Part shown: positions 1 through 64,000 of the stretch, piece by piece
How positions within the stretch are numbered: position 1 is the stretch's first letter
Layout of the letters: every line of letters starts with the position of its first letter
Virus record (IMG/VR): IMGVR_UViG_3300033153_007277
Location: 6,208 to 70,207 of that record
Reading direction: 5' to 3' (one strand)
Origin: a virus
Length of the DNA stretch: 64,000 nucleotides
Notes under the pieces: generated by a model
Database searches by the model: none
What the model saw: the letters and a program-made list of their open reading frames with translations, nothing else
Told to the model about the DNA's origin: nothing
Position numbers and translations under genes: made by a program

Positions 1-1
1 G

Positions 2-283
2 GAATCTATAAAAGGTTCTAAAGGTCACGACTCTTTATCTGACACTTCCAAAAGAAATCTAAAAAAATTATTGAAGAGAGGTTATTTCATGGATGAATTT
101 GAAAAAGCAGCAATCGCTATGTTTCAAAACAAGTGGGTACATGATACTGGTAATACTGGTCCTGCCCATCTATTAGTTGAAGATAATTTCGATAGGTATT
201 ACTGCCAAGCAGTTGAGCAAAATATAAAACCAACTATAGTTAACGATAATGTTCAATCTTATGAAGATATAATGAATGGATAA
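2..283 (+). CDS. 5'-truncated protein, probably the C-terminus of a phage replication initiator
   Basis: Frame is open from base 2 (ESIKGSKG...). The C-terminal GPAHLLVEDNFDRY resembles phage replication-protein C-termini, and the ORF overlaps the primase start. Confidence 0.45.
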   Translation, partial: ESIKGSKGHDSLSDTSKRNLKKLLKRGYFMDEFEKAAIAMFQNKWVHDTGNTGPAHLLVEDNFDRYYCQAVEQNIKPTIVNDNVQSYEDIMNG

Positions 284-2084
284 ATTTAGAGAACTAGGAA
301 TCGATTTGAAAGGCAGGACTTCGGGACAGATTAAAACTCTTTGCCCCAATTGTTCTCACCTCAGAAAGAAAAATTCCAAAGAACCATGTCTGTCCGTTAA
401 TATTGACGAAGGAACTTACAACTGCCATCATTGTCAGGCTTTCTCTGGAGGAATAAACGATAACCGTCCAGTCTACAAAAGACCCGACGACAGTAGAATG
501 GTTAGCCCTACCAGCCAGCTATTCGATCACTTCAGAAAAAGAGGTATCAGCAGGGAGGTTGTCCAGGCTAATGATATTTCCTCTTCAGATTCGGGATTAA
601 TTGTTTTTCCGTACAAGAGGAGAGGTGAGTTAATTAACTTTAAAGTTAAGTCGTTCGATAAAAAGAGGATGATGCAAGCTCCAGAAGCTGAGGCTATCAT
701 GTTCAATTACGATAGGTGTATTGGTGAAAAAGAGATCATAATTTGCGAAGGGGAAGAAGATTCTATGGTTTGGGAGATGGCAGGAATCACCTACCACACT
801 TCAGTAAACCAAGGTGCCCCCAACGAAAACGACACCAACATCGATAAGAAACTCCAATGCGTGGACAATTGCTTTGAGATGTTCGAAGCTGCTGATACAA
901 TTTATTTAGGTGCTGATAACGATGCTAATGGTCGTAGATTGAATAAGGAGTTGGCTAGAAGGTTTGGGGCTGAGAAATGTAAGATAATCGATTACGGGAT
1001 CTATAAAGATGCCAATGAAGTATTATTGAACGAAGGTCCAAAGGAACTCCTGAGAATGAAGAAAGACGCTAAGGATGTGCCAGTAAGTGGTATATTCAAC
1101 GCTGACGACATGAGAGGTTCAATGCTCGATAGATACCGTAATGGTAAACCTAGAGGAACTACAACTCATATTAAAGAGATTGATCCAGCATGGACATGGA
1201 AGACTGGAGAAGTTACAACATGGACCGGATACAACAACGAAGGTAAGTCTCAGTTCTTAGAGTATTTAGCAATAGCTAAAGCTTATTGGGACGGATGGAA
1301 GGGGGCTTGGTTTTCTCCTGAGAATACTCCAGTGGAAGATTTCTTCGATGAGATTATTGAGATGTTCGTAGGAAAGTCATGTGACAGGCATTATAGTAGC
1401 TCCAGTCATTATATGAATCAGATGGAGTATGAAGCTGGAATTGATTTTGTGAATAAGCATTTTTTCAATATCATGCCAGACTTAGATTTTACTATTGATA
1501 ATTTATTTGATAAGGCTAGATACTTGGTAAAAAAGAAAGGGATTAGGATTTTAGTAATAGATCCTTACAACTGGGTAGAACATCAAATGAAGCCAGGAGA
1601 ACGAGAAGACTTATATATCTCAAGATTTATGGCACAACTGAAGAACTTTGCTAAAGTAAATGACTTGTCAGTTCATTTAGTAGCCCACCAGACAACCCCA
1701 TCAAAGGATCAGTCAGGAAAATACTATAAACCATCTAAGTATAGAATAAAAGGAGGGGGAACATTTTCGGATAAAACCGATAACGTAAACTTTGTATGGC
1801 GGCCAAACCTTGCTATCGATCATAAAGATAACGAGACTATATTTGGTAGTCAGAAAATTAAGAAACAGAAATTAGTAGGTATTCCTCAAGACATAATGGG
1901 AATAACCTATGACTTGAAATCAAGTAGATATTTATTCAACGGAAAAGATCCGTTCCGAGCCATTGATGAAGATAGGCTGGGGGTTCAAGCAGAAATCAAT
2001 GACGATCCATTCGGGGCAATTCAACCGAACATGGCGTTTGATGATGAAGATGAGCCTGAATTTTGGAGCCAAATAAATGATTGA
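276..2084 (+). CDS. Primase-helicase (Zn-binding domain + TOPRIM + DnaB-like helicase; T7 gp4/Twinkle type)
   Basis: CPNC...CHHC zinc finger, TOPRIM CEGEED and DNDANG, Walker A TGYNNEGKS, Walker B ILVIDP, VHLVAH motif. Confidence 0.93.
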   Translation: MDKFRELGIDLKGRTSGQIKTLCPNCSHLRKKNSKEPCLSVNIDEGTYNCHHCQAFSGGINDNRPVYKRPDDSRMVSPTSQLFDHFRKRGISREVVQANDISSSDSGLIVFPYKRRGELINFKVKSFDKKRMMQAPEAEAIMFNYDRCIGEKEIIICEGEEDSMVWEMAGITYHTSVNQGAPNENDTNIDKKLQCVDNCFEMFEAADTIYLGADNDANGRRLNKELARRFGAEKCKIIDYGIYKDANEVLLNEGPKELLRMKKDAKDVPVSGIFNADDMRGSMLDRYRNGKPRGTTTHIKEIDPAWTWKTGEVTTWTGYNNEGKSQFLEYLAIAKAYWDGWKGAWFSPENTPVEDFFDEIIEMFVGKSCDRHYSSSSHYMNQMEYEAGIDFVNKHFFNIMPDLDFTIDNLFDKARYLVKKKGIRILVIDPYNWVEHQMKPGEREDLYISRFMAQLKNFAKVNDLSVHLVAHQTTPSKDQSGKYYKPSKYRIKGGGTFSDKTDNVNFVWRPNLAIDHKDNETIFGSQKIKKQKLVGIPQDIMGITYDLKSSRYLFNGKDPFRAIDEDRLGVQAEINDDPFGAIQPNMAFDDEDEPEFWSQIND

Positions 2085-2087
2085 GAT

Positions 2088-2345
2088 ATGACAGAACAAG
2101 AATTAATAGAAAAGATTGACACAGGAATCGTAATAGTTGTTGACACAAGTAATTATCTAGCATCATACTCAGAGGAAGTTCCTTTTAAGGCAGAGGTTGA
2201 ATTTGTGACAGATTATCCAATGCTTACTGTAAAAAGTATGAGCACAAGTAAAGTGTATGAGTTATATCCTAATCAGATACTTGAATGTATGAGTATGGTG
2301 CAGATTCAAAATATGATTAATATTAAAAAATACGGAGAGATATGA
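2088..2345 (+). CDS. hypothetical protein
   Basis: ATG ORF packed directly after the helicase. Confidence 0.6.
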   Translation: MTEQELIEKIDTGIVIVVDTSNYLASYSEEVPFKAEVEFVTDYPMLTVKSMSTSKVYELYPNQILECMSMVQIQNMINIKKYGEI

Positions 2346-2424
2346 AATTATCGCCAAGAGCAATAGGAAATTTGACTGCAGGATCGACCTTCGCAGCAAT
2401 AATGATTTTAATGTATTTATTGAC

Positions 2425-2595
2425 ATGAAATTTAAAATAACAAAAGAATCGGACATTAAAGAAGTTGCCACAAGAATGGCAAATGAAGTGTTTAAGGCTT
2501 TGTCAAAAGGACTTAATGACCGTATTAAACAAATTGAAGAAGATGTGATCGTGGAGGTTAATATTGATGTTAATATTAAAAGTGATGATTCATAA
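2425..2595 (+). CDS. small hypothetical protein (56 aa, MKFKITKESDIKEV...)
   Basis: Read manually; below the ORF-track cutoff; fills a gap in the + strand operon. Confidence 0.45.
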   Translation: MKFKITKESDIKEVATRMANEVFKALSKGLNDRIKQIEEDVIVEVNIDVNIKSDDS

Positions 2596-2610
2596 TTATA
2601 AATAATTGAT

Positions 2611-3141
2611 ATGAGCGACAACATGCCATTTCCCCAAGAAGATCCTCTGCTAGAAGAGATAGAGTTAATCACTCACTTCTACGCCCGAGAGGATGCCATG
2701 AAAGAAGGTCTTTCCGAGGCAATATTAAAACTAATAGAAGATTATGGAAGAGGAACATCCAATAGTAATGAGGTTCACGATGATAGTGGTAGTACTGTTT
2801 CTAGTGTACTTAGCACTGGTCATCAAGAGCTCGACACAAGTCTCAGATTGGTCTCAAGAGCCATTGAAGAGTACGAAGGAAATCCAACCCCCACAAGGGA
2901 TGACATCAGCAGACATCTACAGATGATATCTTCCCATGTATTCTTCCTAGAGGTTTTCAGATCAGATTACCACAAGAAATGGAACTCAGTAGTACATGGG
3001 TTTACTGGACCAAAAACCAGAGCTGAGATTGAGGCGAATGAGGAGGTGCCACAATTGTATATGTTGAGGAAGGTTACCGGGGCTGCCAATAAATCTATGG
3101 ATGCGATGAGGAGTCAACTTAGTGCAATGAAGAACAATTAA
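2611..3141 (+). CDS. hypothetical helical protein
   Basis: 176 aa ATG ORF in operon. Confidence 0.7.
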   Translation: MSDNMPFPQEDPLLEEIELITHFYAREDAMKEGLSEAILKLIEDYGRGTSNSNEVHDDSGSTVSSVLSTGHQELDTSLRLVSRAIEEYEGNPTPTRDDISRHLQMISSHVFFLEVFRSDYHKKWNSVVHGFTGPKTRAEIEANEEVPQLYMLRKVTGAANKSMDAMRSQLSAMKNN

Positions 3142-3153
3142 AAAATTAGAAAG

Positions 3154-3387
3154 ATGAAAATTTTATTAACAATAACCTTGCTAATATTGATAGCAACTTT
3201 TTTAGTTGTATGGTATTTTAAAAGAAAAAGGAAGGTAAAGAAGATATACTGTGTATCTGATTTTCCAAAACCAATAAATGGAGTAATACAACTTAAAAGC
3301 AATACAACTTATAGATTGATGAATGATTTAGACCTAGGAGATAACACCATCGTAATCAAGTCGGATACTACTATAATGGGAGATTGA
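3154..3387 (+). CDS. small membrane-anchored protein with a tail-spike-like motif
   Basis: N-terminal hydrophobic helix followed by a basic stretch; the remainder aligns by eye with the N-terminus of 13173..14672. Confidence 0.6.
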   Translation: MKILLTITLLILIATFLVVWYFKRKRKVKKIYCVSDFPKPINGVIQLKSNTTYRLMNDLDLGDNTIVIKSDTTIMGD

Positions 3388-3411
3388 ATAACAAATACAA
3401 AACCTTAGTAA

Positions 3412-3618
3412 ATGTTCTGTCCTAAATGCAAAAATAGAGAATCGAAAAAGCAGATTGAAGGCTTTGAAGAATTGAAAGCGATTCAGAAAAAGAGGTATGG
3501 CAAAATACCTTGTAATAATTGTCTAATCGAATTGATAGGAGGATATAACGAATATGAGAAACAAAAAATAAACCAAATACTCAAAGAAATGGGTATTGAA
3601 AAACCTTCGAACAAATGA
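3412..3618 (+). CDS. small zinc-finger protein
   Basis: CPKC and CNNC pairs. Confidence 0.6.
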   Translation: MFCPKCKNRESKKQIEGFEELKAIQKKRYGKIPCNNCLIELIGGYNEYEKQKINQILKEMGIEKPSNK

Positions 3619-3658
3619 AAGCTTTTAAAAAGGCAGATGAACTAATAAATAATAAGTA

Positions 3659-4183
3659 ATGGGAAAGCAAACAGAATTAGTAGTGTGTAAGTCATGCGAA
3701 GAAACAGATATAATAGCCGAAGGTTCTTCATGCAAAAATTGCGGAGAAGTCTACAAGAAAGAGAAAATCAAGAAACCTTCTGCCATGGAAATCTATGTTC
3801 ATGAAGTATCAGAAGCTAGAGATAAGTACATCAAGGCGATGAGGAAAGAGAAGCTTTCTAAGGAAGAGAAATTGGAGATGTATAAGGAAGAGGACAAGGG
3901 TGTTATTTCTTTCAAGGAGGAGTTGCTGGAGTCGGATGAAATGAAATCTTACTTTGACAAGATTCAGGGTGCTAGGGAGAAGTTTATGGAAGATAAATTG
4001 AAGGAGCATTTGAGTGAGGGGGATCGGGCTAAGTTTGAAACTTATAAGGAGTTGGCAGATTATTTCGCTGGTGAGGGGGTTGTGAAGACTTTGTACCAGG
4101 GATCAGGGTACTCAGATTCAAAGTATGGCATAATGATTAATGGGAAAGAGTATTGGCTTAAGGAAAGTGATATTGAAATATAG
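3659..4183 (+). CDS. hypothetical protein with N-terminal zinc ribbon
   Basis: CKSC...CKNC. Confidence 0.7.
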   Translation: MGKQTELVVCKSCEETDIIAEGSSCKNCGEVYKKEKIKKPSAMEIYVHEVSEARDKYIKAMRKEKLSKEEKLEMYKEEDKGVISFKEELLESDEMKSYFDKIQGAREKFMEDKLKEHLSEGDRAKFETYKELADYFAGEGVVKTLYQGSGYSDSKYGIMINGKEYWLKESDIEI

Positions 4184-4186
4184 TTG

Positions 4187-4265
4187 TATATTTGATATGG
4201 AGTTCAGACTTAGCGGTTTGACGCAAGAGGTTCACGTTCCTGCTCCATATCTCTAACAACGTGAA
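4187..4265 (+). ncRNA. Promoter plus structured leader RNA (three-way junction with pseudoknot), copy A, upstream of HNH gene
   Basis: TATATTTG 4187-4194; P1 4194-4203/4242-4251; P2 4204-4209/4216-4221; P3 AGG/CCT; loop TTCACGTT complementary to AACGTGAA 4258-4265. Confidence 0.65.
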
Positions 4266-4280
4266 TAAAAACGTATTAAA

Positions 4281-4820
4281 ATGGAAAAAGAAAGGTGGTT
4301 ACCCATTGAAAATTATGAAGATTACTACGAAGTATCTAATTACGGAAACGTTAGATCGCTAGAAAGGACCTACGTAAATGTTAATATACGAGGTAAAAGA
4401 GGAAAGATTCTAAAAGGAGGAAAAGATACTAAAGGGTACATGTTTTTTTCATTTAGCGTAGAAAGTGTCAAAAAAAAGATGTGGGCGCACAGACTTGTGT
4501 ACCAGGCTTTCGTAGGAGAGCTAATAGAAGGTATGGTAATAAACCATATAGATCATGATGAATTAAACAATTATTACAAAAACTTAGAGCAAATAACTAA
4601 AAGAGCTAATAGTTCTCATGGAAATAAAACTAAAAAAACTTCCAGTGAGTATACAGGAGTATACCTACATAAAGCCTCAAGAAAATGGATGTCTAGAATA
4701 AATATAAATAACAAGACGATATATCTAGGGCATTTTAAAGTAGAAGAAGATGCGGCTAGAGCTTATGACGCTGCATTAATAAAATACGGATTAGAAAACA
4801 AATACAAAAACTTTAACTAA
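4281..4820 (+). CDS. NUMOD4-HNH homing endonuclease with C-terminal AP2 domain
   Basis: ERWLPIENYEDYYEVSNYGNVRS (NUMOD4); HRLVY...VINHIDHD..NN..NLE (HNH); SEYTGV...YLGHF..EEDAARAYD (AP2). Confidence 0.9.
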   Translation: MEKERWLPIENYEDYYEVSNYGNVRSLERTYVNVNIRGKRGKILKGGKDTKGYMFFSFSVESVKKKMWAHRLVYQAFVGELIEGMVINHIDHDELNNYYKNLEQITKRANSSHGNKTKKTSSEYTGVYLHKASRKWMSRININNKTIYLGHFKVEEDAARAYDAALIKYGLENKYKNFN

Positions 4821-5275
4821 TGGAAGAAGATAAATCTATAATAGATACTCATTTTACAGGTACGTCTGGAATACAGTTTGGTAATCCGATGAGTTCATGT
4901 TTCTTAGAGGTTAGTTCGATTTACGACAATGAAGAGATGTACGAAGAGTTGAACCCGAACCGCACTAAAGCGATAATCCTATGGATACTCGTGTATTCAT
5001 TGATAGTGATAGAAGTGTTAGTTTCATTGGCTATTGGGGCATTGCTATATTACTGGATCCAAACTCCCCTTCAGGGTATCGCTTCTGCATTCCTATCTAT
5101 TCAAATGATCAGGATATTCCCATTAATAACTGTAGATTTCTTCGAAGAAAAAATACCTTCTACATCGAAAATGCTTACTAAATGGAGAAAAGTGACAAAA
5201 GTAGATGGATTTATTCCGCTGAAACATTCAATTAAAGATAACTACAAAAAAGAAGGAAATGGCTATAAAAAATAA
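4820..5275 (+). CDS. hypothetical membrane protein
   Basis: Two hydrophobic segments. Confidence 0.65.
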   Translation: MEEDKSIIDTHFTGTSGIQFGNPMSSCFLEVSSIYDNEEMYEELNPNRTKAIILWILVYSLIVIEVLVSLAIGALLYYWIQTPLQGIASAFLSIQMIRIFPLITVDFFEEKIPSTSKMLTKWRKVTKVDGFIPLKHSIKDNYKKEGNGYKK

Positions 5276-5477
5276 ACACTACGCAATCCGAATGGCTGAT
5301 GAGATTCAATCCCTTCGTGAAAAATTAAGAATACTGGTCACTGATCCAAAATCCACGGCAGCTACACTTATAAAATTGGAAGTTAAGACAGAGGCTGATG
5401 CTGAGGATGCTGCATGGTTTGGAGATACATCTAAAAAAGGAAACGGACTTATCGATCAAATAGAAACCGATGAGTAG
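5259..5477 (+). CDS. hypothetical protein
   Basis: Overlapping-operon ATG ORF. Confidence 0.6.
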   Translation: MAIKNKHYAIRMADEIQSLREKLRILVTDPKSTAATLIKLEVKTEADAEDAAWFGDTSKKGNGLIDQIETDE

Positions 5478-5910
5478 GGCTTCAGAGAAATATTCGGAAA
5501 TGATGAATCAAATCCTTGGCAAGAAGGATGAGATTGTTAATGGAAAGTATCCAATTAGATTAAGCACATGGCATCTTAGGGATAAACCTAAAAAAGCCGT
5601 AAATTTAGATGCTGTAGACGATTTGTTTTCTGATGATTTAACGCTGAAGAAGTTGAGAGATCCCAGAAGAAAGAAGGAAAAGGAATATATTGCCAAAAAT
5701 ATTGTTGTGTCTGGAACTTCGAAAGAAATATGGAGGATGACCACAAGCGACAATTACTTGTTTCAAGTATTCTCCGATGTGTTTGGTAAAAGTAAAGCTG
5801 CCAAGAAAATTAAGGAGGGAAAGATTGAGGTTGTGAGAGTGGAACTTGATAGTGAAATATTGGGATGGGGTGTTGGTCAGCTGTCTCCAGAATTGTTGTT
5901 CGATTATTAA
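5470..5910 (+). CDS. hypothetical protein
   Basis: Overlapping-operon ATG ORF. Confidence 0.65.
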   Translation: MSRASEKYSEMMNQILGKKDEIVNGKYPIRLSTWHLRDKPKKAVNLDAVDDLFSDDLTLKKLRDPRRKKEKEYIAKNIVVSGTSKEIWRMTTSDNYLFQVFSDVFGKSKAAKKIKEGKIEVVRVELDSEILGWGVGQLSPELLFDY

Positions 5911-5922
5911 TTAAAAAACATT

Positions 5923-6231
5923 ATGAAAAAAATTATCGATAAAATATTTAATAAACTAGGGTACATTCCTAAGCCAAAAGAAATTCCTGTAAATGCTTGT
6001 TACGGACAAGAGAGGTTGGTTTTAATTAAAATAGAGAAGAGGATCAGCAAGAAAGAGATATTGGAAATGAACGGAAACATCTCTATGGCAATGTATAGTC
6101 TTAAGAGAGAAATGAGGGAAGAACTTTTTATTGAATTAGAAAAATTCACAGAAATAAGACATGTAGCTATGCATGATTATAATCAGCTTGAATTAATATT
6201 AAGAGTTGTTGACCTTGGGAAAGAAAAATAA
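5923..6231 (+). CDS. hypothetical protein
   Basis: ATG ORF with A-rich leader. Confidence 0.6.
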   Translation: MKKIIDKIFNKLGYIPKPKEIPVNACYGQERLVLIKIEKRISKKEILEMNGNISMAMYSLKREMREELFIELEKFTEIRHVAMHDYNQLELILRVVDLGKEK

Positions 6232-6616
6232 ATATAATGCTAAGAAAGTTGTTTGGGACGGTAAGACGTTCGACTCCACCAGAGAATGTTATGCCTATAA
6301 ATTATTCACCAATTTAAAAATTCCCTTTAAATGGCAGGTAAGATATGAGCTTGTTCCAAAGTTCGAGTTCAACGGAATCAAGATTCAGGCATTGACTATG
6401 ATTATCGACTATATAGTTGACACCCCCACTCATAAGATAGCTGTCGATGTCAAAGGTCATGTCACAGAAGTTGCCAAAATAAAATATAAGATGTTGAAGT
6501 TTCAGCAGCAGGAGATGGTATTTAGAGATTACGAAGAAGTAGTGTGGTTACATAGCGAATCTGAGATAAATGGATTTGCATTTAAAATTAGAGATCAATG
6601 GCGAAATTCGAATTAA
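6206..6616 (+). CDS. DUF1064-family PD-(D/E)XK endonuclease
   Basis: NKYNAKKV..DG.TFDS..E...Y and ID...DVKG motifs; exact start uncertain. Confidence 0.8.
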   Translation: MLTLGKKNKYNAKKVVWDGKTFDSTRECYAYKLFTNLKIPFKWQVRYELVPKFEFNGIKIQALTMIIDYIVDTPTHKIAVDVKGHVTEVAKIKYKMLKFQQQEMVFRDYEEVVWLHSESEINGFAFKIRDQWRNSN

Positions 6617-6870
6617 GTTTAGGTAAACCCGGGCTAATAAAAATATTTCCCAACTTCAATCGAAGCGGAGATCAACCGGAATATAGAGGCATCATGACTG
6701 ATGATATTGGTGATGAGTATATTGTGTCGCTGTGGGCGAAGAAGGGTGCCAAGGGAGGAAAATATTTGACGGGGAGAGTTACTAGGAAGAGTGATTTGGA
6801 GAGTGTGATTAAGAAGCAGGATGTTGAGAGAGATGACAAAGTGGATGATGATGTTGATTTATTTGATTAA
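6598..6870 (+). CDS. DUF736-like OB-fold ssDNA-binding protein
   Basis: QPEYRG...VSLW.K....GKYL motif and acidic tail DDDVDLFD. Confidence 0.6.
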   Translation: MAKFELSLGKPGLIKIFPNFNRSGDQPEYRGIMTDDIGDEYIVSLWAKKGAKGGKYLTGRVTRKSDLESVIKKQDVERDDKVDDDVDLFD

Positions 6871-6886
6871 ACTATAAATTTTAGAT

Positions 6887-7294
6887 ATGAATAAGGAGGA
6901 AATAAGAAAAATACTACTCAAAGAACTAACGTCTAATTATGATGAAGGAAATATTGAAGATGGAGGCATAGGAGGCGGTGACGAATGTATTGATAAGATA
7001 TTTAGCTTAATGGGCCAACAATCCAAAGCTAAAGATGAGGAGATAGAGGAAGCTAAAGCAAAAGCATTTAGAGCAGGAAGCGCAATGTTTGATTTAAAGA
7101 AAGAGATAGCCGAACTGAAAGAAGGAATAAAAAAAGTTGCTGTCAGGTTTTCAAGAGGTAGGGACATTCACGCAAATAGGATGCAAGAAAAAGATGTTTC
7201 ACCTATTAAAAAAAATAGAGCATCATACTTAATGAATCATTGCGAAACTATTGTGTTGTCATTAGAGCTACTACTAAACCAAAACAGAGATTAA
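6887..7294 (+). CDS. hypothetical protein sharing a domain with 61226..61522
   Basis: SPIKKNRASYLMNHC segment. Confidence 0.65.
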   Translation: MNKEEIRKILLKELTSNYDEGNIEDGGIGGGDECIDKIFSLMGQQSKAKDEEIEEAKAKAFRAGSAMFDLKKEIAELKEGIKKVAVRFSRGRDIHANRMQEKDVSPIKKNRASYLMNHCETIVLSLELLLNQNRD

Positions 7295-7302
7295 AAAAAA
7301 GC

Positions 7303-7575
7303 ATGAGGTACTATATTTACGTTTATTGGCAGCAAGGAAATGTTGGTGCTAAACAAGTTGACACACTAGAAGAACAGCCAAAAGAAGGATTTGCAACCGA
7401 AAGTAAAGCAGAAGAATATTTGCTTGATTTAATTGAAAAGAGAAAAGGATACTATTTTGACAGGGATTGGTATAAGTTTACTATTCTAAAAACGTGGAAC
7501 TCTAAAAGTGCGTTGGATAAACAACAATTAAACAATAACAGCCTTAATAAAGAAAAAGCTGTAAAACTTAAATAG
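7303..7575 (+). CDS. hypothetical protein
   Basis: ATG at 7303 (MRYYIYV) preferred over the upstream TTG. Confidence 0.55.
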   Translation: MRYYIYVYWQQGNVGAKQVDTLEEQPKEGFATESKAEEYLLDLIEKRKGYYFDRDWYKFTILKTWNSKSALDKQQLNNNSLNKEKAVKLK

Positions 7576-7578
7576 AAG

Positions 7579-7785
7579 ATGATGGAAATAGCATTAGTAT
7601 CTGCATTAATACAATATGAGGACTTACCTGTAAGTAGAAGGCAGCTCACCAAACAAATAAGAGAGTTTAATAATTTTGAGATGAGTATGACCTCTCGAAA
7701 GAAGTTACTACTAAATGATTTAAATGAGTTAAAGAGATTTGCTTTGTTTGTTAAATCCAATCCTAAACCACCTAAGAAACAATAA
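7579..7785 (+). CDS. hypothetical protein
   Basis: ATG ORF in operon. Confidence 0.5.
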   Translation: MMEIALVSALIQYEDLPVSRRQLTKQIREFNNFEMSMTSRKKLLLNDLNELKRFALFVKSNPKPPKKQ

Positions 7786-7887
7786 CTAAAAAGAGAAACT
7801 ATGATGTATATCACTCGACATGGAAAGCTAGTGTACTTCATAGGGCAGTCTGCAATAGAGATTATTGGGTTTAATAAAAACTTTTTA

Positions 7888-7986
7888 TACATTTGCATTC
7901 GTAGCTCGGGCTTATAATCCGATGCAAAAGGTTTCATCAACTTACCTGCTACGATTCTTTTAAATAGTTGGTGTAAATAAAGTTGA
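7888..7986 (+). ncRNA. Promoter plus structured leader RNA, copy B, upstream of HNH gene
   Basis: TACATTTG 7888-7895; P1 7899-7905/7948-7954; P2 7906-7910/7918-7922; P3 AGGT/ACCT; loop complementary to 7966-7973 and 7980-7986. Confidence 0.65.
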
Positions 7987-7990
7987 AATT

Positions 7991-8521
7991 ATGGAAGAAG
8001 AAATTTGGTTGCCAGTTGTGGGTTATGAAGGCTATTACGAAATTAGCAATGAAGGTAAGGTTAAAAACCTAGAAAGAAAAGTTAAAAGTAGATATGGGCT
8101 TAGATCGGTGCGAGAAAGAATTTTAAAAATAGATTTAGGCTCAAGAGGATACATGATGGCTGATTTAAGTGTTAATTGCATAAAAATTAAATATAGTGTA
8201 CATAGATTAGTAGCGATAGCTTTTTTAAAAAACAGCAATAATAAAGAGCAGGTTAACCATATAAACGGAATTAAAACAGATAATCGTGTTGAAAACTTAG
8301 AATGGTGTACTCAGTCTGAAAACATGAAACACGCTTTTGAAAATAATTTATATAAAATTGGAGAATCACACCACCAGTCTAAATTAACTGAATTAGAAGT
8401 TGTAAAAATAAAAGAATTAATATCAAAAAAAATACCGTATAGAGCTATAGGTAAAAAGTTCAATGTAACAGCTTCGACTATATACGATATAAATAAAGGT
8501 AAAAATTGGAAACATATATAA
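7991..8521 (+). CDS. NUMOD4-HNH homing endonuclease with C-terminal HTH
   Basis: EIWLPVVGYEGYYEISNEG (NUMOD4); VHRLVAIAF...VNHINGIKTDNRVENLEW (HNH); SKLTE..V...IGKKFNV (HTH). Confidence 0.92.
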   Translation: MEEEIWLPVVGYEGYYEISNEGKVKNLERKVKSRYGLRSVRERILKIDLGSRGYMMADLSVNCIKIKYSVHRLVAIAFLKNSNNKEQVNHINGIKTDNRVENLEWCTQSENMKHAFENNLYKIGESHHQSKLTELEVVKIKELISKKIPYRAIGKKFNVTASTIYDINKGKNWKHI

Positions 8522-8543
8522 ATAAAATCAAAAAATAAATAAA

Positions 8544-8891
8544 ATGGAACTAAAACTAAAAGGAAAAGTAAAAGAGATAATGGCTGTAGAAAATTTTGAC
8601 AGTGGTTTTTCTAAAAGGCAGTTTGTGATAACTACAGATGATACCTACCCTCAAGATGTAGTATTTGAGTTGATAAAAGATAAGTGCGATTTGATAGATC
8701 CGTATGCCATAGGAAGTGATGTTGAAGTGTCATTTAATGTTCGAGGAAATTTTTACAATGGTAAATATTACACAAATATTCAGGCGTGGAAACTTGCGGG
8801 AACTGCTGCAGCGCCAGCCAAAAAAGCTCCCCCTACTCCTGCAGCTGCTCCATTCGAAGTAGATGAAAGTGATGACAATACTCCATTTTGA
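8544..8891 (+). CDS. DUF3127-family ssDNA-binding protein (Bacteroidota type)
   Basis: F.KR.FVI.T...YPQ.V.F...V.F..RG..YNGKYY..I.AW and acidic tail ending DDNTPF. Confidence 0.88.
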   Translation: MELKLKGKVKEIMAVENFDSGFSKRQFVITTDDTYPQDVVFELIKDKCDLIDPYAIGSDVEVSFNVRGNFYNGKYYTNIQAWKLAGTAAAPAKKAPPTPAAAPFEVDESDDNTPF

Positions 8892-8898
8892 TCTAACT

Positions 8899-8928
8899 AG
8901 CCGACTCATGACGGGTCGGCTTTTTTTT
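8899..8928 (+). terminator. intrinsic terminator
   Basis: AGCCGACTC/GGGTCGGCT stem followed by T8. Confidence 0.8.
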
Positions 8929-8930
8929 AT

Positions 8931-8938
8931 TATATTTG
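8931..8938 (+). promoter_or_regulatory. Bacteroidota sigma-A -7 element
   Basis: TATATTTG directly after the terminator and upstream of 8978. Confidence 0.55.
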
Positions 8939-8977
8939 CAGTGGCGATATTGCCACTATATATAAATTAATAAAGAC

Positions 8978-9247
8978 ATGTTTATTTTAAGAAAAATCAC
9001 AGGTAAAAACCTGAACGGAAACATCGAAATGAATTTTAATCTAGGTAATAGTTATACAGTTATTACAGAAGAAAGAAACCCAGAACAATTTAAAGAAGCT
9101 GTAAATAAAGGAGCAATATTATGTGACCCTATTATTTATGGCTTTGTAACAGACGAAGGAGGTGAGGTTCATCAATTGTCAGTTCAACAACAGTCATATA
9201 TCATGACAGAAACAGGAAAAACATTTGATAATTTGACTATTAAATAA
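8978..9247 (+). CDS. hypothetical protein
   Basis: ORF bounded by a promoter and a terminator. Confidence 0.7.
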   Translation: MFILRKITGKNLNGNIEMNFNLGNSYTVITEERNPEQFKEAVNKGAILCDPIIYGFVTDEGGEVHQLSVQQQSYIMTETGKTFDNLTIK

Positions 9248-9280
9248 TACTTTCGAAGTACGAAACTCGATAGGAAAGAA

Positions 9281-9311
9281 GAGGGCTTGCATTAATTTGT
9301 GAGCCTTTTTT
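9281..9311 (+). terminator. intrinsic terminator
   Basis: AGGGCTTGC/GTGAGCCTT stem and T run. Confidence 0.6.
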
Positions 9312-9335
9312 CATATCTTTATCAAAAATTAAATT

Positions 9336-9575
9336 ATGGCAAAAGAAAAATATTTTGTGGAAGGAGAACTTTCACCAGAAGACGTTGGATTAACGATAGT
9401 TGAAATAAGAGACTGGATTGGTATAACGCAAGAAGGATTAGCTAAGGAAATCGGAATCAAGCTGGCAACCCTCAAGGACATCGAGGAAGGCAGAACAGCC
9501 CACGGTTACAATGCCCTATCAAAAGCAGTAGCTAAATACGATCTGAAATGTACAATCAGAGTTGAACAAAAATAA
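9336..9575 (+). CDS. XRE-family HTH regulator
   Basis: IR...GITQEGLAKEIGI...TL..IEEG. Confidence 0.85.
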   Translation: MAKEKYFVEGELSPEDVGLTIVEIRDWIGITQEGLAKEIGIKLATLKDIEEGRTAHGYNALSKAVAKYDLKCTIRVEQK

Positions 9576-9580
9576 ATATT

Positions 9581-9919
9581 ATGCATCTTACTGATTTAAT
9601 AATTTACTTGTTGGCAACAACGGGGCTGACATTAGCTGTTACATGGTCCAAGATATTTTATCCACTTAGGAATTTATTCGATATCGGAGAACAGACCAGG
9701 AGGGCTATAGACAATCCGCTCAATAAGATGAAAATTAGCCCCCGACAGAGCATTTCTCATTTTATATGGAGTCTTCTAACCTGCCCCTTCTGTTTGGCAT
9801 TCTGGTGTGGGTTTGTAATATGGTGGTTAATGGGAACTGGAGAAATAGGATATGCTATATGCTTATCACTATCAGTAAGTACAGTGACGTATTCTATTTA
9901 CCGAGCGTTTTGGTTGTAA
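9581..9919 (+). CDS. DUF1360-like membrane protein
   Basis: TM segments; SKIF.PLR and LLTCPFCLAFW. Confidence 0.65.
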   Translation: MHLTDLIIYLLATTGLTLAVTWSKIFYPLRNLFDIGEQTRRAIDNPLNKMKISPRQSISHFIWSLLTCPFCLAFWCGFVIWWLMGTGEIGYAICLSLSVSTVTYSIYRAFWL

Positions 9920-10544
9920 TGACTCCAGCAACAAATCCTAGTCCAATTTGGAACGGGGCTGACTCAAACCATTTCTTTTTCTTCTTAATTGTGTAACTGG
10001 TTATTGGTCCAGTATTCACATAAGGGTTGCTGTTCTGAATAGTAACTATATGGTCGTTCTTCTTGAATAGGCCATTTTTTTTGGTGCCTAAAACAATTGA
10101 TTGAATGTTCGGGATCTGGATACTATCTAATTTGAACATTGTGTTTGTAACGCTTCCGGATAAAGAATAGAACTCATGCTCAAGGCCAAATGGTTTATAA
10201 AAAGGAAAGCATGGAATACTATCTGTAAACCTCACTTCCACTTCTTTAATAACTATCTTCTCCTTAATCTGAATTATCACCCCCGGGTCTTTCATTTTTA
10301 TGTTCTTGATAGCTTTACTCAAACTATCATTCATCGTCATGAGGGTTTTCTCGGATATCTCAAGGGACTCATTGTATGCAATTACATCACCATTAAGGGC
10401 TTTATAGAACTTTACGGTATCAGAATAGTCAACATAGGATTCTACTTCATTACGGAAGATGTTTTTATCATTACACTGCTTGAAAACCACCATCAATATA
10501 AAGATGATAATCCCGTACATTACTATTCTTTCTAGACCCTTCAC
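9894..10544 (-). CDS. spanin-like lysis protein with N- and C-terminal membrane anchors
   Basis: N-terminal TM, coiled coil, KKKKKWF followed by hydrophobic tail; downstream of the endolysin. Confidence 0.55.
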   Translation of the reverse strand: MKGLERIVMYGIIIFILMVVFKQCNDKNIFRNEVESYVDYSDTVKFYKALNGDVIAYNESLEISEKTLMTMNDSLSKAIKNIKMKDPGVIIQIKEKIVIKEVEVRFTDSIPCFPFYKPFGLEHEFYSLSGSVTNTMFKLDSIQIPNIQSIVLGTKKNGLFKKNDHIVTIQNSNPYVNTGPITSYTIKKKKKWFESAPFQIGLGFVAGVITTKTLGK

Positions 10545-10660
10545 TTAGTAGTTCTTTTCTTCAATAGATAGACTGGCCTTCCTTTTATCATTTTGACATT
10601 TCTTTGTGGGACTGGTCTAGCCACTGGTCTTTCTGTTTTCTTTCCTTCGCAACACCCCAT
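10541..10660 (-). CDS. small basic protein (39 aa, MGCCEGKK...)
   Basis: Read manually; overlaps both neighbours in translational-coupling fashion. Confidence 0.45.
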   Translation of the reverse strand: MGCCEGKKTERPVARPVPQRNVKMIKGRPVYLLKKRTTK

Positions 10661-11259
10661 TATAACCACTCTTCTTTAAGTAAAGTATAAGTAAAGGAGT
10701 TACTCCATATTTCAGCTGACTCTGAACAGATTCTAATAAAGGTGTTGAAGTCGTGGGGATTCTGTAGAACTTGGCAACCAGCCGACCATTTCCTCACCTG
10801 AACCGACTCATTCTTAGCATTAGCCCTATGGATATTAATCCCAAACATTCCTGTCTCGGTTTCATCAAGATCCATATCGTGCTCTGAGTCTTTATTGTTG
10901 TCTCTGAATACGGTAACATCTTTAGCCTGGCATAATGCCATATATTTCCCTTGGTGCTTTCTCAGTGCATAAGCTCCTCTGTACTGACCCTCCTTTAAAA
11001 TAGCACATCCACTACCATTAAGCGGATTCTCTAGCCAGTGAATACCTGCATCTGCAGTCATAGGAAATTGCAACAAACTCCAAAATCCCTCATGTTTCCA
11101 AAAAACACAAAGAACATCATCAAATTTATTAGGCTTTCCGTTAGCTGCTCTAACTCCAACTATATTTAAATTATGACTTTTGTCATCATTCTCGAAAATG
11201 GCATATCCTTTTCCAAGCATTGCCTTCATTAATTTCTTAACGGTTATATCTTTTCTCAT
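10660..11259 (-). CDS. probable endolysin with an L,D-transpeptidase (YkuD)-like catalytic motif
   Basis: GINIH...WSAGCQV motif; located in the lysis cassette. Confidence 0.65.
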   Translation of the reverse strand: MRKDITVKKLMKAMLGKGYAIFENDDKSHNLNIVGVRAANGKPNKFDDVLCVFWKHEGFWSLLQFPMTADAGIHWLENPLNGSGCAILKEGQYRGAYALRKHQGKYMALCQAKDVTVFRDNNKDSEHDMDLDETETGMFGINIHRANAKNESVQVRKWSAGCQVLQNPHDFNTFIRICSESAEIWSNSFTYTLLKEEWL

Positions 11260-11549
11260 TACTTAAAATATTGTCTGAGCTTGTCAGCCCTGTTTTTAGA
11301 TTGGGACTGCTTCTTTGTATCATGACTCTTTTTAGATTGATGAGCTTCATCAATTCCATCGTGATTACCGTGAGTGCCCTTTTTGCGATTGATTGCTTGT
11401 AGCACGGATCTATACTTCTTGCGGGCTTTTGTAGAGTGATACTTCTTGTTGTAGGCATCTCTCTTTTTTGCAGCTTCTGGATGTGTCTGGTAATATCTTG
11501 CTGATTTACTTTTACCTTTCTTTGTTCCTGCTAGTCCGTTCCGTGCCAT
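11259..11549 (-). CDS. small basic protein with degenerate HNH-like C-terminus
   Basis: K/R-rich; GNHDGIDEAH...SKNRA. Confidence 0.6.
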   Translation of the reverse strand: MARNGLAGTKKGKSKSARYYQTHPEAAKKRDAYNKKYHSTKARKKYRSVLQAINRKKGTHGNHDGIDEAHQSKKSHDTKKQSQSKNRADKLRQYFK

Positions 11550-11554
11550 GGTAA

Positions 11555-11872
11555 TTATTTCTTTTTGAGTTCTGCGATATAATCTTCGAAATCACATAAA
11601 TCCTTATGCATAGCCGCCCAATGGAAGTTAACCACACAGCCTTTAATAGTTTCGTAGATGTGCTCTTCTATTTCTACTTCTTCGTCAACCTTTAGCTTAT
11701 CGTGTATAAGACACTGAACATCTAATCTCTTTTTCTGTTCTGATGTGACTAACCCTTCTCTAGGGATTCCGTCGGTACAAGCTTTTACAAGGTCTTGGTA
11801 ACTCAACTCCTTAATAGATCCGTCTAATTGAGGTTCTTTAATTTCAGTTGGTTTGTTTTTGAATATTCTCAT
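11555..11872 (-). CDS. hypothetical protein
   Basis: ATG (MRIFKNK) preferred because the TATATTTG promoter at 11894-11901 overlaps the TTG start. Confidence 0.6.
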   Translation of the reverse strand: MRIFKNKPTEIKEPQLDGSIKELSYQDLVKACTDGIPREGLVTSEQKKRLDVQCLIHDKLKVDEEVEIEEHIYETIKGCVVNFHWAAMHKDLCDFEDYIAELKKK

Positions 11873-11912
11873 TCGTATAAGTTTTAATTTATACAAATAT
11901 AGGCATTTTTAT

Positions 11913-12119
11913 TTACGCCTCTTTCTTGAAGAAATTTGTAAGAAACTTTCCAGCCACACCTATACCTAAAGCAACATAAGAAATCATGTGGGCATCTTCA
12001 GATATTCCGTAAGCCGTAATAAAGGCTGACACTGACAACAAGGCATCTCCTAATTTTCTCCACTTAGCTGGAGTAGGGGCACCGTAATTTGAAGTAACTT
12101 TTTCTATTGTTTTTTTCAT
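11913..12119 (-). CDS. putative holin
   Basis: 68 aa, two TM helices, basic termini. Confidence 0.6.
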   Translation of the reverse strand: MKKTIEKVTSNYGAPTPAKWRKLGDALLSVSAFITAYGISEDAHMISYVALGIGVAGKFLTNFFKKEA

Positions 12120-12406
12120 TTCTTTAACTCATGTATAGCTGTTATTATTCGCAACTCCATAGCTTGCATTTTTCCGGTAATTTCTGTAACTGAATTATCA
12201 GATCTTTCCCTATTTTCTTTAACATCTGTTTTAACAGCTTCAATCCTTTTGTTAAAAATCTTCTGATTAGTTTCTAAAGTCTCTATTCTTAACTTTAATA
12301 AGTTAACTGAACCTTTTAATCTAAACCATACCCCAACAGCTCCTCCCGCTCCAAACAATATACTCAAAAGAGTTTGTAATCCAAATGTCATTTCTCCTGC
12401 ATCCAT
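12116..12406 (-). CDS. TM plus coiled-coil protein (holin-associated)
   Basis: N-terminal TM then heptad repeats. Confidence 0.55.
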   Translation of the reverse strand: MDAGEMTFGLQTLLSILFGAGGAVGVWFRLKGSVNLLKLRIETLETNQKIFNKRIEAVKTDVKENRERSDNSVTEITGKMQAMELRIITAIHELKK

Positions 12407-12417
12407 CCTAATCTTTT

Positions 12418-12792
12418 TTAATTCTCTTTATATTTTACATTTCTTTTTGGTTTAATCAAACCACACATCAATAATAAGTAAAATATAGGAGCTATTATGC
12501 CGCAAACCATTATTGTTAATAAACTTAATATAAACATCATAATAGGATTGGGGGCTATATACTTCTCACTATCATCATTATGGTAGGCGAAATGGCAATG
12601 ATCTGGACCGTCTAAAGGAAAGAAGGTTCTATTGATTATGAATTGCATCATAACCCAATACCATTTTGTGAAGTCCCAAGCATGATTGGCATAATAACCT
12701 ACTCTGCCCGAAATAGTACAATCGGGATTACCCCCAGCAATAGCATTACCTAGTTGGTCAATTGAAACTAATATGTTCCCAACATAGCTCAT
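12418..12792 (-). CDS. conserved phage membrane protein
   Basis: SIDQLGNA..GG.PD.TIS.R.G...DHC motif seen near phage lysis and tail genes. Confidence 0.6.
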   Translation of the reverse strand: MSYVGNILVSIDQLGNAIAGGNPDCTISGRVGYYANHAWDFTKWYWVMMQFIINRTFFPLDGPDHCHFAYHNDDSEKYIAPNPIMMFILSLLTIMVCGIIAPIFYLLLMCGLIKPKRNVKYKEN

Positions 12793-13169
12793 TATCTTTC
12801 GTCTACAATAGCTTCAGAAGCAGCTCTGTCAGCAGCATCAAATATTTGTTTCTTAAGAATCCTTCCTGTATCTAAATGTCTTTTTAAAGTATCTTTACCT
12901 GCTGTCCAAAAAGCAACTACATTAGCTTCAGCTAAACTGTATTCGTTATTGTCTAATGTACTTATGTCTAACGGGAAAGTAAATGCAGATTGGTTAGTAT
13001 GTATCTCAGTCCAATTTATCTGAGCATATACAGATAAAGAAAATGTATTAGATTCATAAGGAAAACCTGCTGAAATTAATATAGCAGTTCTTGTGTCTAT
13101 TTCATTGTACCTGTATGCCTTGTATTCGTCAAGAGTATAGCCAGAAGTATCTATTCTTTGTTTTAGCAT
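12792..13169 (-). CDS. DUF4376-like tail-associated protein
   Basis: GF.Y....F, T.DN....L, LK.QI..A pattern; follows the tail spike. Confidence 0.6.
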   Translation of the reverse strand: MLKQRIDTSGYTLDEYKAYRYNEIDTRTAILISAGFPYESNTFSLSVYAQINWTEIHTNQSAFTFPLDISTLDNNEYSLAEANVVAFWTAGKDTLKRHLDTGRILKKQIFDAADRAASEAIVDER

Positions 13170-13172
13170 GTC

Positions 13173-14672
13173 TTAAAATATTATTGTTATTTGTTGCCCA
13201 TGTTCAATATAAACATCTGGATTACCACCAGAGCTACTACCTCTTCTCACCCTACATGTATAAGATTTATTTTCATCTAAAATAAAGTCCTCAGTTGATA
13301 TGAGTTCATCAACACCACCAGTAGTTATTGTTTTCCAAACAACACCACCTCCATAGGTTGTCGCAGGACTATCGGTAGCTTCGTCATCTGTAGCGTCCGT
13401 TCTATTAGGATTCGTTATTTCAATCCAATCAGCACCATCATTTACATCTGTTATTTCAAATACTCCATCATTAGAGGCGTTAGTAGCCGATTCAATAATC
13501 ATTTTATCTCCAACTCTTGCTCTTGATAAATCAGGTGTTGTATTAAATGTATATCTAATAGTATTACCAGATTGCCATGCAATAGTATCAACATCTAATT
13601 TGGCTAAACCACCAAATCCCATTACTAAGTTGTTTGTGGTATTGTACATTTCAATTACAACGTCCTGTCCAGATTGATCATGACCAACTGTAACATCAAA
13701 CCTTGCTTTAATAGTGGATGCATCTGGATTATATGAAGAAATCTCTCCTATAAATACAGGAGATTCTCCAGGTGCTGTTGGATCAGTTATCTCTAAAAAT
13801 GTAGTACTTGTTGTACTCCATGATGATTTTATTGATGAATCAACATCTATATAAGCACCTGCTAAACCATCATTTGCATCAAATGGTATTCTCCAATTAG
13901 TTGTGCTTGCATCAGCACCGATTAAAGGAATTACATCATAACCTTCAAAATGACTTGATTCAATAGATGCTTCGCCAAATGTAGTTGGATCAACAACAGA
14001 AGAAACATCTATAGCTATATCACCAGATTGATCTGATTCAAATGTACAATTTGCAACATCTAATTTTTCAGCTTTGTAAGATTGGCAATCTAAAAATGTA
14101 GTAGGTCCTGACCCTGAATTTCTTGAATGTATTATAAACGCATCACTCATGTGTATATGTCGCACTTCTGCCGTACGAACAATACCCTCATTCCAATTAT
14201 TAAAATGGACTAAGGTATCAATATGAATGTCGTGCATTTCTCCAAGAGTCATAACCCTATTACAAGTATGTATTCTTGTTCTGTGTATAACAAGTTCTTT
14301 TGTGCCAGTAGTATCAGAAATATTTAAAACTGTTCCAGAAGGACAAGAAAGAGCTGTTGAAGCTATACCACATCCAACATCAGTAGCAGTTACTAAATCA
14401 CCAGCCAAACCTGTAGAAGTAAGAGATGTATGAGCTTCACCACTTCCAAGTATACAACAATCTCCACCAAAAACTATTCTATCTCCAGCTAAGTCTACAT
14501 GAGCCCCTAAATGATAGGCTCCTGAAGGAATTGTAATAACACCTCCAGCGTAAGTAGTAGCAGCATCAATAAAATCTTGAGCAGTGTTTATAACAACAAT
14601 ATTAGTAAGCTGTTTTAAAACAGTGATTCCTAAATCATCAAGACCATTTAACATTCTTTTTTCGCCAGCCAT
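13173..14672 (-). CDS. tail spike / receptor-binding protein (beta-helix-like)
   Basis: Beta-rich repeats after an N-terminal GVIT..G.Y motif; tail module context. Confidence 0.6.
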   Translation of the reverse strand: MAGEKRMLNGLDDLGITVLKQLTNIVVINTAQDFIDAATTYAGGVITIPSGAYHLGAHVDLAGDRIVFGGDCCILGSGEAHTSLTSTGLAGDLVTATDVGCGIASTALSCPSGTVLNISDTTGTKELVIHRTRIHTCNRVMTLGEMHDIHIDTLVHFNNWNEGIVRTAEVRHIHMSDAFIIHSRNSGSGPTTFLDCQSYKAEKLDVANCTFESDQSGDIAIDVSSVVDPTTFGEASIESSHFEGYDVIPLIGADASTTNWRIPFDANDGLAGAYIDVDSSIKSSWSTTSTTFLEITDPTAPGESPVFIGEISSYNPDASTIKARFDVTVGHDQSGQDVVIEMYNTTNNLVMGFGGLAKLDVDTIAWQSGNTIRYTFNTTPDLSRARVGDKMIIESATNASNDGVFEITDVNDGADWIEITNPNRTDATDDEATDSPATTYGGGVVWKTITTGGVDELISTEDFILDENKSYTCRVRRGSSSGGNPDVYIEHGQQITIIF

Positions 14673-14674
14673 AA

Positions 14675-15073
14675 TTATACTATTGGAGCACCATTAATGC
14701 TTGTTAATCTATTTATTACGGATACAGCTATATCGATACCTGTTTGACCGTTTAACCATAACATGTACTCATCAGTTGCAGGATCAAATAATATAACATC
14801 TGGATCATCAATCATAGATCCTGGATTCTCTGGATCATCAATTTGAGGAGCTACTAAAGGTAGTCCATTTGGATTAAAAATAATTTGATAATCTTTAATT
14901 TCAGGAGCAAATTCTTCTGAACCTCCATCAGCAATATGATAATCTTTGTATAATACAACTATTCTTTTATTGCCAACTAAATTTATATGAACCTCTTCAA
15001 GTTCATTAAATCTTTTTAAACCAGGTATTTTTGAAGTTACCTCTGTTTTTATTACTGTTGTTAAATAATCCAT
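14675..15073 (-). CDS. hypothetical tail-associated protein
   Basis: Position between fibre genes. Confidence 0.55.
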   Translation of the reverse strand: MDYLTTVIKTEVTSKIPGLKRFNELEEVHINLVGNKRIVVLYKDYHIADGGSEEFAPEIKDYQIIFNPNGLPLVAPQIDDPENPGSMIDDPDVILFDPATDEYMLWLNGQTGIDIAVSVINRLTSINGAPIV

Positions 15074-15084
15074 ATCTTTTATTA

Positions 15085-16290
15085 TTAAGCTAATTGTATT
15101 GCTAATGTTCCACCAGCATCTACGTAAATTCTATATCTTGTTCCTGAAGTTTCTTGAGCAACTATTAATCCTAATCCATTACCAACCGTTTCAATACCAC
15201 CAGTTACAGTTAGTTTCGAAGCTCCAGTTGCAGCTCCTATAACAACATTATCTGCACTCCAATCAACTCTAAGTAAGTTGGCATCTGATGTTCCTTCAAA
15301 CAATGCATCTGCTGTTTTAGTGTGCAAAATAGTATTTGTTGCTGGAACTATATGTCCAAGTGCTAATCGTTGTTGAATATAGTTAGGTGGTCCACCTCCA
15401 GTAGATAATTGAGTTTGTATTGTTCCTCCTGAATCAGTTATGGTCATATACGGATTAACACCCGTTTGAGTAAAAATGAATTTACCTGACCCACTAAATG
15501 CTCTAAATTGAGCAATCTTTCCTGCTGATGCAGCTGCTGTTGATGTTAATGGAGCATAAGCAACAACCCCTCCTGCTACAATAGAGCCTGTATTTGTTAG
15601 GACACCTATATTAGAATAATTTAATATATGAGATGCATCTGAATTTTGAGCTCTAAAAGAATATGTTCCGCTTCCGGTATCGACACCTTTTGTATGAAGC
15701 TTTGCTGATGATGGATTTACTCCTACACCAAGATTTCCTGTTTGTACATGTAAACCATCAGCTTCTGCTCTTAATTTAGAAACAACAGCACCTGCTTTAT
15801 ACAATTCAATAATGCCTTGTCCTATTGATTCTGCTCTCAATTGAAATGCAATATTATCAGGAGTTGCAATAGTTCCAGACCTACCTATAATAACGGGTTT
15901 TGAATATCCACTTGAAACAGAAGCTGAAATTTCAATAGTTCCTGAAGGAGCATAAGTAGCCTCTTTACCCCATGCTATTTTCTTTGTTGGGTTAGTTGCT
16001 GTATGTGTACTATGGATAGATCCTTCTCTGTTAATGCTTGTATAGTCAGAATTTGTGCTATTTGTAAATTTAACTGAATCAGCTAAAGATGCGTTTGGAG
16101 CTAAAAAATCTAAAGTATTTGTTCCAACTGTAACTACTGTTGTACCGCCTAAAGCTCCACTTCCTCCGTAAATTCCACCAGCAGCTAAATCAGCCATTGT
16201 AGCAAATGGATTCATAGCTGTAGGTGCTGCTGCACTTATAGCTGCTTGATACTCGTTATTTGGTAAATATCTTTTTATTCTAGTACCCAT
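15085..16290 (-). CDS. tail fibre protein
   Basis: G/A/T/S-rich with GNLGVG...SAKLH and NVVIG...SKLTV.G repeats. Confidence 0.7.
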   Translation of the reverse strand: MGTRIKRYLPNNEYQAAISAAAPTAMNPFATMADLAAGGIYGGSGALGGTTVVTVGTNTLDFLAPNASLADSVKFTNSTNSDYTSINREGSIHSTHTATNPTKKIAWGKEATYAPSGTIEISASVSSGYSKPVIIGRSGTIATPDNIAFQLRAESIGQGIIELYKAGAVVSKLRAEADGLHVQTGNLGVGVNPSSAKLHTKGVDTGSGTYSFRAQNSDASHILNYSNIGVLTNTGSIVAGGVVAYAPLTSTAAASAGKIAQFRAFSGSGKFIFTQTGVNPYMTITDSGGTIQTQLSTGGGPPNYIQQRLALGHIVPATNTILHTKTADALFEGTSDANLLRVDWSADNVVIGAATGASKLTVTGGIETVGNGLGLIVAQETSGTRYRIYVDAGGTLAIQLA

Positions 16291-16300
16291 ATTAAATGTT

Positions 16301-17176
16301 TTATACTACTGTTGTAATGTCTAAATCTCCTGTTGCTATAGTTACATAAGTGATAGCTCCTAAAGTATCGTTTTCTCCACCAGCATCAAAATCAATTCCC
16401 TTTCCAGACGCTAATGACGTTCCTTGTATAGTCGCTGCTGTAGGTCCATTATTAAAGAACGATACTGATCTTGCTCCTGCAGCTACTGACGAACTTGCTA
16501 TGCCCGCTACATTAGTATATGAAGGTGTACGGACCACAACTGCTGAAACCTCGTTTAAAAGAGATATAATAGCTCCTTCTGTATCAACGTAAGAGATAGC
16601 TCCTACTGGAACATATGTAGCTCCTGTAGAATCATAATATTGAGAGGCTCCGAAAGTACTTGTAGTTTGATCCCAGATAACAACTTCCCTAAAGATCAAA
16701 TTAGCAGCTCCAGCATCTTTCATGAACCTCGATTCATAATCCTTTCCTTTCTGAAGTTCTGCCAATACTAATACTTGGTTGGCAGCTGTTGCGGCACCAG
16801 CCGCTGCCGCTATAGTTAATGCTTGAAAAGAAGCTAACCAAGTAGTAATACTTGTAACGGCAAGAAGCATTTTATCATTAAGTGACGCTCCAGCTTGCCA
16901 TGCGGCTTGATTAGCCACATTCTCGACATCAAACTCTAAAACATCTCTAACATCACCTTGTCTCTTCAGAGAAATTAAAGCTCTTGATCCTTTGTTTTCT
17001 CCAGGATGTCTATTTGCTCTATCAGCGTTTTGTTTCGCTATTCTTGCGGAAACGTCTAACTGGTTCTTTGATATAGTTTCCCAATTTACACCATCCCAGC
17101 TAATAGCTAAATGTCCTAGCCAAGAAGCATCAATATTCTCACCATTATCTATATATATTACTCTTTCAGTTGCCAT
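16301..17176 (-). CDS. virion structural protein
   Basis: Ala/Thr-rich, in tail module. Confidence 0.55.
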   Translation of the reverse strand: MATERVIYIDNGENIDASWLGHLAISWDGVNWETISKNQLDVSARIAKQNADRANRHPGENKGSRALISLKRQGDVRDVLEFDVENVANQAAWQAGASLNDKMLLAVTSITTWLASFQALTIAAAAGAATAANQVLVLAELQKGKDYESRFMKDAGAANLIFREVVIWDQTTSTFGASQYYDSTGATYVPVGAISYVDTEGAIISLLNEVSAVVVRTPSYTNVAGIASSSVAAGARSVSFFNNGPTAATIQGTSLASGKGIDFDAGGENDTLGAITYVTIATGDLDITTVV

Positions 17177-17178
17177 AA

Positions 17179-17892
17179 TTAATGTTTTTCTCTAACGTGT
17201 AATCTAGCTTGCTTAAGCCATCCATCAGATGCGTTTTTTGTTTTAAATTTTAATAGTACTGACTCTCCTGGACCTAATACAACTTCAGCTATATCAGAGT
17301 TTGATGTATTTATATTATAAACATTGTTATCTAAATCCCCAGGAGTAGGAGTATACGTGAAATCTATCTGAATAGCTCCTATAATCTCTGATTCCATTGT
17401 ATCAGTTGGTACTGTACTTCTATGGAATATTGCCATATCAACATCACTAGCCCCGTAAGATCCTGTCGTGTCAATTTTTCCATAACCGCATACAGCGAAA
17501 ACAATATATGTTTTAGAAGTAGAACTACTATTGGTATGGATAAGAGAAGAATAGCCACCTCCATCTGGAATAAAATAAGTAGAAGGAACAAAATTTGAAT
17601 CATCACCTAAAGACAATGCTGTTTCGTCATTATAGAGCTCCTCATCTAAACATACTTTAGCTGCTAAAGCTTCTACAACATCGGATAAGGTAGCACCAGG
17701 ACTAAGAGGTATGCATGAAGGAAGTGTTCCTTTCCAGCATATTGCATCTTCCATTATTTGTAGTGCTTGAGATAGATTAGCTCCCAATGGTATGTTTAAA
17801 CACGAAAAGTTCGCGTCAAAGCAAACTTCGGAGGTACACACATTAATACCTGATTTTTTAGTCTTCAATAAATCTGGACATCCGTCACTCAT
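17179..17892 (-). CDS. tail-associated structural protein with Cys-rich N-terminal repeats
   Basis: Repeated SC..I/L..GA.LS..(L/V) units. Confidence 0.55.
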   Translation of the reverse strand: MSDGCPDLLKTKKSGINVCTSEVCFDANFSCLNIPLGANLSQALQIMEDAICWKGTLPSCIPLSPGATLSDVVEALAAKVCLDEELYNDETALSLGDDSNFVPSTYFIPDGGGYSSLIHTNSSSTSKTYIVFAVCGYGKIDTTGSYGASDVDMAIFHRSTVPTDTMESEIIGAIQIDFTYTPTPGDLDNNVYNINTSNSDIAEVVLGPGESVLLKFKTKNASDGWLKQARLHVREKH

Positions 17893-17899
17893 AGTTTTG

Positions 17900-18151
17900 T
17901 CATTTGCAACAATTCACAGAAAGGTTTTCCGAAAGCTTACCTGATAAGCAATCTACCTCTCCCTGAGTTAATGACTCACCTTGAGAGCATTCTAGCATCT
18001 TCCAGATAAGTGATTTTGCAAGTGATTCATTCCATGTGCCGTTGCAGCTTGGTAATCCAAATAACTCTGCTCCGGCTAATTTACTAATATCTTTTGAAAT
18101 ATTAGCCTTTGACAACTCAATAATATTATAATCTATACTTATATGACTCAT
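17900..18151 (-). CDS. small Cys-containing tail (hub-like) protein
   Basis: Overlaps upstream gene; ends CCK. Confidence 0.5.
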   Translation of the reverse strand: MSHISIDYNIIELSKANISKDISKLAGAELFGLPSCNGTWNESLAKSLIWKMLECSQGESLTQGEVDCLSGKLSENLSVNCCK

Positions 18152-19398
18152 GAGCAGTTACAAATTGTACGCATTAAATTCATTTGCTGTTCTACCTCAT
18201 TCCAAGCACTACGGTTGATTGAGTACACCATAGCATTCTTCAACAGATCCAATTTAGTTGCCTGTAAAAAATCTCTATTCTTACAAAGCATGTCGTCATT
18301 GCAGAAGTCATTGTTAATCTCACAAAAAGCCTTATGTAAAAGTTTCTCGTTACACTCATTGATATCTAGGCACAAAACAACAACCTTATGTTCCATACAG
18401 TATCTAGTGAGAATTTCCTCATCTAATGTAGGCTCGTAAACTTCCCAATCGAGAGCGTTAAGGTCAGGCTGAGAATTAGTACTATCGAGTATTGCCTTGT
18501 ATAATATGCCATTATAATAAACTACGTTAAGAACTGATGTGATATAAGATGCTGCATTATTCCATGTAGGATAAGTACACATTCTTATAGTGTAAATACC
18601 ATCTCGGTCAATATCGTCCTGGAATAAGAAGTTGTAAGTACTATTACCAACACTCGGAGCCGAAATAGTTTCGTCAACATCTGTTCCTGTAACAGAAGAT
18701 AGAATATATGCACTGTTATCAGGTCTGGTAACTTTTACTCTAATATATTCTGAAAAGTCAGATAGAGTGTGCCCTGAGTTATTGTTGTTGTTATAATTCG
18801 AAGTATCAGTAACAGATAACCCAAGACATCCGTCCAGTACTTCTATAGTGTTTTCTCCAGTGATATCTTCAATATTAGCTACAAAATTAGTAGTAGCTAG
18901 GCAAGATATTACCACGTTTCCAGAATCAGTGTATTTAGGGAAGCCTGCCTCTAGGGTAGGTTCATCGATTAAAACCCAATGTGGATCTCCAGCAGCAGGA
19001 GTGTTTGTTGAAGCTGCAGTGTCAGCAGCCCATAAATCTCCATTCCAAAAAACAACATCACTATCACCGTTCGAATAAGATTCCCCAGAAATAAATGTAG
19101 GCACAGACAATATTGATATAGCGTACGTGCCATTAATATCTGAAGGTTGGAAATTGTATATCGCTGAAAACAAAGATACGGCAGGGGTTTGAGCTAAAGA
19201 ATCTCCACCTGCTTGAGCAGAGTAGATGTATTGAGTGGTATCCGGTCTAGTGACTTTTACCTTGAAAAAAGTATCGAATGCTGATTGGGCATGTGTAACA
19301 ACCTGGTCGTTTGGAAAGTTCGATAAATCTTCGATCTCTAACCAACATCCTCCTGATGGATTTTGTTGAGATGATACTGTAGCGTTAAATACTGCCAT
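18148..19398 (-). CDS. tail hub-like protein with duplicated domain and carbohydrate-binding-like modules
   Basis: Internal repeat KVTRPD...Y..S (twice) and V.(W/Y)NG.L(W/Y).A...P...W modules; Cys-rich C-terminus. Confidence 0.6.
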   Translation of the reverse strand: MAVFNATVSSQQNPSGGCWLEIEDLSNFPNDQVVTHAQSAFDTFFKVKVTRPDTTQYIYSAQAGGDSLAQTPAVSLFSAIYNFQPSDINGTYAISILSVPTFISGESYSNGDSDVVFWNGDLWAADTAASTNTPAAGDPHWVLIDEPTLEAGFPKYTDSGNVVISCLATTNFVANIEDITGENTIEVLDGCLGLSVTDTSNYNNNNNSGHTLSDFSEYIRVKVTRPDNSAYILSSVTGTDVDETISAPSVGNSTYNFLFQDDIDRDGIYTIRMCTYPTWNNAASYITSVLNVVYYNGILYKAILDSTNSQPDLNALDWEVYEPTLDEEILTRYCMEHKVVVLCLDINECNEKLLHKAFCEINNDFCNDDMLCKNRDFLQATKLDLLKNAMVYSINRSAWNEVEQQMNLMRTICNCS

Positions 19399-19402
19399 AT
19401 TG

Positions 19403-19410
19403 CAAATATA
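19403..19410 (-). promoter_or_regulatory. Bacteroidota -7 element, probably leaderless
   Basis: TATATTTG-CAAT-ATG(19398). Confidence 0.55.
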
Positions 19411-19418
19411 TAATAATT

Positions 19419-22400
19419 TTAATTAAAAAGGTTAGATTTTTTACTGCTCTTGGTTTCTAGCCTACCTGTTTCTTTATCAAACTCAATGACTTTGTTTTTT
19501 TTAGCATTTTCAAATAAGCTTAATCCAATTCTATCAGTAGTTGTTTTCCCGGAAGAAGTTTTGTATGTGAATTTTTTCTTAAGCTCGTAATCAGAGAAGC
19601 CTAATTGCTTCATTGACTCGTACTTCTTGTTCATAGTACCTAAGATATCTTTTAGCTTAGCTTCAGTAAATTCAAGTGATTCATCACCATTCTTGTAGTT
19701 ATTGAGAACATTGGAAATAGTTTCTTTAAGAGCCCAATTTGTGAAAGAGTAATTATCAATCATACTATACTCCTTAAGCTTTACACCGACATTTGTATTT
19801 AAGAGTTCATTTTTCCATTTGGTTATTTTACCTCTATCGCTTTTCTTAATATCTTTTTCATCCTTGAATATATCTTCAATTATACCGCTAACATCTCTAT
19901 ATGCTGTTGGCTCCATCCCTTTTGTGAGGTGATATAGCCTATTTGTGATCCAAGACTCGAAGCTTGCGTTGGCGGGAGATATAGGATTACCTCTTTCATC
20001 ATATCCGGTAATTAATTCGAAAACTCTTTTACCAAAAATACTTGGAGAACGATATGGACCAGAAGCTTCTTTAGCAGCTTCGTACATTCCATCAAAAACA
20101 CCGTCTGCCCTGCTTGCAGCTGTAAACATTTTATGGATATTTGAAGATGGATCAACATAAGATAGATCAAAGAATTTAGGATTCTTTTTATCGTCATTCA
20201 TGTATAATCTAGATGAATTTTTAGCCCAAGGAGCCATATTTTCAGCTATAGCTTCATCGTCTTCGTCTGTCAAGCCATGTAGACTCATAAAAAAAGCTCT
20301 TGCGGCTGTTCCAGTTAACATCATAGTAGATAGACCTACCATTCTTCTAGCAGCCTGTTTTCTTAGCTTACTAGCTCTTTCTTTATGTACTTTAGAGTTA
20401 ACATCATCTCCAGCTTCCTTGAGGTCTTTAGCTTTAATAGATTCTTCTTTGGCAGCTTTTGAAAAATTACTAATACTTTTAAGTATGTTCCATTTATTCC
20501 TATATGTTTGGTAATCGAACAAAATGAAATCTGCTATAAATAATGATTTACTCATAGTTTTCAGTAATTCAGGAGACTCTGAATAGGTTGGCTGCTCTAG
20601 TCTAACTAGTTTTGCTGCCTCTTTATCTATTTCTGCATCGGTTTTTGTATCTCCGTAAATATCTTTTAGAGTGTTAACTTCACCCATAAACTGAGATATC
20701 TTAAACATAGCATCAGTTGCCTGATAAGGCTTAGAAAACATCTTCATGAAGTCTGAATAAATCTTCTTACTCTTGACCCTGAGTCCTTCTGTTTTACCAG
20801 TGACAGCTTTAGTGTGATATATCCCTTCTACAATCTCCTCAATAATGCTAGCTTCTACTGACTCATCCATCATTCTCTCCTTAGTCATTCTGATAATTTG
20901 CTTTCGGATATTTTCTTTTGAAGTTCCCTTAAACTTCTCACCCATTGTTAGTGACGCAGCATACAACATACCAAAATAAGGATTCATTAACGACCCTGTA
21001 ATCTTCTGACCCGCGGTCATCTCACTTGCGACAATCGCTGCAGCTTCAAAAAGATGCTTAGGAAGGTGACCGGTAGTACCTAAATTTATAAAGGCACCAA
21101 TCATGTTTCTTGATTGAGAACCAGGGCTCAATATGGTAAGATTTGCTTTTTGATAAGAATTGAGAGTTTTAAATAATGCAGCTACTTCACTTTCTGCTTC
21201 TAATTTAGTTTTACCTTCTGTAACAAATCCTTTCTTAAAAGGAGTTAATATATTTTGAGGTCTATCAAACAATAAAGAATACATTTCCGGAGAAGTCCAA
21301 AGACCGCCAAGTTGTTTGGATTTTTCCTTGCCTATAAACACTGTATTGGTAATATTGTCTTTTGTCTCTGTGAACAAAGTGCCTGTACCATTAGATTTTA
21401 ATTCTGTTTCGAATCTCATTTTCTCTATAAGACCAGACATTTTCATACTTGTTCTAAGGAAATTGGTAGCGGGGTCTGTGTACTCACCGTAAATAACTCT
21501 AATAGCGGGGTCTAGGTCAGCTCTCTTTTTAAGAACACTTAGGTCAGCCTTTTTAACGGTTCCGGTACCAGAACTAGCTAATGCTAATGTCTCTCCTTTC
21601 GTATCTACATCAAGTAAAGATTCTAATATTGATTCAGCATCTGCGGTTGAAATAGAGAAATCGATTAAATCACCTTTGGCAGATAAATTCCCAATAGCTA
21701 TTTGATCGCCTGTTTTACCAGCTTTTCTAGCTACAGCTATTTCGTTGTTTATGACATTAGCTATTTCCTCACCAAACATAACCTCAAATACATTAAATGC
21801 ATCCTCAGAGGGTCTTATTGATTCCCCGAAATTACTTCCAATACCAGATCTATTTGTAAAGTATAAATCGATATCACCAGACGCTGTTTCTTTCCATTCT
21901 ATTCTAGAAATGTTATTGGAACTAAATTTAGATTTTATAGATTTTAAAGCGTCAATTATCTGTTCTTCTGAAAATATCTTTTTATATTTTTTGTGATACT
22001 CCGGAATGTCATATTTCATATATGTTCTATGAATATACATGCCTTCATTTTCATTGAAAGAAACCTCAAGCTCTGTAATATCTTGACCAGCTTCTTTATG
22101 AATTTCTAGTATTTCTTTAGACATTCCGCTAATGAACTCCTTCATTGACTGAACCTCATTTAACAGCTCTTTAGGGACTTTAAGGATACCTGCCTTAGTG
22201 TTTAAAGCCGAACCTACTATATCCCAAACTTCATCTGGATCAACCTTTCCTTCTGGATTACTTTTATAATCTTTCTTGTATTGGTTAAATTTCTTCTGGA
22301 AGTCAATTAACATTAACTGACCTTTCTTTTCTCTCTCAGCTAGGTTTCCTTTGAATTCTCCTTTAGAGTCATACAGCTCACTACTAACCCCTTTTTTTAG

Positions 22401-25400
22401 CCAATGATTTTTCCAGGACTTAAATACCCCCCACTTATTTCTATCAGACAATATAGACCTATCTATTTTAAATGGCATGGTACCTCCTTTGAGTTCTTCT
22501 GATAGTTTTTTACTGGATATATCGGCTAATTTTTCTCCTTTCAATAATTCTTTAGCAGCTAATGTTGTGAAATCATCTAAAGATGTGTTAGCTAGATTTA
22601 TTCTTGGATTGATTTTCATCAACCTGCCTATATATTTAAACAGTTTATTCACCCACTCTTTAAATTTACTTTCGTTTTCGATTAAATCAAGACCTTTGTC
22701 AGCTATAGCTTTTCCTAGAGCTTCGTGAAGAATCTCATTATTATCTGGCATTGTACCATCTTCTTTTCTGTGAGCCAAATCTTTGTAATGCTCTACAGTT
22801 TCTGCATGGTAGGGAGAATCTTTTACTAATTGAATACCTTTATTATAAATAGCTTTAGCTTTTGTTTTAGCTACAACTGTCCATAAGTGAGCAAATTCCT
22901 CAAGCACAGCCCCTTCATTCGCTTTTTCCGGGTTAATATAAATCTCATTTGTAGAGTGATCGTAGAATGCAACATTGTTGGCTATCCTATCTTGACTCCA
23001 TCCATTTGCTTCAACTTTTTTGTCGTATGATTTCTTATCTGAATAGACTCCTATTTCAGGGAACGCTTTTTCAAGTCTGTTTATCAAAGTGGATATGAAC
23101 TTAGAAGCACGGGCAGAATTAGATCTCTGTTCGGATGTTTTCTTTTCAACAACAATATTTGGAGATTGAGTATCCTCGTATTTGATGTCTTCTTCAGCGG
23201 CTTTCTCTATATCTTTCTGCTTTGATAATTTTTCTTTGTATTTATCAGAGACCTCAGACATTTTTTTGATTAATGCACTCTTCTTTTCCGCAGGAAGATC
23301 AGATGATTTTATCTGGTTGGTTATGGTGTTTTCAATGCCAGTACCATTGATTTTTATACCTAATGGCTTACCACCATTATCTACGAGATTAGATGCTTTT
23401 TCTATAGCAGATTCGAATGTGTCAGTAGTGAGATCTTTACTCTTAATTACTTCCGGTTTTTGCTTTTGGGTAATTTTTGTTGCAGCAGCTTTTTTAGCAG
23501 CTTCAGATCTTTTAGCAAACTCTTTCTTTTTTTCTTTTTTAGCCATCTCAGCTTTCGAAACTGTTGCTGATGCTACAGACGATACTTTACGAGAAGCATC
23601 TTCCATTTTCTTATTGGCATCTACATACGCATCTGGATTAACCATTCTTACAGAAGGAGATAACTCTCTAGCTTCTCTGTATGACTCGTAAGCAGCTTTA
23701 TAATCCTTAGATTTTTCATGAGCCTTACCTTCTGATATTTTTAAATCATATTCTTTAACAGATTCTTGAGTAGTTTTTAACCCTTTCTTCGCTTGCTGCT
23801 CCGCTATTTTAGCAGTTTCAGCTTCTTTAATTTTCTCTTCACCTTCAATCTTAGTAATCGATTGGACAAAGTTATTAACTGTTTCATTGTCTTTAATATA
23901 TTCTTTGGCAATAGCAGGAAGTGTCTTTCCTTTAGTGCCTAATTCTTCATTGACTTTACTTATAAATTCAGGTGTCTTTTTGCCGTAAGCTTGATTAACG
24001 GACCTGGTAACCCTTTTACTTGATGCTTCCTGAGCTTTTCGCTCTGCAGATCCTTTCGATTTTCCTTCAGCTTTTTCTGCAGCTTTAATATGGCTGAATG
24101 CCTCAATCTTTAATTTGGAAACTTCTGGACTTATCTTTTGTTTTCCAACAAGAACTTCTTTGGCCTTTTTCTGGCCCTTAACTTTTGCAGCAGGAGCAAT
24201 GATTTCCTCTTCTTTAGGGAACGGAACTCCTTCTTCTAGCCCTTCTGTTTTGGCCCTTTTTTCAGATTCCATATATTCAGACACGGCTTTGGGACTAACT
24301 CCTAATTCCTTTGCCGCAGCTTTAAACTCATCTCTAGCTTTCTTTTCAACTTTAGCTTTTCCAACTGCACCACCTTCTATGGTGGCGACATCAGTGTCGT
24401 AAGCATCAACTAAATTGCTATGAAGTTTCTTTATGTTATCGTCTTTAGCTGCCTCAACTACAGCTTCTTTTTTATCCGTCAGCTCTATATCCGAAACCTC
24501 TTCTTTTACTTCTTTCTTTTTGATTTCTTCAGCAACTTCTACTTTCTTAACAGGTTCAACACCTTCAACTACTTTTTCAGCAACTTTTTCAACAGGCTTC
24601 TCAACTTTTCTTTTAACTCCAAGAGTCTCTTCAAGTTCAACATCCTCTGTCGGAAGAACGGGAGCAGCTTCACCTAATCCAACGCCTTCTTCAGATAATT
24701 GAGCTTCAAGTTGACTGTATTGTTGCTGAAGAGCTTCTATTATTTCTGGGTCAGCTTTTTTCTGCTGAAGAGTATTTATTACAGCTCCACCTATTTTAAG
24801 GTTAAAGGCAGTACTAAACATCATACTTATTATTCCGGTGGTGGCAAGCTTTTTCGTAAACTCATCACCAGTTTCTCCAAATGTTTTGTCAAATGCCTTA
24901 CTCCAATTATATCCTGTCTTATTAAGTTCATCTGTAAATTCACCGACAAACTCACTGATAGTTTCAGTAGTGGTACCGCCACCTATCTTAGCTAAATTTT
25001 CTATAATTATACCCCATTTTCCTCCGTATTTCTTAGCTATATTAAGTCCACCAACTATCTTTGATGCAGCACCCTCTCCAAACCCCATTGAAGCAGTTAT
25101 GTCTTCTGATGAAGTAAGCCCATATACAAATGCTCCTTCAAGCCCACCTGATATGGTGTTGTATACAAATCTACCAGCTCTTCCACTTTTCTGAGTCAAA
25201 GCTGTCTTGACAATATTCATCGCCTTAGAAGCTCTGGATAATTTTGATACACCTGCAACTACAGGAGTGGCTATTATACTGGTTAATATAAGCTCTGTCA
25301 TTGCGGGTATAGAACTACCTATTCCTTCTGCTACAGCTGTTGACAAATCTTCTTCAATTATAGATTCTTGCTCTTCAGAAAGACGAACGCCCATTGACTT

Positions 25401-27551
25401 GAGCTGATTAATAGAATTTTTCGCGACATCAGCATCACTATCAACTTCACCTCCAAAGCCTTCAAATGCACCTTCTACCATGCTCTCTATGAATCCACCG
25501 ACTCCTTCTCTTAAAGTGCCTCCAGTAAATGTCTTTCTACCTGAAGGATCTTGATTGAGCATTACCATATAATTTAACGCATCAAAATCCTTTTTAGCTT
25601 CATCGTATGCTGACTTTCTCGATTCTAATTGTTTTTTGCTGACATCTCCATGAGGAACTATTTTTGTATAAATGTCTGGTTTTTGTGAACCAACAAAATC
25701 CCTAGTAGACATATCCATTGAAAATATTCTTCCACCTTTTTCCCCGAGCTCATTCATCTCGTAATTAAGTGGCTCATCAAATAGCTTTTCAAAATGCTTT
25801 AACCTAGCCATCGATTCCTGCCACTTTGAAACAAGTATGTCAACTGGCATGGTTTTATATTTTGCAGCAGCTTTAATGACTACATCTTGATATGTTTTAT
25901 CTTCCACATCTCCAACGTGTTTCCATGTTCCGTCATTAATGTCGTACATTTCTTTAGGACTATCCTGAAGTAATTTTATTTGCTTACTTAATGAAGCAAC
26001 TTCATTCATTTTTTCAATCCTATTTGCTACATCACCTTCTTTTGGTTTTGTTGTATTTATCTCCAGTCTAAGTCTATTAACTTTGTCTTGAAGTGAAAAT
26101 AACTGCCTTTGCTCATCGCTCAAGTGGGACATGGCATATTCCATATCTTTATTCACCTCTTGCATTTTTATAGCCTCAATAACATCAGCGTCTTGCCCAG
26201 AAAGGTTCACCCCATTATCTCGGGCTATTGTTCTGACACGTTCTTTTATTGTATAAGGCAATGAAGCCTGATTTGTTTTCGAAAACTTAATGTTTTGCCA
26301 AGCAGAATTAAATGTGGATTCATCTACATCTACACCTTTATCTCTTTTTATAAGAGCGATTATAGATGCGGCATCCTCATCTTTAAGTAATGATATTTTA
26401 TCGTTACTTTTCCCGTCTAATAATTCTTTTAAATAATCCTCAGTACTGTGTATGTCTTGTTGGATTCCATTTTTCCTTATGTTTTCATACCTTTCTGCCA
26501 TCTCATCAGAGGTAAGAAATATTGGACCTTCTTCACCTTCTGGCTGTAAGCTTAGTCCAGTTGAATTATAATCAGGATGAAGTAGCTTCAATTCCCTTAT
26601 TGCAGAAGCTTTAGTGTGGCCTTGTTTAAATGGATTCTCATTGTACAAATCTATATAGTCAGAAAGCCAAGCCTCTTCTTTGTGAGCTTCAGTTAAGTTC
26701 TCGCTAACGATTTCTTTCCTGATTCTAGATAAATCCTTTTCTTCTTTGTATTCTAAAGGAACATTTCCAATAACGCTTGATAAGGCTGTTTCTTCAGTCT
26801 CCTCTGGCTTGTATTCCTCGCCACTTTCTCTAGTTAAATCCTCTTCCTGTTTTTTAAGCCCTGAAGCTCTTCCCGATGCTTGAGTTAATATCTCCCTCTT
26901 ATTAGCACTCCTCTCTGCTTCTTCTTTTTCTACGAGGATATCGTATTCGGTTTTCTTTTCATCCGGCTTAATAGCAAAAGCTTCATCAAATACTCTCTGA
27001 GCTTTATCCACCTCGTCAATAACAGCATCGTCAGCTAAAGCGTTAGCTTCGTCTTTTGATCCAGAAGACATTTCTGCTTGATGAACATCTTCAATTGGTC
27101 TATCTACTGGGTATAATAAGCTTTTAAATTCATCAAAATCTTTACCAAGCTGTATGTCTGTCTCTTTTCCATACGTAGACATAGCAAGTTGTTTCCGTAG
27201 ATTCTTTAGAAGTTCATCATTTCCGCTAGATTTAGATATCATATTATCTAGAGTAATGTTCTTGTCAAATCCTTCTAGATTACTAACATGGCTATATATA
27301 TTATCCCAGTTAGGATTTTTCTTTTGAGGTACTGGAAGTGGTATTGGATCTCCCTCTTGCTTAGTAGGTTGAGAAACCTCTTCAGTAGAGCTAACCAAAC
27401 CTTGTTCTGGGACTGCTTGAGTTCCGGAAACTAAAGGGGATTGCTCGGTAACAGGTACCTTTACATTTTTATCAAAACGATCCGTATCTTTAGATATTTC
27501 ATGTACTTCTGGTGCATTTCCAGTTTGAGTATTTGTCACATCTACTGCCAT
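19419..27551 (-). CDS. giant internal virion/ejection protein (2710 aa, polyvalent-protein-like)
   Basis: Size and position; central Gly/Ala-rich hydrophobic segment; zincin-like IYIN...EEFAHLW...EALG. Confidence 0.7.
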   Translation of the reverse strand: MAVDVTNTQTGNAPEVHEISKDTDRFDKNVKVPVTEQSPLVSGTQAVPEQGLVSSTEEVSQPTKQEGDPIPLPVPQKKNPNWDNIYSHVSNLEGFDKNITLDNMISKSSGNDELLKNLRKQLAMSTYGKETDIQLGKDFDEFKSLLYPVDRPIEDVHQAEMSSGSKDEANALADDAVIDEVDKAQRVFDEAFAIKPDEKKTEYDILVEKEEAERSANKREILTQASGRASGLKKQEEDLTRESGEEYKPEETEETALSSVIGNVPLEYKEEKDLSRIRKEIVSENLTEAHKEEAWLSDYIDLYNENPFKQGHTKASAIRELKLLHPDYNSTGLSLQPEGEEGPIFLTSDEMAERYENIRKNGIQQDIHSTEDYLKELLDGKSNDKISLLKDEDAASIIALIKRDKGVDVDESTFNSAWQNIKFSKTNQASLPYTIKERVRTIARDNGVNLSGQDADVIEAIKMQEVNKDMEYAMSHLSDEQRQLFSLQDKVNRLRLEINTTKPKEGDVANRIEKMNEVASLSKQIKLLQDSPKEMYDINDGTWKHVGDVEDKTYQDVVIKAAAKYKTMPVDILVSKWQESMARLKHFEKLFDEPLNYEMNELGEKGGRIFSMDMSTRDFVGSQKPDIYTKIVPHGDVSKKQLESRKSAYDEAKKDFDALNYMVMLNQDPSGRKTFTGGTLREGVGGFIESMVEGAFEGFGGEVDSDADVAKNSINQLKSMGVRLSEEQESIIEEDLSTAVAEGIGSSIPAMTELILTSIIATPVVAGVSKLSRASKAMNIVKTALTQKSGRAGRFVYNTISGGLEGAFVYGLTSSEDITASMGFGEGAASKIVGGLNIAKKYGGKWGIIIENLAKIGGGTTTETISEFVGEFTDELNKTGYNWSKAFDKTFGETGDEFTKKLATTGIISMMFSTAFNLKIGGAVINTLQQKKADPEIIEALQQQYSQLEAQLSEEGVGLGEAAPVLPTEDVELEETLGVKRKVEKPVEKVAEKVVEGVEPVKKVEVAEEIKKKEVKEEVSDIELTDKKEAVVEAAKDDNIKKLHSNLVDAYDTDVATIEGGAVGKAKVEKKARDEFKAAAKELGVSPKAVSEYMESEKRAKTEGLEEGVPFPKEEEIIAPAAKVKGQKKAKEVLVGKQKISPEVSKLKIEAFSHIKAAEKAEGKSKGSAERKAQEASSKRVTRSVNQAYGKKTPEFISKVNEELGTKGKTLPAIAKEYIKDNETVNNFVQSITKIEGEEKIKEAETAKIAEQQAKKGLKTTQESVKEYDLKISEGKAHEKSKDYKAAYESYREARELSPSVRMVNPDAYVDANKKMEDASRKVSSVASATVSKAEMAKKEKKKEFAKRSEAAKKAAATKITQKQKPEVIKSKDLTTDTFESAIEKASNLVDNGGKPLGIKINGTGIENTITNQIKSSDLPAEKKSALIKKMSEVSDKYKEKLSKQKDIEKAAEEDIKYEDTQSPNIVVEKKTSEQRSNSARASKFISTLINRLEKAFPEIGVYSDKKSYDKKVEANGWSQDRIANNVAFYDHSTNEIYINPEKANEGAVLEEFAHLWTVVAKTKAKAIYNKGIQLVKDSPYHAETVEHYKDLAHRKEDGTMPDNNEILHEALGKAIADKGLDLIENESKFKEWVNKLFKYIGRLMKINPRINLANTSLDDFTTLAAKELLKGEKLADISSKKLSEELKGGTMPFKIDRSILSDRNKWGVFKSWKNHWLKKGVSSELYDSKGEFKGNLAEREKKGQLMLIDFQKKFNQYKKDYKSNPEGKVDPDEVWDIVGSALNTKAGILKVPKELLNEVQSMKEFISGMSKEILEIHKEAGQDITELEVSFNENEGMYIHRTYMKYDIPEYHKKYKKIFSEEQIIDALKSIKSKFSSNNISRIEWKETASGDIDLYFTNRSGIGSNFGESIRPSEDAFNVFEVMFGEEIANVINNEIAVARKAGKTGDQIAIGNLSAKGDLIDFSISTADAESILESLLDVDTKGETLALASSGTGTVKKADLSVLKKRADLDPAIRVIYGEYTDPATNFLRTSMKMSGLIEKMRFETELKSNGTGTLFTETKDNITNTVFIGKEKSKQLGGLWTSPEMYSLLFDRPQNILTPFKKGFVTEGKTKLEAESEVAALFKTLNSYQKANLTILSPGSQSRNMIGAFINLGTTGHLPKHLFEAAAIVASEMTAGQKITGSLMNPYFGMLYAASLTMGEKFKGTSKENIRKQIIRMTKERMMDESVEASIIEEIVEGIYHTKAVTGKTEGLRVKSKKIYSDFMKMFSKPYQATDAMFKISQFMGEVNTLKDIYGDTKTDAEIDKEAAKLVRLEQPTYSESPELLKTMSKSLFIADFILFDYQTYRNKWNILKSISNFSKAAKEESIKAKDLKEAGDDVNSKVHKERASKLRKQAARRMVGLSTMMLTGTAARAFFMSLHGLTDEDDEAIAENMAPWAKNSSRLYMNDDKKNPKFFDLSYVDPSSNIHKMFTAASRADGVFDGMYEAAKEASGPYRSPSIFGKRVFELITGYDERGNPISPANASFESWITNRLYHLTKGMEPTAYRDVSGIIEDIFKDEKDIKKSDRGKITKWKNELLNTNVGVKLKEYSMIDNYSFTNWALKETISNVLNNYKNGDESLEFTEAKLKDILGTMNKKYESMKQLGFSDYELKKKFTYKTSSGKTTTDRIGLSLFENAKKNKVIEFDKETGRLETKSSKKSNLFN

Positions 27552-27553
27552 TA

Positions 27554-30178
27554 TTATTCGCTATATAAATTAGAAATATCACTTCCTGCAGGGTATGACA
27601 CACTGCTTTCTTCAACTCTAGATCCAGGTACGTCAGGATCAACTAAGTTTAAATCTTTAGTTGCTTTAGTCAATGAGGATCCTGCTAAGGCATTTTCATT
27701 TTTATTGTCAATATTATATCTGTAAACAACTTGAGGAGTTGAATAAGACTTTTTCTTAGTAGCTGTTTTAGTGTACACAGATGCGTCTTGAGGAAGTCCT
27801 TTTTCTTTTGCTTCAGCATTTAGTTCATCAGCTATCTCTTGAGCTTCCGCCCTGCTTCCTCTCTCTTCTCCTCCAGCTACGTAAACTGACACTTTGCCTT
27901 TTTCTCCGGCCAACTCTTCTTCAGTTTCGTATGATGATGAGTAATTTTCAGTGTACATGTTAAATGCATCCTCCCTATTTTCTCCAAAATCATCCATTCC
28001 AAGCTCAACTCTTTCTCCTTCTCTATTTATGCCATAACTATGTTCGGCTGAATTTATCTTTATGCTTAATTTTTGGTCAGGATTAAGGTTAATCATTCCT
28101 GCCAATTCTGGATGGTCTGATTCAAACTCACTATTTGATGCATAATCTTTTCTGGCATTAACCGCTAATCTAACAGCATCATTGTAGTTGTAAAGCTTTC
28201 TGCCTATCATGTAAGAAGCAGAGCTTGCTGGTACATCAAACTTGTTTTTCTTTTGCTCATTAGTCAATGGAACACTACCCGCTAATCTATTTGGATTATC
28301 AGGGTCTATGACAGCTTCAAATCCCATGTGGCTTGTATAATCACGCCTGACATCGTTTGGTTCTGTTATTCCTTGGTTAAGAAGAGCTGAGCTTCTTTCT
28401 AAATCTAATTTAGATTTCTCGTTAGCTATGGATCTATCGCCATCAACTATATTTGTCAGTAAAGTAGTTTTAGAGTCAGCATACTTCTTTTTCTGAAACG
28501 CCATTTTCTCTCTAAATTGCCCTTGTTTGGTGACGATATTTGTTAATCTTTCGGTGAGTCTATCGGCAAATAAAGACATGGTATAGTCAATATACCCTTG
28601 TCTTCTAGAGACTCTTTCCTTTTCATTTAAACCTAAATATATTTTATTTTGATCTAATTCAGTATCAACAATCTCTTCTATTGATTTTAGATCCATGAAC
28701 TCTCTTGATATAGTATATATATTGTCGTAATTAGGACTCTTAAGCTTAGTTATAGCTTGATTTATACTGTTGGCAGTTTCTTTGCTGTTCCAATCTATAT
28801 CGGTCCTCATAGGCACCTTATCCAACTTAAGATCTTTGTATTTTTCTAACACATGAGTTGCGCTAGTATATGTTTGAACACCTTGCTCTAATTCATTGAA
28901 TTTTCTTTTGTCTTTTTTGAAATCACTCATTGATAACGCACCGGAGTTCCACATCGATTGCAATTTCCTAGCAAATTTAGGTACATGCTTCTTTTCATCC
29001 AACTCATCTTTCATCATCTGCTTAACAAGATTGTCTGTCATTTTTGTTCTAGTTGCAAATGTCTGTAATTCATTAACTTCTTTGAACCACTCTCTACCGA
29101 GAGCACTTGACGGATCAGTAAGCATTGAAAAATCACCGCCTGTAAGGTCCATGTATTTTTCTATAAGATCAGAAGACATATCATCTACCTGATGCTGTAT
29201 AGGAACAGCACCTTTAGCATATGCCATCTCCAAAATCTTTCTTTTATTGGCGGCTTTCTCTTTTCCTGCTTTTTCCAATGCTCTTTTTCTAGCATCAATT
29301 ATTCCTATAGGCATTCTTCCACCTCCTGCAACATATATGTCACTTGTGCCTATTATGCTTCCGCTGTAAGATCCAACTCTGAGAGGTCTGTTTAAATCTG
29401 GATAATATTGCTGCACACCCATCTTTTCTATAGCTGGTTCTCTAGCATTTATTTTAGCACCTTTCAACTGATCCCTATATTCTTTTGCTTTAGCATATAT
29501 ATCAGGATCTCCTTGGGCATAATCATAAATAGCAGCGTCTGACTCATTTATTATGTCATCGGTTGTTAAAAAACTTTCAGTAACTATTTCTGGAGAAATA
29601 TCGGTATCATCTTCAGTTATATAATCAAGGAGTTTTTTTGAATCTTTAACTCCTTCAACCTCCATATTTACAGCTTCATCAAGATTTGACATAGCATCTA
29701 TATCTTGATCGTAAGCATTCATGTTTCCAGCTCTATTTCCGTCTATAACATCTGTTACGGCTTTAAGTTCAATTTTCTCATTACCATCTACAGTAGGGCT
29801 TTTGCCATATACATTTGTGCCTATTATATTAGATGGTTGCACGATACCTTCTCCTGACGGCTGAGCAAGAGGGTTTGAATAAGTTTGATGAGTAATAGTC
29901 TCTACGCCAGTAGCATCTGTTACGGCTTTCAATTTAGGTTCTGTAGCTGGTTTTTCACCAAACGCAGGAAGTTCTCCGGTTTTTTTAAATTCCCTGATTT
30001 CTTGTTTGGCAGCTTTTTTAGCACTGATATCTTTTGGCTGGGCTTTCTGTCTTCTTTTAAATTCTTTTTTACCAGCATCAATAATAGAGACATCAACACC
30101 CGAACGCTTAACGCCTTCCATTTCCATTTCCTCTCGCTCTTTAGCAGACAGGTCTTCGTATTTTCTTTTCTTAGCCAT
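27554..30178 (-). CDS. internal virion/ejection protein
   Basis: 874 aa charged helical protein between muzzle and giant protein. Confidence 0.6.
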   Translation of the reverse strand: MAKKRKYEDLSAKEREEMEMEGVKRSGVDVSIIDAGKKEFKRRQKAQPKDISAKKAAKQEIREFKKTGELPAFGEKPATEPKLKAVTDATGVETITHQTYSNPLAQPSGEGIVQPSNIIGTNVYGKSPTVDGNEKIELKAVTDVIDGNRAGNMNAYDQDIDAMSNLDEAVNMEVEGVKDSKKLLDYITEDDTDISPEIVTESFLTTDDIINESDAAIYDYAQGDPDIYAKAKEYRDQLKGAKINAREPAIEKMGVQQYYPDLNRPLRVGSYSGSIIGTSDIYVAGGGRMPIGIIDARKRALEKAGKEKAANKRKILEMAYAKGAVPIQHQVDDMSSDLIEKYMDLTGGDFSMLTDPSSALGREWFKEVNELQTFATRTKMTDNLVKQMMKDELDEKKHVPKFARKLQSMWNSGALSMSDFKKDKRKFNELEQGVQTYTSATHVLEKYKDLKLDKVPMRTDIDWNSKETANSINQAITKLKSPNYDNIYTISREFMDLKSIEEIVDTELDQNKIYLGLNEKERVSRRQGYIDYTMSLFADRLTERLTNIVTKQGQFREKMAFQKKKYADSKTTLLTNIVDGDRSIANEKSKLDLERSSALLNQGITEPNDVRRDYTSHMGFEAVIDPDNPNRLAGSVPLTNEQKKNKFDVPASSASYMIGRKLYNYNDAVRLAVNARKDYASNSEFESDHPELAGMINLNPDQKLSIKINSAEHSYGINREGERVELGMDDFGENREDAFNMYTENYSSSYETEEELAGEKGKVSVYVAGGEERGSRAEAQEIADELNAEAKEKGLPQDASVYTKTATKKKSYSTPQVVYRYNIDNKNENALAGSSLTKATKDLNLVDPDVPGSRVEESSVSYPAGSDISNLYSE

Positions 30179-30188
30179 CTATCAAATA

Positions 30189-30854
30189 TTACATAGTAGC
30201 ACCACCGCCACCACTACTAGCAGCACCACCAGTAGCATCACCACCGCCACCACCATCTCCTCCAGAACTTTTACCGCCACCCATACTACCAAGTATTTGC
30301 GCCATTCCGGTATTTTTCTTCTCTTTTCTGTCTTGCTCTTTTTGAGCCTCTCTAGCCTGTATAGTGTTGTATTTAAGCATACCTAACTCAAGCTTTCTTT
30401 GAGATATACGTGTTAATTGTTGTTGAGCTTGTTGGCTGTACTGAAGTGCTTTATCTTGACCTTGTTGACCTAAACCTAGCATAGCTTGATTAAACATAGA
30501 TTGCATCATGTTCAGACCTCTAGTGCCTCCACCTGCTGCTATCGATTTACTCATTCCGGACTGCATCATTGAAGCCAAAGCATCTCTGTTGGCTTTCATA
30601 GCTGTTCCTGTCTGGAAAGCTCTACGCTGTCTTTTAGTATAATTTAAAGCTGCTCGTTCTTCAGGATCTTCTCTTCCTGGTAAGGCTTCATCTCCTTTCT
30701 TTTTTTTGAACATTCTTGTTGCCCATATAGGAAGAGGGTTTAAGTATGCTTTAGCATATTCACCAGCCCCACCACCTTGTTCTTTAGCTAATTCTGACCT
30801 GCCTGTTACATCTCCTATTCCGTGCTGTACTATTGCTGCCCATGGTGCTGCCAT
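30189..30854 (-). CDS. small ejection (pilot-like) protein
   Basis: Gln/Ala/Gly-rich; directly after the muzzle gene as in podoviruses. Confidence 0.6.
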   Translation of the reverse strand: MAAPWAAIVQHGIGDVTGRSELAKEQGGGAGEYAKAYLNPLPIWATRMFKKKKGDEALPGREDPEERAALNYTKRQRRAFQTGTAMKANRDALASMMQSGMSKSIAAGGGTRGLNMMQSMFNQAMLGLGQQGQDKALQYSQQAQQQLTRISQRKLELGMLKYNTIQAREAQKEQDRKEKKNTGMAQILGSMGGGKSSGGDGGGGGDATGGAASSGGGGATM

Positions 30855-30859
30855 AATTT

Positions 30860-33800
30860 CTATTTTAAAGGTTTGTATTGTATGTCGGTTGTTACTACCT
30901 TGAAATCTTCGTCTAAATTATGACTTATTTTGAAGATAAGCAAACGACCCTGCATTCTATCTCTACTAACAGTCTGCCTAGGTATGTATTGTTCGAATCC
31001 GTTGTAGTCTTTTAAAGCTAATGGATTAGCTATAGTGTCTAATACGCATTGAGGAGTATTCGCGATAACTTGCTGTAAATTATCAAAAAACTCAACTTTA
31101 GTAGGTTTGTTGTCACTATTTACTCTAATTCTAACAAATTCCTTATCTTTTGGAGAGATAGCAGCGCAAACTTGGGTTACAAAAGATTCTATCAATGCAC
31201 CACTTATAATCCTACCTGTATTAAGGATGTATGTTTCCATTTCCCTCATTCCGTATGAGGAGTTGTCGAAAGACAAGAACTTATTGAAATCGTAGGCATT
31301 AGTACCTTCCCATTGTTGTTTTTGATTATTAAACACTAATGTTGGTCTTTCTGAAGGGGGCTGAGCATCTATTTGAGCACTACACCAATATTCATTATGT
31401 AAAACGTCATAAACTCCAGTAATTGCATCAGAGTAACCTGTATTCAGTTTGTCTAAAAATTCTCTTTTTATATATGAGTAATATCCGATTCTACCAACAT
31501 CAATTATTTGATTAGATGCCATCATATAGACAGATGTTTTATTCATCCATAGTATGATATTAGAATACTCTCCAACAGATCTCCACATCTCATCAGATAT
31601 ACCGATCTCCTTGTTTAACCAAAGCTCATTAAGTATCCCTCCTATGTCCGAACCAACGGTAGCTAACTCGTTTGCATTTATCTCATGAATAATTCGTTTA
31701 TCAATTAAAAGAAGGCAAACTCCTGAATCGGTAAAAGCATAAAGATTGTTTCCTTTTTCGGAAATAGCATCAAAAGCTTTTTTGATTTCTCCAGTATCAT
31801 CAGATATATCATAGACATCATGAGTGAAAAATGTTTTAATACTTGGAGAATCTTGGACATTTATAGGTCTTTTTTGTGACCAAGCTATTCTTGTACAAAA
31901 TTTATTTTGCTCTTCAAACCCAATCTTTGGTACTGATGAAAAAGCGCGTGAGGTGTCTTTTTTCGAATAATCTAAATTTACTTGAGGTAAAAACCTATAA
32001 CCACCATACTTCCAATTCAGATACTCATCTCCATAGTCGGTTTCGTAGGCAGTAAAAATATTGTTATCAATATATACATCAGCAGCTATTCCAGCGGAAA
32101 ATTTAGTATCATCCCACTTATAAGGACGCATAACGTAATTCTTTAACGGGAATTGTTGGTTGTGACCATTTATTGTGGTTTCATCGTTAAAAGAAAAGCT
32201 TAGATTTATTTTTGTTTCAGCGGTCCACATCGCTAATAACTGCCTTATAGAAGAATTAAAAACTCCTCCTGGGCTTACATTATATATGAAATCATTCTGG
32301 GTTTTATTGGCTCCGGTTCCGTTCCTAGCTATAATATGCCTTGGATTTAATTGGAACCTCTTGTAAGGGAACGCTATACTTAATCTAAAGTCATTTTGAC
32401 CATCTCCAGTATCCCAAACACCGTCATTTATATTTTTACCGTCCTTAGCATACTCCTTATCTTTTACAGCCCACACAGATTCATTTATCCATGTATCTCC
32501 TCCAAAAACAGATATAGGTATTCTATTATCATATTTAACAATAATTTCATCTCCTAATAGAGGTATAAACATTGATTGATTATATCCACCAAAATAATGA
32601 TCGAAATGTATAGTAAACACGGGGCATGTAAAATCAACTGCTTCAGAACTTTTATACAATCCGTAAACTGTAAATGATCCAGATGTATCAGTTACTATCG
32701 CAAATCCGTTATTTTGAATATCATTTAGTATGGTTGTAAGAGGAGCTCCTATTATATTATCTATATTTAACCATCTTTTTTCTACACTACCTGTCTTTAT
32801 AAAAATAAACCTATAAAGGGCAGAATAATCATTCTGGACCTCTCCATTTATACTTTGGATAACATCTTCCCATCTTTCATCAACTAACTCATACGATTGA
32901 GGAATACTTCCATCTGATATACCTATAGTAGATGATACCTTTTGGTAATGTCCCATTGACTCGTATTGTTCTGAATTTTTAGTAGGAACATCAGCAGATT
33001 TTCTAACTATATTTACTACGTATACGGGTTCATGCCAATTCTTAACGTCCGTATCATCGTTGTTTTGAGCTCCAGAAGTGGAGCCATAATGAAATAAGCT
33101 TTTTGCCAATGTAAACCTGAAATAATTACTTCTACCCGATTGAGATACGTAATCTACAGGAGAGCCATCTAAATCTATTTCTTGATTCCCAAGACTTCCA
33201 TCTGGATATACAGGAGTTCCAGTTGAAGGAAAAGCGTCTGCTCTCCATTTCTGGTAAGCCACATATCTATCAGCTGGACTAAGAGGATCAGGAATACCCA
33301 TCAATGGATTTTCGTTAGGGTTTATTTTATGAACACTGTCTTCTAATATTCTGCAATAAGTTATCATATCAACACCTCTATCCCTTTCTGGAGTTGCAAA
33401 AGATGTGGTACTTAGAAATGAGGCAACTTCCGTAAAGAAACCTAAAGGAGACACAACCTGAATAGCAAATGCTGTTGGGTCAGTCTTTATATCCTCTATA
33501 ATCTGCGGGTCTATACCTATGTCAGCGTCTAAATCTGGGAGGTACACAGCTATTTCGTTAGTTCTTTTAGTGGTATTAGCTCCGGCATCACCCTCTGAGC
33601 CAATCATAGAGTAATAAGCAAGGCCCTGAGCTACAACTTTAGATGCTGGGGCTGTCTTAACTATTGAAAAAGCTTCAGCCCAATCAGGTAAAGTGTCAGC
33701 TCCTTTAAAAGCAACACCTCCAGAAAAATAATTTGGTTCAAATCCTTTAGGGTGATAAGGCCCTAAATCGGAATCAGTTATGCCATGTCCTATTGTGTAA

Positions 33801-35503
33801 TTCCAATCTAAATGCGAACAGTCCTGGTCGTCTTGATTTACAGGTGCCCATGGACGATATCCTAGTTTGTTCATTTGGACTGGTGAGCCTAAATCGGAAT
33901 CCACCGGATCACAATCACCAAAATCAGGATCTGTGACATAATCAATATCACCAGTTCCTCTGGATCCATCACTTAATATGTTTGCGAATATACAGTTATC
34001 AGATTTTTCTACAGCATCAACTAAATCAAACACCTCATGGGTCTGAGAAACACCGCTATTAACTCCAGCAGTTCCTTCAACATCAGCAGCTCTAACTGTT
34101 CCGAAATAAGAAACGCCTTCTGTAAGTGACGAAGTTATATCTCTTCTATTTGGGTATCTAAAGTTTTCTGCTCCTCCAATTGTCTTAACAAATGTATTTT
34201 GTCCTTTTTCATCCCACAACATTATACCGTATCCATGCTTCTCTCCTCGCATTGTAGATTTGTGATAACATGCCGCATAAGGATCAGAATGTCCTGCTTT
34301 TCCCATTTTTCTAATAGCTGGAAACATAACAGTACTTAGATCTTCATCTATCATTGTGACCGTATTGTCCACATCTCTTGATTCGTACTCAACATTCATT
34401 AAGTACAATCTATTATTAAAATACCTAATCGCCTTAGCTCTGGAGATGGCAGACATTACATTTATAAGATCGTTGGTTCCTAAAGTTCCTTCGAATCCTC
34501 CTTTATCTAGAATATTTATTATGCCAAATTGTCCATTTGATATATCTATTCTGCCAGCTATTTGATAGCCTGCTGGAGTTCCTAATGGAGCTCCTGCAAC
34601 CCAAGAATCTCTTCTAATTTCTATAGAATCGTAGTTATTTACATTATTGACTCTAAGTTTTATGTGAGCTCCATAAACGGACGTTACTGATACATCTGGA
34701 TCTTTTGAAATAGACTTTAACCAGGCGTAAGCTCCACAACCAGACGAAACCTTTTTTAATACAGGTATCTGAGGAGTTGGAGCAGACCAAGACGTTCTTT
34801 CTCCGCCTTCGGATATGTATCTATGTGAATAAGTAACGTAACCTACTGGAAGTCCACCGCCTCCAAACACGTAGTCATGACCTGATGCACTTGATGTTAG
34901 TTTCACGAATGAAATATGATCTGGAGTTACATTTAGAGACAACGAGTGGTGAGCCGGATCAAATTCAGAGAAATATTTTTGAGTACAAGAACCAATCTCT
35001 CCTCCAACGTTTACGTTGCTGTTTAATAACAAGTCGTTAACATTAAATACCATCGGAACAGTGTTGAAGTCAGTTATATAAACTTCTCCTCCGACACAAG
35101 ATTCGTTTTTAGCTATTTGTAATGGCTTATCAAATACAATAGGGAAATCTGATGAATACAACACTATAAGCCCATCTATTCTAATTAAAGATGGATCAAG
35201 CGAATCGCTATCTGCCCAGAACTCAACTATTCTTCCGTTCATTTCAACAACACCAATGCATTCGTATGTGATAGATAAAGGAAGACTTGTGCCGCCACTA
35301 CATCTATTGTCTATATTTTCGTACAATAAGTTTTCTCCTTTTATTTTTTTAGTAGAATCGTTATCACCGTCCATGGGCATAGTTCTCATATTATGCCTGT
35401 CTAAAACAGCTCCTTCTTGAGAATTGTGCAATTCCTGATTAATATCAGTATTGGCCCCTTTATCGGTGGTCCTTATGTCGCGTGGGTGCTTTTGTTGATT
35501 CAT
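30860..35503 (-). CDS. tail muzzle/stabilisation protein (P22 gp10-like, crAss-like)
   Basis: 1547 aa; N-terminal G.NTD...N.R; C-terminal RI.WS, GEI, GVYD..HNEY and R.QGR motifs. Confidence 0.7.
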   Translation of the reverse strand: MNQQKHPRDIRTTDKGANTDINQELHNSQEGAVLDRHNMRTMPMDGDNDSTKKIKGENLLYENIDNRCSGGTSLPLSITYECIGVVEMNGRIVEFWADSDSLDPSLIRIDGLIVLYSSDFPIVFDKPLQIAKNESCVGGEVYITDFNTVPMVFNVNDLLLNSNVNVGGEIGSCTQKYFSEFDPAHHSLSLNVTPDHISFVKLTSSASGHDYVFGGGGLPVGYVTYSHRYISEGGERTSWSAPTPQIPVLKKVSSGCGAYAWLKSISKDPDVSVTSVYGAHIKLRVNNVNNYDSIEIRRDSWVAGAPLGTPAGYQIAGRIDISNGQFGIINILDKGGFEGTLGTNDLINVMSAISRAKAIRYFNNRLYLMNVEYESRDVDNTVTMIDEDLSTVMFPAIRKMGKAGHSDPYAACYHKSTMRGEKHGYGIMLWDEKGQNTFVKTIGGAENFRYPNRRDITSSLTEGVSYFGTVRAADVEGTAGVNSGVSQTHEVFDLVDAVEKSDNCIFANILSDGSRGTGDIDYVTDPDFGDCDPVDSDLGSPVQMNKLGYRPWAPVNQDDQDCSHLDWNYTIGHGITDSDLGPYHPKGFEPNYFSGGVAFKGADTLPDWAEAFSIVKTAPASKVVAQGLAYYSMIGSEGDAGANTTKRTNEIAVYLPDLDADIGIDPQIIEDIKTDPTAFAIQVVSPLGFFTEVASFLSTTSFATPERDRGVDMITYCRILEDSVHKINPNENPLMGIPDPLSPADRYVAYQKWRADAFPSTGTPVYPDGSLGNQEIDLDGSPVDYVSQSGRSNYFRFTLAKSLFHYGSTSGAQNNDDTDVKNWHEPVYVVNIVRKSADVPTKNSEQYESMGHYQKVSSTIGISDGSIPQSYELVDERWEDVIQSINGEVQNDYSALYRFIFIKTGSVEKRWLNIDNIIGAPLTTILNDIQNNGFAIVTDTSGSFTVYGLYKSSEAVDFTCPVFTIHFDHYFGGYNQSMFIPLLGDEIIVKYDNRIPISVFGGDTWINESVWAVKDKEYAKDGKNINDGVWDTGDGQNDFRLSIAFPYKRFQLNPRHIIARNGTGANKTQNDFIYNVSPGGVFNSSIRQLLAMWTAETKINLSFSFNDETTINGHNQQFPLKNYVMRPYKWDDTKFSAGIAADVYIDNNIFTAYETDYGDEYLNWKYGGYRFLPQVNLDYSKKDTSRAFSSVPKIGFEEQNKFCTRIAWSQKRPINVQDSPSIKTFFTHDVYDISDDTGEIKKAFDAISEKGNNLYAFTDSGVCLLLIDKRIIHEINANELATVGSDIGGILNELWLNKEIGISDEMWRSVGEYSNIILWMNKTSVYMMASNQIIDVGRIGYYSYIKREFLDKLNTGYSDAITGVYDVLHNEYWCSAQIDAQPPSERPTLVFNNQKQQWEGTNAYDFNKFLSFDNSSYGMREMETYILNTGRIISGALIESFVTQVCAAISPKDKEFVRIRVNSDNKPTKVEFFDNLQQVIANTPQCVLDTIANPLALKDYNGFEQYIPRQTVSRDRMQGRLLIFKISHNLDEDFKVVTTDIQYKPLK

Positions 35504-36282
35504 TATTTATGGAACATTGAACTTAAATACTCATTTAAACTTTCTTTTTCGAACGTATTCATATTAGCTACTCTTATTCTAGCTTTTCTCATGCTTCCTC
35601 CGTTTCCATTTGTTCCTGTTGAGTCATTAACAGAATCAGCCCATAAGCCTCTGTACTTTCTAGGCTCCCTAGCTTTCATAGCTCTATAAAACTTAACTAA
35701 AACAAAATCAACAACAGCAGCTTCGAAAAATCTAGGAACCAATGGCAAATCGCCTATCTCTCCTCCAATTCCGTTCGCTATGATTCTAACATGACTGTAT
35801 GCTCTACAATCGGTGCTAAACATTAAAGTGCCATTCATTACATTAGCGTAAAACTTGGTTCCGCTATAAAAGTTTGAACTTGCATAATTAGAAGCTGTAG
35901 GAAGAAAAGGATCTGAATAATCAGTACCTCCGCTGTCTTTTATCTTAGCTGTATATCCATCTCCACCACCTTTATTGTTAAAAGTTCTTTTCCACCAAAC
36001 AACTTGGCTAGTATTCGCTCCACAACACTCAGCGTTATACATGTATATCTCACGTATATTAAAAATACCTTCAGGCATTTCAAGAGAAAGGGTTTCTTTA
36101 TTAAATTCTAAATCAAGAGTAACTTCATCAAAGAAAGTTTCGAAAGCTAATTCTTGTAAAGCTTTCTGTATTCTAGATACATACCATCCTTTGGAGAAGC
36201 CTCTTCTTAGTTTCTCATCATCAACAGTACTTAAAATATCTGCCAACAAGTGATCTACGGATACAAAGTCGTTTATATTCAT
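35503..36282 (-). CDS. tail ring/adaptor protein
   Basis: About 260 aa; P.VP..F..AV motif; third of three tandem ring-like genes. Confidence 0.6.
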   Translation of the reverse strand: MNINDFVSVDHLLADILSTVDDEKLRRGFSKGWYVSRIQKALQELAFETFFDEVTLDLEFNKETLSLEMPEGIFNIREIYMYNAECCGANTSQVVWWKRTFNNKGGGDGYTAKIKDSGGTDYSDPFLPTASNYASSNFYSGTKFYANVMNGTLMFSTDCRAYSHVRIIANGIGGEIGDLPLVPRFFEAAVVDFVLVKFYRAMKAREPRKYRGLWADSVNDSTGTNGNGGSMRKARIRVANMNTFEKESLNEYLSSMFHK

Positions 36283-37013
36283 TATTCATTATTTTGTTGG
36301 TCGTTATATTCTGGTGCTGGTGGAGCAATAGGTGCTTGTGGGGCATTAGGTAAAGACTCATCAGAACCTTGATTAATCCTTTCTTCAGGCATAAGTGTAA
36401 CCCATCTACCTAGCTCCAGTACAGTTTTCATAAGCTCTTCAACTCTTTCGTCAGGAATTGGAACTTGTTCATCTAAGCTGCAGATATCTGTAGGGCTTAA
36501 TGATGTTTTAAGGCCAAGTTCCACATCTTGAAGGATTATACATTCAGTTCCTAAAAAGTAAAGTCTATCAACATTCACGTTATCAACTCTATCTCCAACT
36601 CTATAGAAGTAAGGATTCTTAGGAGTTGGTTTTTCATACTTGTCCATATATAATCTATGCGACTTTGATATGGTTGTTGGCTGAAAAGGAGTATGCGCGA
36701 AATTAGGTCCAGAACAACAGCATCCAGTATCGTAATTATACGTGATAAATTCAACACCGCCTTCGTTAGGCAAATCCATTATAGATTTTGGAAGGTCAAC
36801 ATATTGTCTACTTTTTTCGTCCACTGAAACAGGAACCGAACTAAAAGTTGATACAAATAATCCTGAACCAGTTTTTTGCTCCTGGTCAACACGTATTCTA
36901 TTAGCTACAACCTGTATCCAGTAAACAACTTGAGCCAACCTAACGTCAGCGTCATCAAATGCTTTTTTAAGAGATTTCTGTATGTCGTGTGCAACGTATC
37001 TGTAAGTAGCCAT
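36282..37013 (-). CDS. tail ring/adaptor protein
   Basis: About 240 aa; D...PIP motif; between capsid and muzzle. Confidence 0.6.
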   Translation of the reverse strand: MATYRYVAHDIQKSLKKAFDDADVRLAQVVYWIQVVANRIRVDQEQKTGSGLFVSTFSSVPVSVDEKSRQYVDLPKSIMDLPNEGGVEFITYNYDTGCCCSGPNFAHTPFQPTTISKSHRLYMDKYEKPTPKNPYFYRVGDRVDNVNVDRLYFLGTECIILQDVELGLKTSLSPTDICSLDEQVPIPDERVEELMKTVLELGRWVTLMPEERINQGSDESLPNAPQAPIAPPAPEYNDQQNNE

Positions 37014-37783
37014 TATGTTATAGCGTTAATTAATGCATTAATATCCTGAGCTGTTACCGTATAAAGGTTAGTCTGATCTCCTTGCTTGTATGCGATATAT
37101 TGAAGTGCCTTATCAAATATCATTTGAAAAGTTGTTTCGGGAAAGTCAATATCATCAGCAAGAATAGCAATAACAGTTGGTTGCTTTACATACTCAACAG
37201 TAATCAACCCTTGATTAACAATGGGCCTAACTTCTATTTCTTTGGAAATATCGTTTGCAGGATTTACAGGATCGTAGTTTTTTGGCGGCAAATAAGCGTA
37301 ATCCAATAAATCGGTACAAGTTGGAGATATTCCAATATACCCAGCTTCAAAAGGATTCCTCTTATTGTCTATCCATTCCTCACTAGTAAGTCTCTTACAA
37401 CTAAATTCAGAAGAAACATGATATAAATCAGGTCTATGTATAGAGTTTTTCGTTGTAACTGGAGGTGTTCCTGCAGCAACTGTAGTTGACTTTGTTTCGG
37501 GAAGGGGATAAACTGCCAAGATGGTCCATACGGGATCGGGAAACACATCTAGAGATATTCTTGAGTCCTCGGACGTTTGAAATACTTTTACGATGGAAAT
37601 GTCTCGAAAAACCTCCTCGGCAGATTTATTTTTTCCTAATGCCATGTTGACTACATTCGTCAACCATTTTATCGAGGCGTTAATAGCTGGGATTATATCC
37701 CTGTCATCATCGTAATAATCAGAACCTTCCGCATCTAAAGCGAATAACATTTGGTCCCTTACATCTTGCGTCGATATTGGCAT
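37013..37783 (-). CDS. tail ring/adaptor protein (P22 gp4-like position)
   Basis: VEYVKQP...FPE...I...AL motif. Confidence 0.62.
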   Translation of the reverse strand: MPISTQDVRDQMLFALDAEGSDYYDDDRDIIPAINASIKWLTNVVNMALGKNKSAEEVFRDISIVKVFQTSEDSRISLDVFPDPVWTILAVYPLPETKSTTVAAGTPPVTTKNSIHRPDLYHVSSEFSCKRLTSEEWIDNKRNPFEAGYIGISPTCTDLLDYAYLPPKNYDPVNPANDISKEIEVRPIVNQGLITVEYVKQPTVIAILADDIDFPETTFQMIFDKALQYIAYKQGDQTNLYTVTAQDINALINAIT

Positions 37784-37798
37784 TATTTATTTTTTTAT

Positions 37799-38590
37799 TT
37801 ATTCGTATACATTCGCTTGAGGTGAAGCCTTACTAGCTTGTAAATGACTAGGTATATTTTTCATCTCTGGATTACTATCATCATTTCTAAGCCTACCTTC
37901 TTTAGTAATCATTTTCTCACCTTCTATAGCTTTCTTTGTAAAAGCTGCAGTAAGCTGTCTTCTAAGCTCTGGAACGTCAGCATTGTTAATAGCTAAACCT
38001 TCTATTTTAGCTCTCTCAACAACATTCATGTCGTTCATTCTAGAAACTATACCGTGCTGCTCTAATTGCTTTTGAGCAAATGAAGCATCTAGGTTTTTAA
38101 CAACGTCAATATTTTCGAAGAATTTAATTCCGAACTCAGTATGTTTTTTCAAATATTCAATTTCAGACTTACTATTTGTGCTGAATTGAGATACTGAAAC
38201 AACTTTCCAATCTTGCCCGTGTCTTTTTCTCCATCTGTAAACACCATCGAATCTAATTGGACCATGAGGGGGGAGAATTTCTTTTCCTTTCCTCTTGTCA
38301 GTATAAATTCCATGCCAGTCAGAAAAACAGAAAAATACAGCTTTCTCGTCTTGGAAATCGTCGATTACAGATCCTCCATCTTCATCTAGTGCAGCTCTAC
38401 TACTTTTCATTTCGGCCATGTCTTTTTGCATGCCCTTCATCATTCTAAGTAAATCAGCGTTAGATAAATCTTCTACCTTTTCAGTCTCCTCTTTTGGAGA
38501 TTGCTTTTCTTTTGTTGTTGAAGCAGAGTCTTCTATAAATGGCATAGCACCATCTTTGCTCTTTTCAACTTTACCTTTGTTTAAAGTCAT
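37799..38590 (-). CDS. hypothetical head-associated protein
   Basis: Immediately downstream of MCP; F.T....EIEYLK.H motif. Confidence 0.6.
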   Translation of the reverse strand: MTLNKGKVEKSKDGAMPFIEDSASTTKEKQSPKEETEKVEDLSNADLLRMMKGMQKDMAEMKSSRAALDEDGGSVIDDFQDEKAVFFCFSDWHGIYTDKRKGKEILPPHGPIRFDGVYRWRKRHGQDWKVVSVSQFSTNSKSEIEYLKKHTEFGIKFFENIDVVKNLDASFAQKQLEQHGIVSRMNDMNVVERAKIEGLAINNADVPELRRQLTAAFTKKAIEGEKMITKEGRLRNDDSNPEMKNIPSHLQASKASPQANVYE

Positions 38591-38611
38591 TTTAATTGTT
38601 ATTTGTAAGTT

Positions 38612-38639
38612 AAAAAATAGGCCCCCAGTTCAGGAGGCC
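38612..38639 (-). terminator. intrinsic terminator after the major capsid gene
   Basis: GGCCTCC/GGGGGCC stem then TATTTTTT on - strand. Confidence 0.7.
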
Positions 38640-38658
38640 CATTAAATTGGATTAGATT

Positions 38659-39897
38659 CTATAAGTTAACATCTAACCATCCACATCCTAGTGGATTGTT
38701 AAATTTAACACCCATATTAGCGTCAACCCACATCTCTTTGTATCTTTTTGGAACACCGTCAGTACGAGATAAAGTATCTCCTGAACGCTCACCCCACATT
38801 TGGCAAAGGTTGATGTTCTTCATATCAGTAAGCACAATACGGTTTCTGAATGAAGTCGGGAAAGATGCCTGGTCTTCAAATCTTTTGAAAGGAACAAGTA
38901 CGATTCTAGAAGAACCGATATTCACTTCGTCAAGACTTAATTTAGCAATAGCATCATTTGGCTTGTAACGAGTTTTCTCGTCTTTGTAAGCTTTAGATAA
39001 TTCTAAACAAACTCTAGGAGTTGCAAATGCGAAACGAACTTCTCCGTATTCACCGAACTCAGTGTTTAAAACTACATCTTCGAAAGCACCAGTTAAGGTA
39101 GCTAAAGAAGCAGATGCGTTTGGAGATCCTGCTGCAACCATCGCTGGGAAAATCCCTCCAGTTGTTTTAGCATCTTCTCCGCTTGCTAATTGAACATTTC
39201 CTTTTTGACCATTCCAGAATGCATTCGAGATGTCAATTTGGAATTGACGATACATTGCTTGTCTCTCCATTTTAAGGAAGTTGCTTGTTACAGCAGCATT
39301 CTTTAATTTGTGAAGTTCAACTTCTCCGTACTTAATAACTTTGTTAAAAAGTTGGATAAAGTTGTGACGTTCAATAGTCGATGCTCTGAAATATTGTGCC
39401 CAACCATCAGCTCCATCTGCTTCAACAGAAGAAAGGTTTGCGAATACATCATTCGCTACTACAGCAGGAAGAGTGTCATTCGTGTAAGGCTTAACTTCAA
39501 TAGTTCCGGCAGAAGCATTAGTGCCAACTACTGTACCTTTAGAGTTATTTGGATAAACGATAATCATATCAGTAGAAACATTATCTACAGCAGAAATCGC
39601 AAAAGTTTGAGTTGCTGGCCATACAACCGCAGCAGCACCACCAGTAGCGGTAATAGGCTCACGTTGGTACCCCATCTCTTTATAGAAAAACTCATCTGAT
39701 ACTTCAGTATCAAAGCTTTTCATGTTTAACAATTTCAAATCGAAAAACTGCTTTGGAGCAGAATCGAAAATCACTTTATTAGTTACTTTCTGAACTAATA
39801 GGCTAACATCCTTACCGTAATCTTGTGCGTATTGCGAACCAATACTATTAAGATTCGTGTTGTTGAATGAATCATTTGGCAAGTTATATAAACTCAT
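38659..39897 (-). CDS. major capsid protein
   Basis: 412 aa after portal and scaffold; N..QLF, AFW.G.K, TTGGI motifs; followed by a terminator. Confidence 0.8.
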   Translation of the reverse strand: MSLYNLPNDSFNNTNLNSIGSQYAQDYGKDVSLLVQKVTNKVIFDSAPKQFFDLKLLNMKSFDTEVSDEFFYKEMGYQREPITATGGAAAVVWPATQTFAISAVDNVSTDMIIVYPNNSKGTVVGTNASAGTIEVKPYTNDTLPAVVANDVFANLSSVEADGADGWAQYFRASTIERHNFIQLFNKVIKYGEVELHKLKNAAVTSNFLKMERQAMYRQFQIDISNAFWNGQKGNVQLASGEDAKTTGGIFPAMVAAGSPNASASLATLTGAFEDVVLNTEFGEYGEVRFAFATPRVCLELSKAYKDEKTRYKPNDAIAKLSLDEVNIGSSRIVLVPFKRFEDQASFPTSFRNRIVLTDMKNINLCQMWGERSGDTLSRTDGVPKRYKEMWVDANMGVKFNNPLGCGWLDVNL

Positions 39898-39941
39898 TTT
39901 GTTTTGTATTTAATTAATAATCACTTTTCTAGTCGTGATGA

Positions 39942-41195
39942 TTAAGCATACGGATCTTCATCAAAATGGCTGCCTAAATGAGAAACTGCATCTTTGTGTT
40001 CTTTGCTTTGGGGCATTTCAGTCCCTTTGCTAGATTCACGTATCTGCTTATCGCTCCTATCGACAATCTTTTTATTAGCTTTACTTGTGGCATCTTTCGA
40101 TGTTTTATTAAGTAAAGACTTAATGACCCTCTCTCCGTACATAGCAAAAGCAAGCATTTTTGCTGCTCCTGTTTTGTAACTTCCATCCTTTTCATAAAAC
40201 GGTTCTTCGATTGTCCCGTCAACCATCCTTTGCTGAACCCTTTGTAGGTCTGCTTGGGAGAAGTTGGGAAATTCTTTCTTTAGGCTATTAACGGAACTGC
40301 TTATACTTCCTGTGCGAGATTCTTCAATTTTATCCTGCTTGTCAATATAATCAGCACGTTGTTTCTGGAAGCCCTTTTTGTCGTTTTTGAAAAGTCTTTC
40401 CGAAAGTTCATGCAACTCATCGTATCGCTCTGCGTAATCTTCTTCATCAATTGTTTCACCTTCAAGTTTTTCCTTGAGGGTATCCAACTTCTGTCCGAAG
40501 TAATGCTGAACAACTGCTTCTTTGTCTTGTTTTTCAAAGTCACCGCTGTAGTCCAGTCTTGATTCTGAGCTTCCGAATGCTGCGTGATAGTCATCGCCTT
40601 CAGCGTATGCTGAAATTGCTGCCTTTATATTATTTGGTAATGATGCTAATCCTTCTTCAATATCTGTGAATTTGGTTTTAAATTCAGATCCTTCCTGGGC
40701 TTGATTTCTCCAGGTGTCAACGCTGTTAAAAAACTTATCAGCATCTTCTATTGAGTACTTATCTTTAATATGACTTAAAGTATCTTCATTAAGATTTATG
40801 TCAATCTTTTTTGGTTTCTCTCCAAATAACCCAAACACATCATCTTCATCCTTCTCTTCTCCTTCTTCATCCTTCTCTTCTTTTTTAGGAGCTTCTTTTT
40901 TACTAGAAGACTCTTCACTATCAACTACGGGAGCTTCTTCTTGGTCAGCTTCCTTTTTGTCTTTAGACTCTAATTTAGATAAAGTATCTTTTAAAGCTAG
41001 ATAACCAGGATCTTCTAACATAGAAGGATCCATCTCAGTTAAAGATTCGATTTGTTGAATATCAGCAATTACACTATCTGATGTATGCTCTACTACATTT
41101 TCTGTCAAAGAACTTTGCTCCTCAGCAACTTGTTCTACTTGTTGCTCAGTCGCTTGTTCTGAAGCTGCTGAGTCTTGTGTTTCTTCTTCTGCCAT
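39942..41195 (-). CDS. acidic scaffold-like protein
   Basis: Very E/D-rich; between portal and MCP. Confidence 0.65.
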   Translation of the reverse strand: MAEEETQDSAASEQATEQQVEQVAEEQSSLTENVVEHTSDSVIADIQQIESLTEMDPSMLEDPGYLALKDTLSKLESKDKKEADQEEAPVVDSEESSSKKEAPKKEEKDEEGEEKDEDDVFGLFGEKPKKIDINLNEDTLSHIKDKYSIEDADKFFNSVDTWRNQAQEGSEFKTKFTDIEEGLASLPNNIKAAISAYAEGDDYHAAFGSSESRLDYSGDFEKQDKEAVVQHYFGQKLDTLKEKLEGETIDEEDYAERYDELHELSERLFKNDKKGFQKQRADYIDKQDKIEESRTGSISSSVNSLKKEFPNFSQADLQRVQQRMVDGTIEEPFYEKDGSYKTGAAKMLAFAMYGERVIKSLLNKTSKDATSKANKKIVDRSDKQIRESSKGTEMPQSKEHKDAVSHLGSHFDEDPYA

Positions 41196-41221
41196 ATCTA
41201 TTTTTTAATACATGGTGTATG

Positions 41222-41229
41222 CAAATATA
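41222..41229 (-). promoter_or_regulatory. Bacteroidota -7 element for scaffold-MCP
   Basis: TATATTTG on - strand, 26 nt upstream of the scaffold ATG. Confidence 0.55.
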
Positions 41230-41260
41230 TACTTTTTTACGATACATATCTACATTACCA

Positions 41261-43471
41261 CTATTGTTGTTGATTTTTTCTATCTTCTCTTTCGTTTTTA
41301 GCCCCTTCCTTAAGTAGGATTGATTCAGTTGCATGATCTCTGTCTAATTGCTTATTAGCATTTTCGTTATCAACCATTGCTTGCTGACTATCGACAGCCA
41401 TCTGCTGTTGCTGAGCTGCTTGCTGTTGCATGATTTGATTTTGCTGTGCCATCATGTCTTGTTGGGCATTAGCTGCCTGAGATTTCTCTGCTTGGAACTC
41501 TCTCATTGATTTAGCTATCATATCTGCATCAGCTCTTCCGAATAAGTTAGCGAATCTGAATTGGTCAATTAATCCTGCTTGAACAAGAGTAAACAGTAAT
41601 TGATTACCAGCTTGAATGGCAGATTTCTCGCCTTCAGCTCTTTCAATAAATATTTTAAACTCTTCAAGAGCAGTATCCTCAGTAAGGATTATATTTTTCA
41701 TTCCCCTATCTCCAGTGGCGATTGCCAATCTTCTAGGGTTATCGACATATATTCTTTTACCAACAGTAGCGATGTGCTGGTTGGCTTGCTTTAATATAGA
41801 TGTAAGTGCCCAATAAAAAGGTTCTTGAACTATAGATCCTCTTTGGATTTGAGATTCTATAACCCCAACAAGTTGGTCACTACCTCCTTGAGTACCTGTC
41901 ATTGCTTCATTAATACCCGTACTGTTTTGGACACCAGCCATAGTCTCTCTCATTATATTGAAAAGATTCATGGTTCCGGCCCCAATATTGCTTCCGTATT
42001 CACCAACTGAATTTTGAACAGAACCTGTTCTTGTGGTGTCAACAAATATAGGTTTAGATTTATTAACATTTCTCATTATAGTCTCCTCTCCATCTTGAGG
42101 ATCTACAGCGTCCTTAGCTATAACCGTTCCGCTTCCTCTAGAGTTGTTGATTTGAGACTCAGCAACTGATTTAAGACGGTTAATAAACCTTTGCGGATTA
42201 ATGGCATCATCTAACGGAGAAAGAACCTCTCCTTTGTCGTATGTCCATGTGTAGCATTTGTATGGAAATTGAACATTTGAAGGGCTCAATGCCTGTTTCT
42301 CTTGGTATTTAACTTCTCCGTATTCTAAAACTATATCACCTCTTCCAGATGCTGATCCTATCTCTTCTCTTGGAATAAAAATACAATACCTCAATATATC
42401 AACGTATATCTTATCCTTCTTCCTTTTGCCCATCTTCTTTTTATCCTTCTCAGTCGGTGGGTCAATAATATCTTTGTCAGTGTATTTAGATTCTTCATGA
42501 TTTATCCTAGTGTAGAATGGATAATCATAAGGATCCAATACCCAAGCATATTCTTGTTTCTCTGAATCTTTCCAATAGGTTTCATACACAGGGATCTTTG
42601 ATGTGGATGCCGTGTAATAATTATTGATTATTTTATGAATATCTAAAGAGCCATTAGTAGAATGATTTTCTAAAGCTAACCTGTCCTCTGCAGATATGTT
42701 TTGATACTTCTCAAATAAGGTTGGAGTGTCCATGTAATACCAGTCACCCATAAACTCAGAGTCACTAAGATCTGGTTTTTTAGCAGTCATGTCCCAGAAG
42801 AAAAACAAAGGATCCAATGCTTCACCCATGTACCTTCCATTTTGCTCATACCCTTTATAAATTCCAAGTCCAGATATAGACAAATGCCTAGTTATTTGAA
42901 CTTTTAATTCTTCCATGTCAATCTCTTTATTGACAAACTCAAGTAGGAAGTTAATATCTTCTTCATGAGTATCGATCCAAGAGTTTTCAAAAATCTCTTC
43001 GGTCTCTATTGGTGTTTTACCTAGGGGTATTCTATCTCTAATTACTTCGTTAAATTCCGGAACAGCCATTGATACTGCCTCATAGAATTTAAGTCGTTTT
43101 AATTCTTTTTCTCTTTGGTTTATAGCGAAGTCAGATGTAGCTTCAGCTTTAGCGTTGTAGGTTATTCTTATGGCATTACCAACATATTGGTTAACCATTG
43201 GACGGATAATATTCTCGGTCATTTTTAACCTGTTACGAATATCTCCAGATTCATCTAAAAAGAATGCTTCTAAATCCTCTTCAAAAATCCATTGACCATC
43301 TCCACCTTTATAGAAGCTCCAGTTGACTAATGTTTTCGTAACAAACCTTCTGTAAAGAGAATTATTGATGGTTTGTAGACACCATCTGCCAAACTTAACG
43401 TGATAGTCTTCGTTTTTCTTGTCGCTTAACCTGTTAGGTCTTTGTTGGTTTGTCTGTAGAAATAGTCCCAT
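41261..43471 (-). CDS. portal protein
   Basis: 736 aa; N.IRP.V...VG, D...PQ..IN, TG.NEA..G motifs; Gln-rich barrel tail typical of podovirus portals. Confidence 0.85.
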   Translation of the reverse strand: MGLFLQTNQQRPNRLSDKKNEDYHVKFGRWCLQTINNSLYRRFVTKTLVNWSFYKGGDGQWIFEEDLEAFFLDESGDIRNRLKMTENIIRPMVNQYVGNAIRITYNAKAEATSDFAINQREKELKRLKFYEAVSMAVPEFNEVIRDRIPLGKTPIETEEIFENSWIDTHEEDINFLLEFVNKEIDMEELKVQITRHLSISGLGIYKGYEQNGRYMGEALDPLFFFWDMTAKKPDLSDSEFMGDWYYMDTPTLFEKYQNISAEDRLALENHSTNGSLDIHKIINNYYTASTSKIPVYETYWKDSEKQEYAWVLDPYDYPFYTRINHEESKYTDKDIIDPPTEKDKKKMGKRKKDKIYVDILRYCIFIPREEIGSASGRGDIVLEYGEVKYQEKQALSPSNVQFPYKCYTWTYDKGEVLSPLDDAINPQRFINRLKSVAESQINNSRGSGTVIAKDAVDPQDGEETIMRNVNKSKPIFVDTTRTGSVQNSVGEYGSNIGAGTMNLFNIMRETMAGVQNSTGINEAMTGTQGGSDQLVGVIESQIQRGSIVQEPFYWALTSILKQANQHIATVGKRIYVDNPRRLAIATGDRGMKNIILTEDTALEEFKIFIERAEGEKSAIQAGNQLLFTLVQAGLIDQFRFANLFGRADADMIAKSMREFQAEKSQAANAQQDMMAQQNQIMQQQAAQQQQMAVDSQQAMVDNENANKQLDRDHATESILLKEGAKNEREDRKNQQQ

Positions 43472-44055
43472 TAGTCTTTAAGTCTATCAGTGTGCTCAGA
43501 TAAGTTAGTTAACACAATTCCTGTTTTATTTTTCTTTTTGAGTTTTACGCCATAACCACTTTCCATTCGGGAAATTAATTCTGGCATCTCAGAAGAAATT
43601 TTAATCGACAGTTCGGCATATTTCTTTTTACCGTCAGCATCCAACTTCATTGCTGTTTCCTCATCTTCATTTAAAACTACTAAGCCATTAAGCATGTTAA
43701 AGATGTACTCATCCATCCATTTAGCTTGAAGCCTATATGTTGGAGTAAATGACTTAAACCTACTAACTCCAGCAACTATCTTGTCTGGAGGGTTCATTGC
43801 TAAAACTTCTTTTACAACTTTGTCGTATTCTCTTGCTCTATCGTCATAACAAGCTGAAACTGCTGCTTCAACTTTAGCTGTTCCTTTTAACTTACTTTTA
43901 GCTAATGGACTGGTAGAGTTTCCGAGGTACCAACATAATTTAACCTCTCTAACAGTTAAACTATCAAACTCACTAAAAGCCTTGAGTTCAGGATAGTCTT
44001 TCAACATATCACTGCCTGAAGGCTCGAACATAGTTAAGTCAAAGTCTTTACTCAT
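43471..44055 (-). CDS. hypothetical protein
   Basis: 194 aa, coupled to portal start. Confidence 0.65.
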   Translation of the reverse strand: MSKDFDLTMFEPSGSDMLKDYPELKAFSEFDSLTVREVKLCWYLGNSTSPLAKSKLKGTAKVEAAVSACYDDRAREYDKVVKEVLAMNPPDKIVAGVSRFKSFTPTYRLQAKWMDEYIFNMLNGLVVLNEDEETAMKLDADGKKKYAELSIKISSEMPELISRMESGYGVKLKKKNKTGIVLTNLSEHTDRLKD

Positions 44056-44228
44056 TAAAAGCTAACTTTTTTTCCTGTTTTTGGATCTACCATGCTAACA
44101 GTTCTCGTTTTAACCTTCTTTTTCTTTTTCTTTGCGTTTTTCTTCTCGTTCTTGTCACCAGGTCCACCTTCAGAGCGAACTCCGTGCTTAGCTAAAGAGT
44201 TTTGGGCATTTTCACTTGTATATAGCAT
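44055..44228 (-). CDS. small Lys-rich protein (57 aa, MLYTSENAQ...)
   Basis: Read manually; its stop overlaps the next ATG. Confidence 0.5.
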   Translation of the reverse strand: MLYTSENAQNSLAKHGVRSEGGPGDKNEKKNAKKKKKKVKTRTVSMVDPKTGKKVSF

Positions 44229-44245
44229 AATAATTATTTTTAGTT

Positions 44246-44273
44246 AAAATAGAGGGAGGTTGCAGCCTCCCTC
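44246..44273 (-). terminator. intrinsic terminator
   Basis: GAGGGAGGC/ACCTCCCTC hairpin then TATTTT on - strand. Confidence 0.7.
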
Positions 44274-44289
44274 ATTGATTAGTTAAAAC

Positions 44290-45063
44290 CTACAGTCCTA
44301 AGTAGTCAGCAGCTGGAGTGTGAGTTCCAGCCAATACTGCATCTAACTCAGTTTCAAAAGCAGCGTAGTTAGTAGCTCCTGTATCAGCGAAGATATATAC
44401 ATACTCATCTTTACGAGATTCCATTCCAGAAACACCTGAGTGCTTGTAATAGTGCTTGTAATCGATTTTCCAAGTAGTATATGTAGCTGTTGGGCTAGAT
44501 TGTGTTGGAGCGAATCCTTCAACGATTGCTGGAGTTCCTGCTGGAGCTACATAAGGAGTAACAACATTTTCAGTAACACCTGGTTCTTGTTCAGTTCTGA
44601 AGTCACCTTCATCAACAGAGTCAAGAGTTAATCTTAATTTAGCAGAAACAACAGTTGCTGTAACATCTGCGCTTGGATCAAGATTAATTCTGTCAGCCAT
44701 TAACTGAGCTAATTCAGTTGCTGATGGAGCCGAAGATCCAGTAGAAACAACATACTCTCTAATCGGAATTAACTGATTAGCTTCTTTTCCTCCACCATTG
44801 AAATCGATTCTTCCATCGATAATAACAGCAGTTCTGTACTGAGAATCACCAGCTAAAACAGCAGCAGCGAAATCATAATCCTTTACAGATACAGTTCCTG
44901 CAGCGTAAGCTGTTTTAGTCGAACCTTCTCCGTCAACTAACTTCACCTCTTCCAAGATGTCGACAGATCCGTCATTTAAACTTAATTTTCCTCCTGACAA
45001 TACAACGTCAGCGGCAGCAGCTTGAATAGTATTCAATACTGCTAAATCTTTTGGTACATGCAT
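44290..45063 (-). CDS. probable auxiliary capsid/decoration protein
   Basis: Ala/Thr/Val-rich; has its own promoter and terminator. Confidence 0.6.
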   Translation of the reverse strand: MHVPKDLAVLNTIQAAAADVVLSGGKLSLNDGSVDILEEVKLVDGEGSTKTAYAAGTVSVKDYDFAAAVLAGDSQYRTAVIIDGRIDFNGGGKEANQLIPIREYVVSTGSSAPSATELAQLMADRINLDPSADVTATVVSAKLRLTLDSVDEGDFRTEQEPGVTENVVTPYVAPAGTPAIVEGFAPTQSSPTATYTTWKIDYKHYYKHSGVSGMESRKDEYVYIFADTGATNYAAFETELDAVLAGTHTPAADYLGL

Positions 45064-45146
45064 GATAATTTTGTTTTGTACACAGATGGTTTATTTTCCA
45101 TCAGTGAAAGTTTATAAAAATAAAACTCTACACAGTGTAGATTCTA

Positions 45147-45154
45147 CAAATATA
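45147..45154 (-). promoter_or_regulatory. Bacteroidota -7 element
   Basis: TATATTTG right after the terminase stop. Confidence 0.55.
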
Positions 45155-45160
45155 TAAATT

Positions 45161-47230
45161 TTAACTTAAATACCTCTTTACCTCCCCTGTTTTAATATTA
45201 ACCTCAGCTTTTTTAAGCTCAAAATTAGTTTCTCTATTCTGAACATATCTGATTTCAAATTTCTTTGCTTTATCTCCTGTAACTAGTTGAGGCTGATATT
45301 TTGAGTGAGCTTTTGCATTGATATAAGCAAACACAGAAGAGAATATGGCATCATCAAAATCATACCTCATATCAGCAGCTTGGAAACGAGTCTGCCTACC
45401 TGTAGTTGATTTCAAATCTTTTTCTACAAATGTTTTTAGCTGCAGGAACACCCATGGAATAAAGATATTAGGAGCGTATGACTCCATCATTTCTATTATC
45501 TGATTAGTTATCTTTCCAGCTGTATTGGCTCTATTGGCAATACCCCACCAAGAACTAGAAGGAGTCTGTAGCCACGGAGGAAGAGCTTTATTAGGAACCT
45601 GCCTTCTTCCGAATCCTGTCATGTCTTCGATGTCTTGATAGTTTGCTCCAATATTACTTTCTATAAGTTCCGGAACTCCCATTCTTTTTTCCCTATCGTA
45701 GTAAATTCCCTGGAGAATACATTGCAGATAACACTCCTTGTAATCTCTAATTCTCCAAAATACTACGCTAGATATAGTGTTCATTTCAGCATCCCATATA
45801 GCTCCAGACATCTTAGAATGCCCAGTTTCTGAGTTGATGGGGTCAATCCCTTGATAATACCTCCATTTCCAGATTTCTTTTGAAGGATCTGGTGGATGTT
45901 TAAATATACAAGCTGTAGTTCTTTCATCTTCCATTCCGGAAGAGGGAACCCATATAGCGTCCTTTATCCTGAACTCATAATGACCATCTGGAGTTGGAGA
46001 AGTAGTGTCGTATATCGGTTCGAAGTAACCATACTGTATTTGGTCGTTGCCTTTTAAATTATAAATTCTGTTAAGATGACTATTACATTCATCAAGAGGA
46101 ATCAAGGTTTTTGCATCCCTTGAGAACATGTCATCGATGGTTATTGGGTAGTGCTGATGGAACTTAACTTTATGTTTAGACCCTTTGGAATAGTATGCTC
46201 TTTTTTCAGATTCATATATCGCTTTTGTCACACCGTTTCTAGCGTATGCATCAAAGAATAATGGTATTATACCATATTTAAAATCTCTTTCTCTCCACGA
46301 CTTTAAAGTTGCCTTAAATTCAAGTTCGAAGGCAGCCCCACCTTTTTTCATTTCTCCACCTGTACCCCAAGCAAAAAGCTGTCTTCTGATTTTCATTTTA
46401 CCATCAGCTGGATCGAAGAAGAACAGTGTTGGACGCCCCTCTGTAATCATCTCAGAGAACACATCTCCTTCGAATAATCCAATCTCATCAACGAATGTTA
46501 CCTGTGGAGATCCACCGTTAATTGCATCTACAGCTGGAGTACAAACCTCAATACGAGATGAAGCTCCATCAATTTCTGCTGTTTTTCTATCTCTCTCTTC
46601 AAGCGATAATGTAGTTGCAGAGAAGTTGTGGGCCTTATGCCTTAACCATTTTGGAATGGATTTACCGAACCCCCATTGGATTTTATCTCTAAATATCTCC
46701 TCCCCTTTATCTTTACTGTGAGTAACAAACTTAGCGTAATAACTATTATGGAAGTTAATTGCTGACTGAGCTATAAGACCCATGGTTGTGGTAAAACCAA
46801 CCTGTCTTGCCTTACCGATTATACATGAATATCCACAATCGAAAAAGAATACTATAAGCTCCTGAGCTTCCCAAGCCTTGTAGTCGATAAAACCCGAAGA
46901 CACATCACCTTCTTTTATTTTCCCGTATTTGTTACAGAAGTAAAGTGAATTTTCCCTACACCTGTAATATTCCTGAATAATGTAATCTCCCTGCTCTTCT
47001 TCGGTATTGTAATTTAGAATATCATCGTTCTCTTCAATCCACTGCTTCGCCTGTTCTCTATACAGATCGAACGGCTTGTATTGAAGTTTATTTCTCCATC
47101 CTTTATTGATTGAATCCACCCACCTAACGAAGGATTTTGGATAATCCATCGGCTCATGAGAAGGCATCCATTCGGACGTTTTTATTTTCCTTGGTTTACT
47201 GGGCTCGGTGTCTGGGAAAGGTAAACTCAT
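45161..47230 (-). CDS. terL: terminase large subunit
   Basis: Walker A GKARQVGFTT, Walker B TFVDEIG, RNase H GIDP, LIESN, DD.I. Confidence 0.9.
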   Translation of the reverse strand: MSLPFPDTEPSKPRKIKTSEWMPSHEPMDYPKSFVRWVDSINKGWRNKLQYKPFDLYREQAKQWIEENDDILNYNTEEEQGDYIIQEYYRCRENSLYFCNKYGKIKEGDVSSGFIDYKAWEAQELIVFFFDCGYSCIIGKARQVGFTTTMGLIAQSAINFHNSYYAKFVTHSKDKGEEIFRDKIQWGFGKSIPKWLRHKAHNFSATTLSLEERDRKTAEIDGASSRIEVCTPAVDAINGGSPQVTFVDEIGLFEGDVFSEMITEGRPTLFFFDPADGKMKIRRQLFAWGTGGEMKKGGAAFELEFKATLKSWRERDFKYGIIPLFFDAYARNGVTKAIYESEKRAYYSKGSKHKVKFHQHYPITIDDMFSRDAKTLIPLDECNSHLNRIYNLKGNDQIQYGYFEPIYDTTSPTPDGHYEFRIKDAIWVPSSGMEDERTTACIFKHPPDPSKEIWKWRYYQGIDPINSETGHSKMSGAIWDAEMNTISSVVFWRIRDYKECYLQCILQGIYYDREKRMGVPELIESNIGANYQDIEDMTGFGRRQVPNKALPPWLQTPSSSWWGIANRANTAGKITNQIIEMMESYAPNIFIPWVFLQLKTFVEKDLKSTTGRQTRFQAADMRYDFDDAIFSSVFAYINAKAHSKYQPQLVTGDKAKKFEIRYVQNRETNFELKKAEVNIKTGEVKRYLS

Positions 47231-47778
47231 TATATATCTTCAGTGTCAATCTTCTCAATTCCCATTTTTTCCTCGAAATCTTTGAGTCTGATTTTCGAAA
47301 GAGATATATGGCCTTTCCAAAATATAGCGGGATTTACATGATACACATTTTTACCTCTCTTCCCTGTAATAGCTATTGCCCCAAACTCTCTAAGTTGCCT
47401 CATAGATAAAACAACTGTTTTTCCTGACATTCCTAGTTTTTCTGCCAACTTTCTGTAGGAAATATCAAAGGCGTAGTTCTCGAATTTAGTCCTACTGGCA
47501 ATGTATAGTAAAATTTTTACGGAGCTGCCAGAAAGATTTTTCATTAAATCCTCTATTGGATCCTGATGCATGGAGATGAATGTTAGTCCATCTCTTTTTC
47601 CATTACGTATCTTCTTAGCTATCCTGCTGGCATCTTCTCCGATAAGTACAGCTACTGGGGTTGTTTCTCCTGTAACCTTATTTATAAAATACAAGGTATC
47701 TGGAGCAACATCCATGTCTTTCAATCGATCAAGCTGATTATAGAGTATGTGGTATGAGTTCTTAAGTGTTTTTGGCAT
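47230..47778 (-). CDS. RepL-like winged-HTH DNA-binding protein
   Basis: SYRKLAEKLGMSGKTV...L...G.I and YHVNPAIFWKG. Confidence 0.65.
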   Translation of the reverse strand: MPKTLKNSYHILYNQLDRLKDMDVAPDTLYFINKVTGETTPVAVLIGEDASRIAKKIRNGKRDGLTFISMHQDPIEDLMKNLSGSSVKILLYIASRTKFENYAFDISYRKLAEKLGMSGKTVVLSMRQLREFGAIAITGKRGKNVYHVNPAIFWKGHISLSKIRLKDFEEKMGIEKIDTEDI

Positions 47779-48091
47779 CTTTTGATAATATCAATCTCTT
47801 CAGGCTTTTTTGTATTTTTAATAAGTAACCCTGCTTCACCTTATGGGTTTTATTCTCTAATTGAAGCATTGCCTTCACAGCTCTGAGAAACTCTTCTGGT
47901 ACCATATCTGCTTTAAGTCGGTTACAGTCGCCACATGCCGGAACACTATTCCTGTTGGCACGGATGCCATCACGAGATTCTGGTATTAAATGGTCTTTTG
48001 TACGGGAAAACTCGTCGATACTGCGCTTACAATAGTAGCACTTCGTAAGATCAATATCAACGCGATGTCCGTATATCTTTTTTCCTTTCAC
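47762..48091 (-). CDS. HNH endonuclease (terminase-proximal)
   Basis: CYYC...TKDHLIPESRDG...N.VPAC..CN..K. Confidence 0.85.
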   Translation of the reverse strand: MKGKKIYGHRVDIDLTKCYYCKRSIDEFSRTKDHLIPESRDGIRANRNSVPACGDCNRLKADMVPEEFLRAVKAMLQLENKTHKVKQGYLLKIQKSLKRLILSKDAKNT

Positions 48092-48489
48092 TAAGAGATT
48101 TTCTTCAGCTCAGCTAACCAATCTGGCATTAAAACTTCAGAATCAGAAACCATCTCAATCTGATTTTTATTCAACCAAACTTCAGTTCCTTTGAAACTCA
48201 AACAAACATCAAGATTTCTTTCGTGAACAACCTCTTTAAACTTCAATTTAACGTGCCCATCTTTAGTAGATGCAGCTTCAGGTTGTTTTTCAGTACTGGG
48301 AGGCACCGAAGGAATTGCTTTCTCCATTGCAGCGACAACTCTATTTTCGAAATTTGCACCTCTAGAGCTAATTCCAAGCTTGTCTCCAATGTTTTTAATG
48401 ATCTCCTTTGTGGTATCTGCTTTATCAACAATTACCTTTAGTTTTTTAGCAGCAAGAGTCCATTCTGCTTTATTTTTTGGTTTTGCCAT
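48091..48489 (-). CDS. hypothetical protein
   Basis: ATG at 48489 (MAKPKNK) avoids overlap with the upstream gene. Confidence 0.6.
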   Translation of the reverse strand: MAKPKNKAEWTLAAKKLKVIVDKADTTKEIIKNIGDKLGISSRGANFENRVVAAMEKAIPSVPPSTEKQPEAASTKDGHVKLKFKEVVHERNLDVCLSFKGTEVWLNKNQIEMVSDSEVLMPDWLAELKKIS

Positions 48490-48517
48490 GACTTTTTTGG
48501 TGTAAATATAGTTATTT

Positions 48518-48859
48518 TTATTTTTTGATAATTCCGACCTCTTGTTTGATGATTTTCTGCTTTCCTTCTTCAGCAGCTTTTTGTTCATCCATTTTTTCAG
48601 CCATTGCCATAATAGTCATTCGAACTCCTGACTGTAAAACCATCATGTGCATTTTATCTATCAATGCTTTTGCTGGGGTTTTACCGGGAGCTACAACTCT
48701 CATGAGCGGAGCGTCTTTGTAGTGTTCCGGATCACCTCCTTCCGGTACGCTTGGCTTTAGCATTAGCCAAATGTATTTCTCTTCTTTGTTTTCGGAAGTT
48801 TCGATTTTAGCGTAAGTTCCTGTGTGGGCTATAAGCCCGTTAAATGTTCCTAATGTCAT
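48518..48859 (-). CDS. hypothetical protein
   Basis: ATG ORF in operon. Confidence 0.65.
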   Translation of the reverse strand: MTLGTFNGLIAHTGTYAKIETSENKEEKYIWLMLKPSVPEGGDPEHYKDAPLMRVVAPGKTPAKALIDKMHMMVLQSGVRMTIMAMAEKMDEQKAAEEGKQKIIKQEVGIIKK

Positions 48860-48871
48860 TTCTTTTGATTT

Positions 48872-49213
48872 TTATTGATTGATTTTCTTGATGTGTGAAT
48901 ATACCAGCTCAAATATCAAACTGAATAGTATTTTTATTAAAACGAATTTATAGATCCAATTGTCAAATTGAATTGCAATAGCTAATTGCCAACTAGTATG
49001 GAACATGAATTGGAAGAAGTGCCATCCATCAGTAGTCCAGACAAAGATTGTTGTAGATCCCGGGAAGGCTGGTCCATTTTCTTTTTTCCCTAATTTGTAT
49101 TTATTTTTTGAACCCGTAGCTTTATCCCAGTACCCATTAAATTTCCCCTCAGACGATAAATCCATTAAGGCATTTGAAACAGCTGCTATAATGAGTAATA
49201 CGATTATTATCAT
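48872..49213 (-). CDS. conserved phage membrane protein
   Basis: NA.MD, FPGSTT, TDGWHF motifs with TM helices. Confidence 0.65.
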   Translation of the reverse strand: MIIIVLLIIAAVSNALMDLSSEGKFNGYWDKATGSKNKYKLGKKENGPAFPGSTTIFVWTTDGWHFFQFMFHTSWQLAIAIQFDNWIYKFVLIKILFSLIFELVYSHIKKINQ

Positions 49214-49431
49214 TTGTTTTTTCTATAAATTAACCAAACTCTCAAAATAGCCAGGAATATTATGAACGAAAGAAATACTATAACACCTTCAAGAACGTAG
49301 GGGTCAAAGTCTTCTCTAGTTTGATATGATACGATTATTCCTAGAGATGCCATTCCACAGATGATGTAAATGGAGATTACGTTTCGGGGAGTGTCTGAGA
49401 GAAATTCCCAGAATGAGGTGTATTTTTTCAT
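49210..49431 (-). CDS. small two-TM membrane protein
   Basis: Two hydrophobic helices. Confidence 0.6.
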   Translation of the reverse strand: MKKYTSFWEFLSDTPRNVISIYIICGMASLGIIVSYQTREDFDPYVLEGVIVFLSFIIFLAILRVWLIYRKNK

Positions 49432-50591
49432 ATTTTTCCTTTTAATTCTTTTGCTTTATCTAGATACCATTTCTCTTTACCCATCTCCTGATCAACACCA
49501 TCTTTATGCCCCAACCTCATTCTATACTTGAAGGCAGTCATTTCGCAGTACCAAGCGGTTTTCTCTGGACCCCAGATCTTTTCCATCATCTCGATTGCTT
49601 CGAAGGGATATTGCTTGTAGTGGGAAGGATTAATTACATCCTCTCTGGTGTCTGTTCTAACAAGTATAGGTGGACGCTTTTTCGAACTTTCCATTTGCTT
49701 TTTAATCGATTCGGCTATGTTGAATTTTGCCATGGGATGTTCAGTGAGGAAGAGATCGGTATCGGCTATGCCAGTGTAGTTGATTGGAGAATCATCCTCT
49801 ATGTTTGAAATTATTTCAGCGAATTTACCATTACTCCGTAGCAAAACACCATAATCTCTAGCAACGAACCAGACTTCTGATTCTTTTTCATCATAACAAT
49901 ACTCACCAACACAGTAAACGTTTCTATCTTCTTTAGTTTTGAGACATTTAACTATTTCTGCATTTTTGTAAAATTCTCTAACCCCTCTCATAATCGATTC
50001 TACTTTCAATTGAGCAGGTGTTGATTTCGAAAGAACGGGATTAGATTTTGCTGTATCATGCATCGCAAGAATAGTTTCTCTAGAATATCCTGAAACAATA
50101 ATATTTACACCTCCAATTTTTTCAACTATTATTTTAGCATATTTACCATTACGGTAAACCGTGACGTAAGGGTCGTTAATTCCAAACCCTTTGGGCTGGA
50201 ATAAAACCATGTTATTTCCAGAAGTACTAAAAGTGCCACCTTCAATTTTATATGGCATATTATTGTCGATACATGCAATCTTAATAGAATGCTTGAAATA
50301 TGTTTTAACATCATCAAGTAAGCTAAGGATTGCGATTGGAGACTCTTCTTCTGAAGGACCACGTAATTCTCTACCGTAAGCTACAGTGGCCCAATCACCA
50401 TTTTCATGCATTAAAGGAGTTTTGTTTTTGCCTTCAATGTAATACAGCACATCATTGAAGTATCCTATACTCATGTCTGTAGGTAAGTCGACAATCTTAC
50501 CAGTAAGAGGACATGCTATAGCTCCAACATTACTGAATTTTGAATAAGCAACATCAAGCAACTTTTTCTGATCTTTTTCTGGTATTATCAT
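49428..50591 (-). CDS. repeat protein with C-terminal DUF3310 (T7 gp1.7-like) domain
   Basis: DVINPSHY...EAIE...AFKY..R.G.K...K..WYL; three N-terminal repeats; start taken at MIIPEK. Confidence 0.7.
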   Translation of the reverse strand: MIIPEKDQKKLLDVAYSKFSNVGAIACPLTGKIVDLPTDMSIGYFNDVLYYIEGKNKTPLMHENGDWATVAYGRELRGPSEEESPIAILSLLDDVKTYFKHSIKIACIDNNMPYKIEGGTFSTSGNNMVLFQPKGFGINDPYVTVYRNGKYAKIIVEKIGGVNIIVSGYSRETILAMHDTAKSNPVLSKSTPAQLKVESIMRGVREFYKNAEIVKCLKTKEDRNVYCVGEYCYDEKESEVWFVARDYGVLLRSNGKFAEIISNIEDDSPINYTGIADTDLFLTEHPMAKFNIAESIKKQMESSKKRPPILVRTDTREDVINPSHYKQYPFEAIEMMEKIWGPEKTAWYCEMTAFKYRMRLGHKDGVDQEMGKEKWYLDKAKELKGKI

Positions 50592-50695
50592 ATTTGATTT
50601 CAATTTTATCGTTACCATAGAAACCAAATCGAGCCCCTCTTACTCTGATGGAAGCCGACTTAATACTATTTGTAACTTGGGTTAACATTTATTTT

Positions 50696-51025
50696 TTAAT
50701 GATATACTTTTTTGAATATATAAGCTCTGTTGGTTTTCTTTTCCAACCAAAAAGATAGCTTATCAGGAACAGGAATCGATACAGCCCACCTCAAATAAGG
50801 AAGTATCCCAATTACACCAATACCCCAGTGTCCTGAACAAACTACTGATAGCTCTAAATTAAAACTATCAAGTATCCAAAACTTAAAAAACAACCAATGG
50901 AAGCTAAAAGACCTAGTGTTATGTTTGTCTGATTTTCTTTTAACTACATTTGGAAGCAGTGGAAATTTATTACTTCTATACCAGGTTGGTTTTCTATAGT
51001 TTTCATTTTCTTTTACGTTACTCAT
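50696..51025 (-). CDS. hypothetical protein
   Basis: ATG ORF, aromatic-rich. Confidence 0.55.
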   Translation of the reverse strand: MSNVKENENYRKPTWYRSNKFPLLPNVVKRKSDKHNTRSFSFHWLFFKFWILDSFNLELSVVCSGHWGIGVIGILPYLRWAVSIPVPDKLSFWLEKKTNRAYIFKKVYH

Positions 51026-51028
51026 AAT

Positions 51029-51196
51029 TTATTTTTCAATTATTTTTACCATTATTGCGGTTGCCCTCACATCACCTTGATGAACTGTCTCACTGTAAGA
51101 TTTTATCACAAAACCTTTTTTGCCATTTTCATTTAATGCATCTTGGAGATCTTCGAGTTTGTCGGTGTGTATTACGATATGTTCGGCTTCTTTCAT
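51029..51196 (-). CDS. small protein (55 aa), DUF4177-like
   Basis: Read manually: L...LNE.G..GF motif. Confidence 0.5.
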   Translation of the reverse strand: MKEAEHIVIHTDKLEDLQDALNENGKKGFVIKSYSETVHQGDVRATAIMVKIIEK

Positions 51197-51270
51197 AATT
51201 TCAATCTAAAAAGAATTAGGTGGGTTTTTTTAAGTTTGGCGTCCCACCTTCTTCCCTATCTTACTCGTTA

Positions 51271-51346
51271 GAACGATTAGCAGGATTCGAACCTAATACG
51301 AACTATTTCTAGATCAGCCATCACCAACTCGGCATCTCTAATCGTT
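51271..51346 (-). ncRNA. tRNA-like RNA with the anticodon arm capped by a GAAA tetraloop
   Basis: AACGATTAG/CTAATCGTT stem; D arm GCC-GAGTTGGTGAT-GGC; T arm TAGG-TTCGAAT-CCTG. Confidence 0.6.
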
Positions 51347-51458
51347 ACGCTCGTCGTTTCCGAGCTGTCATACAACCTCCCTATGTTGTAATCGTGACAT
51401 GGTTACTGCTTATATTGAAAAAGGCATTCTAGTTACCATGTAAACCCATTCGCCTTTG

Positions 51459-51541
51459 TGCTAGGGGGATGATTCGAACATCCAACCTGTAGGTCAATTT
51501 TACTGCTTCCTACCGCTCTTACCTGCTTGAGCTACCCACGC
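51459..51541 (-). ncRNA. tRNA-like RNA with an enlarged (15-nt) anticodon loop
   Basis: D arm GCTC/GAGC; anticodon stem GTAGG/CCTAC; T arm GGATG-TTCGAAT-CATCC; acceptor GCGTGGG/CCCTAGC with two mismatches. Confidence 0.7.
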
Positions 51542-51625
51542 AATTTCCCAGTCTTTCCTGAGTGTCATATCTGCCCTGAAAGGTGTTTCGGATTAATCCA
51601 ACTCCCTATGCCTACTCATGTAGCT

Positions 51626-51910
51626 CGATAAGCGACCCGACTCTTACGGGTTATCGTTTAATGAGTGGGGGATTATCGTTTCCCCCAGTACGTTCTACGC
51701 TGCAACTCTAAGCTGCGGTGTAAAAAGGTTTATAACTTTTGCAGTTATATTTATCAATCTAAAGTTCATTACCCTTATCTCGCTGTCAAATCCAGGTCAC
51801 CCCCATATATCCACCAGAGGTTTGATAGTTCCTAACTCTGGCCCATTGGAAAATGGTAGTGGAGGTGGGGGAAATCGAATCCCCGTCCAAACAAGTAGCT
51901 AATAACAAAT
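51626..51910 (-). ncRNA. ssrA: circularly permuted (two-piece) tmRNA
   Basis: Acceptor piece ~51910-51860 (TGGAC, T arm GGGGA-TTCGATT-TCCCC, CACCTCC-A) precedes the coding piece starting GGGGGTG-ACCTGGATTTGAC at 51804; G3-U70; tag frame 51742-51695 AKVINLFTPQLRVAA*; outer ends approximate. Confidence 0.88.
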
Positions 51911-51998
51911 TGTGCCATGCACTAGATTAATGTTTTTAAATGTAAATAAAATTAGATCAACTTACATGCTATCGTGGCAAGGCTAATTGTATTTACCA

Positions 51999-52014
51999 AT
52001 ATGTTAAAGAACTA
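51999..52014 (-). promoter_or_regulatory. boxA-like antitermination site (leftward)
   Basis: TAGTTCTTTAACATAT. Confidence 0.55.
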
Positions 52015-52211
52015 ACGAGGTTCTCCTGCTACTAACTTATTGTTTTCATTAATGATTCGACTGTCCATAAACTCATAAATCCTTTCGGTGCTTTTCCAAC
52101 TATCTTTTACAAAGCATCAAACAGCGTTGCTTAAACTTGATCTCATGAAACCAAGATATGGCCTCCCTCATTAACTATTCAATAAATCAAAGAACCTCTT
52201 TTCTATGCTTG

Positions 52212-52367
52212 CAGTGCAAACAGGATTTGAACCTATGGACCCTTTCGGTAGTTGCTTCCCTACTCCGGGTCAGTAGTTGTTATCCTTGAGCAACAAATAA
52301 AGAAGTTTACTCTTTATCAATCATTTGGATTAGACCACCGCTTTCAACCATACTTAGCTATTGCACT
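52212..52367 (-). ncRNA. tRNA-like RNA (Ser-like scaffold) with a 56-nt structured insert in place of the anticodon loop
   Basis: AGTGCAA/TTGCACT-G acceptor; D arm GCT/AGC with GG; stem GTGGT/ACTAC; long variable arm GACCC/GGGTC; T arm ATAGG-TTCAAAT-CCTGT. Confidence 0.7.
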
Positions 52368-52401
52368 ATGACAATATTGCATCTCTACAACAAAGCCATT
52401 G

Positions 52402-52432
52402 CAAATGTAAACAAATATCTGAAAGTAACAAA
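52402..52432 (-). promoter_or_regulatory. Bacteroidota sigma-A promoter driving the RNA cluster leftward
   Basis: TTTG-N19-TACATTTG, a full consensus match. Confidence 0.7.
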
Positions 52433-52680
52433 AGAAAAACCAACTGTTTACATAACAACCCCCACTTTTATTCAATCAAACAACACATACCCAACCAATT
52501 ACAAACCCCCCCTATAAAGTATTTAATCTATAACACAAAGAATCCTTAATATAGATATTTATGAAGACTCCGGAACATAGCCTAAGTTATTGTTCTTCGC
52601 CCCCACCAAGCTCTGATCTATTCAATGGACCTTGGGTGGCAAAATGTAATAATTAAATCGTATGTGGCACTTACATAATA

Positions 52681-52731
52681 TACTTTTATTTACTTTACTA
52701 TACTTTACTTTACTTGCATTGCGAACGCATT
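52681..52731. repeat. TACTT pentamer run plus GCATTG repeat (origin-like)
   Basis: tacttttatttactttactatactttactttactt-gcattgcgaacgcattg. Confidence 0.55.
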
Positions 52732-53550
52732 GGCTACCTATCCATCACCCATATAGGTAATCTATGGGTACCCATTAAGTACCTATTCCCTCCCCATGTA
52801 CGGGTACCTCATATATAAACACCCCCACCCCTTTTAACTTCTTGATTATCAAATTGTTATAAGTGCCATATTCTATCTGGAGAAAAAGTATTGATGAAAT
52901 ATCAGGGATAATACTACTGGGGGTAATCCGTATCCGTGGGGGTAGTATATAATACAATAGGCCCCCACCCCTTTTCAAACCGAAACCCCCAACAACTTAA
53001 CCTCCTAAAACCCAAATCCTTAACTATCTTTACTCTTTTACCCCGTAACCCCTTTGGGAGGGGCTACTCTCTTGAGGGTCACTTAGTTAGCTGAGTATTC
53101 ATTGCAGAGCTTCGCCTCCCAAGGCGGGGCGGGGTGCTCTTTGTCAGGGGCAAAAACCTACCCCCCAGCCCCATGACCTATTCATCCATTACCTTAATAC
53201 ACTGAGTTACAACACATTGCCCCGAATGGGTATCCAATGCTAACCTATTAGTAGCCCACCTTTTACCCATAACATCGGGCCTATTGCATTGTATTATATC
53301 TATATATTATATCTATATAGAGAGTGGACACACCTTTAGGGGGTTGGTACTAATCACTACAGCCCAGTGATACCAACACATTCACACATTCAATTTGTTT
53401 CTCTCAGCATTTAGCCTGATGTTTACAATGTCGACAGGCAAACGAGCCAACAGACATACACACTGACAAGCACATGACACGAGCATTACATGTGTACCTT
53501 TTCACTCACATCTACACAGTGAGAGTTTAACACAGATTAAACGAGGTTGC

Positions 53551-53566
53551 TAGTTCTTTGACATAT
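53551..53566 (+). promoter_or_regulatory. boxA-like antitermination site (rightward)
   Basis: TAGTTCTTTGACATAT; 15/16 identical to the leftward copy. Confidence 0.55.
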
Positions 53567-53700
53567 GAAGTTGTAAAACGAAGGGGTGCTAACAAACCCT
53601 AAAAAGAAAACCCAAGTGGGGGGAAAAGAGTACCACTTTAAACAGACAAAAGACTACGGTGACCAGTGAATAAAGTAACTGGATACGTAGCAAGATTATA

Positions 53701-53800
53701 CAGCTATGAAGTGTTAATAGAGTGACGCAAGGATGGCAACCTTAAAAACTAAACCATGAAGTGTTAACAGAGTTACGCCCAGTTGGTAACTGGTAAAACT
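53701..53800 (+). repeat. two tandem 50-nt units with a covarying hairpin
   Basis: ATGAAGTGTTAAYAGAGTKACGC-stem-WTGGYAA-stem-WAAAACT, twice. Confidence 0.75.
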
Positions 53801-53869
53801 GTTTCCCCTCAATCATTCATTTGGTTGCGGGGAACAAAGGCGTTATGCCATTCATTAAATCATACTATT

Positions 53870-54259
53870 ATGAGCAAAATTGAGAGCACTGTAAAAGGGT
53901 TAATTAATGCTGTAAACTACAAAGGAGAGTTTGCAAAAGAATCCAAGGATAAACTACTAGAGTTCTATTTGGTTACGAATAAAACTAGGTTAAATTCACT
54001 AGATTTAAACAAAGTAAAAGATCATGATTTTAAAAGCGAAATAATGACCGGAGCAATGAGACTTGGAAAACAAAGAGACCTCAGAAAAATAGTTACAAAA
54101 CTTGAGAGACATGCTTATGCCCCCGAATTAAATCAACTTCATTTTAAAAACGGTAAAACGCTCAAAGTAAAAGCCGATAACATGGATGACGCTATACTTT
54201 ATGCTTCAATATATTTAAGCTCTGGAGAGGTGAAAAGATACGGATATACAATAACTTAA
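53870..54259 (+). CDS. hypothetical early protein
   Basis: ATG (MSKIEST) after an aaatcatactatt leader; upstream TTG start lies in the repeats. Confidence 0.65.
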   Translation: MSKIESTVKGLINAVNYKGEFAKESKDKLLEFYLVTNKTRLNSLDLNKVKDHDFKSEIMTGAMRLGKQRDLRKIVTKLERHAYAPELNQLHFKNGKTLKVKADNMDDAILYASIYLSSGEVKRYGYTIT

Positions 54260-54340
54260 TTACAAGCCCCCGAATGTTATTCGATTAACTCAGGGGTTCC
54301 AAGTCGATGGAGGACTATAACTCCACACATCAACAACAAC

Positions 54341-54402
54341 TCGCAGTACAGCGGTGCTCATAGAATAAGCTATGGGGGTGGTTCGACTCCATTTTCTGCG
54401 AC
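54341..54402 (+). ncRNA. miniature tRNA-like RNA lacking a D stem
   Basis: TCGCAG/CTGCGA stem; CTCATAG/CTATGGG hairpin; T arm GGTGG-TTCGACT-CCATT. Confidence 0.5.
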
Positions 54403-54421
54403 AAACTAAACACTTAGAATT

Positions 54422-54574
54422 ATGACGAAGCAATATAAATGGAGACTGTTTCTATTTGGAGACATAATCTACGAAACAGATGACATCTTAGCTGCTGAGG
54501 CTTACAAGTCGACGTACAAAGAAGTGTTAAAAAAGCATATAACAATTGAACAAAACACATTGATAACTAAATAA
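54422..54574 (+). CDS. small hypothetical protein (50 aa)
   Basis: Read manually: MTKQYKWRLF... Confidence 0.5.
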   Translation: MTKQYKWRLFLFGDIIYETDDILAAEAYKSTYKEVLKKHITIEQNTLITK

Positions 54575-54584
54575 AACTACTATT

Positions 54585-55418
54585 ATGAAAAAGGTATTTA
54601 CAAGCTCATACGATGTGATACATCTATTTGCACAAAGAAGTCAAGACGAAGCAAGAGTTTCAAACAGAAGCGTATATTTTAACAACGAAACAAAGATTTA
54701 TTCTTATGGTTCGCATTATTTGTTAGGTGAGTTTTTAGATGCCAACACAATAATGATAAATGATGACGGATATAGCGTTACAACATCAAAACATATCAGC
54801 CAAATAAAAGGAGCAACAAGCCAGTATAGACAGTTCTTAAAATCAGAGTCGGACATCGACAGAGTACATAGTCACGTAATAGCTAACAAAAACAGGTTAG
54901 CAAATGCAAGAAAGCCCGAAATGTACATAAACCCCATTTTAAATCTATGGTCCACGCTTAACACTTTCCTTGAATACAGCAAAGCAAAGAAGTACAAAAG
55001 CAATAAAAAATATCGAGAGATTAAATCTATTGTGAATGCCCTCAATAATGGTTCCGATGACTTCAAAGAGAAATTGAGACTTGCAGCCATAAAAGAAGCG
55101 AAAGCTCAAAAGAGAAAAGACGCGAAAGAACTAGTAGAAAAACTAGAGAAATTCAACAACTATGAAATCAATTTCTTTAGAGTTGGAAAGGAGGACTACC
55201 TGAGACTATCACAGGATGGTGAAAGAGTGGAAACTTCCCAACATGTAAGCGTTAAGCGAGAGAATGCAAAACTATTGTATCAAATGATCGAAAGAGGTAT
55301 TGAAATAAAAGGCAAGCATATCGAAAACTATGTAGTTACCAGTATAAACGGTACATTGAAAATTGGATGCCATAGTATAAATATTGAGAGCATGCATAAA
55401 ATAGGCAAATCTCTGTAG
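54585..55418 (+). CDS. conserved early phage protein of unknown function
   Basis: IYSYG.HY, YSVTTSKH and IGCH motifs. Confidence 0.75.
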   Translation: MKKVFTSSYDVIHLFAQRSQDEARVSNRSVYFNNETKIYSYGSHYLLGEFLDANTIMINDDGYSVTTSKHISQIKGATSQYRQFLKSESDIDRVHSHVIANKNRLANARKPEMYINPILNLWSTLNTFLEYSKAKKYKSNKKYREIKSIVNALNNGSDDFKEKLRLAAIKEAKAQKRKDAKELVEKLEKFNNYEINFFRVGKEDYLRLSQDGERVETSQHVSVKRENAKLLYQMIERGIEIKGKHIENYVVTSINGTLKIGCHSINIESMHKIGKSL

Positions 55419-55499
55419 TCGACTAAGCGACTCTAAACCACATTAAGCTTAGTGCGTCCCTCATTGCGAGGGGGTTGTATAAACTAAAACACATATAAA

Positions 55500-55760
55500 A
55501 TGAAAGGATTACTAGTAATTGCAGCAGCTGCAATGTCGAAAGAAGCACTTGTTGACCTATTAGAAGAAGCAGTCGAAGAGTTTAAAAAAGACCCCACCGA
55601 TGAAAACTTCAAAAAGGTAGCCATGCCCGCTTTAATGGTGACTACTAAAGCCTCTATAATAGAGAAGGGAGGAGATAGTACTGAAGCTGCTATTGAAATG
55701 ATTCAGGAATTAGATAGAACGGGGAAAGCATCCAAGCTACTTGACTCAGAAGAAAATTAA
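55500..55760 (+). CDS. hypothetical protein
   Basis: ATG ORF with A-rich leader. Confidence 0.65.
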   Translation: MKGLLVIAAAAMSKEALVDLLEEAVEEFKKDPTDENFKKVAMPALMVTTKASIIEKGGDSTEAAIEMIQELDRTGKASKLLDSEEN

Positions 55761-55833
55761 CAACATTCCCCAACACCCCTCAAAAGGTCCAGGGGAACCA
55801 AGGCGTTAGCCACAAAACCAAACACATACCACT

Positions 55834-55998
55834 ATGAAAAATGTAATAAGTACAGCCGTAAAGAATGAAATCAAAGCCATGAGCGCAAGCAAAGTCGAAG
55901 ATTCAATATCAACGTCCGACAGGGTGAAAATTGGCATCTGCTTAGTATTAGTTGTAGCGTTAGGCGTGTTAATTGTAACGTTCGGAGAATCTTTTTAG
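55834..55998 (+). CDS. small C-terminally anchored membrane protein (54 aa)
   Basis: Read manually; TM IGICLVLVVALGVLIVTF. Confidence 0.5.
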   Translation: MKNVISTAVKNEIKAMSASKVEDSISTSDRVKIGICLVLVVALGVLIVTFGESF

Positions 55999-56000
55999 TT

Positions 56001-56228
56001 ATGTGCCATTCAGAACTAGTAGAACTTTTATTTGAATTAGATTCAGTAAGAGAAGCGTTACACAGAACAGATGTAGCTATGATCCGTCAGGCCCAAATGG
56101 AAACCAATGAGCGAACAATTGACAATCGCGTTAGAATCCACCGCCAACAAAAACAACTAAGAAAAGAAAGAATAAGAGCGAACATGGAAATAGGTTTCGC
56201 TCTTGAATGTCCAACAATGAAAAACTAA
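56001..56228 (+). CDS. hypothetical protein
   Basis: ATG ORF in operon. Confidence 0.55.
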   Translation: MCHSELVELLFELDSVREALHRTDVAMIRQAQMETNERTIDNRVRIHRQQKQLRKERIRANMEIGFALECPTMKN

Positions 56229-56239
56229 AAATCACTATC

Positions 56240-57060
<821 letters not shown>

Positions 57061-57064
<4 letters not shown>

Positions 57065-57318
57065 AAACAGTGACAATAAGAGCTAGATTCCAACAGTCAG
57101 AAAAGGCATACATCTTCCTCAACAGCTCACCAAGAACCTACAAAGGAAAGTTCCTCAACAACATGATTTCCCTCCCAAAATCCCAGACCGAGATCATCGA
57201 GATAGAAGAGATTGCCATGAGCCTAAAAGCAGTATCAGTCGCCATACCAAACTGGTTATACGACAAACTCCCCCTGGATTGCCCAGAGTGGAAAGATTTA
57301 ATAAAATCACTATCATAA
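57061..57318 (+). CDS. hypothetical protein
   Basis: ATG overlapping upstream stop; SEKA...LPKSQ...IPNWL. Confidence 0.6.
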
Positions 57319-57340
57319 TTATTAACTAACACGTATTAAA

Positions 57341-57850
57341 ATGAGTAGAATAACAAAAGCAATAACTGAAGAAGTAGCTATTAAAATGACGGTTAAAAAT
57401 GCCGAAGAAATAGAGGTTCTAAAAAAAGAGCTTAATGACAAAGCAATAGAATTTCATATTGCTAATACTCCTAAAGAAATTTTAGAAATGTATGCAAAAT
57501 ATCCATCTTATTTTAAAAGGGCAACCCAGTTTCGTTTAGGATCTGATTTTAGTTATAAATACGTTGAATCTTCAGTAAAACTACCTTACGAAGGAGATTC
57601 ATGTTTTAACAATAATTATATCAACTTTACTAATAAAGAGGAAACTAAATTAGTTAAACTACATTATAAAATAATTGATGCAGAAAAAGCCCTAAAAGAT
57701 TTGAGACAAGATATTAAAATAGCTTTATATAGTATGCGAACTTACGCTAAGGTTGAAAAGGAATTTAATGAAGCTTTTAAATTTCTGCCTAAGAAAATAA
57801 TAACTGCTGTATCTGTAGATCTTGGATCGATCAGGAAAAAATTAAAGTAA
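57341..57850 (+). CDS. Nmad5-like (nucleotide-modification-associated) protein
   Basis: MSRITK.I.E and L.S.RT...V...F.EA..FLP pattern. Confidence 0.55.
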   Translation: MSRITKAITEEVAIKMTVKNAEEIEVLKKELNDKAIEFHIANTPKEILEMYAKYPSYFKRATQFRLGSDFSYKYVESSVKLPYEGDSCFNNNYINFTNKEETKLVKLHYKIIDAEKALKDLRQDIKIALYSMRTYAKVEKEFNEAFKFLPKKIITAVSVDLGSIRKKLK

Positions 57851-57860
57851 AACCACTACC

Positions 57861-58271
57861 ATGAACAAAGACGAAATAATTGAGGCACTGAGCGACAGAC
57901 TTGGTAAGACCAACAAAGCAATAGACAATGCCACCTCCATCATGAAGAATGAATTTGGAGAGACCGAAGAGTACCTAATCCTAGCAGAGGAATTAGCCCC
58001 CAACGAAACCCTCCTAGTCAAAATAGAATCACTATCAATCCTCCCCGAAAACTTCTGGGTGGTAGTAGAGAAATATCTTGAAAACCATAGCAATAGTGCT
58101 GAGGTTAAAAGAAATGATGCACTGCATAGGTATTGTAACGACAACAAAGAGGGGTTGTCTGAATTGGAGATCAAGTGGATGGAAAGACATTATCCGGATA
58201 TCGAAGAAGCATTGAAAAAAAGTAATATTGAACTGTATGCTAAGGCATTAATGGCTAGTATATCTAAATAA
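57861..58271 (+). CDS. hypothetical protein
   Basis: ATG after aaaaccactacc leader. Confidence 0.65.
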   Translation: MNKDEIIEALSDRLGKTNKAIDNATSIMKNEFGETEEYLILAEELAPNETLLVKIESLSILPENFWVVVEKYLENHSNSAEVKRNDALHRYCNDNKEGLSELEIKWMERHYPDIEEALKKSNIELYAKALMASISK

Positions 58272-58308
58272 TTAAACGCAGTAGAGAAAAATTCTCTATA
58301 TTTGAAAA

Positions 58309-58746
58309 ATGAAGAAATTCTTCAAAGGCTTCATGTTATGTACGATGTTACTCTGCATTTCAGCCGTCAGCTTTGGATCTGATGGTGCCAAAACCATAAA
58401 AGAACCCGATAAGGTCTCCATGGAGGACTTAAGTTATTCCGCAGATGTTATATCTGTAGAGATTGTTTCACTGGTAATTGCTGACACAGATTATGGGCTA
58501 GACTCACTATCAACGTCATTCAAAGCGGTAGCTGTGCCTTTTTATAAGACATTGGTAGCGATAGATGCGATTACACCGTTAAACTTTATAATGGACCCTG
58601 GACTATGCTATGCGATTGTTAGCAATACAGGCACATTAGAAACCGGAAAAAACTACATAACCATACCTAAACAGATGACGGCATCAAATCATGTCGGAAA
58701 GTTATCTACCATTGGTAATGTTACCTATACAGGAAATTTTATCTAG
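58309..58746 (+). CDS. secreted/envelope protein with signal peptide
   Basis: MKKFF + hydrophobic core + VSFG; TATATTTG promoter 4 nt upstream. Confidence 0.65.
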   Translation: MKKFFKGFMLCTMLLCISAVSFGSDGAKTIKEPDKVSMEDLSYSADVISVEIVSLVIADTDYGLDSLSTSFKAVAVPFYKTLVAIDAITPLNFIMDPGLCYAIVSNTGTLETGKNYITIPKQMTASNHVGKLSTIGNVTYTGNFI

Positions 58747-58840
58747 GTTATAAAACTAAAAAGTCCTCAAGACTTGCCCGAGATAAATTGGATCAGGCTC
58801 CAGTCATCGGGACACTAGTACGTTTTACGTAAAAAATATT

Positions 58841-58876
58841 AAAGGCTCTTCATAACTGGGGAGCCTTTCCTTTTTT
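58841..58876 (+). terminator. intrinsic terminator
   Basis: AAAGGCTCTTC/GGGGAGCCTTT then CC-T6. Confidence 0.6.
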
Positions 58877-58880
58877 ATAT

Positions 58881-59069
58881 GATGGAATGGCGGAATTGGA
58901 AGACGCTGATTCTAATAAGAGTAGATTGCAAATTGTTCTTCGGCATTTGGCAACAAGTGTGACATATACGGAAGAACCTCAGACGGGTCCATGCTTGAGT
59001 CCTGTCGCTTACAGAAAGGTGTGCATTAGATAACTTACTCATTTGCAGGTTCGAATCCTGCTTCCATCA
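58881..59069 (+). ncRNA. tRNA-like RNA (Leu-like scaffold) with a 138-nt structured domain replacing the anticodon and variable arms
   Basis: GATGGAA/TTCCATC-A acceptor; TGGCGGAATTGGAAGACGC D arm; GCAGG-TTCGAAT-CCTGC T arm. Confidence 0.75.
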
Positions 59070-59087
59070 CAAACCAACAATTTAATC

Positions 59088-59312
59088 ATGGACAATCTAA
59101 GAATAGGTAGCACGATATTCGTCGTGCCCAAGAAATTAGTGGAAGGCTCCAAAGTCTTCAAAGCAAAAGTATCTACCTTTGCAATCAGGAAAAGTAATGT
59201 AGTGCCAATAATCGTATCGTTAGGTAAAAGTCCTATTGAGTACGTGAAGAGTAGTTATAATTTCTTTAAAACGCAGGAGGAAGCAATTGAGAAGCTTCGA
59301 ACATTTAATTAA
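59088..59312 (+). CDS. hypothetical protein
   Basis: ATG (MDNLRIG); the TTG start lies inside the RNA T arm. Confidence 0.6.
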   Translation: MDNLRIGSTIFVVPKKLVEGSKVFKAKVSTFAIRKSNVVPIIVSLGKSPIEYVKSSYNFFKTQEEAIEKLRTFN

Positions 59313-59324
59313 ATCACTATCAAA

Positions 59325-59897
59325 ATGATTGATGAAACAAAAATAGGAGGATTCGTATTTGGTATCATTCCCAACGAACAAACCCCCAAAACACCTCAAA
59401 TCCTAGACATTCAGAACTTCATATCTACCCAAAAAGAACAGATAGAAGCCTTTAAGGATTACATATACATAATCACCAGATGTATTGGAATGGCAGCTAA
59501 TCAATGTTCGATAGATGGAGAGAGGTTTAACGTAAGAATGGCAGTTGTTAAAGACTTAGAGACAAGAGAATCTATAATTGCTATCGAGCCAAAAATAGTT
59601 GGAAAGAGAGGGTTGTACAGGAACAAAAAGGAAGGTTGCTTAACTTGGGGTAAAGATAAGGTGATCGTCGCTAAAAGATGGGCTGAAGTCGATGTAGAGT
59701 ACTACAATGAAGAAGGTGAGTTAGTCAAGGAGACTGCCAAAGGTTTTAAAGCCCAGGTATGGCAGCATGAAATCAATCACCTCGATGGAATTGAAGAAGA
59801 TGTCAGGGATATGATTCATGTTTCTGACAAAACGAATAGGAATGACCCATGTCCATGTGGATCTGGGAAGAAATACAAAAAGTGCTGCATTGTTTAA
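59325..59897 (+). CDS. def: peptide deformylase with C-terminal SEC-C motif
   Basis: IGMAANQ, EGCLT, QHEINHLDG; RNDPCPCGSGKKYKKCC. Confidence 0.92.
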   Translation: MIDETKIGGFVFGIIPNEQTPKTPQILDIQNFISTQKEQIEAFKDYIYIITRCIGMAANQCSIDGERFNVRMAVVKDLETRESIIAIEPKIVGKRGLYRNKKEGCLTWGKDKVIVAKRWAEVDVEYYNEEGELVKETAKGFKAQVWQHEINHLDGIEEDVRDMIHVSDKTNRNDPCPCGSGKKYKKCCIV

Positions 59898-59913
59898 TTA
59901 AATCACTATCATC

Positions 59914-60186
59914 ATGGCAGAAGAAAATGAAGAAATAGAGAATCCACCAGCGTTTCCTAAAACTGGAAATTTTGATGAAAATCAAGGAAGTGAATATGAT
60001 TCAGAAGATCAATGTGGGATGACATTACGCGATTACTTCGCGGCTAAACATTTACAAGGAGTTTCAGGAGATAGGGAAATGTGGACTTCAATGTGTATGG
60101 ATAGCAAAGGTAATCCAGTTCGTCACATTGCCGAAGAAAGCTATAGAATGGCAGATGAAATGCTTAAAGCAAGACTTAAAAAATAG
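59914..60186 (+). CDS. conserved phage protein (PAFP...GMTLRDYFAAK family)
   Basis: PAFP, GMTLRDYFAAK, Y..AD.ML.AR. Confidence 0.8.
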   Translation: MAEENEEIENPPAFPKTGNFDENQGSEYDSEDQCGMTLRDYFAAKHLQGVSGDREMWTSMCMDSKGNPVRHIAEESYRMADEMLKARLKK

Positions 60187-60205
60187 TTTAATTTAAAATA
60201 ACGAA

Positions 60206-60403
60206 ATGAAAAATCAAAGAAACAAATCAAACGTAACGAAATGTATTGACTCCGTAAGAGGTGGGTTCAAAGTGACAACCGAAGAAACTGGAGTAATGGT
60301 TTTCTCAAAGAGAGATCAGGCAGCTAAGTTCTTGAAAGGTAAGGGATTTACTGGACCATTCGTAGATAGAGTTGGAGATCATCAGAGTATAGTTGGGAGG
60401 TAG
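60206..60403 (+). CDS. hypothetical protein
   Basis: ATG ORF. Confidence 0.55.
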   Translation: MKNQRNKSNVTKCIDSVRGGFKVTTEETGVMVFSKRDQAAKFLKGKGFTGPFVDRVGDHQSIVGR

Positions 60404-60404
60404 T

Positions 60405-60435
60405 TTTGGAGTTAACGATATTTTACCTACCTTTG
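60405..60435 (+). promoter_or_regulatory. Bacteroidota sigma-A promoter
   Basis: TTTG-N19-TACCTTTG. Confidence 0.65.
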
Positions 60436-60528
60436 TGTCTTATTAAGTACCGAACTAAGTTCGCGTCTCACATTTGATTAAACATACTTAGTGGCTTGCA
60501 TCTCCGATTGCTCGGGGTCCACACATTT

Positions 60529-60565
60529 AAAGAGTTTATGAGGTGAGACGCATAAGCTCTTTTTT
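60529..60565 (+). terminator. terminator/attenuator hairpin
   Basis: AAAGAGTTTATG/CATAAGCTCTTT stem and T run. Confidence 0.65.
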
Positions 60566-60876
60566 GTGTGCTTAAAAATACGATAAGCCGAGCAGTTCAA
60601 ATGGAACACTGCCCACACAAAATCCTAGATAAGGTTTATTAGAGTTTTATGACACCCGATGTTAAGATGTAGTAGCAATGTCTAGCCGACAACTACTGAC
60701 CTGCAAGATTTAAAAGATCGACATTGGACCTTAAAGAACAAAGAGTTGAGAAGCTTGAGTCACGTTAAACGTCAGGGATAGGAAGTGTGTTATTGGCTTA
60801 GTCTAAGGTAGACATATTCGGGTAGGTAGTACTTGCAGGGATATAAGGTTTATAATGCCTAAAACTAAATTGAATT

Positions 60877-61200
60877 ATGGGTAAAGAAGATTGTAAACAT
60901 CCTAAGAACGTAATAAGAACCATAAATAACGGAGGGTCTTACTGTGGGATATGCTTAGAAACTAATCTTTATAATAAAGTCGTTAAGAATGAAGATGGGA
61001 ATGAAGTTTTTAAAGGAACTGTTTGGGAGTGTGACGAATGGATAAAGAATAACACGAAAAAAGATAAGCCAAAATGGTTTTATTTGTGGAAACTATTAAC
61101 GATGGAAATGAACCCCGTCTTAGGGTGGATATTCGCGTTAATATTATTACCATTCTTTACACTAGGGTTTGCGATTTTAATAATTAAAAACAACCAATAA
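60877..61200 (+). CDS. hypothetical protein with Zn motif and C-terminal TM
   Basis: CKH...CGIC; hydrophobic tail. Confidence 0.6.
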   Translation: MGKEDCKHPKNVIRTINNGGSYCGICLETNLYNKVVKNEDGNEVFKGTVWECDEWIKNNTKKDKPKWFYLWKLLTMEMNPVLGWIFALILLPFFTLGFAILIIKNNQ

Positions 61201-61225
61201 AGGTTAAATTAAAGTAATCACTATC

Positions 61226-61522
61226 ATGAAAACACCGATGCAAGAATTAATCGAAAGATTTGAAACGGGAAGACAGCACCATGAAGAACGAATGAACGAG
61301 AAGGGATTATCTCCAACAGAAAAGAACAGAGCATCTTATTTATTTCATCATTGTGACTCTGTTATTTCAATAGCAAGCGAATTAATGAAAAAAGAAAAGC
61401 AAATTATAATAGATGCTTACGAAGTTCAAAAATTTGGATTATATGCAATGACTGACACAGGAATACAAGACACTGCGATAAAGTCTGGAGAACAATACTA
61501 CAAAGAAACATTCAATAAGTAA
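61226..61522 (+). CDS. hypothetical protein
   Basis: MKTPMQELIE...EK.QIIDAY...EQYYKETF pattern. Confidence 0.7.
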   Translation: MKTPMQELIERFETGRQHHEERMNEKGLSPTEKNRASYLFHHCDSVISIASELMKKEKQIIIDAYEVQKFGLYAMTDTGIQDTAIKSGEQYYKETFNK

Positions 61523-61532
61523 AATCACCATA

Positions 61533-61778
61533 ATGAGTAGCGAAATACATTATTGGGTAGGAAATATAACGGGATACATCTTTAGCACAACCAATAAGTG
61601 TCCCATGAAGAAGCCCCCCGACAGACTGAAATACCTGGGCTACACCACCGACCCCTTCTGGCCCAAAACAATGAACACTGGCAGAATATTACACAAGGAG
61701 GCCAACCATAAATTAGCAAAGAAAAGAAGGCAAAGAATTAAGAAGCTGCTTAAACAATCAAAACAAATGATACCGTAA
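61533..61778 (+). CDS. hypothetical basic protein
   Basis: ATG after aaaatcaccata leader. Confidence 0.55.
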   Translation: MSSEIHYWVGNITGYIFSTTNKCPMKKPPDRLKYLGYTTDPFWPKTMNTGRILHKEANHKLAKKRRQRIKKLLKQSKQMIP

Positions 61779-61953
61779 TATTACAGCAAAATTACAAGAG
61801 CTTTGCCAGTGCCCTTATTGGAGGGAGTAGTAACGGAAGTGGGCTTGTATGAAATTACGGAAGCGGCTAAACTTCCGCTAGATTGTTTAAGGGGAGGGGT
61901 GAAAGTCTAAGAGATTAGTAACCCCTTTTTTAATAAAATTTAAATGCACTATC

Positions 61954-62211
61954 ATGAAAACAGCAAAAGAATTTGAAAAAAAAGTAAAAGAGGAAAATAT
62001 CACAGAATGGCTTGGACATAATTGTACATTATGTGGATATCAAGTAGGGTATCATTTCATAGAAGGTAATGTTTACTATGACAATGGATGCGATTGCACT
62101 AACGGAAAAAACTTAAATCCACGTACGTGGGAGGATGTAGCAGAACGATATAATATGCAGACACATCCTGATGTAATAAAAAGAATGAATAACTTCTGGA
62201 AGTTTAAATAA
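61954..62211 (+). CDS. small zinc-binding protein
   Basis: CTLC...GCDC. Confidence 0.65.
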   Translation: MKTAKEFEKKVKEENITEWLGHNCTLCGYQVGYHFIEGNVYYDNGCDCTNGKNLNPRTWEDVAERYNMQTHPDVIKRMNNFWKFK

Positions 62212-62236
62212 CCGTTCAATAAGTAAAATCACTATC

Positions 62237-62488
62237 ATGGATAACCTGCAATTATTAAACGAGCTGATGGGTCTGGTAAACGACAAACCAAGGTCATCAA
62301 TGCAATACATGAAGTTCTACGATCAGATAAAGCTATTAACTGAAAGGCATAAAAAGGTTAGATTCAGAATAGCATCGGATGGTACGATTAAGGAACAGAA
62401 ATTTGTGCCAGATGATTGGATTAGAATTGAAGAGAAGAATGGTGTTACGAGTGTCGTGATACAGAGTAAATTAAATCAGGAGAGATGA
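62237..62488 (+). CDS. hypothetical protein
   Basis: ATG after AAATCACTATC leader. Confidence 0.65.
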   Translation: MDNLQLLNELMGLVNDKPRSSMQYMKFYDQIKLLTERHKKVRFRIASDGTIKEQKFVPDDWIRIEEKNGVTSVVIQSKLNQER

Positions 62489-62859
62489 ATACAAAACACA
62501 CACCAGGAGAATGGACGGCTAACTTATCAGGGACATTATCTTCTGTAAAGAGTGGAATCACAAATGTGGCTTTAATGATAGGAAGCAATACTCATTATGA
62601 TGAGGATGCTAGAGACCCAACAAAGGAATCGTGGTTGAATTACAGAAAAAGAACAGAACCACTTAGACACAAGGAAGAAAAAGAAACAGAAGCCAACGCT
62701 AAACTAATAGCAGCAGCCCCCGACATGCTACAAGCCCTCAACGAAATAATCGAGTACAACCTACAGCAAGCCGAAGATCAGTATGGAGATAGGGAGAAAG
62801 CGGAAAGCTGGGCATGTGTTAGGAAAGCTAGGGAAGCAATTAAAAAAGCAACGTTATGA
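62485..62859 (+). CDS. conserved phage protein (HTPGxW...ANAxLIAAAP family)
   Basis: KHTPGEW and EANAKLIAAAPDMLQAL. Confidence 0.8.
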   Translation: MNTKHTPGEWTANLSGTLSSVKSGITNVALMIGSNTHYDEDARDPTKESWLNYRKRTEPLRHKEEKETEANAKLIAAAPDMLQALNEIIEYNLQQAEDQYGDREKAESWACVRKAREAIKKATL

Positions 62860-63068
62860 AAAAATATCTTACAGGATACAAGCTTAATGAGTTACAGTCA
62901 TTAAATACGCATGGGCTATGTTATACCCTTAAAATAAAAGTCGTTAAGTTTTTTGGATTAATAAAAAGAGTCCATAAACAACAATTCATCATTCCTTATG
63001 GTAATGACACGAAGGCGTATGAAAAGTTTTGGGATGGACTAATAGCTGACAAAAGACCTTTGCCATGA
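62856..63068 (+). CDS. hypothetical protein
   Basis: ATGA-coupled ORF. Confidence 0.55.
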   Translation: MKKYLTGYKLNELQSLNTHGLCYTLKIKVVKFFGLIKRVHKQQFIIPYGNDTKAYEKFWDGLIADKRPLP

Positions 63069-63379
63069 AAAGAGTAGTAATCAATAACAACGAGCCAACG
63101 ATATCCTTAGCAAGTGTAACAGGAGACAACATTTACGTCTACATGACTGGAACTGGCAGGTTGTTCTTGCTGTCTAGGTTAGGAAGGAAACATGTTCCAG
63201 ATAAGAGAGGTGAATATCATCATGGATTTGTACCACTATCAACAACCAATGAGGTGCCAGTGTTTCTGGGGGATAGCATGAGGGAGTCGATAACTAAGGC
63301 TGCGGCATCTGGTAATAATATTATGGAGTTTGAAAATCTTACTGCCTTAATGAAGTGGAAATTAAAAATATCGTCATGA
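63065..63379 (+). CDS. hypothetical protein
   Basis: ATGA-coupled ORF. Confidence 0.6.
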   Translation: MKRVVINNNEPTISLASVTGDNIYVYMTGTGRLFLLSRLGRKHVPDKRGEYHHGFVPLSTTNEVPVFLGDSMRESITKAAASGNNIMEFENLTALMKWKLKISS

Positions 63380-63741
63380 GAGAAATAAAATTTAAAGTAT
63401 TTGCAGACGGAAAGATGTACGAACCTTTTAAATTAAATTGGTTAAAAAATAATAGCGGAAGACCAGATGATTTTAATAGTACTAATTTTTCAGAAGGTGT
63501 AATATTTCTGCAGTGGACAGGATTAAAAGACAAGGATCAGAAAGAGGTCTACGATGGTGACATATTAGAGATAGATGGTCACAGAATCGTTAAGGTAGAA
63601 TGGAAAGAGGTCATGGGGTTGTGGGATTTGGTTTTTGTTTCAGATAAATTTGATAAGAAATTCCTCGGATGCCCAATGGCGAGAGTCAATTCAAGAGGAA
63701 AGGTGATTGGAAATATCCACCAAGACCCAGATTTATTATGA
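63376..63741 (+). CDS. YopX-family protein
   Basis: MREIKF, QWTGLKDK...EVYDGDIL, KVIGNIH..PDLL. Confidence 0.88.
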   Translation: MREIKFKVFADGKMYEPFKLNWLKNNSGRPDDFNSTNFSEGVIFLQWTGLKDKDQKEVYDGDILEIDGHRIVKVEWKEVMGLWDLVFVSDKFDKKFLGCPMARVNSRGKVIGNIHQDPDLL

Positions 63742-63974
63742 GCTGGCAAGATAAAATGTCCCAGAAGGACCGCGACTACCTCATCTCCACCGGAATAATC
63801 AATATCAACAGTCCAAAGCCAATCGGCTATAAGCTGGTGTGGAGATTTGGGGGAAAGGATGAGTTATTAACTCCTCAAAAGGTGCCATATAATTATTGTG
63901 CTACGATTAGGAAGAGGAAGGAGAAGGAATCTCAGTATCGGGCTGGGAGGTTTATTATTTTACCAATTTATTAG
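63738..63974 (+). CDS. hypothetical protein
   Basis: ATG at 63738 (MSWQDK) coupled to the YopX stop. Confidence 0.55.
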   Translation: MSWQDKMSQKDRDYLISTGIININSPKPIGYKLVWRFGGKDELLTPQKVPYNYCATIRKRKEKESQYRAGRFIILPIY

Positions 63975-64000
63975 TGATATGAAGGAATTAAATTTATTAG

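Follow-up and report, generated by a model that had tools for sequence, protein, structure and literature searches.

Two NUMOD4-HNH endonuclease genes with structured leaders

The window analysed here, a stretch of 64,000 nucleotides from a marine-type phage (IMG/VR record IMGVR_UViG_3300033153_007277, positions 6,208 to 70,207), carries two genes for NUMOD4-HNH endonucleases, each preceded by a candidate promoter and a small structured RNA element, e1 and e2 respectively (Table 1). All the elements that the original prediction had listed for e1 and e2 are present at their positions. The stop codon of gene 1 overlaps the ATG of the next open reading frame at 4820.

Table 1. Features of the two leader elements and their genes (positions in the window)
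Feature	Position	Strand	Remarks
e1 promoter -7 box TATATTTG	4187-4194	+	Bacteroidota type; read from sequence, putative promoter
e1 three-way-junction RNA	4194-4251	+	fold, model scores, family covariation
e1 P1 GATATGGAGT/GCTCCATATC	4194-4203 / 4242-4251	+	7-bp core 4197-4203 / 4242-4248
e1 P2	4204-4209 / 4216-4221	+	loop TTAGCG
e1 J2/3 CGCAAG	4222-4227	+	
e1 P3 AGG/CCT	4228-4230 / 4239-4241	+	
e1 loop L3 TTCACGTT	4231-4238	+	
e1 site 1 AACGTGAA	4258-4265	+	'decoy' position; full complement of L3 (8 pairs, no G-U); starts 9 nt past P1
e1 site 2 AACGT	4270-4274	+	complements 3' part of L3; -11 to -7 from ATG
NUMOD4-HNH_3-AP2 endonuclease gene 1	4281-4820	+	179 aa; Pfam; ATG 4281
e2 promoter -7 box TACATTTG	7888-7895	+	read from sequence, putative promoter
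e2 three-way-junction RNA	7899-7954	+	fold, model scores
e2 P1	7899-7905 / 7948-7954	+	
e2 P2	7906-7910 / 7918-7922	+	
e2 J2/3 TGCAAA	7923-7928	+	
e2 P3 AGGT/ACCT	7929-7932 / 7944-7947	+	
e2 loop L3	7933-7943	+	
e2 site 1 AGTTGGTG	7966-7973	+	pairs with CATCAACT (7935-7942); 8 pairs, one G-U
e2 site 2 AAGTTGA	7980-7986	+	7 pairs with TCAACTT (7937-7943); ends 4 nt before ATG
NUMOD4-HNH_3-HTH endonuclease gene 2	7991-8521	+	176 aa; Pfam; ATG 7991

Taken alone as 58 nt, both elements have the P1/P2/P3 junction as their minimum free energy fold, at -19.3 kcal/mol (z -3.05) for e1 and -15.0 kcal/mol (z -2.64) for e2. The covariance models R1 and R2 score e1 at 65.7 and 64.1 bits and e2 at 75.1 and 68.6 bits. 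The description of the two copies as having almost no sequence identity was overstated: 32 of the 57 aligned columns are identical. They share a conserved junction core (AGY, UC.G..C.GA, YGCAAR, AGGUU..CCU and GCU, in this order) and their differences are confined to the stems and to the loop/site pair.

A covarying family of leader RNAs in phages

In other phages, a covariance model built solely from e1 and e2 retrieves copies that are full-length but have different stems. Two DNA patterns combined with covariance models define a family of 51 copies, 44 of them distinct, in IMG/VR phage contigs. Pattern 1 yields 24 IMG/VR loci with full-length matches in 8, and pattern 2 yields 47, with 39 of the 44 new ones scoring at least 30 bits; as a control, 80 bacterial loci that also fit pattern 1 reach a maximum of 24.2 bits. 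The leader is far better conserved than the protein encoded behind it, being 100 % identical where the downstream protein is 61 % identical. In 42 of the 44 distinct members a TAnnTT[T/A]N box ends 1-5 nt upstream of P1. This box is presumably a promoter, which would place the start of transcription close to the first base of P1.

The family upholds the proposal that the same covarying pseudoknotted RNA stands before both HNH genes, with covariation in P1, P2 and the pseudoknot. In a MAFFT alignment of the 44 leaders the proposed partners pair in 95.0 % of cells, compared with 31-48 % when the partners are slid along the alignment; both sides change in 18 of 21 pairs, which 0 of 500 shuffles matched, and all five pseudoknot pairs tested covary. 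RNAalifold recovers P1 and P2 de novo from the family alignment and does not predict P3, which is only 3 bp long and covaries in just two members (GUG/CAC and GAG/CUC). Since the two-copy model found relatives with different stems and the family covaries strongly, the structure reflects more than chance, in agreement with the earlier suggestion that it is under selection. About 20 nucleotides of the junction and of the P2 loop L2 (UUAGCG) are nearly invariant, while the stems vary freely.

A single loop with complements at two sites

Each of the 26 distinct L3 loops in the family has a site 1 that matches it and a site 2 that is shorter. Site 1 averages 8.0 pairs with the cognate loop and 3.7 with the loops of other members, and 7 or more pairs occur in only 1.1 % of non-cognate combinations. 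Site 2 forms at least 5 pairs with the cognate loop in 22 of 26 cases, compared with 12.5 % of non-cognate combinations. The two duplexes differ in strength, with mean energies of -8.8 kcal/mol for site 1 and -3.7 kcal/mol for site 2. Their geometry is narrow: the linker from P1 to site 1 measures 9-13 nt, P1 and the ATG are 30-38 nt apart and the end of site 2 is 1-8 nt from the ATG. The 26 variants, across phages of hosts without Shine-Dalgarno pairing, constitute unusually clean natural evidence that complementarity of a single loop to both leader sites is maintained simultaneously.

At the DNA level the same arrangement amounts to an 8-mer present three times, once inverted and twice direct, around an A/T-rich spacer, and could represent an operator, an iteron or a recombination site, all the more as replication-initiator genes lie downstream of some copies. 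However, the covariation of P1 and P2 uses G-U wobbles that work on one strand only; the U7-G53 pair, for example, is a wobble in 40 of 42 rows and is valid on the sense strand alone. No single DNA-binding protein explains 26 variants of the 8-mer with differing partner proteins, and we regard a DNA element as very improbable.

Downstream genes and cassette behaviour

The association of the RNA with HNH genes holds for most of the family and is not exclusive: among 43 downstream genes, 30 encode NUMOD4-HNH proteins, about 9 encode replication-initiator or primosomal proteins and 4 encode other DNA enzymes. In the opposite direction, most HNH relatives are without the leader RNA, which was found at 0 of 30 such loci. 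The view of promoter, RNA and nuclease as a mobile unit is supported at one conserved site, where the three are jointly present or absent. Seven of the 11 related loci are empty, one carries promoter, RNA and HNH gene, two carry an HNH gene with a different leader and one has a different neighbour. This second class of leader ends in a hairpin followed by TTTTTATTTT just upstream of the ATG. In genomes that hold two copies of the leader RNA, the loop/site pair differs between the copies in 4 of 4 cases.

Relation to known RNAs

No Rfam family matches e1 or e2. The self-cleaving ribozyme and riboswitch models of Rfam 15 have no match at e1, e2 or six other members, and tRNA models have none at e1 or e2. 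Among ribozyme models the window has a single match, to a pistol ribozyme at 55417-55479. These searches bear on the idea that the element governs the fate of the RNA, as a cap stabilising it against RNases that depend on the 5' end, a tRNA-like RNase P substrate, a knot that blocks exonucleases or a self-cleaving ribozyme. The 7-bp P1 would lie flush with the 5' end, and the pistol ribozyme indicates that this phage does carry ribozymes. Exonuclease-resistant viral RNAs have a similar topology, a junction with a P3 loop that pairs 3' of P1. Nevertheless, ribozyme and tRNA models find nothing at e1 and e2, and a role in RNA fate would leave site 2 and the fixed distance to the ATG unexplained; we consider it quite improbable. 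The HEARO/omega RNA of IscB (RF02033) resembles the leader RNA in its association with an HNH-domain nuclease. It differs in size (several hundred nucleotides against about 55) and in its nuclease, as the genes adjacent to e1 and e2 are not IscB but NUMOD4-HNH homing enzymes; the leader RNA, unlike HEARO, also precedes non-nuclease genes, and RF02033 has no match at e1 or e2.

The motif int-alpA shares the design of the leader RNA and reportedly stems from the 224-motif survey of Weinberg et al. of 2017. It is typed in Rfam (RF02996) as 'Gene; sRNA', and a literature search on its name returned mere listings of the motif. Both RNAs are three-way junctions in which P1 surrounds the P2 and P3 hairpins, with an A-rich J2/3 and a pyrimidine-rich linker past P1, and both occur in mobile-element contexts. 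In both, the P3 loop complements a site 7-9 nt past P1 and a second complement lies 3-6 nt before an ATG that is itself about 30 nt past P1. This two-site design, composed in int-alpA of a decoy and a Shine-Dalgarno site, was seen by eye in 6 of 6 enterobacterial copies.

The two RNAs differ in the core sequence. Int-alpA has unpaired UA in J1/2 and CU in J3/1 where the leader RNA has no unpaired bases, its P3 consists of 5 G+C-rich base pairs instead of the 3-bp AGG/CCU, and its J2/3 is GAAAA instead of UGCAAA or UUCAAYG. The leader RNA has a Bacteroidota-type promoter with HNH or replication genes downstream, whereas int-alpA precedes alpA. Unlike in int-alpA, L3 of the leader RNA holds no anti-Shine-Dalgarno sequence, and for that reason varies freely, and site 2 is not a Shine-Dalgarno sequence. 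With the RF02996 gathering score at 35.8 bits, the model matched 17 of 151 Enterobacteriaceae genomes used as a positive control, 16 of them over the cut-off. It has no match at E<=10 in the window at 3600-8600, 4170-4290 or 7875-8000 or in the virus's own genome, nor in 34 phage records (E<=1) and 48 more (E<=0.1), about half of these 82 records carrying the leader RNA; conversely, model R2 finds no match at int-alpA sites even with filters off. Because no Rfam family matches and yet int-alpA has the same design, we read the leader RNA as a branch of the int-alpA design that had gone undetected, in phages whose hosts lack Shine-Dalgarno sites. On this reading anti-Shine-Dalgarno mimicry is not a requirement of the two-site design.

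A candidate two-state leader

Few selfish genes in phages are as common as homing endonuclease cassettes, and the control of their expression is little known outside the T-even phages. There, according to an excerpt of PMC2988022, RNA structure occludes the ribosome-binding site of I-TevI, I-TevII, I-TevIII, segB and mobE. The T-even cassettes described in that excerpt share with the leader RNA a structured leader on a homing endonuclease gene and a cassette-borne promoter. They employ simple hairpins that bury the Shine-Dalgarno sequence and are relieved by a late promoter inside the hairpin (same excerpt), whereas in the leader RNA the entire fold begins 1-5 nt after the promoter box, a junction and pseudoknot offer two alternative sites and the host lacks Shine-Dalgarno pairing.

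Judging from the sequence, e1 and e2 are probably, though by no means certainly, cis-acting 5' leaders that control the initiation of translation by switching between two states. A host-type promoter would fire and yield a transcript beginning at or within 1-2 bases of P1, the first ~55 nt of which would fold into the three-way junction with its nearly invariant core and expose L3. This loop could then engage one or the other of two sites arranged in tandem along the A-rich leader: site 1, a strong upstream 'decoy' of 8-9 pairs at about -23 to -16, or site 2, a weaker site of 5-6 pairs at about -11 to -7, where the ribosomes of Flavobacteriia, which lack Shine-Dalgarno sites, contact the mRNA. 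The initiation region would be open or not depending on which site L3 occupies, and the leader may thus set or switch how strongly free-standing homing endonucleases and replication initiators, both harmful in excess, are translated. Translational control is the best reading because site 2 sits in the initiation region. As reported in an excerpt of PMC6847099, initiation in F. johnsoniae is driven by A at -14 to -11, -6 and -3 together with low structure, and site 2 overlaps the 3' end of the -14 to -11 A-run given there. Since the site 1 duplex is much the stronger, L3 should rest on the decoy at equilibrium and leave the initiation region open, so that a repressive role would call for strain, kinetics or a further factor.

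The sequence directly following P1 fits a linker and equally well the termination of a free small RNA. It is U-rich: the first 8 nt contain five or more U in 36 of the 44 members (7 in 13, 6 in 11 and 5 in 12). Termination at this tract would release an RNA of about 60 nt without the decoy, which would silence read-through mRNAs in trans, its L3 pairing with both of their sites as the RNA accumulates, a delayed negative feedback that might be cassette-specific. The C4 RNAs of P1/P7 and the CI RNA of P4 are antisense RNAs that act in this way: they are encoded in the leader, and a loop complements downstream sites at the ribosome-binding site. Like the leader RNA, they are small and structured, lie in the leader of the operon they control and vary in the loop/target pair. 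One loop with two target sites suits such a mechanism, as do the loop/site pair as the most variable part of the family (26 variants), its divergence within all four two-copy genomes, which loop frequencies lead us to expect by chance about half the time, and the hairpin and TTTTTATTTT that end the second class of leader. However, the tract holds only four U in 4 members and three in another 4, e1 included, and a simple scan, which cannot score branched stems, finds no terminator in 3600-8800. The tight distance between P1 and site 1, like the constant position of the ATG, agrees with a cis fold. In trans, the duplex at site 2 would by itself be weak, and the C4 model (RF01695) has no match at E<=10, in a search that had no positive control as no C4 copy was found anywhere. 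We judge an antisense RNA unlikely.

The conserved core counts against the cis-acting leader from another side, as some 20 junction and L2 nucleotides exceed the needs of simple occlusion. They are what a sensor would display beside freely varying stems: the junction core, in the manner of a riboswitch or of a translational operator worked by a protein, might bind either a small molecule or a protein of phage or host and thereby shift L3 between decoy and initiation region. Some trigger is required for a two-state design, and the downstream genes have a common theme in DNA cutting and the start of replication. On the other hand, known riboswitch classes do not match, the data yield no candidate ligand or partner protein and the variety of the downstream proteins is too great for each to regulate its own gene, making a sensor rather improbable. 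It is likewise conceivable, if unlikely, that the core senses a metabolite, phage protein or host factor and flips the loop from decoy to initiation region or back, and that the freely varying loop/site pair also serves each cassette as a private address through which free RNA silences only its own kind. If true, the outcome would be a programmable switch-and-immunity module made of RNA alone, its design common to phages of Shine-Dalgarno-using hosts (int-alpA) and of non-using hosts.

The leader reading ties int-alpA, an orphan Rfam motif, to a concrete and testable two-state model, and a small portable promoter-leader with a programmable loop could serve to tune expression in Bacteroidota. 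The model is directly testable in a cultured carrier, as a further copy of the leader RNA is present in Polaribacter phage P12002L.

Two leader RNAs of one design precede the NUMOD4-HNH genes

The window spans positions 6208-70207 of a phage record that is 70,207 bp long and ends in direct terminal repeats; it contains exactly two NUMOD4 genes. Each is headed by a promoter box, a structured element (e1 and e2, respectively) and an A-rich leader of 30-36 nt 3' of the element. In isolation, both elements fold into a helix, P1, around two hairpins, P2 and P3 (-19.3 and -15.0 kcal/mol, z ~ -3). The loop of P3 (L3) finds an 8-nt complement 9-11 nt past P1, which we call site 1 or the decoy, and a shorter complement, site 2, 4-6 nt before the ATG. 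This architecture, a junction whose P3 loop has two downstream complements, is exactly that described in the original prediction, which was confirmed as an observation, positions included. The two elements are identical in 32 of 57 aligned columns; the junction core is thus conserved, and the differences lie in the stems and in the loop/site pair.

In e1, P1 can be extended from 7 to 10 bp via 4194-4196 / 4249-4251, with three bases overlapping the promoter box, and this extension would form only on read-through transcripts. A tRNA-like reading of the elements was rejected: ARAGORN finds no tRNA there, and L3 is 8-13 nt long and therefore not a T loop. By eye we also weighed and discarded a leader peptide, an attC-like site, and pairing of the junction strand J2/3 with either the linker or the P2 loop (L2), as covariation was lacking or the signal was missing in most members.

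Coordinates of the leader RNAs, their genes and further RNA features
Feature	Position	Remark
e1 Bacteroidota-type promoter box TATATTTG	window 4187-4194	directly upstream of gene 4281
Element e1 (~55 nt)	window 4194-4251	between box and A-rich leader
NUMOD4 + HNH_3 + AP2 gene	window 4281-4820	domain matches
e2 Bacteroidota-type promoter box TACATTTG	window 7888-7895	directly upstream of gene 7991
Element e2 (~55 nt)	window 7899-7954	between box and A-rich leader
NUMOD4 + HNH_3 + HTH gene	window 7991-8521	domain matches
P12002L element	record 13100-13151	between classic hairpin-U8 terminator and annotated HNH homing endonuclease gene
P12002L terminator, hairpin + eight T	L224:2925-2968 (record ~13044-13087)	just 5' of the leader's promoter box
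Second leader class	L235:3113-3216; L238:3104-3219	before NUMOD4-HNH, same insertion site; read in sequence
RNAI (ColE1-type antisense RNA)	L247:1867-1969 (-)	70.2 bits; 300 nt from int-alpA copy
Permuted tmRNA	window 51604-51949 (-)	ARAGORN; Rfam RF04321, 71.7 bits at 51695-51907
Pistol self-cleaving ribozyme	window 55417-55479 (+)	RF02679, 58 bits; gathering score 34.5
Rfam tRNA-model match	window 52212-52367 (-)	156 nt, 35.1 bits
Rfam tRNA-model match	window 58881-59069 (+)	189 nt, 29.4 bits

The leader is a widespread phage RNA

R1, a covariance model trained on e1 and e2 alone, recovers just these two in the whole phage. Neighbouring genes, used to look for closely related phages, led to no locus or to a single distant one. 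Among 30 loci whose proteins are related to the two HNH proteins, neither R1 nor a second model from nine sequences (R2) detected the RNA, so that NUMOD4-HNH genes are not generally accompanied by the leader.

Searching IMG/VR with a DNA pattern for the conserved J2/3-P3 core (pattern 1) returned 24 loci, eight of them with full-length R1 matches of 46.7-59 bits on different stems; one of these eight has a second copy. Under R2, full-length copies scored 50.5-70.6 bits and the remaining pattern-1 matches at most 23.5. A pattern for the L2 loop (pattern 2) returned 47 loci, 44 of them new, and 39 of these 44 reached at least 30 bits. As a bacterial control, pattern 1 gave at least 80 loci, and the top score among the 80 listed was 24.2 bits. 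Four whole Bacteroidota genomes (three labelled Flavobacteriaceae or Flavobacterium, one Chryseobacterium) held no copy. The only match in a sample of 151 genomes from the Flavobacterium resistens family scored 28.7 bits and had neither promoter box nor sites nearby; we take it for chance. Leaving out one match truncated by a contig end and one at 20.4 bits, we retained 51 copies, or 44 distinct leaders. The phage search proposed with the original prediction thus expanded two copies into a family.

Among cultured phages, blastn showed that Polaribacter phage P12002L/S also carries the element; R2 finds a single copy in P12002L, before the HNH gene. With a hairpin and eight T before its promoter box, the P12002L HNH cassette looks, from its sequence, like an insulated transcription unit.

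Independent alignments support a covarying pseudoknot

The model-fitted alignment of nine copies has 91.5% of cells paired and 9 of 17 pairs altered on both sides. An independent MAFFT alignment of the 44 leaders, from P1 to ATG, raises the paired cells to 95.0%, versus 31-48% with slid partners; 18 of 21 pairs show both-side changes, a number reached by none of 500 shuffles, and all five pseudoknot pairs placeable in register covary. The claim of a covarying, pseudoknotted structure is therefore upheld. RNAalifold recovers P1 and P2 unaided from this alignment, but not the 3-bp P3, which is AGG/CCU almost everywhere, with two supporting variants (GUG/CAC and GAG/CUC). The closing U-G wobble of P1, present in 40 of 42 rows, is valid on the sense strand only, which argues for an RNA and against both a DNA element and an antisense transcript. 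The junction core is strongly conserved, suggestive of a partner or ligand.

The cassette behaves as mobile, and its leader heads more than nuclease genes

Of the 44 leaders, 42 have a TAnnTT[T/A]N box that ends 1-5 nt upstream of P1; the remaining two have TATATTGT. Bacteroides promoters start transcription about 4 nt past the box, and we therefore infer that the leader transcript starts at the base of P1.

A readable downstream ORF follows 43 leaders, and 30 encode NUMOD4 proteins (29 with HNH_3, 13 with AP2). Ten of the other 13 genes were domain-scanned; those of loci L060 and L089 were assigned by N-terminal likeness to L074, and that of L073 to L051b. The scanned genes comprise four of DUF6291 or primosomal type, three of replication-initiator, DnaD-like or primosomal type, and one each for a T5orf172 homing-endonuclease-like protein, a Dam methyltransferase and a small endonuclease-VII-like zinc-ribbon protein. 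In a comparison of 276 pairs, protein identity is 35-66% where leaders are at least 90% identical, so that the leader is far better conserved than the protein.

Eleven loci with a common 204-aa upstream gene allowed insertion sites to be compared. In seven, a 14-18-nt spacer leads to a small membrane-protein gene; in one, the stop codon and the membrane-protein gene precisely flank an insert of promoter, RNA and HNH gene; in two, the HNH gene is preceded by a different leader, likewise covarying and pseudoknotted; in the last, the neighbour gene is different. The proposed mobile promoter-RNA-nuclease unit is thus borne out, the whole unit being present or absent at one site, with the qualification that replication genes can stand behind this leader too. 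Overall, the original interpretation is supported in part.

In the second leader class (loci L235 and L238), the promoter box is followed by a helix, GTCGCTG..CAGCGAC in L235 and GTCGCAG..CTGCGAC in L238, interleaved with an 8-bp hairpin (GCCTACCA..TGGTAGGC and CCCTACTA..TAGTGGGG, respectively) and then directly by TTTTTATTTT and the ATG. This class is a pseudoknot that covaries and whose end resembles a terminator.

Loop and sites suggest a two-state control of initiation

Counted without alignment, the 44 leaders carry 26 different loops, and pairing statistics use one leader per loop. In the first leader segment, cognate loops form a longest run of 8.0 pairs on average and non-cognate loops one of 3.7; 1.1% of non-cognate cases reach 7 pairs. 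Between site 1 and the ATG, at least 5 pairs are found for 22 of 26 cognate loops versus 12.5% of non-cognate ones. Spacing is tight: the linker is 9-13 nt and the ATG lies 30-38 nt past P1, with site 2 ending 1-8 nt (median 5) before it. The common form (...AACGTGAATAAAAACGTAAAATTATG) has site 1 at -23..-16, an A-run at -14..-10 and site 2 at -11..-7. For Flavobacterium johnsoniae, PMC6847099 describes initiation that uses no Shine-Dalgarno pairing and is promoted by A at -14..-11 (mostly -12 and -13), -6 and -3 and by low structure; these positions place site 2 where the ribosome must bind.

On balance we lean towards the leader acting in cis as a two-state control of translation initiation, in which L3 would occupy one of two places, the decoy or the initiation region. 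Mean duplex energies (-8.8 kcal/mol for site 1, -3.7 for site 2) favour the decoy, and the gene would then be on by default. Free RNA copies ended at the U-rich tract that directly follows P1 in most members may also act in trans; longer complements of either L3, sought elsewhere in the window as extra trans targets, were not found above chance. In e1, ATCTCTAAC stands in place of this tract.

The closest known design is the orphan int-alpA motif

Rfam assigns e1 and e2 to no family at gathering thresholds, nor at E<=10 on 5 kb or about 120 nt around each copy, and six other members match nothing at E<=5. Weak matches to sR7, Ocean-VII, U6atac, MIR5185, RSV_RNA, sR5, trpB and Thr_leader were dismissed as located elsewhere or far below threshold. 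The C4 model (RF01695) gives no match. The leader is a real, widespread phage RNA, absent as such from Rfam 15.

In design, the closest known RNA is the orphan int-alpA motif (RF02996). Its consensus and six copies share with the leader family a P1 around two hairpins, an A-rich J2/3, a pyrimidine-rich linker and a P3 loop matching a site just past the linker. In the six int-alpA copies the second match of the loop falls on the Shine-Dalgarno sequence and lies 3-6 nt upstream of the ATG, whereas the leader family belongs to phages of hosts ignoring such sequences, which would explain its freely varying loop. The int-alpA model finds no match in the window or whole phage (E<=10), in 34 further phage records (E<=1) or in 48 more (E<=0.1). 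That the search itself works is shown by matches in 17 of 151 Enterobacteriaceae genomes; E. coli CFT073 and one Salmonella genome gave none. Conversely, R2 with filters off detects none of the int-alpA copies. Given the common plan, the leader family is best regarded as a variant of the int-alpA design that has gone undetected in phages of non-Shine-Dalgarno hosts; the likeness may reflect homology or convergence. On one enterobacterial contig (L247), RNAI lies near the int-alpA copy, placing that copy on a plasmid-like element.

We found no description of the leader RNA in the published literature. It may be among the 8,495 unnamed candidate RNAs catalogued from IMG/VR in PMC10690425, whose main text mentions neither HNH nor Flavobacteria in the part available. 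Two attC sites predicted in P12002L near methyltransferase genes (PMC9892861) might overlap the leader element, although R2 finds just one copy there, ahead of the HNH gene.

Other RNAs in the window

A two-piece tmRNA encoded by a phage is unusual; that of the window has the tag peptide AKVINLFTPQLRVAA*. ARAGORN predicts no tRNA in the window, and the two tRNA-model matches resemble tRNA-like scaffolds into which large inserts have been placed. A pistol ribozyme scores well above its gathering threshold.

What the first reader, a model, noticed from the sequence alone, without database searches (positions are those of the whole stretch)
51626..51910. Circularly permuted two-piece tmRNA encoded by a Bacteroidota phage
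Seen (- strand, transcription order): acceptor piece ...TTTGTTATT-AGCTA-CTTGTT-TGGAC-GGGGA-TTCGATT-TCCCC-CACCTCC-A (ends 51860; CCA not encoded directly). Next is a 55-nt intervening segment (51859-51805) with hairpins CCATT/AATGG and CCAGAG/CTCTGG. Then the coding piece GGGGGTG-ACCTGGATTTGAC-AGCGAG... from 51804. The pieces pair: acceptor GGGGGTG/CACCTCC with G3-U70 and A73 (Ala identity), P2a AGCGAG/CTTGTT, P2b GGTAATGAA/TTTGTTATT. Established: permuted ssrA is known from Alphaproteobacteria, some Cyanobacteria and some Betaproteobacteria, while Bacteroidota ssrA is, to my knowledge, one-piece. Inference: an independent permutation event in a phage. It cannot be an att-site remnant, because both halves and the tag frame are present.
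Basis: partly seen in the sequence, partly recalled or inferred. Interest (0 to 1): 0.88.

Follow-up and report, generated by a model that had tools for sequence, protein, structure and literature searches.

The report
Two-piece tmRNA gene, Bacteroidota-phage lineage
This phage carries a real, stripped-down gene for the ribosome-rescue RNA (tmRNA) written in swapped order, and it belongs to a small family found in phages of Bacteroidota that seems to have arisen separately from the three textbook groups of such swapped genes.

Summary
ARAGORN calls a permuted tmRNA at 51604-51949 (-) with tag AKVINLFTPQLRVAA. Rfam RF04321 scores 71.7 bits against a cut-off of 47.

The window is a complete 70.2 kb phage genome with terminal repeats.

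Both halves of the tRNA-like domain match one-piece tmRNAs of Bacteroidota, best Marinilabiliaceae: 28/30 and 34/39 identical, and every stem difference is compensated. The two signature scans returned 78/80 and 80/80 Bacteroidota titles.

It fits none of the subtype models. beta_tmRNA scores 47 against 84, and alpha and cyano score lower.

It is not a singleton. I found 11 further distinct genes with the same architecture: no pseudoknots, no encoded CCA, related tags. Among them are cultured Maribacter phage Panino, Chryseobacterium phage MA9V-3 and a crAss-like phage. The split fold covaries: 95.8% of cells pair and 0/500 shuffles reach the score.

None of 80 portal-related loci carries the gene, so it moves between phages.

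Phage-borne permuted tmRNAs are already published, and two family members are deposited simply as "tmRNA". I found no paper describing this lineage. This scan noted the same kind before on other DNA (e1-5869850).

The parts
51604..51949 (-). Whole permuted tmRNA gene as delimited by ARAGORN. The true transcript ends are unknown.
   Evidence: ARAGORN tmRNA*. RF04321 covers 51695-51907 at 71.7 bits.
51923..51931 (-). Leader of the acceptor piece, ATTAATCTA. It is the proposed 3' strand of a distal intermolecular helix (P2c) that pairs with 51761-51753.
   Evidence: RNAcofold of the two pieces predicts this 9-bp helix. It rests on energy only. Analogous distal helices are predicted in the other members in the same call.
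51912..51922 (-). Small hairpin GTGC-ATG-GCAC between P2c and P2b.
   Evidence: Cofold; sequence.
51901..51909 (-). P2b 3' strand TTTGTTATT. It pairs with GGTAATGAA at 51773-51765: 9 pairs, 4 of them G-U.
Evidence: Not tested by covariation.
51890..51895 (-). P2a 3' strand CTTGTT.
   Evidence: Identical to the Marinilabiliaceae one-piece tmRNAs. The helix covaries in the family: 4 of 6 pairs change on both sides.
51868..51884 (-). T arm: GGGGA, canonical T loop TTCGATT, TCCCC.
   Evidence: 100% of cells paired, and 4 of 5 pairs change on both sides in 12 sequences. Two pairs are compensated relative to the closest host genes.
51860..51867 (-). Acceptor 3' strand CACCTCC plus discriminator A (51860). 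C at 51859 follows, but CCA is not encoded.
   Evidence: The acceptor stem pairs in 100% of cells, G3-U70 is kept in 12/12, and the C after the discriminator is invariant in 12/12.
51805..51859 (-). 55-nt intervening spacer with two hairpins, presumed to be removed during maturation.
   Evidence: Fold at -13.9 kcal/mol. The family's spacers are 22-71 nt long and not alignable.
51798..51804 (-). Acceptor 5' strand GGGGGTG. This is the 5' end of the coding piece and the presumed RNase P site.
   Evidence: G5 is compensated by C in the 3' strand relative to the host C5-G pair.
51785..51797 (-). D-loop analogue ACCTGGATTTGAC.
   Evidence: Identical to the Marinilabiliaceae one-piece tmRNAs. RF04321 alignment.
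51753..51784 (-). 5' strands of P2a (AGCGAG 51784-51779), P2b (GGTAATGAA 51773-51765) and P2c (TAGATTGAT 51761-51753). No pseudoknot 1 lies between P2 and the tag.
   Evidence: The RF04321 alignment deletes the model's hairpin at this place.
51695..51742 (-). Tag reading frame: resume codon GCA, 15 codons, stop TAG. It reads AKVINLFTPQLRVAA.
   Evidence: ARAGORN ('Tag not identified'). Related tags occur in family members.
51614..51686 (-). Two hairpins 3' of the tag: GGGGG/CCCCC at 51686-51667, and ACTCAT...ATGAGT at 51666-51614, which encloses CGATAA/TTATCG and CCCG/CGGG. No T-run terminator follows.
   Evidence: Fold. No terminator-like site in 51200-52500.

Best explanation
This is a genuine, selected gene for a minimal two-piece tmRNA. 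It belongs to a lineage carried by phages of Bacteroidota.

Proposed mechanism:
- One transcript is made on the - strand, possibly together with the neighbouring tRNA-like RNAs.
- It folds so that the 3' strand of the acceptor stem (51867-51861) pairs across a 55-nt spacer with the 5' strand (51804-51798).
- Host RNase P cuts 5' of G at 51804. A host tRNA 3'-end nuclease trims after the discriminator A (51860) or the conserved C that follows. Host CCA-adding enzyme completes the CCA end. The spacer is lost.
- The two pieces stay together through the 7-bp acceptor stem and a long split P2 helix (P2a, P2b, P2c).
- Host AlaRS charges the RNA with alanine (G3-U70, A73). Host SmpB and EF-Tu bring it to stalled ribosomes.
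- Translation resumes at GCA (51742) and appends AKVINLFTPQLRVAA, ending at TAG.

Shown here: the gene order, the fold with covariation, homology to Bacteroidota tmRNA, family membership, and absence of phage-encoded helper proteins. Inferred: transcription, processing, charging, tagging, and the benefit to the phage. I suppose the benefit is extra ribosome-rescue capacity during infection, with a phage-specific tag that keeps an Ala-Ala end but replaces the host's GENNY-type front part.
For: Detection:
- ARAGORN tmRNA*.
- RF04321 at 71.7 bits against 47.

Bacteroidota origin:
- The 5' 30 nt are 28/30 identical and the 3' 39 nt 34/39 identical to one-piece tmRNAs of Geofilum and Marinilabiliaceae MAGs.
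- All three stem differences are compensated: C5-G to G5-C, and in the T stem A-U to G-C and G-C to A-U.
- The 5' signature hits 120+ genome contigs, 78/80 listed titles being Bacteroidota.
- The independent 3' signature hits 120+, with 80/80 listed titles Bacteroidota.
- The resume context ...TAACT|G.. resembles the host's ...TTAACT|GGC.

Family: 11 further distinct genes have the same order, no CCA and no pseudoknots.
- Complete phage G461, 68.1 bits, tag GKTIQMFNQPLRMVA.
- G460.
- Contigs L409, L414, L410, L413, L415 and L418, 65-75 bits.
- Maribacter phage Panino 62.2, Chryseobacterium phage MA9V-3 64.7, and crAss-like cr53_1 50.3 bits.

Selection:
- 95.8% of cells pair, 9 pairs change on both sides, and 0/500 shuffles reach the score; slid controls give 50-59%.
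- G3-U70 is kept in 12/12.
- In the close pair L409/L414 the RNA gene is 97.4% identical and the downstream flank 73.8%.

Dependence on the host: no SmpB, CCA-adding enzyme, integrase or resolvase domain in the phage.

Host type: 0/73 ORFs has an SD core against a 9.2% background.
Against: - No expression or processing data. No sequencing run could be listed, so neither the two mature pieces nor the assembly could be checked on reads.
- The RF04321 score of 71.7 bits is far below that of cellular permuted genes: 115-165 bits in five genomes and mostly 117-170 in Alphaproteobacteria.
- All pseudoknots, PK1 included, are absent. PK1 matters in E. coli tmRNA (recalled).
- CCA is not encoded.
- One family tag ends in MVA and one in QFA rather than AA.
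- MFE cofolding of the window's pieces recovered the acceptor stem, T arm and P2c, but not P2a or P2b as drawn.
- P2a pairs in only 87.5% of cells, because two members are shifted by one base.
- The Bacteroides-type promoter box TAnnTTTG is not enriched in the window: 71 matches against 77 expected. None lies directly upstream of the gene.
- The covarying TLD stems could partly reflect each phage copying its own host's TLD rather than selection within the family.
- My set of Bacteroidota tmRNAs was chosen by likeness to this gene, so the 'closest host family' is only suggestive.
Confidence: 0.78

Rival explanations
1. It is an ordinary member of one of the three known permuted lineages (alpha-, beta- or cyano-type), picked up from such a host or its phages as in OM43 phage Melnitz. 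Its likeness to Bacteroidota would then be convergence or partial gene conversion.
For: - beta_tmRNA is the best of the clan's models at this place (47 bits, E 1e-12). Its alignment also matches a stretch of the leader and the hairpin after the tag.
- Real beta-type genes share the canonical T loop, a GGGGGTG acceptor strand and a GCATGG hexamer in the leader.
- A cyano-type gene does occur in a viral contig found with a similar pattern (L417, RF01851 at 104 bits).
- Portal relatives include marine samples.
Against: - 47 bits is well below the beta cut-off of 84, and the alpha and cyano models score lower still.
- True members score above their cut-offs. L417 reaches 104 against 70 on RF01851, and four beta-type genes score 156-166 bits on RF04321.
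- The alpha type has a different T loop (GGCGGTA) and ANDN tags.
- The TLD halves score 55 against Bacteroidota one-piece genes, but 39 against beta-type and 26 against alpha-type genes.
- Both signatures are confined to Bacteroidota among the listed genome hits.
- The GCATGG hexamer is absent from the other family members.
- Three family members sit in phages with Bacteroidota hosts or lineage.
Confidence: 0.06
2. The RNA is made and folds as drawn, but it acts as a decoy. Its tRNA-like domain would soak up host SmpB, AlaRS or EF-Tu and shut down host trans-translation, as proposed for the TLD-only RNA of mycobacteriophage DS6A. It would not rescue ribosomes itself.
For: - The phage has no SmpB of its own.
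- All pseudoknots are lost.
- The TLD is kept almost identical to the host's while the rest is reduced.
- TLD-only molecules inhibit tmRNA according to PMC4131195 and PMC11915505 (passages).
Against: - A tag frame with a host-like resume context, a stop codon and a hydrophobic, mostly Ala-Ala end is kept across the family. Lengths are 10-17 codons, and 8 of 10 distinct complete tags end in AA.
- The frame is fully conserved between L409 and L414.
- A decoy would not need P2c, the single-stranded resume region or an open frame.
Confidence: 0.1
3. It is not a working gene. It would be a relic of recombination with the host ssrA (an attP core plus captured 5' end after faulty excision), or an assembly artefact that reorders the halves.
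For: - Phages often integrate into ssrA and carry its 3' end. The Panino authors discuss this for their phage, which has an integrase (PMC11590407, passages).
- The 3' piece of the window gene is host-like over 39 nt.
- Reads could not be examined.
- The gene is absent from all 80 portal-related loci.
Against: - No tyrosine or serine recombinase domain in this complete genome.
- The two halves have changed together, with three compensated pairs against the host.
- The same order recurs in 11 other distinct genes from different samples and unrelated phages. G461 shares 0/95 ORFs with this phage.
- The fold covaries.
- The RNA is better conserved than its flank.

Such a recombination event may still be how the permutation first arose.
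Confidence: 0.03

Closest known systems
Circularly permuted (two-piece) tmRNA genes of Alphaproteobacteria, a betaproteobacterial group and some Cyanobacteria (Rfam RF01849, RF01850, RF01851, merged in RF04321; Keiler 2000 and Sharkady & Williams 2004 as cited in PMC9004378 and PMC11915505)
   Same: - Gene order: acceptor piece, spacer, coding piece.
- Acceptor stem formed across the spacer, with G3-U70 and A73.
- The break lies downstream of the tag frame.
- It passes RF04321.
   Different: - It fails all three subtype models.
- The TLD is of Bacteroidota type.
- It has no pseudoknot at all.
- CCA is not encoded in 12/12 members. The alpha examples read encode it, and the five beta-type or related genes show CCA, CCT or CCC.
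- The tags are unrelated to the ANDN and ANDE types.
- So far it has been seen only in phage or unbinned contigs, not in the 151 plus 401 Bacteroidota genomes sampled.
Phage-encoded two-piece tmRNAs of marine phages (OM43 phage Melnitz, pelagimyophages, cyanophages; PMC9004378, passages read)
   Same: A phage carries a complete permuted ssrA with a tag frame, the gene is sporadic within a phage group, and it depends on host factors.
   Different: - Those are alpha- or cyano-type and match their host lineages or a former host.
- Melnitz adds a glutamine riboswitch.
- blastn of this gene against 50,697 deposited phage records finds nothing.
tmRNA genes of Maribacter phage Panino (PP540027.1) and Chryseobacterium phage MA9V-3 (PV245944.1), annotated 'transfer-messenger RNA SsrA', and an unannotated one in crAss-like phage cr53_1 (NC_055889.1)
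   Same: Same family: permuted order, Bacteroidota-type TLD, no CCA, no pseudoknots. RF04321 gives 62.2, 64.7 and 50.3 bits. Panino's tag GKVMNVSFAPTVRQFA resembles this one.
   Different: - The phages are different; this phage's portal finds no deposited relative.
- Spacers are 39, 60 and 71 nt.
- The records and the Panino paper do not say that the gene is permuted.
One-piece tmRNA of Bacteroidota (e.g. Geofilum rubicundum, Marinilabiliaceae MAGs) and the one-piece tmRNA of Cellulophaga phage Calle_1 (MT732432.1)
   Same: The acceptor stem, D-loop analogue, P2a, T arm and resume context are nearly identical to the Marinilabiliaceae genes.
   Different: - Those are collinear genes of about 400 nt with PK1-PK4, an encoded CCA and GENNYALAA-type tags.
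- Calle's gene is a standard RF00023 match at 86.6 bits and is not permuted.
TLD-only tmRNA-like RNA of mycobacteriophage DS6A (PMC4131195, PMC11915505, passages)
   Same: A phage-borne, strongly reduced tmRNA derivative that relies on host SmpB.
   Different: DS6A has little more than the TLD and no tag frame. This gene keeps a conserved frame and is split in two.

Membership tests
tmRNA (functional class) | tRNA-like domain: 7-bp acceptor stem with G3-U70 and discriminator A73 (alanine identity), and a T arm with a canonical T loop | tested here: met
   Sequence and ARAGORN TLD halves. Acceptor and T stems pair in 100% of cells, and G-U at position 3:70 is kept in 12/12.
tmRNA (functional class) | Tag reading frame with a resume codon in a single-stranded A-rich context, a stop codon and a hydrophobic Ala-rich C-terminus | tested here: met
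   GCA...TAG at 51742-51695, reading AKVINLFTPQLRVAA. The context AAATATAACT resembles the host's.
tmRNA (functional class) | Pseudoknots PK1-PK4 (PK1 between P2 and the tag) | tested here: not met
   Only 22 nt lie between P2b and the resume codon, and 9 of them pair with the acceptor leader. The RF04321 alignment deletes the model's hairpin there. Only plain hairpins are predicted after the tag. Reduced pseudoknot sets are known in two-piece and organellar tmRNAs (recalled), so this does not exclude function.
tmRNA (functional class) | Aminoacylation by AlaRS, binding of SmpB and EF-Tu, tagging on ribosomes | not testable with these tools
   No SmpB gene in the phage, so host SmpB would have to serve.
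tmRNA_permuted (Rfam RF04321) | Score at or above the gathering cut-off of 47 bits over the full model, with the 3' TLD half upstream of the 5' half | tested here: met
   71.7 bits, model 1-213/213.
beta_tmRNA (Rfam RF01850) | Score at or above 84 bits | tested here: not met
   47 bits.
alpha_tmRNA (RF01849) and cyano_tmRNA (RF01851) | Score at or above 50 and 70 bits respectively; alpha-type reduced T loop | tested here: not met
   - No gathering-level hit.
- At the E-value threshold they were outscored by the 47-bit beta hit and dropped.
- The T loop is canonical TTCGATT, whereas alpha examples have GGCGGTA.
- Positive control: L417 passes RF01851 at 104 bits.
Standard one-piece tmRNA (Rfam RF00023) | Collinear 5' TLD, MLD, pseudoknots, 3' TLD; gathering-level match | tested here: not met
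   No RF00023 hit at gathering level in the window, and the gene order is swapped. Positive control: phage Calle_1 at 86.6 bits.
Bacteroidota-phage pseudoknot-free two-piece tmRNA (family defined here) | - Permuted order
- TLD of Bacteroidota type
- C but not CCA after the discriminator
- No pseudoknot
- Split P2 reaching close to the resume codon
- Tag of 10-17 residues, often starting G/A-K | tested here: met
   Twelve distinct members were aligned.

The most novel reading that the evidence does not exclude
This would be a fourth, independent origin of the two-piece tmRNA gene. It would derive from a Bacteroidota one-piece ssrA, live only in phages and be exchanged among unrelated phages, from crAss-like to marine podoviruses. 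It is the most reduced tag-encoding tmRNA known, with no pseudoknots. A helix formed with the other piece's leader stands where PK1 should be. Its phage-specific tag family (G/A-K-x-I/L-...-L-R-x-A-A) would redirect the fate of rescued proteins during infection instead of simply copying the host's degradation tag.
Probability: 0.4. Interest if true: 0.75.

Novelty: new variant of a known kind. Interest (0 to 1): 0.58.

Why it matters
- Gene permutation of tmRNA is a textbook oddity thought to have happened in three bacterial clades and in mitochondria. A further origin, traceable almost base for base to a living one-piece relative, gives a clean case for studying how such a permutation arises. 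One possible route is ssrA-targeted recombination.
- The family works, if it works, without any pseudoknot and without an encoded CCA. It therefore sets a natural lower limit on what a tag-encoding tmRNA needs.
- Two members sit in cultured phage-host pairs (Panino on Maribacter, MA9V-3 on Chryseobacterium). Questions about phage control of ribosome rescue and the meaning of a phage-specific tag can be tested directly there.
- For annotation: ARAGORN missed 4 of the 12 members (L413, L415, G460, cr53_1). GenBank labels do not say that the genes are permuted.

Tried and rejected
- Close relatives of the phage as carriers. The portal protein (41261-43471, -) has 587 homologs. The single-sequence scan found no viral locus. 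The alignment-based scan gave 105, of which 80 were kept. None of the 80 has a tmRNA by ARAGORN or by a relaxed regex whose positive controls were 10/10. Not every locus reaches 10 kb upstream of the portal.
- Deposited relatives of the phage: none by tblastn of the portal. None in named genome contigs.
- Deposited relatives of the RNA. blastn of the window gene found nothing. The G460 and G461 genes gave only short T-arm hits.
- First narrow DNA patterns found nothing in viral contigs or metagenome contigs.
- The generic pattern for permuted genes in named genomes returned mostly noise. Only 2 of 120 loci passed my D-loop filter as true permuted genes.
- Weak RF04321 hits in 21 of 151 Bacteroidota genomes. 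The 10 fetched (L202-L211) each carry an ordinary one-piece tmRNA gene at or beside the hit.
- The four borderline hits (47.6-51.4 bits) in the Burkholderiales sample are one-piece genes too.
- The apparent leader match to the beta model reduces to a GCATGG hexamer that the other family members lack.
- Cellulophaga phage Calle's published tmRNA is one-piece, not this family.
- The Bacteroides-type promoter box TAnnTTTG is not enriched. There is no convincing sigma-70 promoter or terminator around the gene.
- No RNA or DNA sequencing run was listed for the stretch.
- Papers. Seven word searches (of which 107 and 108 were for two phages) found no description of a permuted tmRNA in Bacteroidota phages. 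PMC516066 is not held.
- Supplements I could not see may bear on novelty: Table S2 of PMC11915505 (taxa of the 11,946 permuted and 79 phage sequences), Table S1 of PMC9004378 (the 53 two-piece phage tmRNAs) and SI file 7 of PMC8776804.
- Two unpublished genomes (G185, G349) each contribute one count to the tallies. No other claim rests on them, and none of their sequence is given.
Full report
**What is there**

On the - strand at 51604-51949, ARAGORN reports one permuted tmRNA (tmRNA*):
- 3' TLD half at 51895-51859
- 5' TLD half at 51804-51774
- resume context at 51749-51732
- tag frame at 51742-51695, reading AKVINLFTPQLRVAA* ("Tag not identified")

Infernal with Rfam RF04321 (tmRNA_permuted) matches 51695-51907 at 71.7 bits (cut-off 47, E 8.6e-12, full model). 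CCA is not encoded: the discriminator A at 51860 is followed by CTA.

**The replicon**

The window is bases 6208-70207 of a 70,207-bp IMG/VR virus record with direct terminal repeats, rated 100% complete. I measured a 114-bp repeat. It encodes a portal, a large terminase and a primase-helicase.

The RNA gene lies in a 2.7-kb stretch (51026-53782) without ORFs of 100 aa or more. That stretch also holds several odd tRNA-like RNAs. No SmpB, CCA-adding enzyme, tyrosine integrase or serine recombinase domain was found in the whole genome.

**Which lineage**

The older subtype models do not accept the gene. beta_tmRNA gives 47 bits against a cut-off of 84, and the alpha and cyano models scored lower and were dropped by clan competition.

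For scale:
- Five cellular permuted genes score 115-165 bits on RF04321.
- 146 of 151 sampled Alphaproteobacteria pass, mostly at 117-170 bits.
- 4 of 151 sampled Burkholderiales carry strong beta-type genes at 156-166 bits.
- Alpha-type genes have a reduced T loop (GGCGGTA) and ANDN tags. The phage gene has a canonical TTCGATT loop.

I then asked where each half of the TLD occurs among one genome per species.
- The 5' signature (acceptor strand, D-loop analogue and start of P2a, with four free positions) hit at least 120 contigs. Of the 80 titles listed, 78 are Bacteroidota, one Chlorobiota and one an Eggerthellaceae bin.
- ARAGORN found 102 tmRNA genes in those 120 loci. All are standard one-piece genes, mostly with GENNYALAA-type tags.
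- The 3' signature was not used to choose those loci. It runs from the P2a 3' strand to the acceptor strand, with the stem positions free. It also hit at least 120 contigs, and all 80 listed titles are Bacteroidota.

The best matches to both halves are Marinilabiliaceae-type genes: Geofilum rubicundum and three MAGs.
- The 5' 30 nt match at 28 of 30 positions and the 3' 39 nt at 34 of 39.
- The three differences that fall on base pairs are all compensated. These are C5-G to G5-C in the acceptor stem, and A-U to G-C and G-C to A-U in the T stem.
- Likeness stops after P2. The host's PK1, tag and PK2-4 have no counterpart.
- The bases before the resume codon (...TAACT) are host-like.

Among the genomes searched, Bacteroidota themselves have no permuted gene. 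0 of 151 pass RF04321, and the 10 weak hits I fetched each carry an ordinary one-piece gene at or beside the hit. 0 of 401 have the permuted pattern.

**A family, not a singleton**

A pattern requiring the Bacteroidota-type TLD in swapped order found 2 viral contigs, 8 metagenome stretches and, with a shorter spacer, 2 more viral contigs.
- One of these, L417, is a clean cyano-type gene (RF01851, 104 bits) and was set aside.
- The rest pass only RF04321: L409 75.3, L415 73.1, L418 68.3, G461 68.1, L413 67.0, L410 65.0 and G460 48.3 bits. G460's gene is cut by its contig end.
- blastn with two of these genes then led to deposited phages: Chryseobacterium phage MA9V-3 at 64.7 bits and Maribacter phage Panino at 62.2 bits, both annotated only as "transfer-messenger RNA SsrA", and the Crassvirales genome cr53_1 at 50.3 bits, unannotated.

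All 12 distinct genes share these features:
- the swapped order, with a spacer of 22-71 nt
- an invariant C, but no CCA, after the discriminator
- no pseudoknot
- long intermolecular P2-type helices in cofolds

In most members a hairpin followed by a T run sits right after the stop codon (my own reading; the terminator scan was run only on the window). The window's gene has hairpins there but no T run.

The tags are related and form a series:
- GEQVELAMAA (L418)
- GETPVLQMWSTGLRAAA (L410)
- GKEVFMPQLELAA (L415, my reading)
- GKTLFMPQRLSLAA (L409 and L414)
- GKIINMVPMQARLAA (L413, my reading)
- GKTIQMFNQPLRMVA (G461)
- GKVMNVSFAPTVRQFA (Panino)
- GNVIDINKYVAKLEVAA (MA9V-3)
- GNTSYVMDYTGIAA (cr53_1, my reading)
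- AKVINLFTPQLRVAA (this phage)

**Selection on the split fold**

On the 12-sequence alignment the acceptor stem, T stem and P2a give the following counts:
- 95.8% of cells are paired.
- 9 pairs change on both sides, in 31 cells.
- The covariation score is 0.431 against 0.146 for shuffles, and 0 of 500 shuffles reach it.
- Pairing falls to 50-59% when the partners are slid by 1-3 columns.
- G3-U70 is kept in 12 of 12.
- P2a pairs in only 87.5% of cells, because two members are shifted by one base.

The 9-sequence version gave the same picture. In the close pair L409/L414 the RNA gene differs at 7 of 265 positions (97.4% identity, one compensated T-stem pair, identical tag frame). The downstream flank is 73.8% identical.

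**Mobility and host**
- G461 is a complete 69.4-kb phage whose tmRNA tag is clearly homologous to this one's. It shares no ORF with this phage by tblastn (0 of 95). G460 shares 3 of 95.
- None of the 80 loci around related portal genes (51-84% identity) has the gene. The gene is therefore an accessory gene exchanged among unrelated phages.
- Besides the TLD and the cultured members, SD avoidance supports a Bacteroidota host for this phage. 0 of 73 ORFs of 100 aa or more has an SD core at -18 to -5, against a 9.2% background. G461 (10/82) and G460 (8/52) sit at background.
- Against this, the Bacteroides-type TAnnTTTG box is not enriched in the window. Both G461 and G460 do have TATATTTG upstream of their genes.

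**How it probably works**

The steps below are inferred from the anatomy and from textbook tmRNA biology.
1. A precursor is cut by RNase P at G 51804 and by a tRNA 3' nuclease after A 51860 or the conserved C.
2. CCA is added by the host enzyme.
3. The pieces are held by the acceptor stem and by P2a (6 bp), P2b (9 bp) and P2c (9 bp, ATTAATCTA with TAGATTGAT).
4. Host AlaRS charges the RNA, and host SmpB and EF-Tu deliver it to stalled ribosomes.
5. The tag is added.

P2c puts the leader of the acceptor piece where PK1 normally sits.

**What is known already**
- Two-piece tmRNAs in phages are published. 53 of 133 unique phage tmRNA structures in a 2021 phage set were called two-piece, mostly marine, of alpha or cyano type (PMC9004378, passages).
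[quoted passage not shown] I read its Results section and some passages. Its taxon table is a supplement I could not open.
- The Panino paper mentions one SsrA gene and never uses the words "permuted" or "two-piece" (passages).
- The flavobacterial phage Calle's tmRNA is one-piece.
- The word searches found no description of this lineage.
I treat that as a lead, not as evidence.

**Verdict**

This is a real permuted tmRNA gene. It is a new variant of a known kind rather than something categorically new. Its interest lies in the apparently separate Bacteroidota-derived origin, the extreme reduction, the phage-specific tags, and the availability of cultured systems to test it.

Noticed in passing
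window 55417-55479 (+): Pistol ribozyme match, 58 bits against a cut-off of 34.5, full model. It abuts the end of the ORF at 54585-55418 in the early (+ strand) gene block.
   Followed up: no
window 51459-51541 (-): tRNA-like gene directly downstream of the tmRNA. RF00005 gives 40.5 bits, with a 15-nt loop in place of the 7-nt anticodon loop and two mismatched acceptor pairs. ARAGORN does not call it.
   Followed up: partly
window 52212-52367 (-) and 58881-59069 (+): Two further RF00005 hits (35.1 and 29.4 bits) with long insertions; the first has 82 nt where the anticodon arm should be. ARAGORN calls neither. With a weak tRNA-Sec-like hit at 51272-51346 (18 bits), they flank the tmRNA in a 2.7-kb stretch without ORFs of 100 aa or more.
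   Followed up: no
window, whole; genome G000: Complete avoidance of Shine-Dalgarno cores upstream of ORFs: 0 of 73 against a 9.2% background. Upstream regions are A/T-rich.
   Followed up: yes
window 51686-51626 (-): The 9-mer AAACGATAA occurs twice, once in the loop of the GGGGG/CCCCC hairpin and once as the 5' strand of the next hairpin. The downstream TTATCG could therefore pair with either, giving a possible pseudoknot or switch.
   Followed up: no
L003, L004, L012 at 508-582 (-), about 9.4 kb upstream of their portal genes: The relatives with 64% portal identity carry a tRNA that ARAGORN reports with a four-base anticodon (acaa), type undetermined.
   Followed up: no
L396/L399 (G460) 43870-45563: In this 45.6-kb viral record an array of 20 tRNA genes runs straight into the permuted tmRNA gene. 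The gene's tag frame runs off the contig end without a stop.
   Followed up: partly
L411, L412, L416 (one 165-kb metagenome contig): The G461-type tmRNA occurs three times, with identical flanks, in one 165,133-bp contig. This looks like a concatemeric assembly of the 69-kb phage.
   Followed up: no
L219 / L336 (Oxalobacteraceae MAG): A cellular permuted tmRNA (RF04321, 115 bits) with an unusually long 28-residue tag, AKSVYAKEFVADLKDRVGANGNCYQQAA. Its TLD is close to the phage family's but CCA is encoded.
   Followed up: no
L417 1411-1725 (+): A viral contig with a cyano-type permuted tmRNA (RF01851, 104 bits). It has only an 11-nt spacer and a 31-residue tag.
   Followed up: no
L543 (Maribacter phage Panino) 1102-1488: In the GenBank record the annotated tmRNA feature overlaps two annotated tRNA genes (Asp, Thr) and a 49-codon 'hypothetical protein' CDS on the opposite strand. 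That CDS lies inside the tmRNA and is probably spurious.
   Followed up: no
L398 1440-1200 (-) (G461): Directly downstream of G461's tmRNA terminator is a gene that, by my own reading, looks like 6-carboxytetrahydropterin synthase (QueD). It is preceded by a strong AGGAGG, although the genome as a whole does not use SD above background.
   Followed up: no
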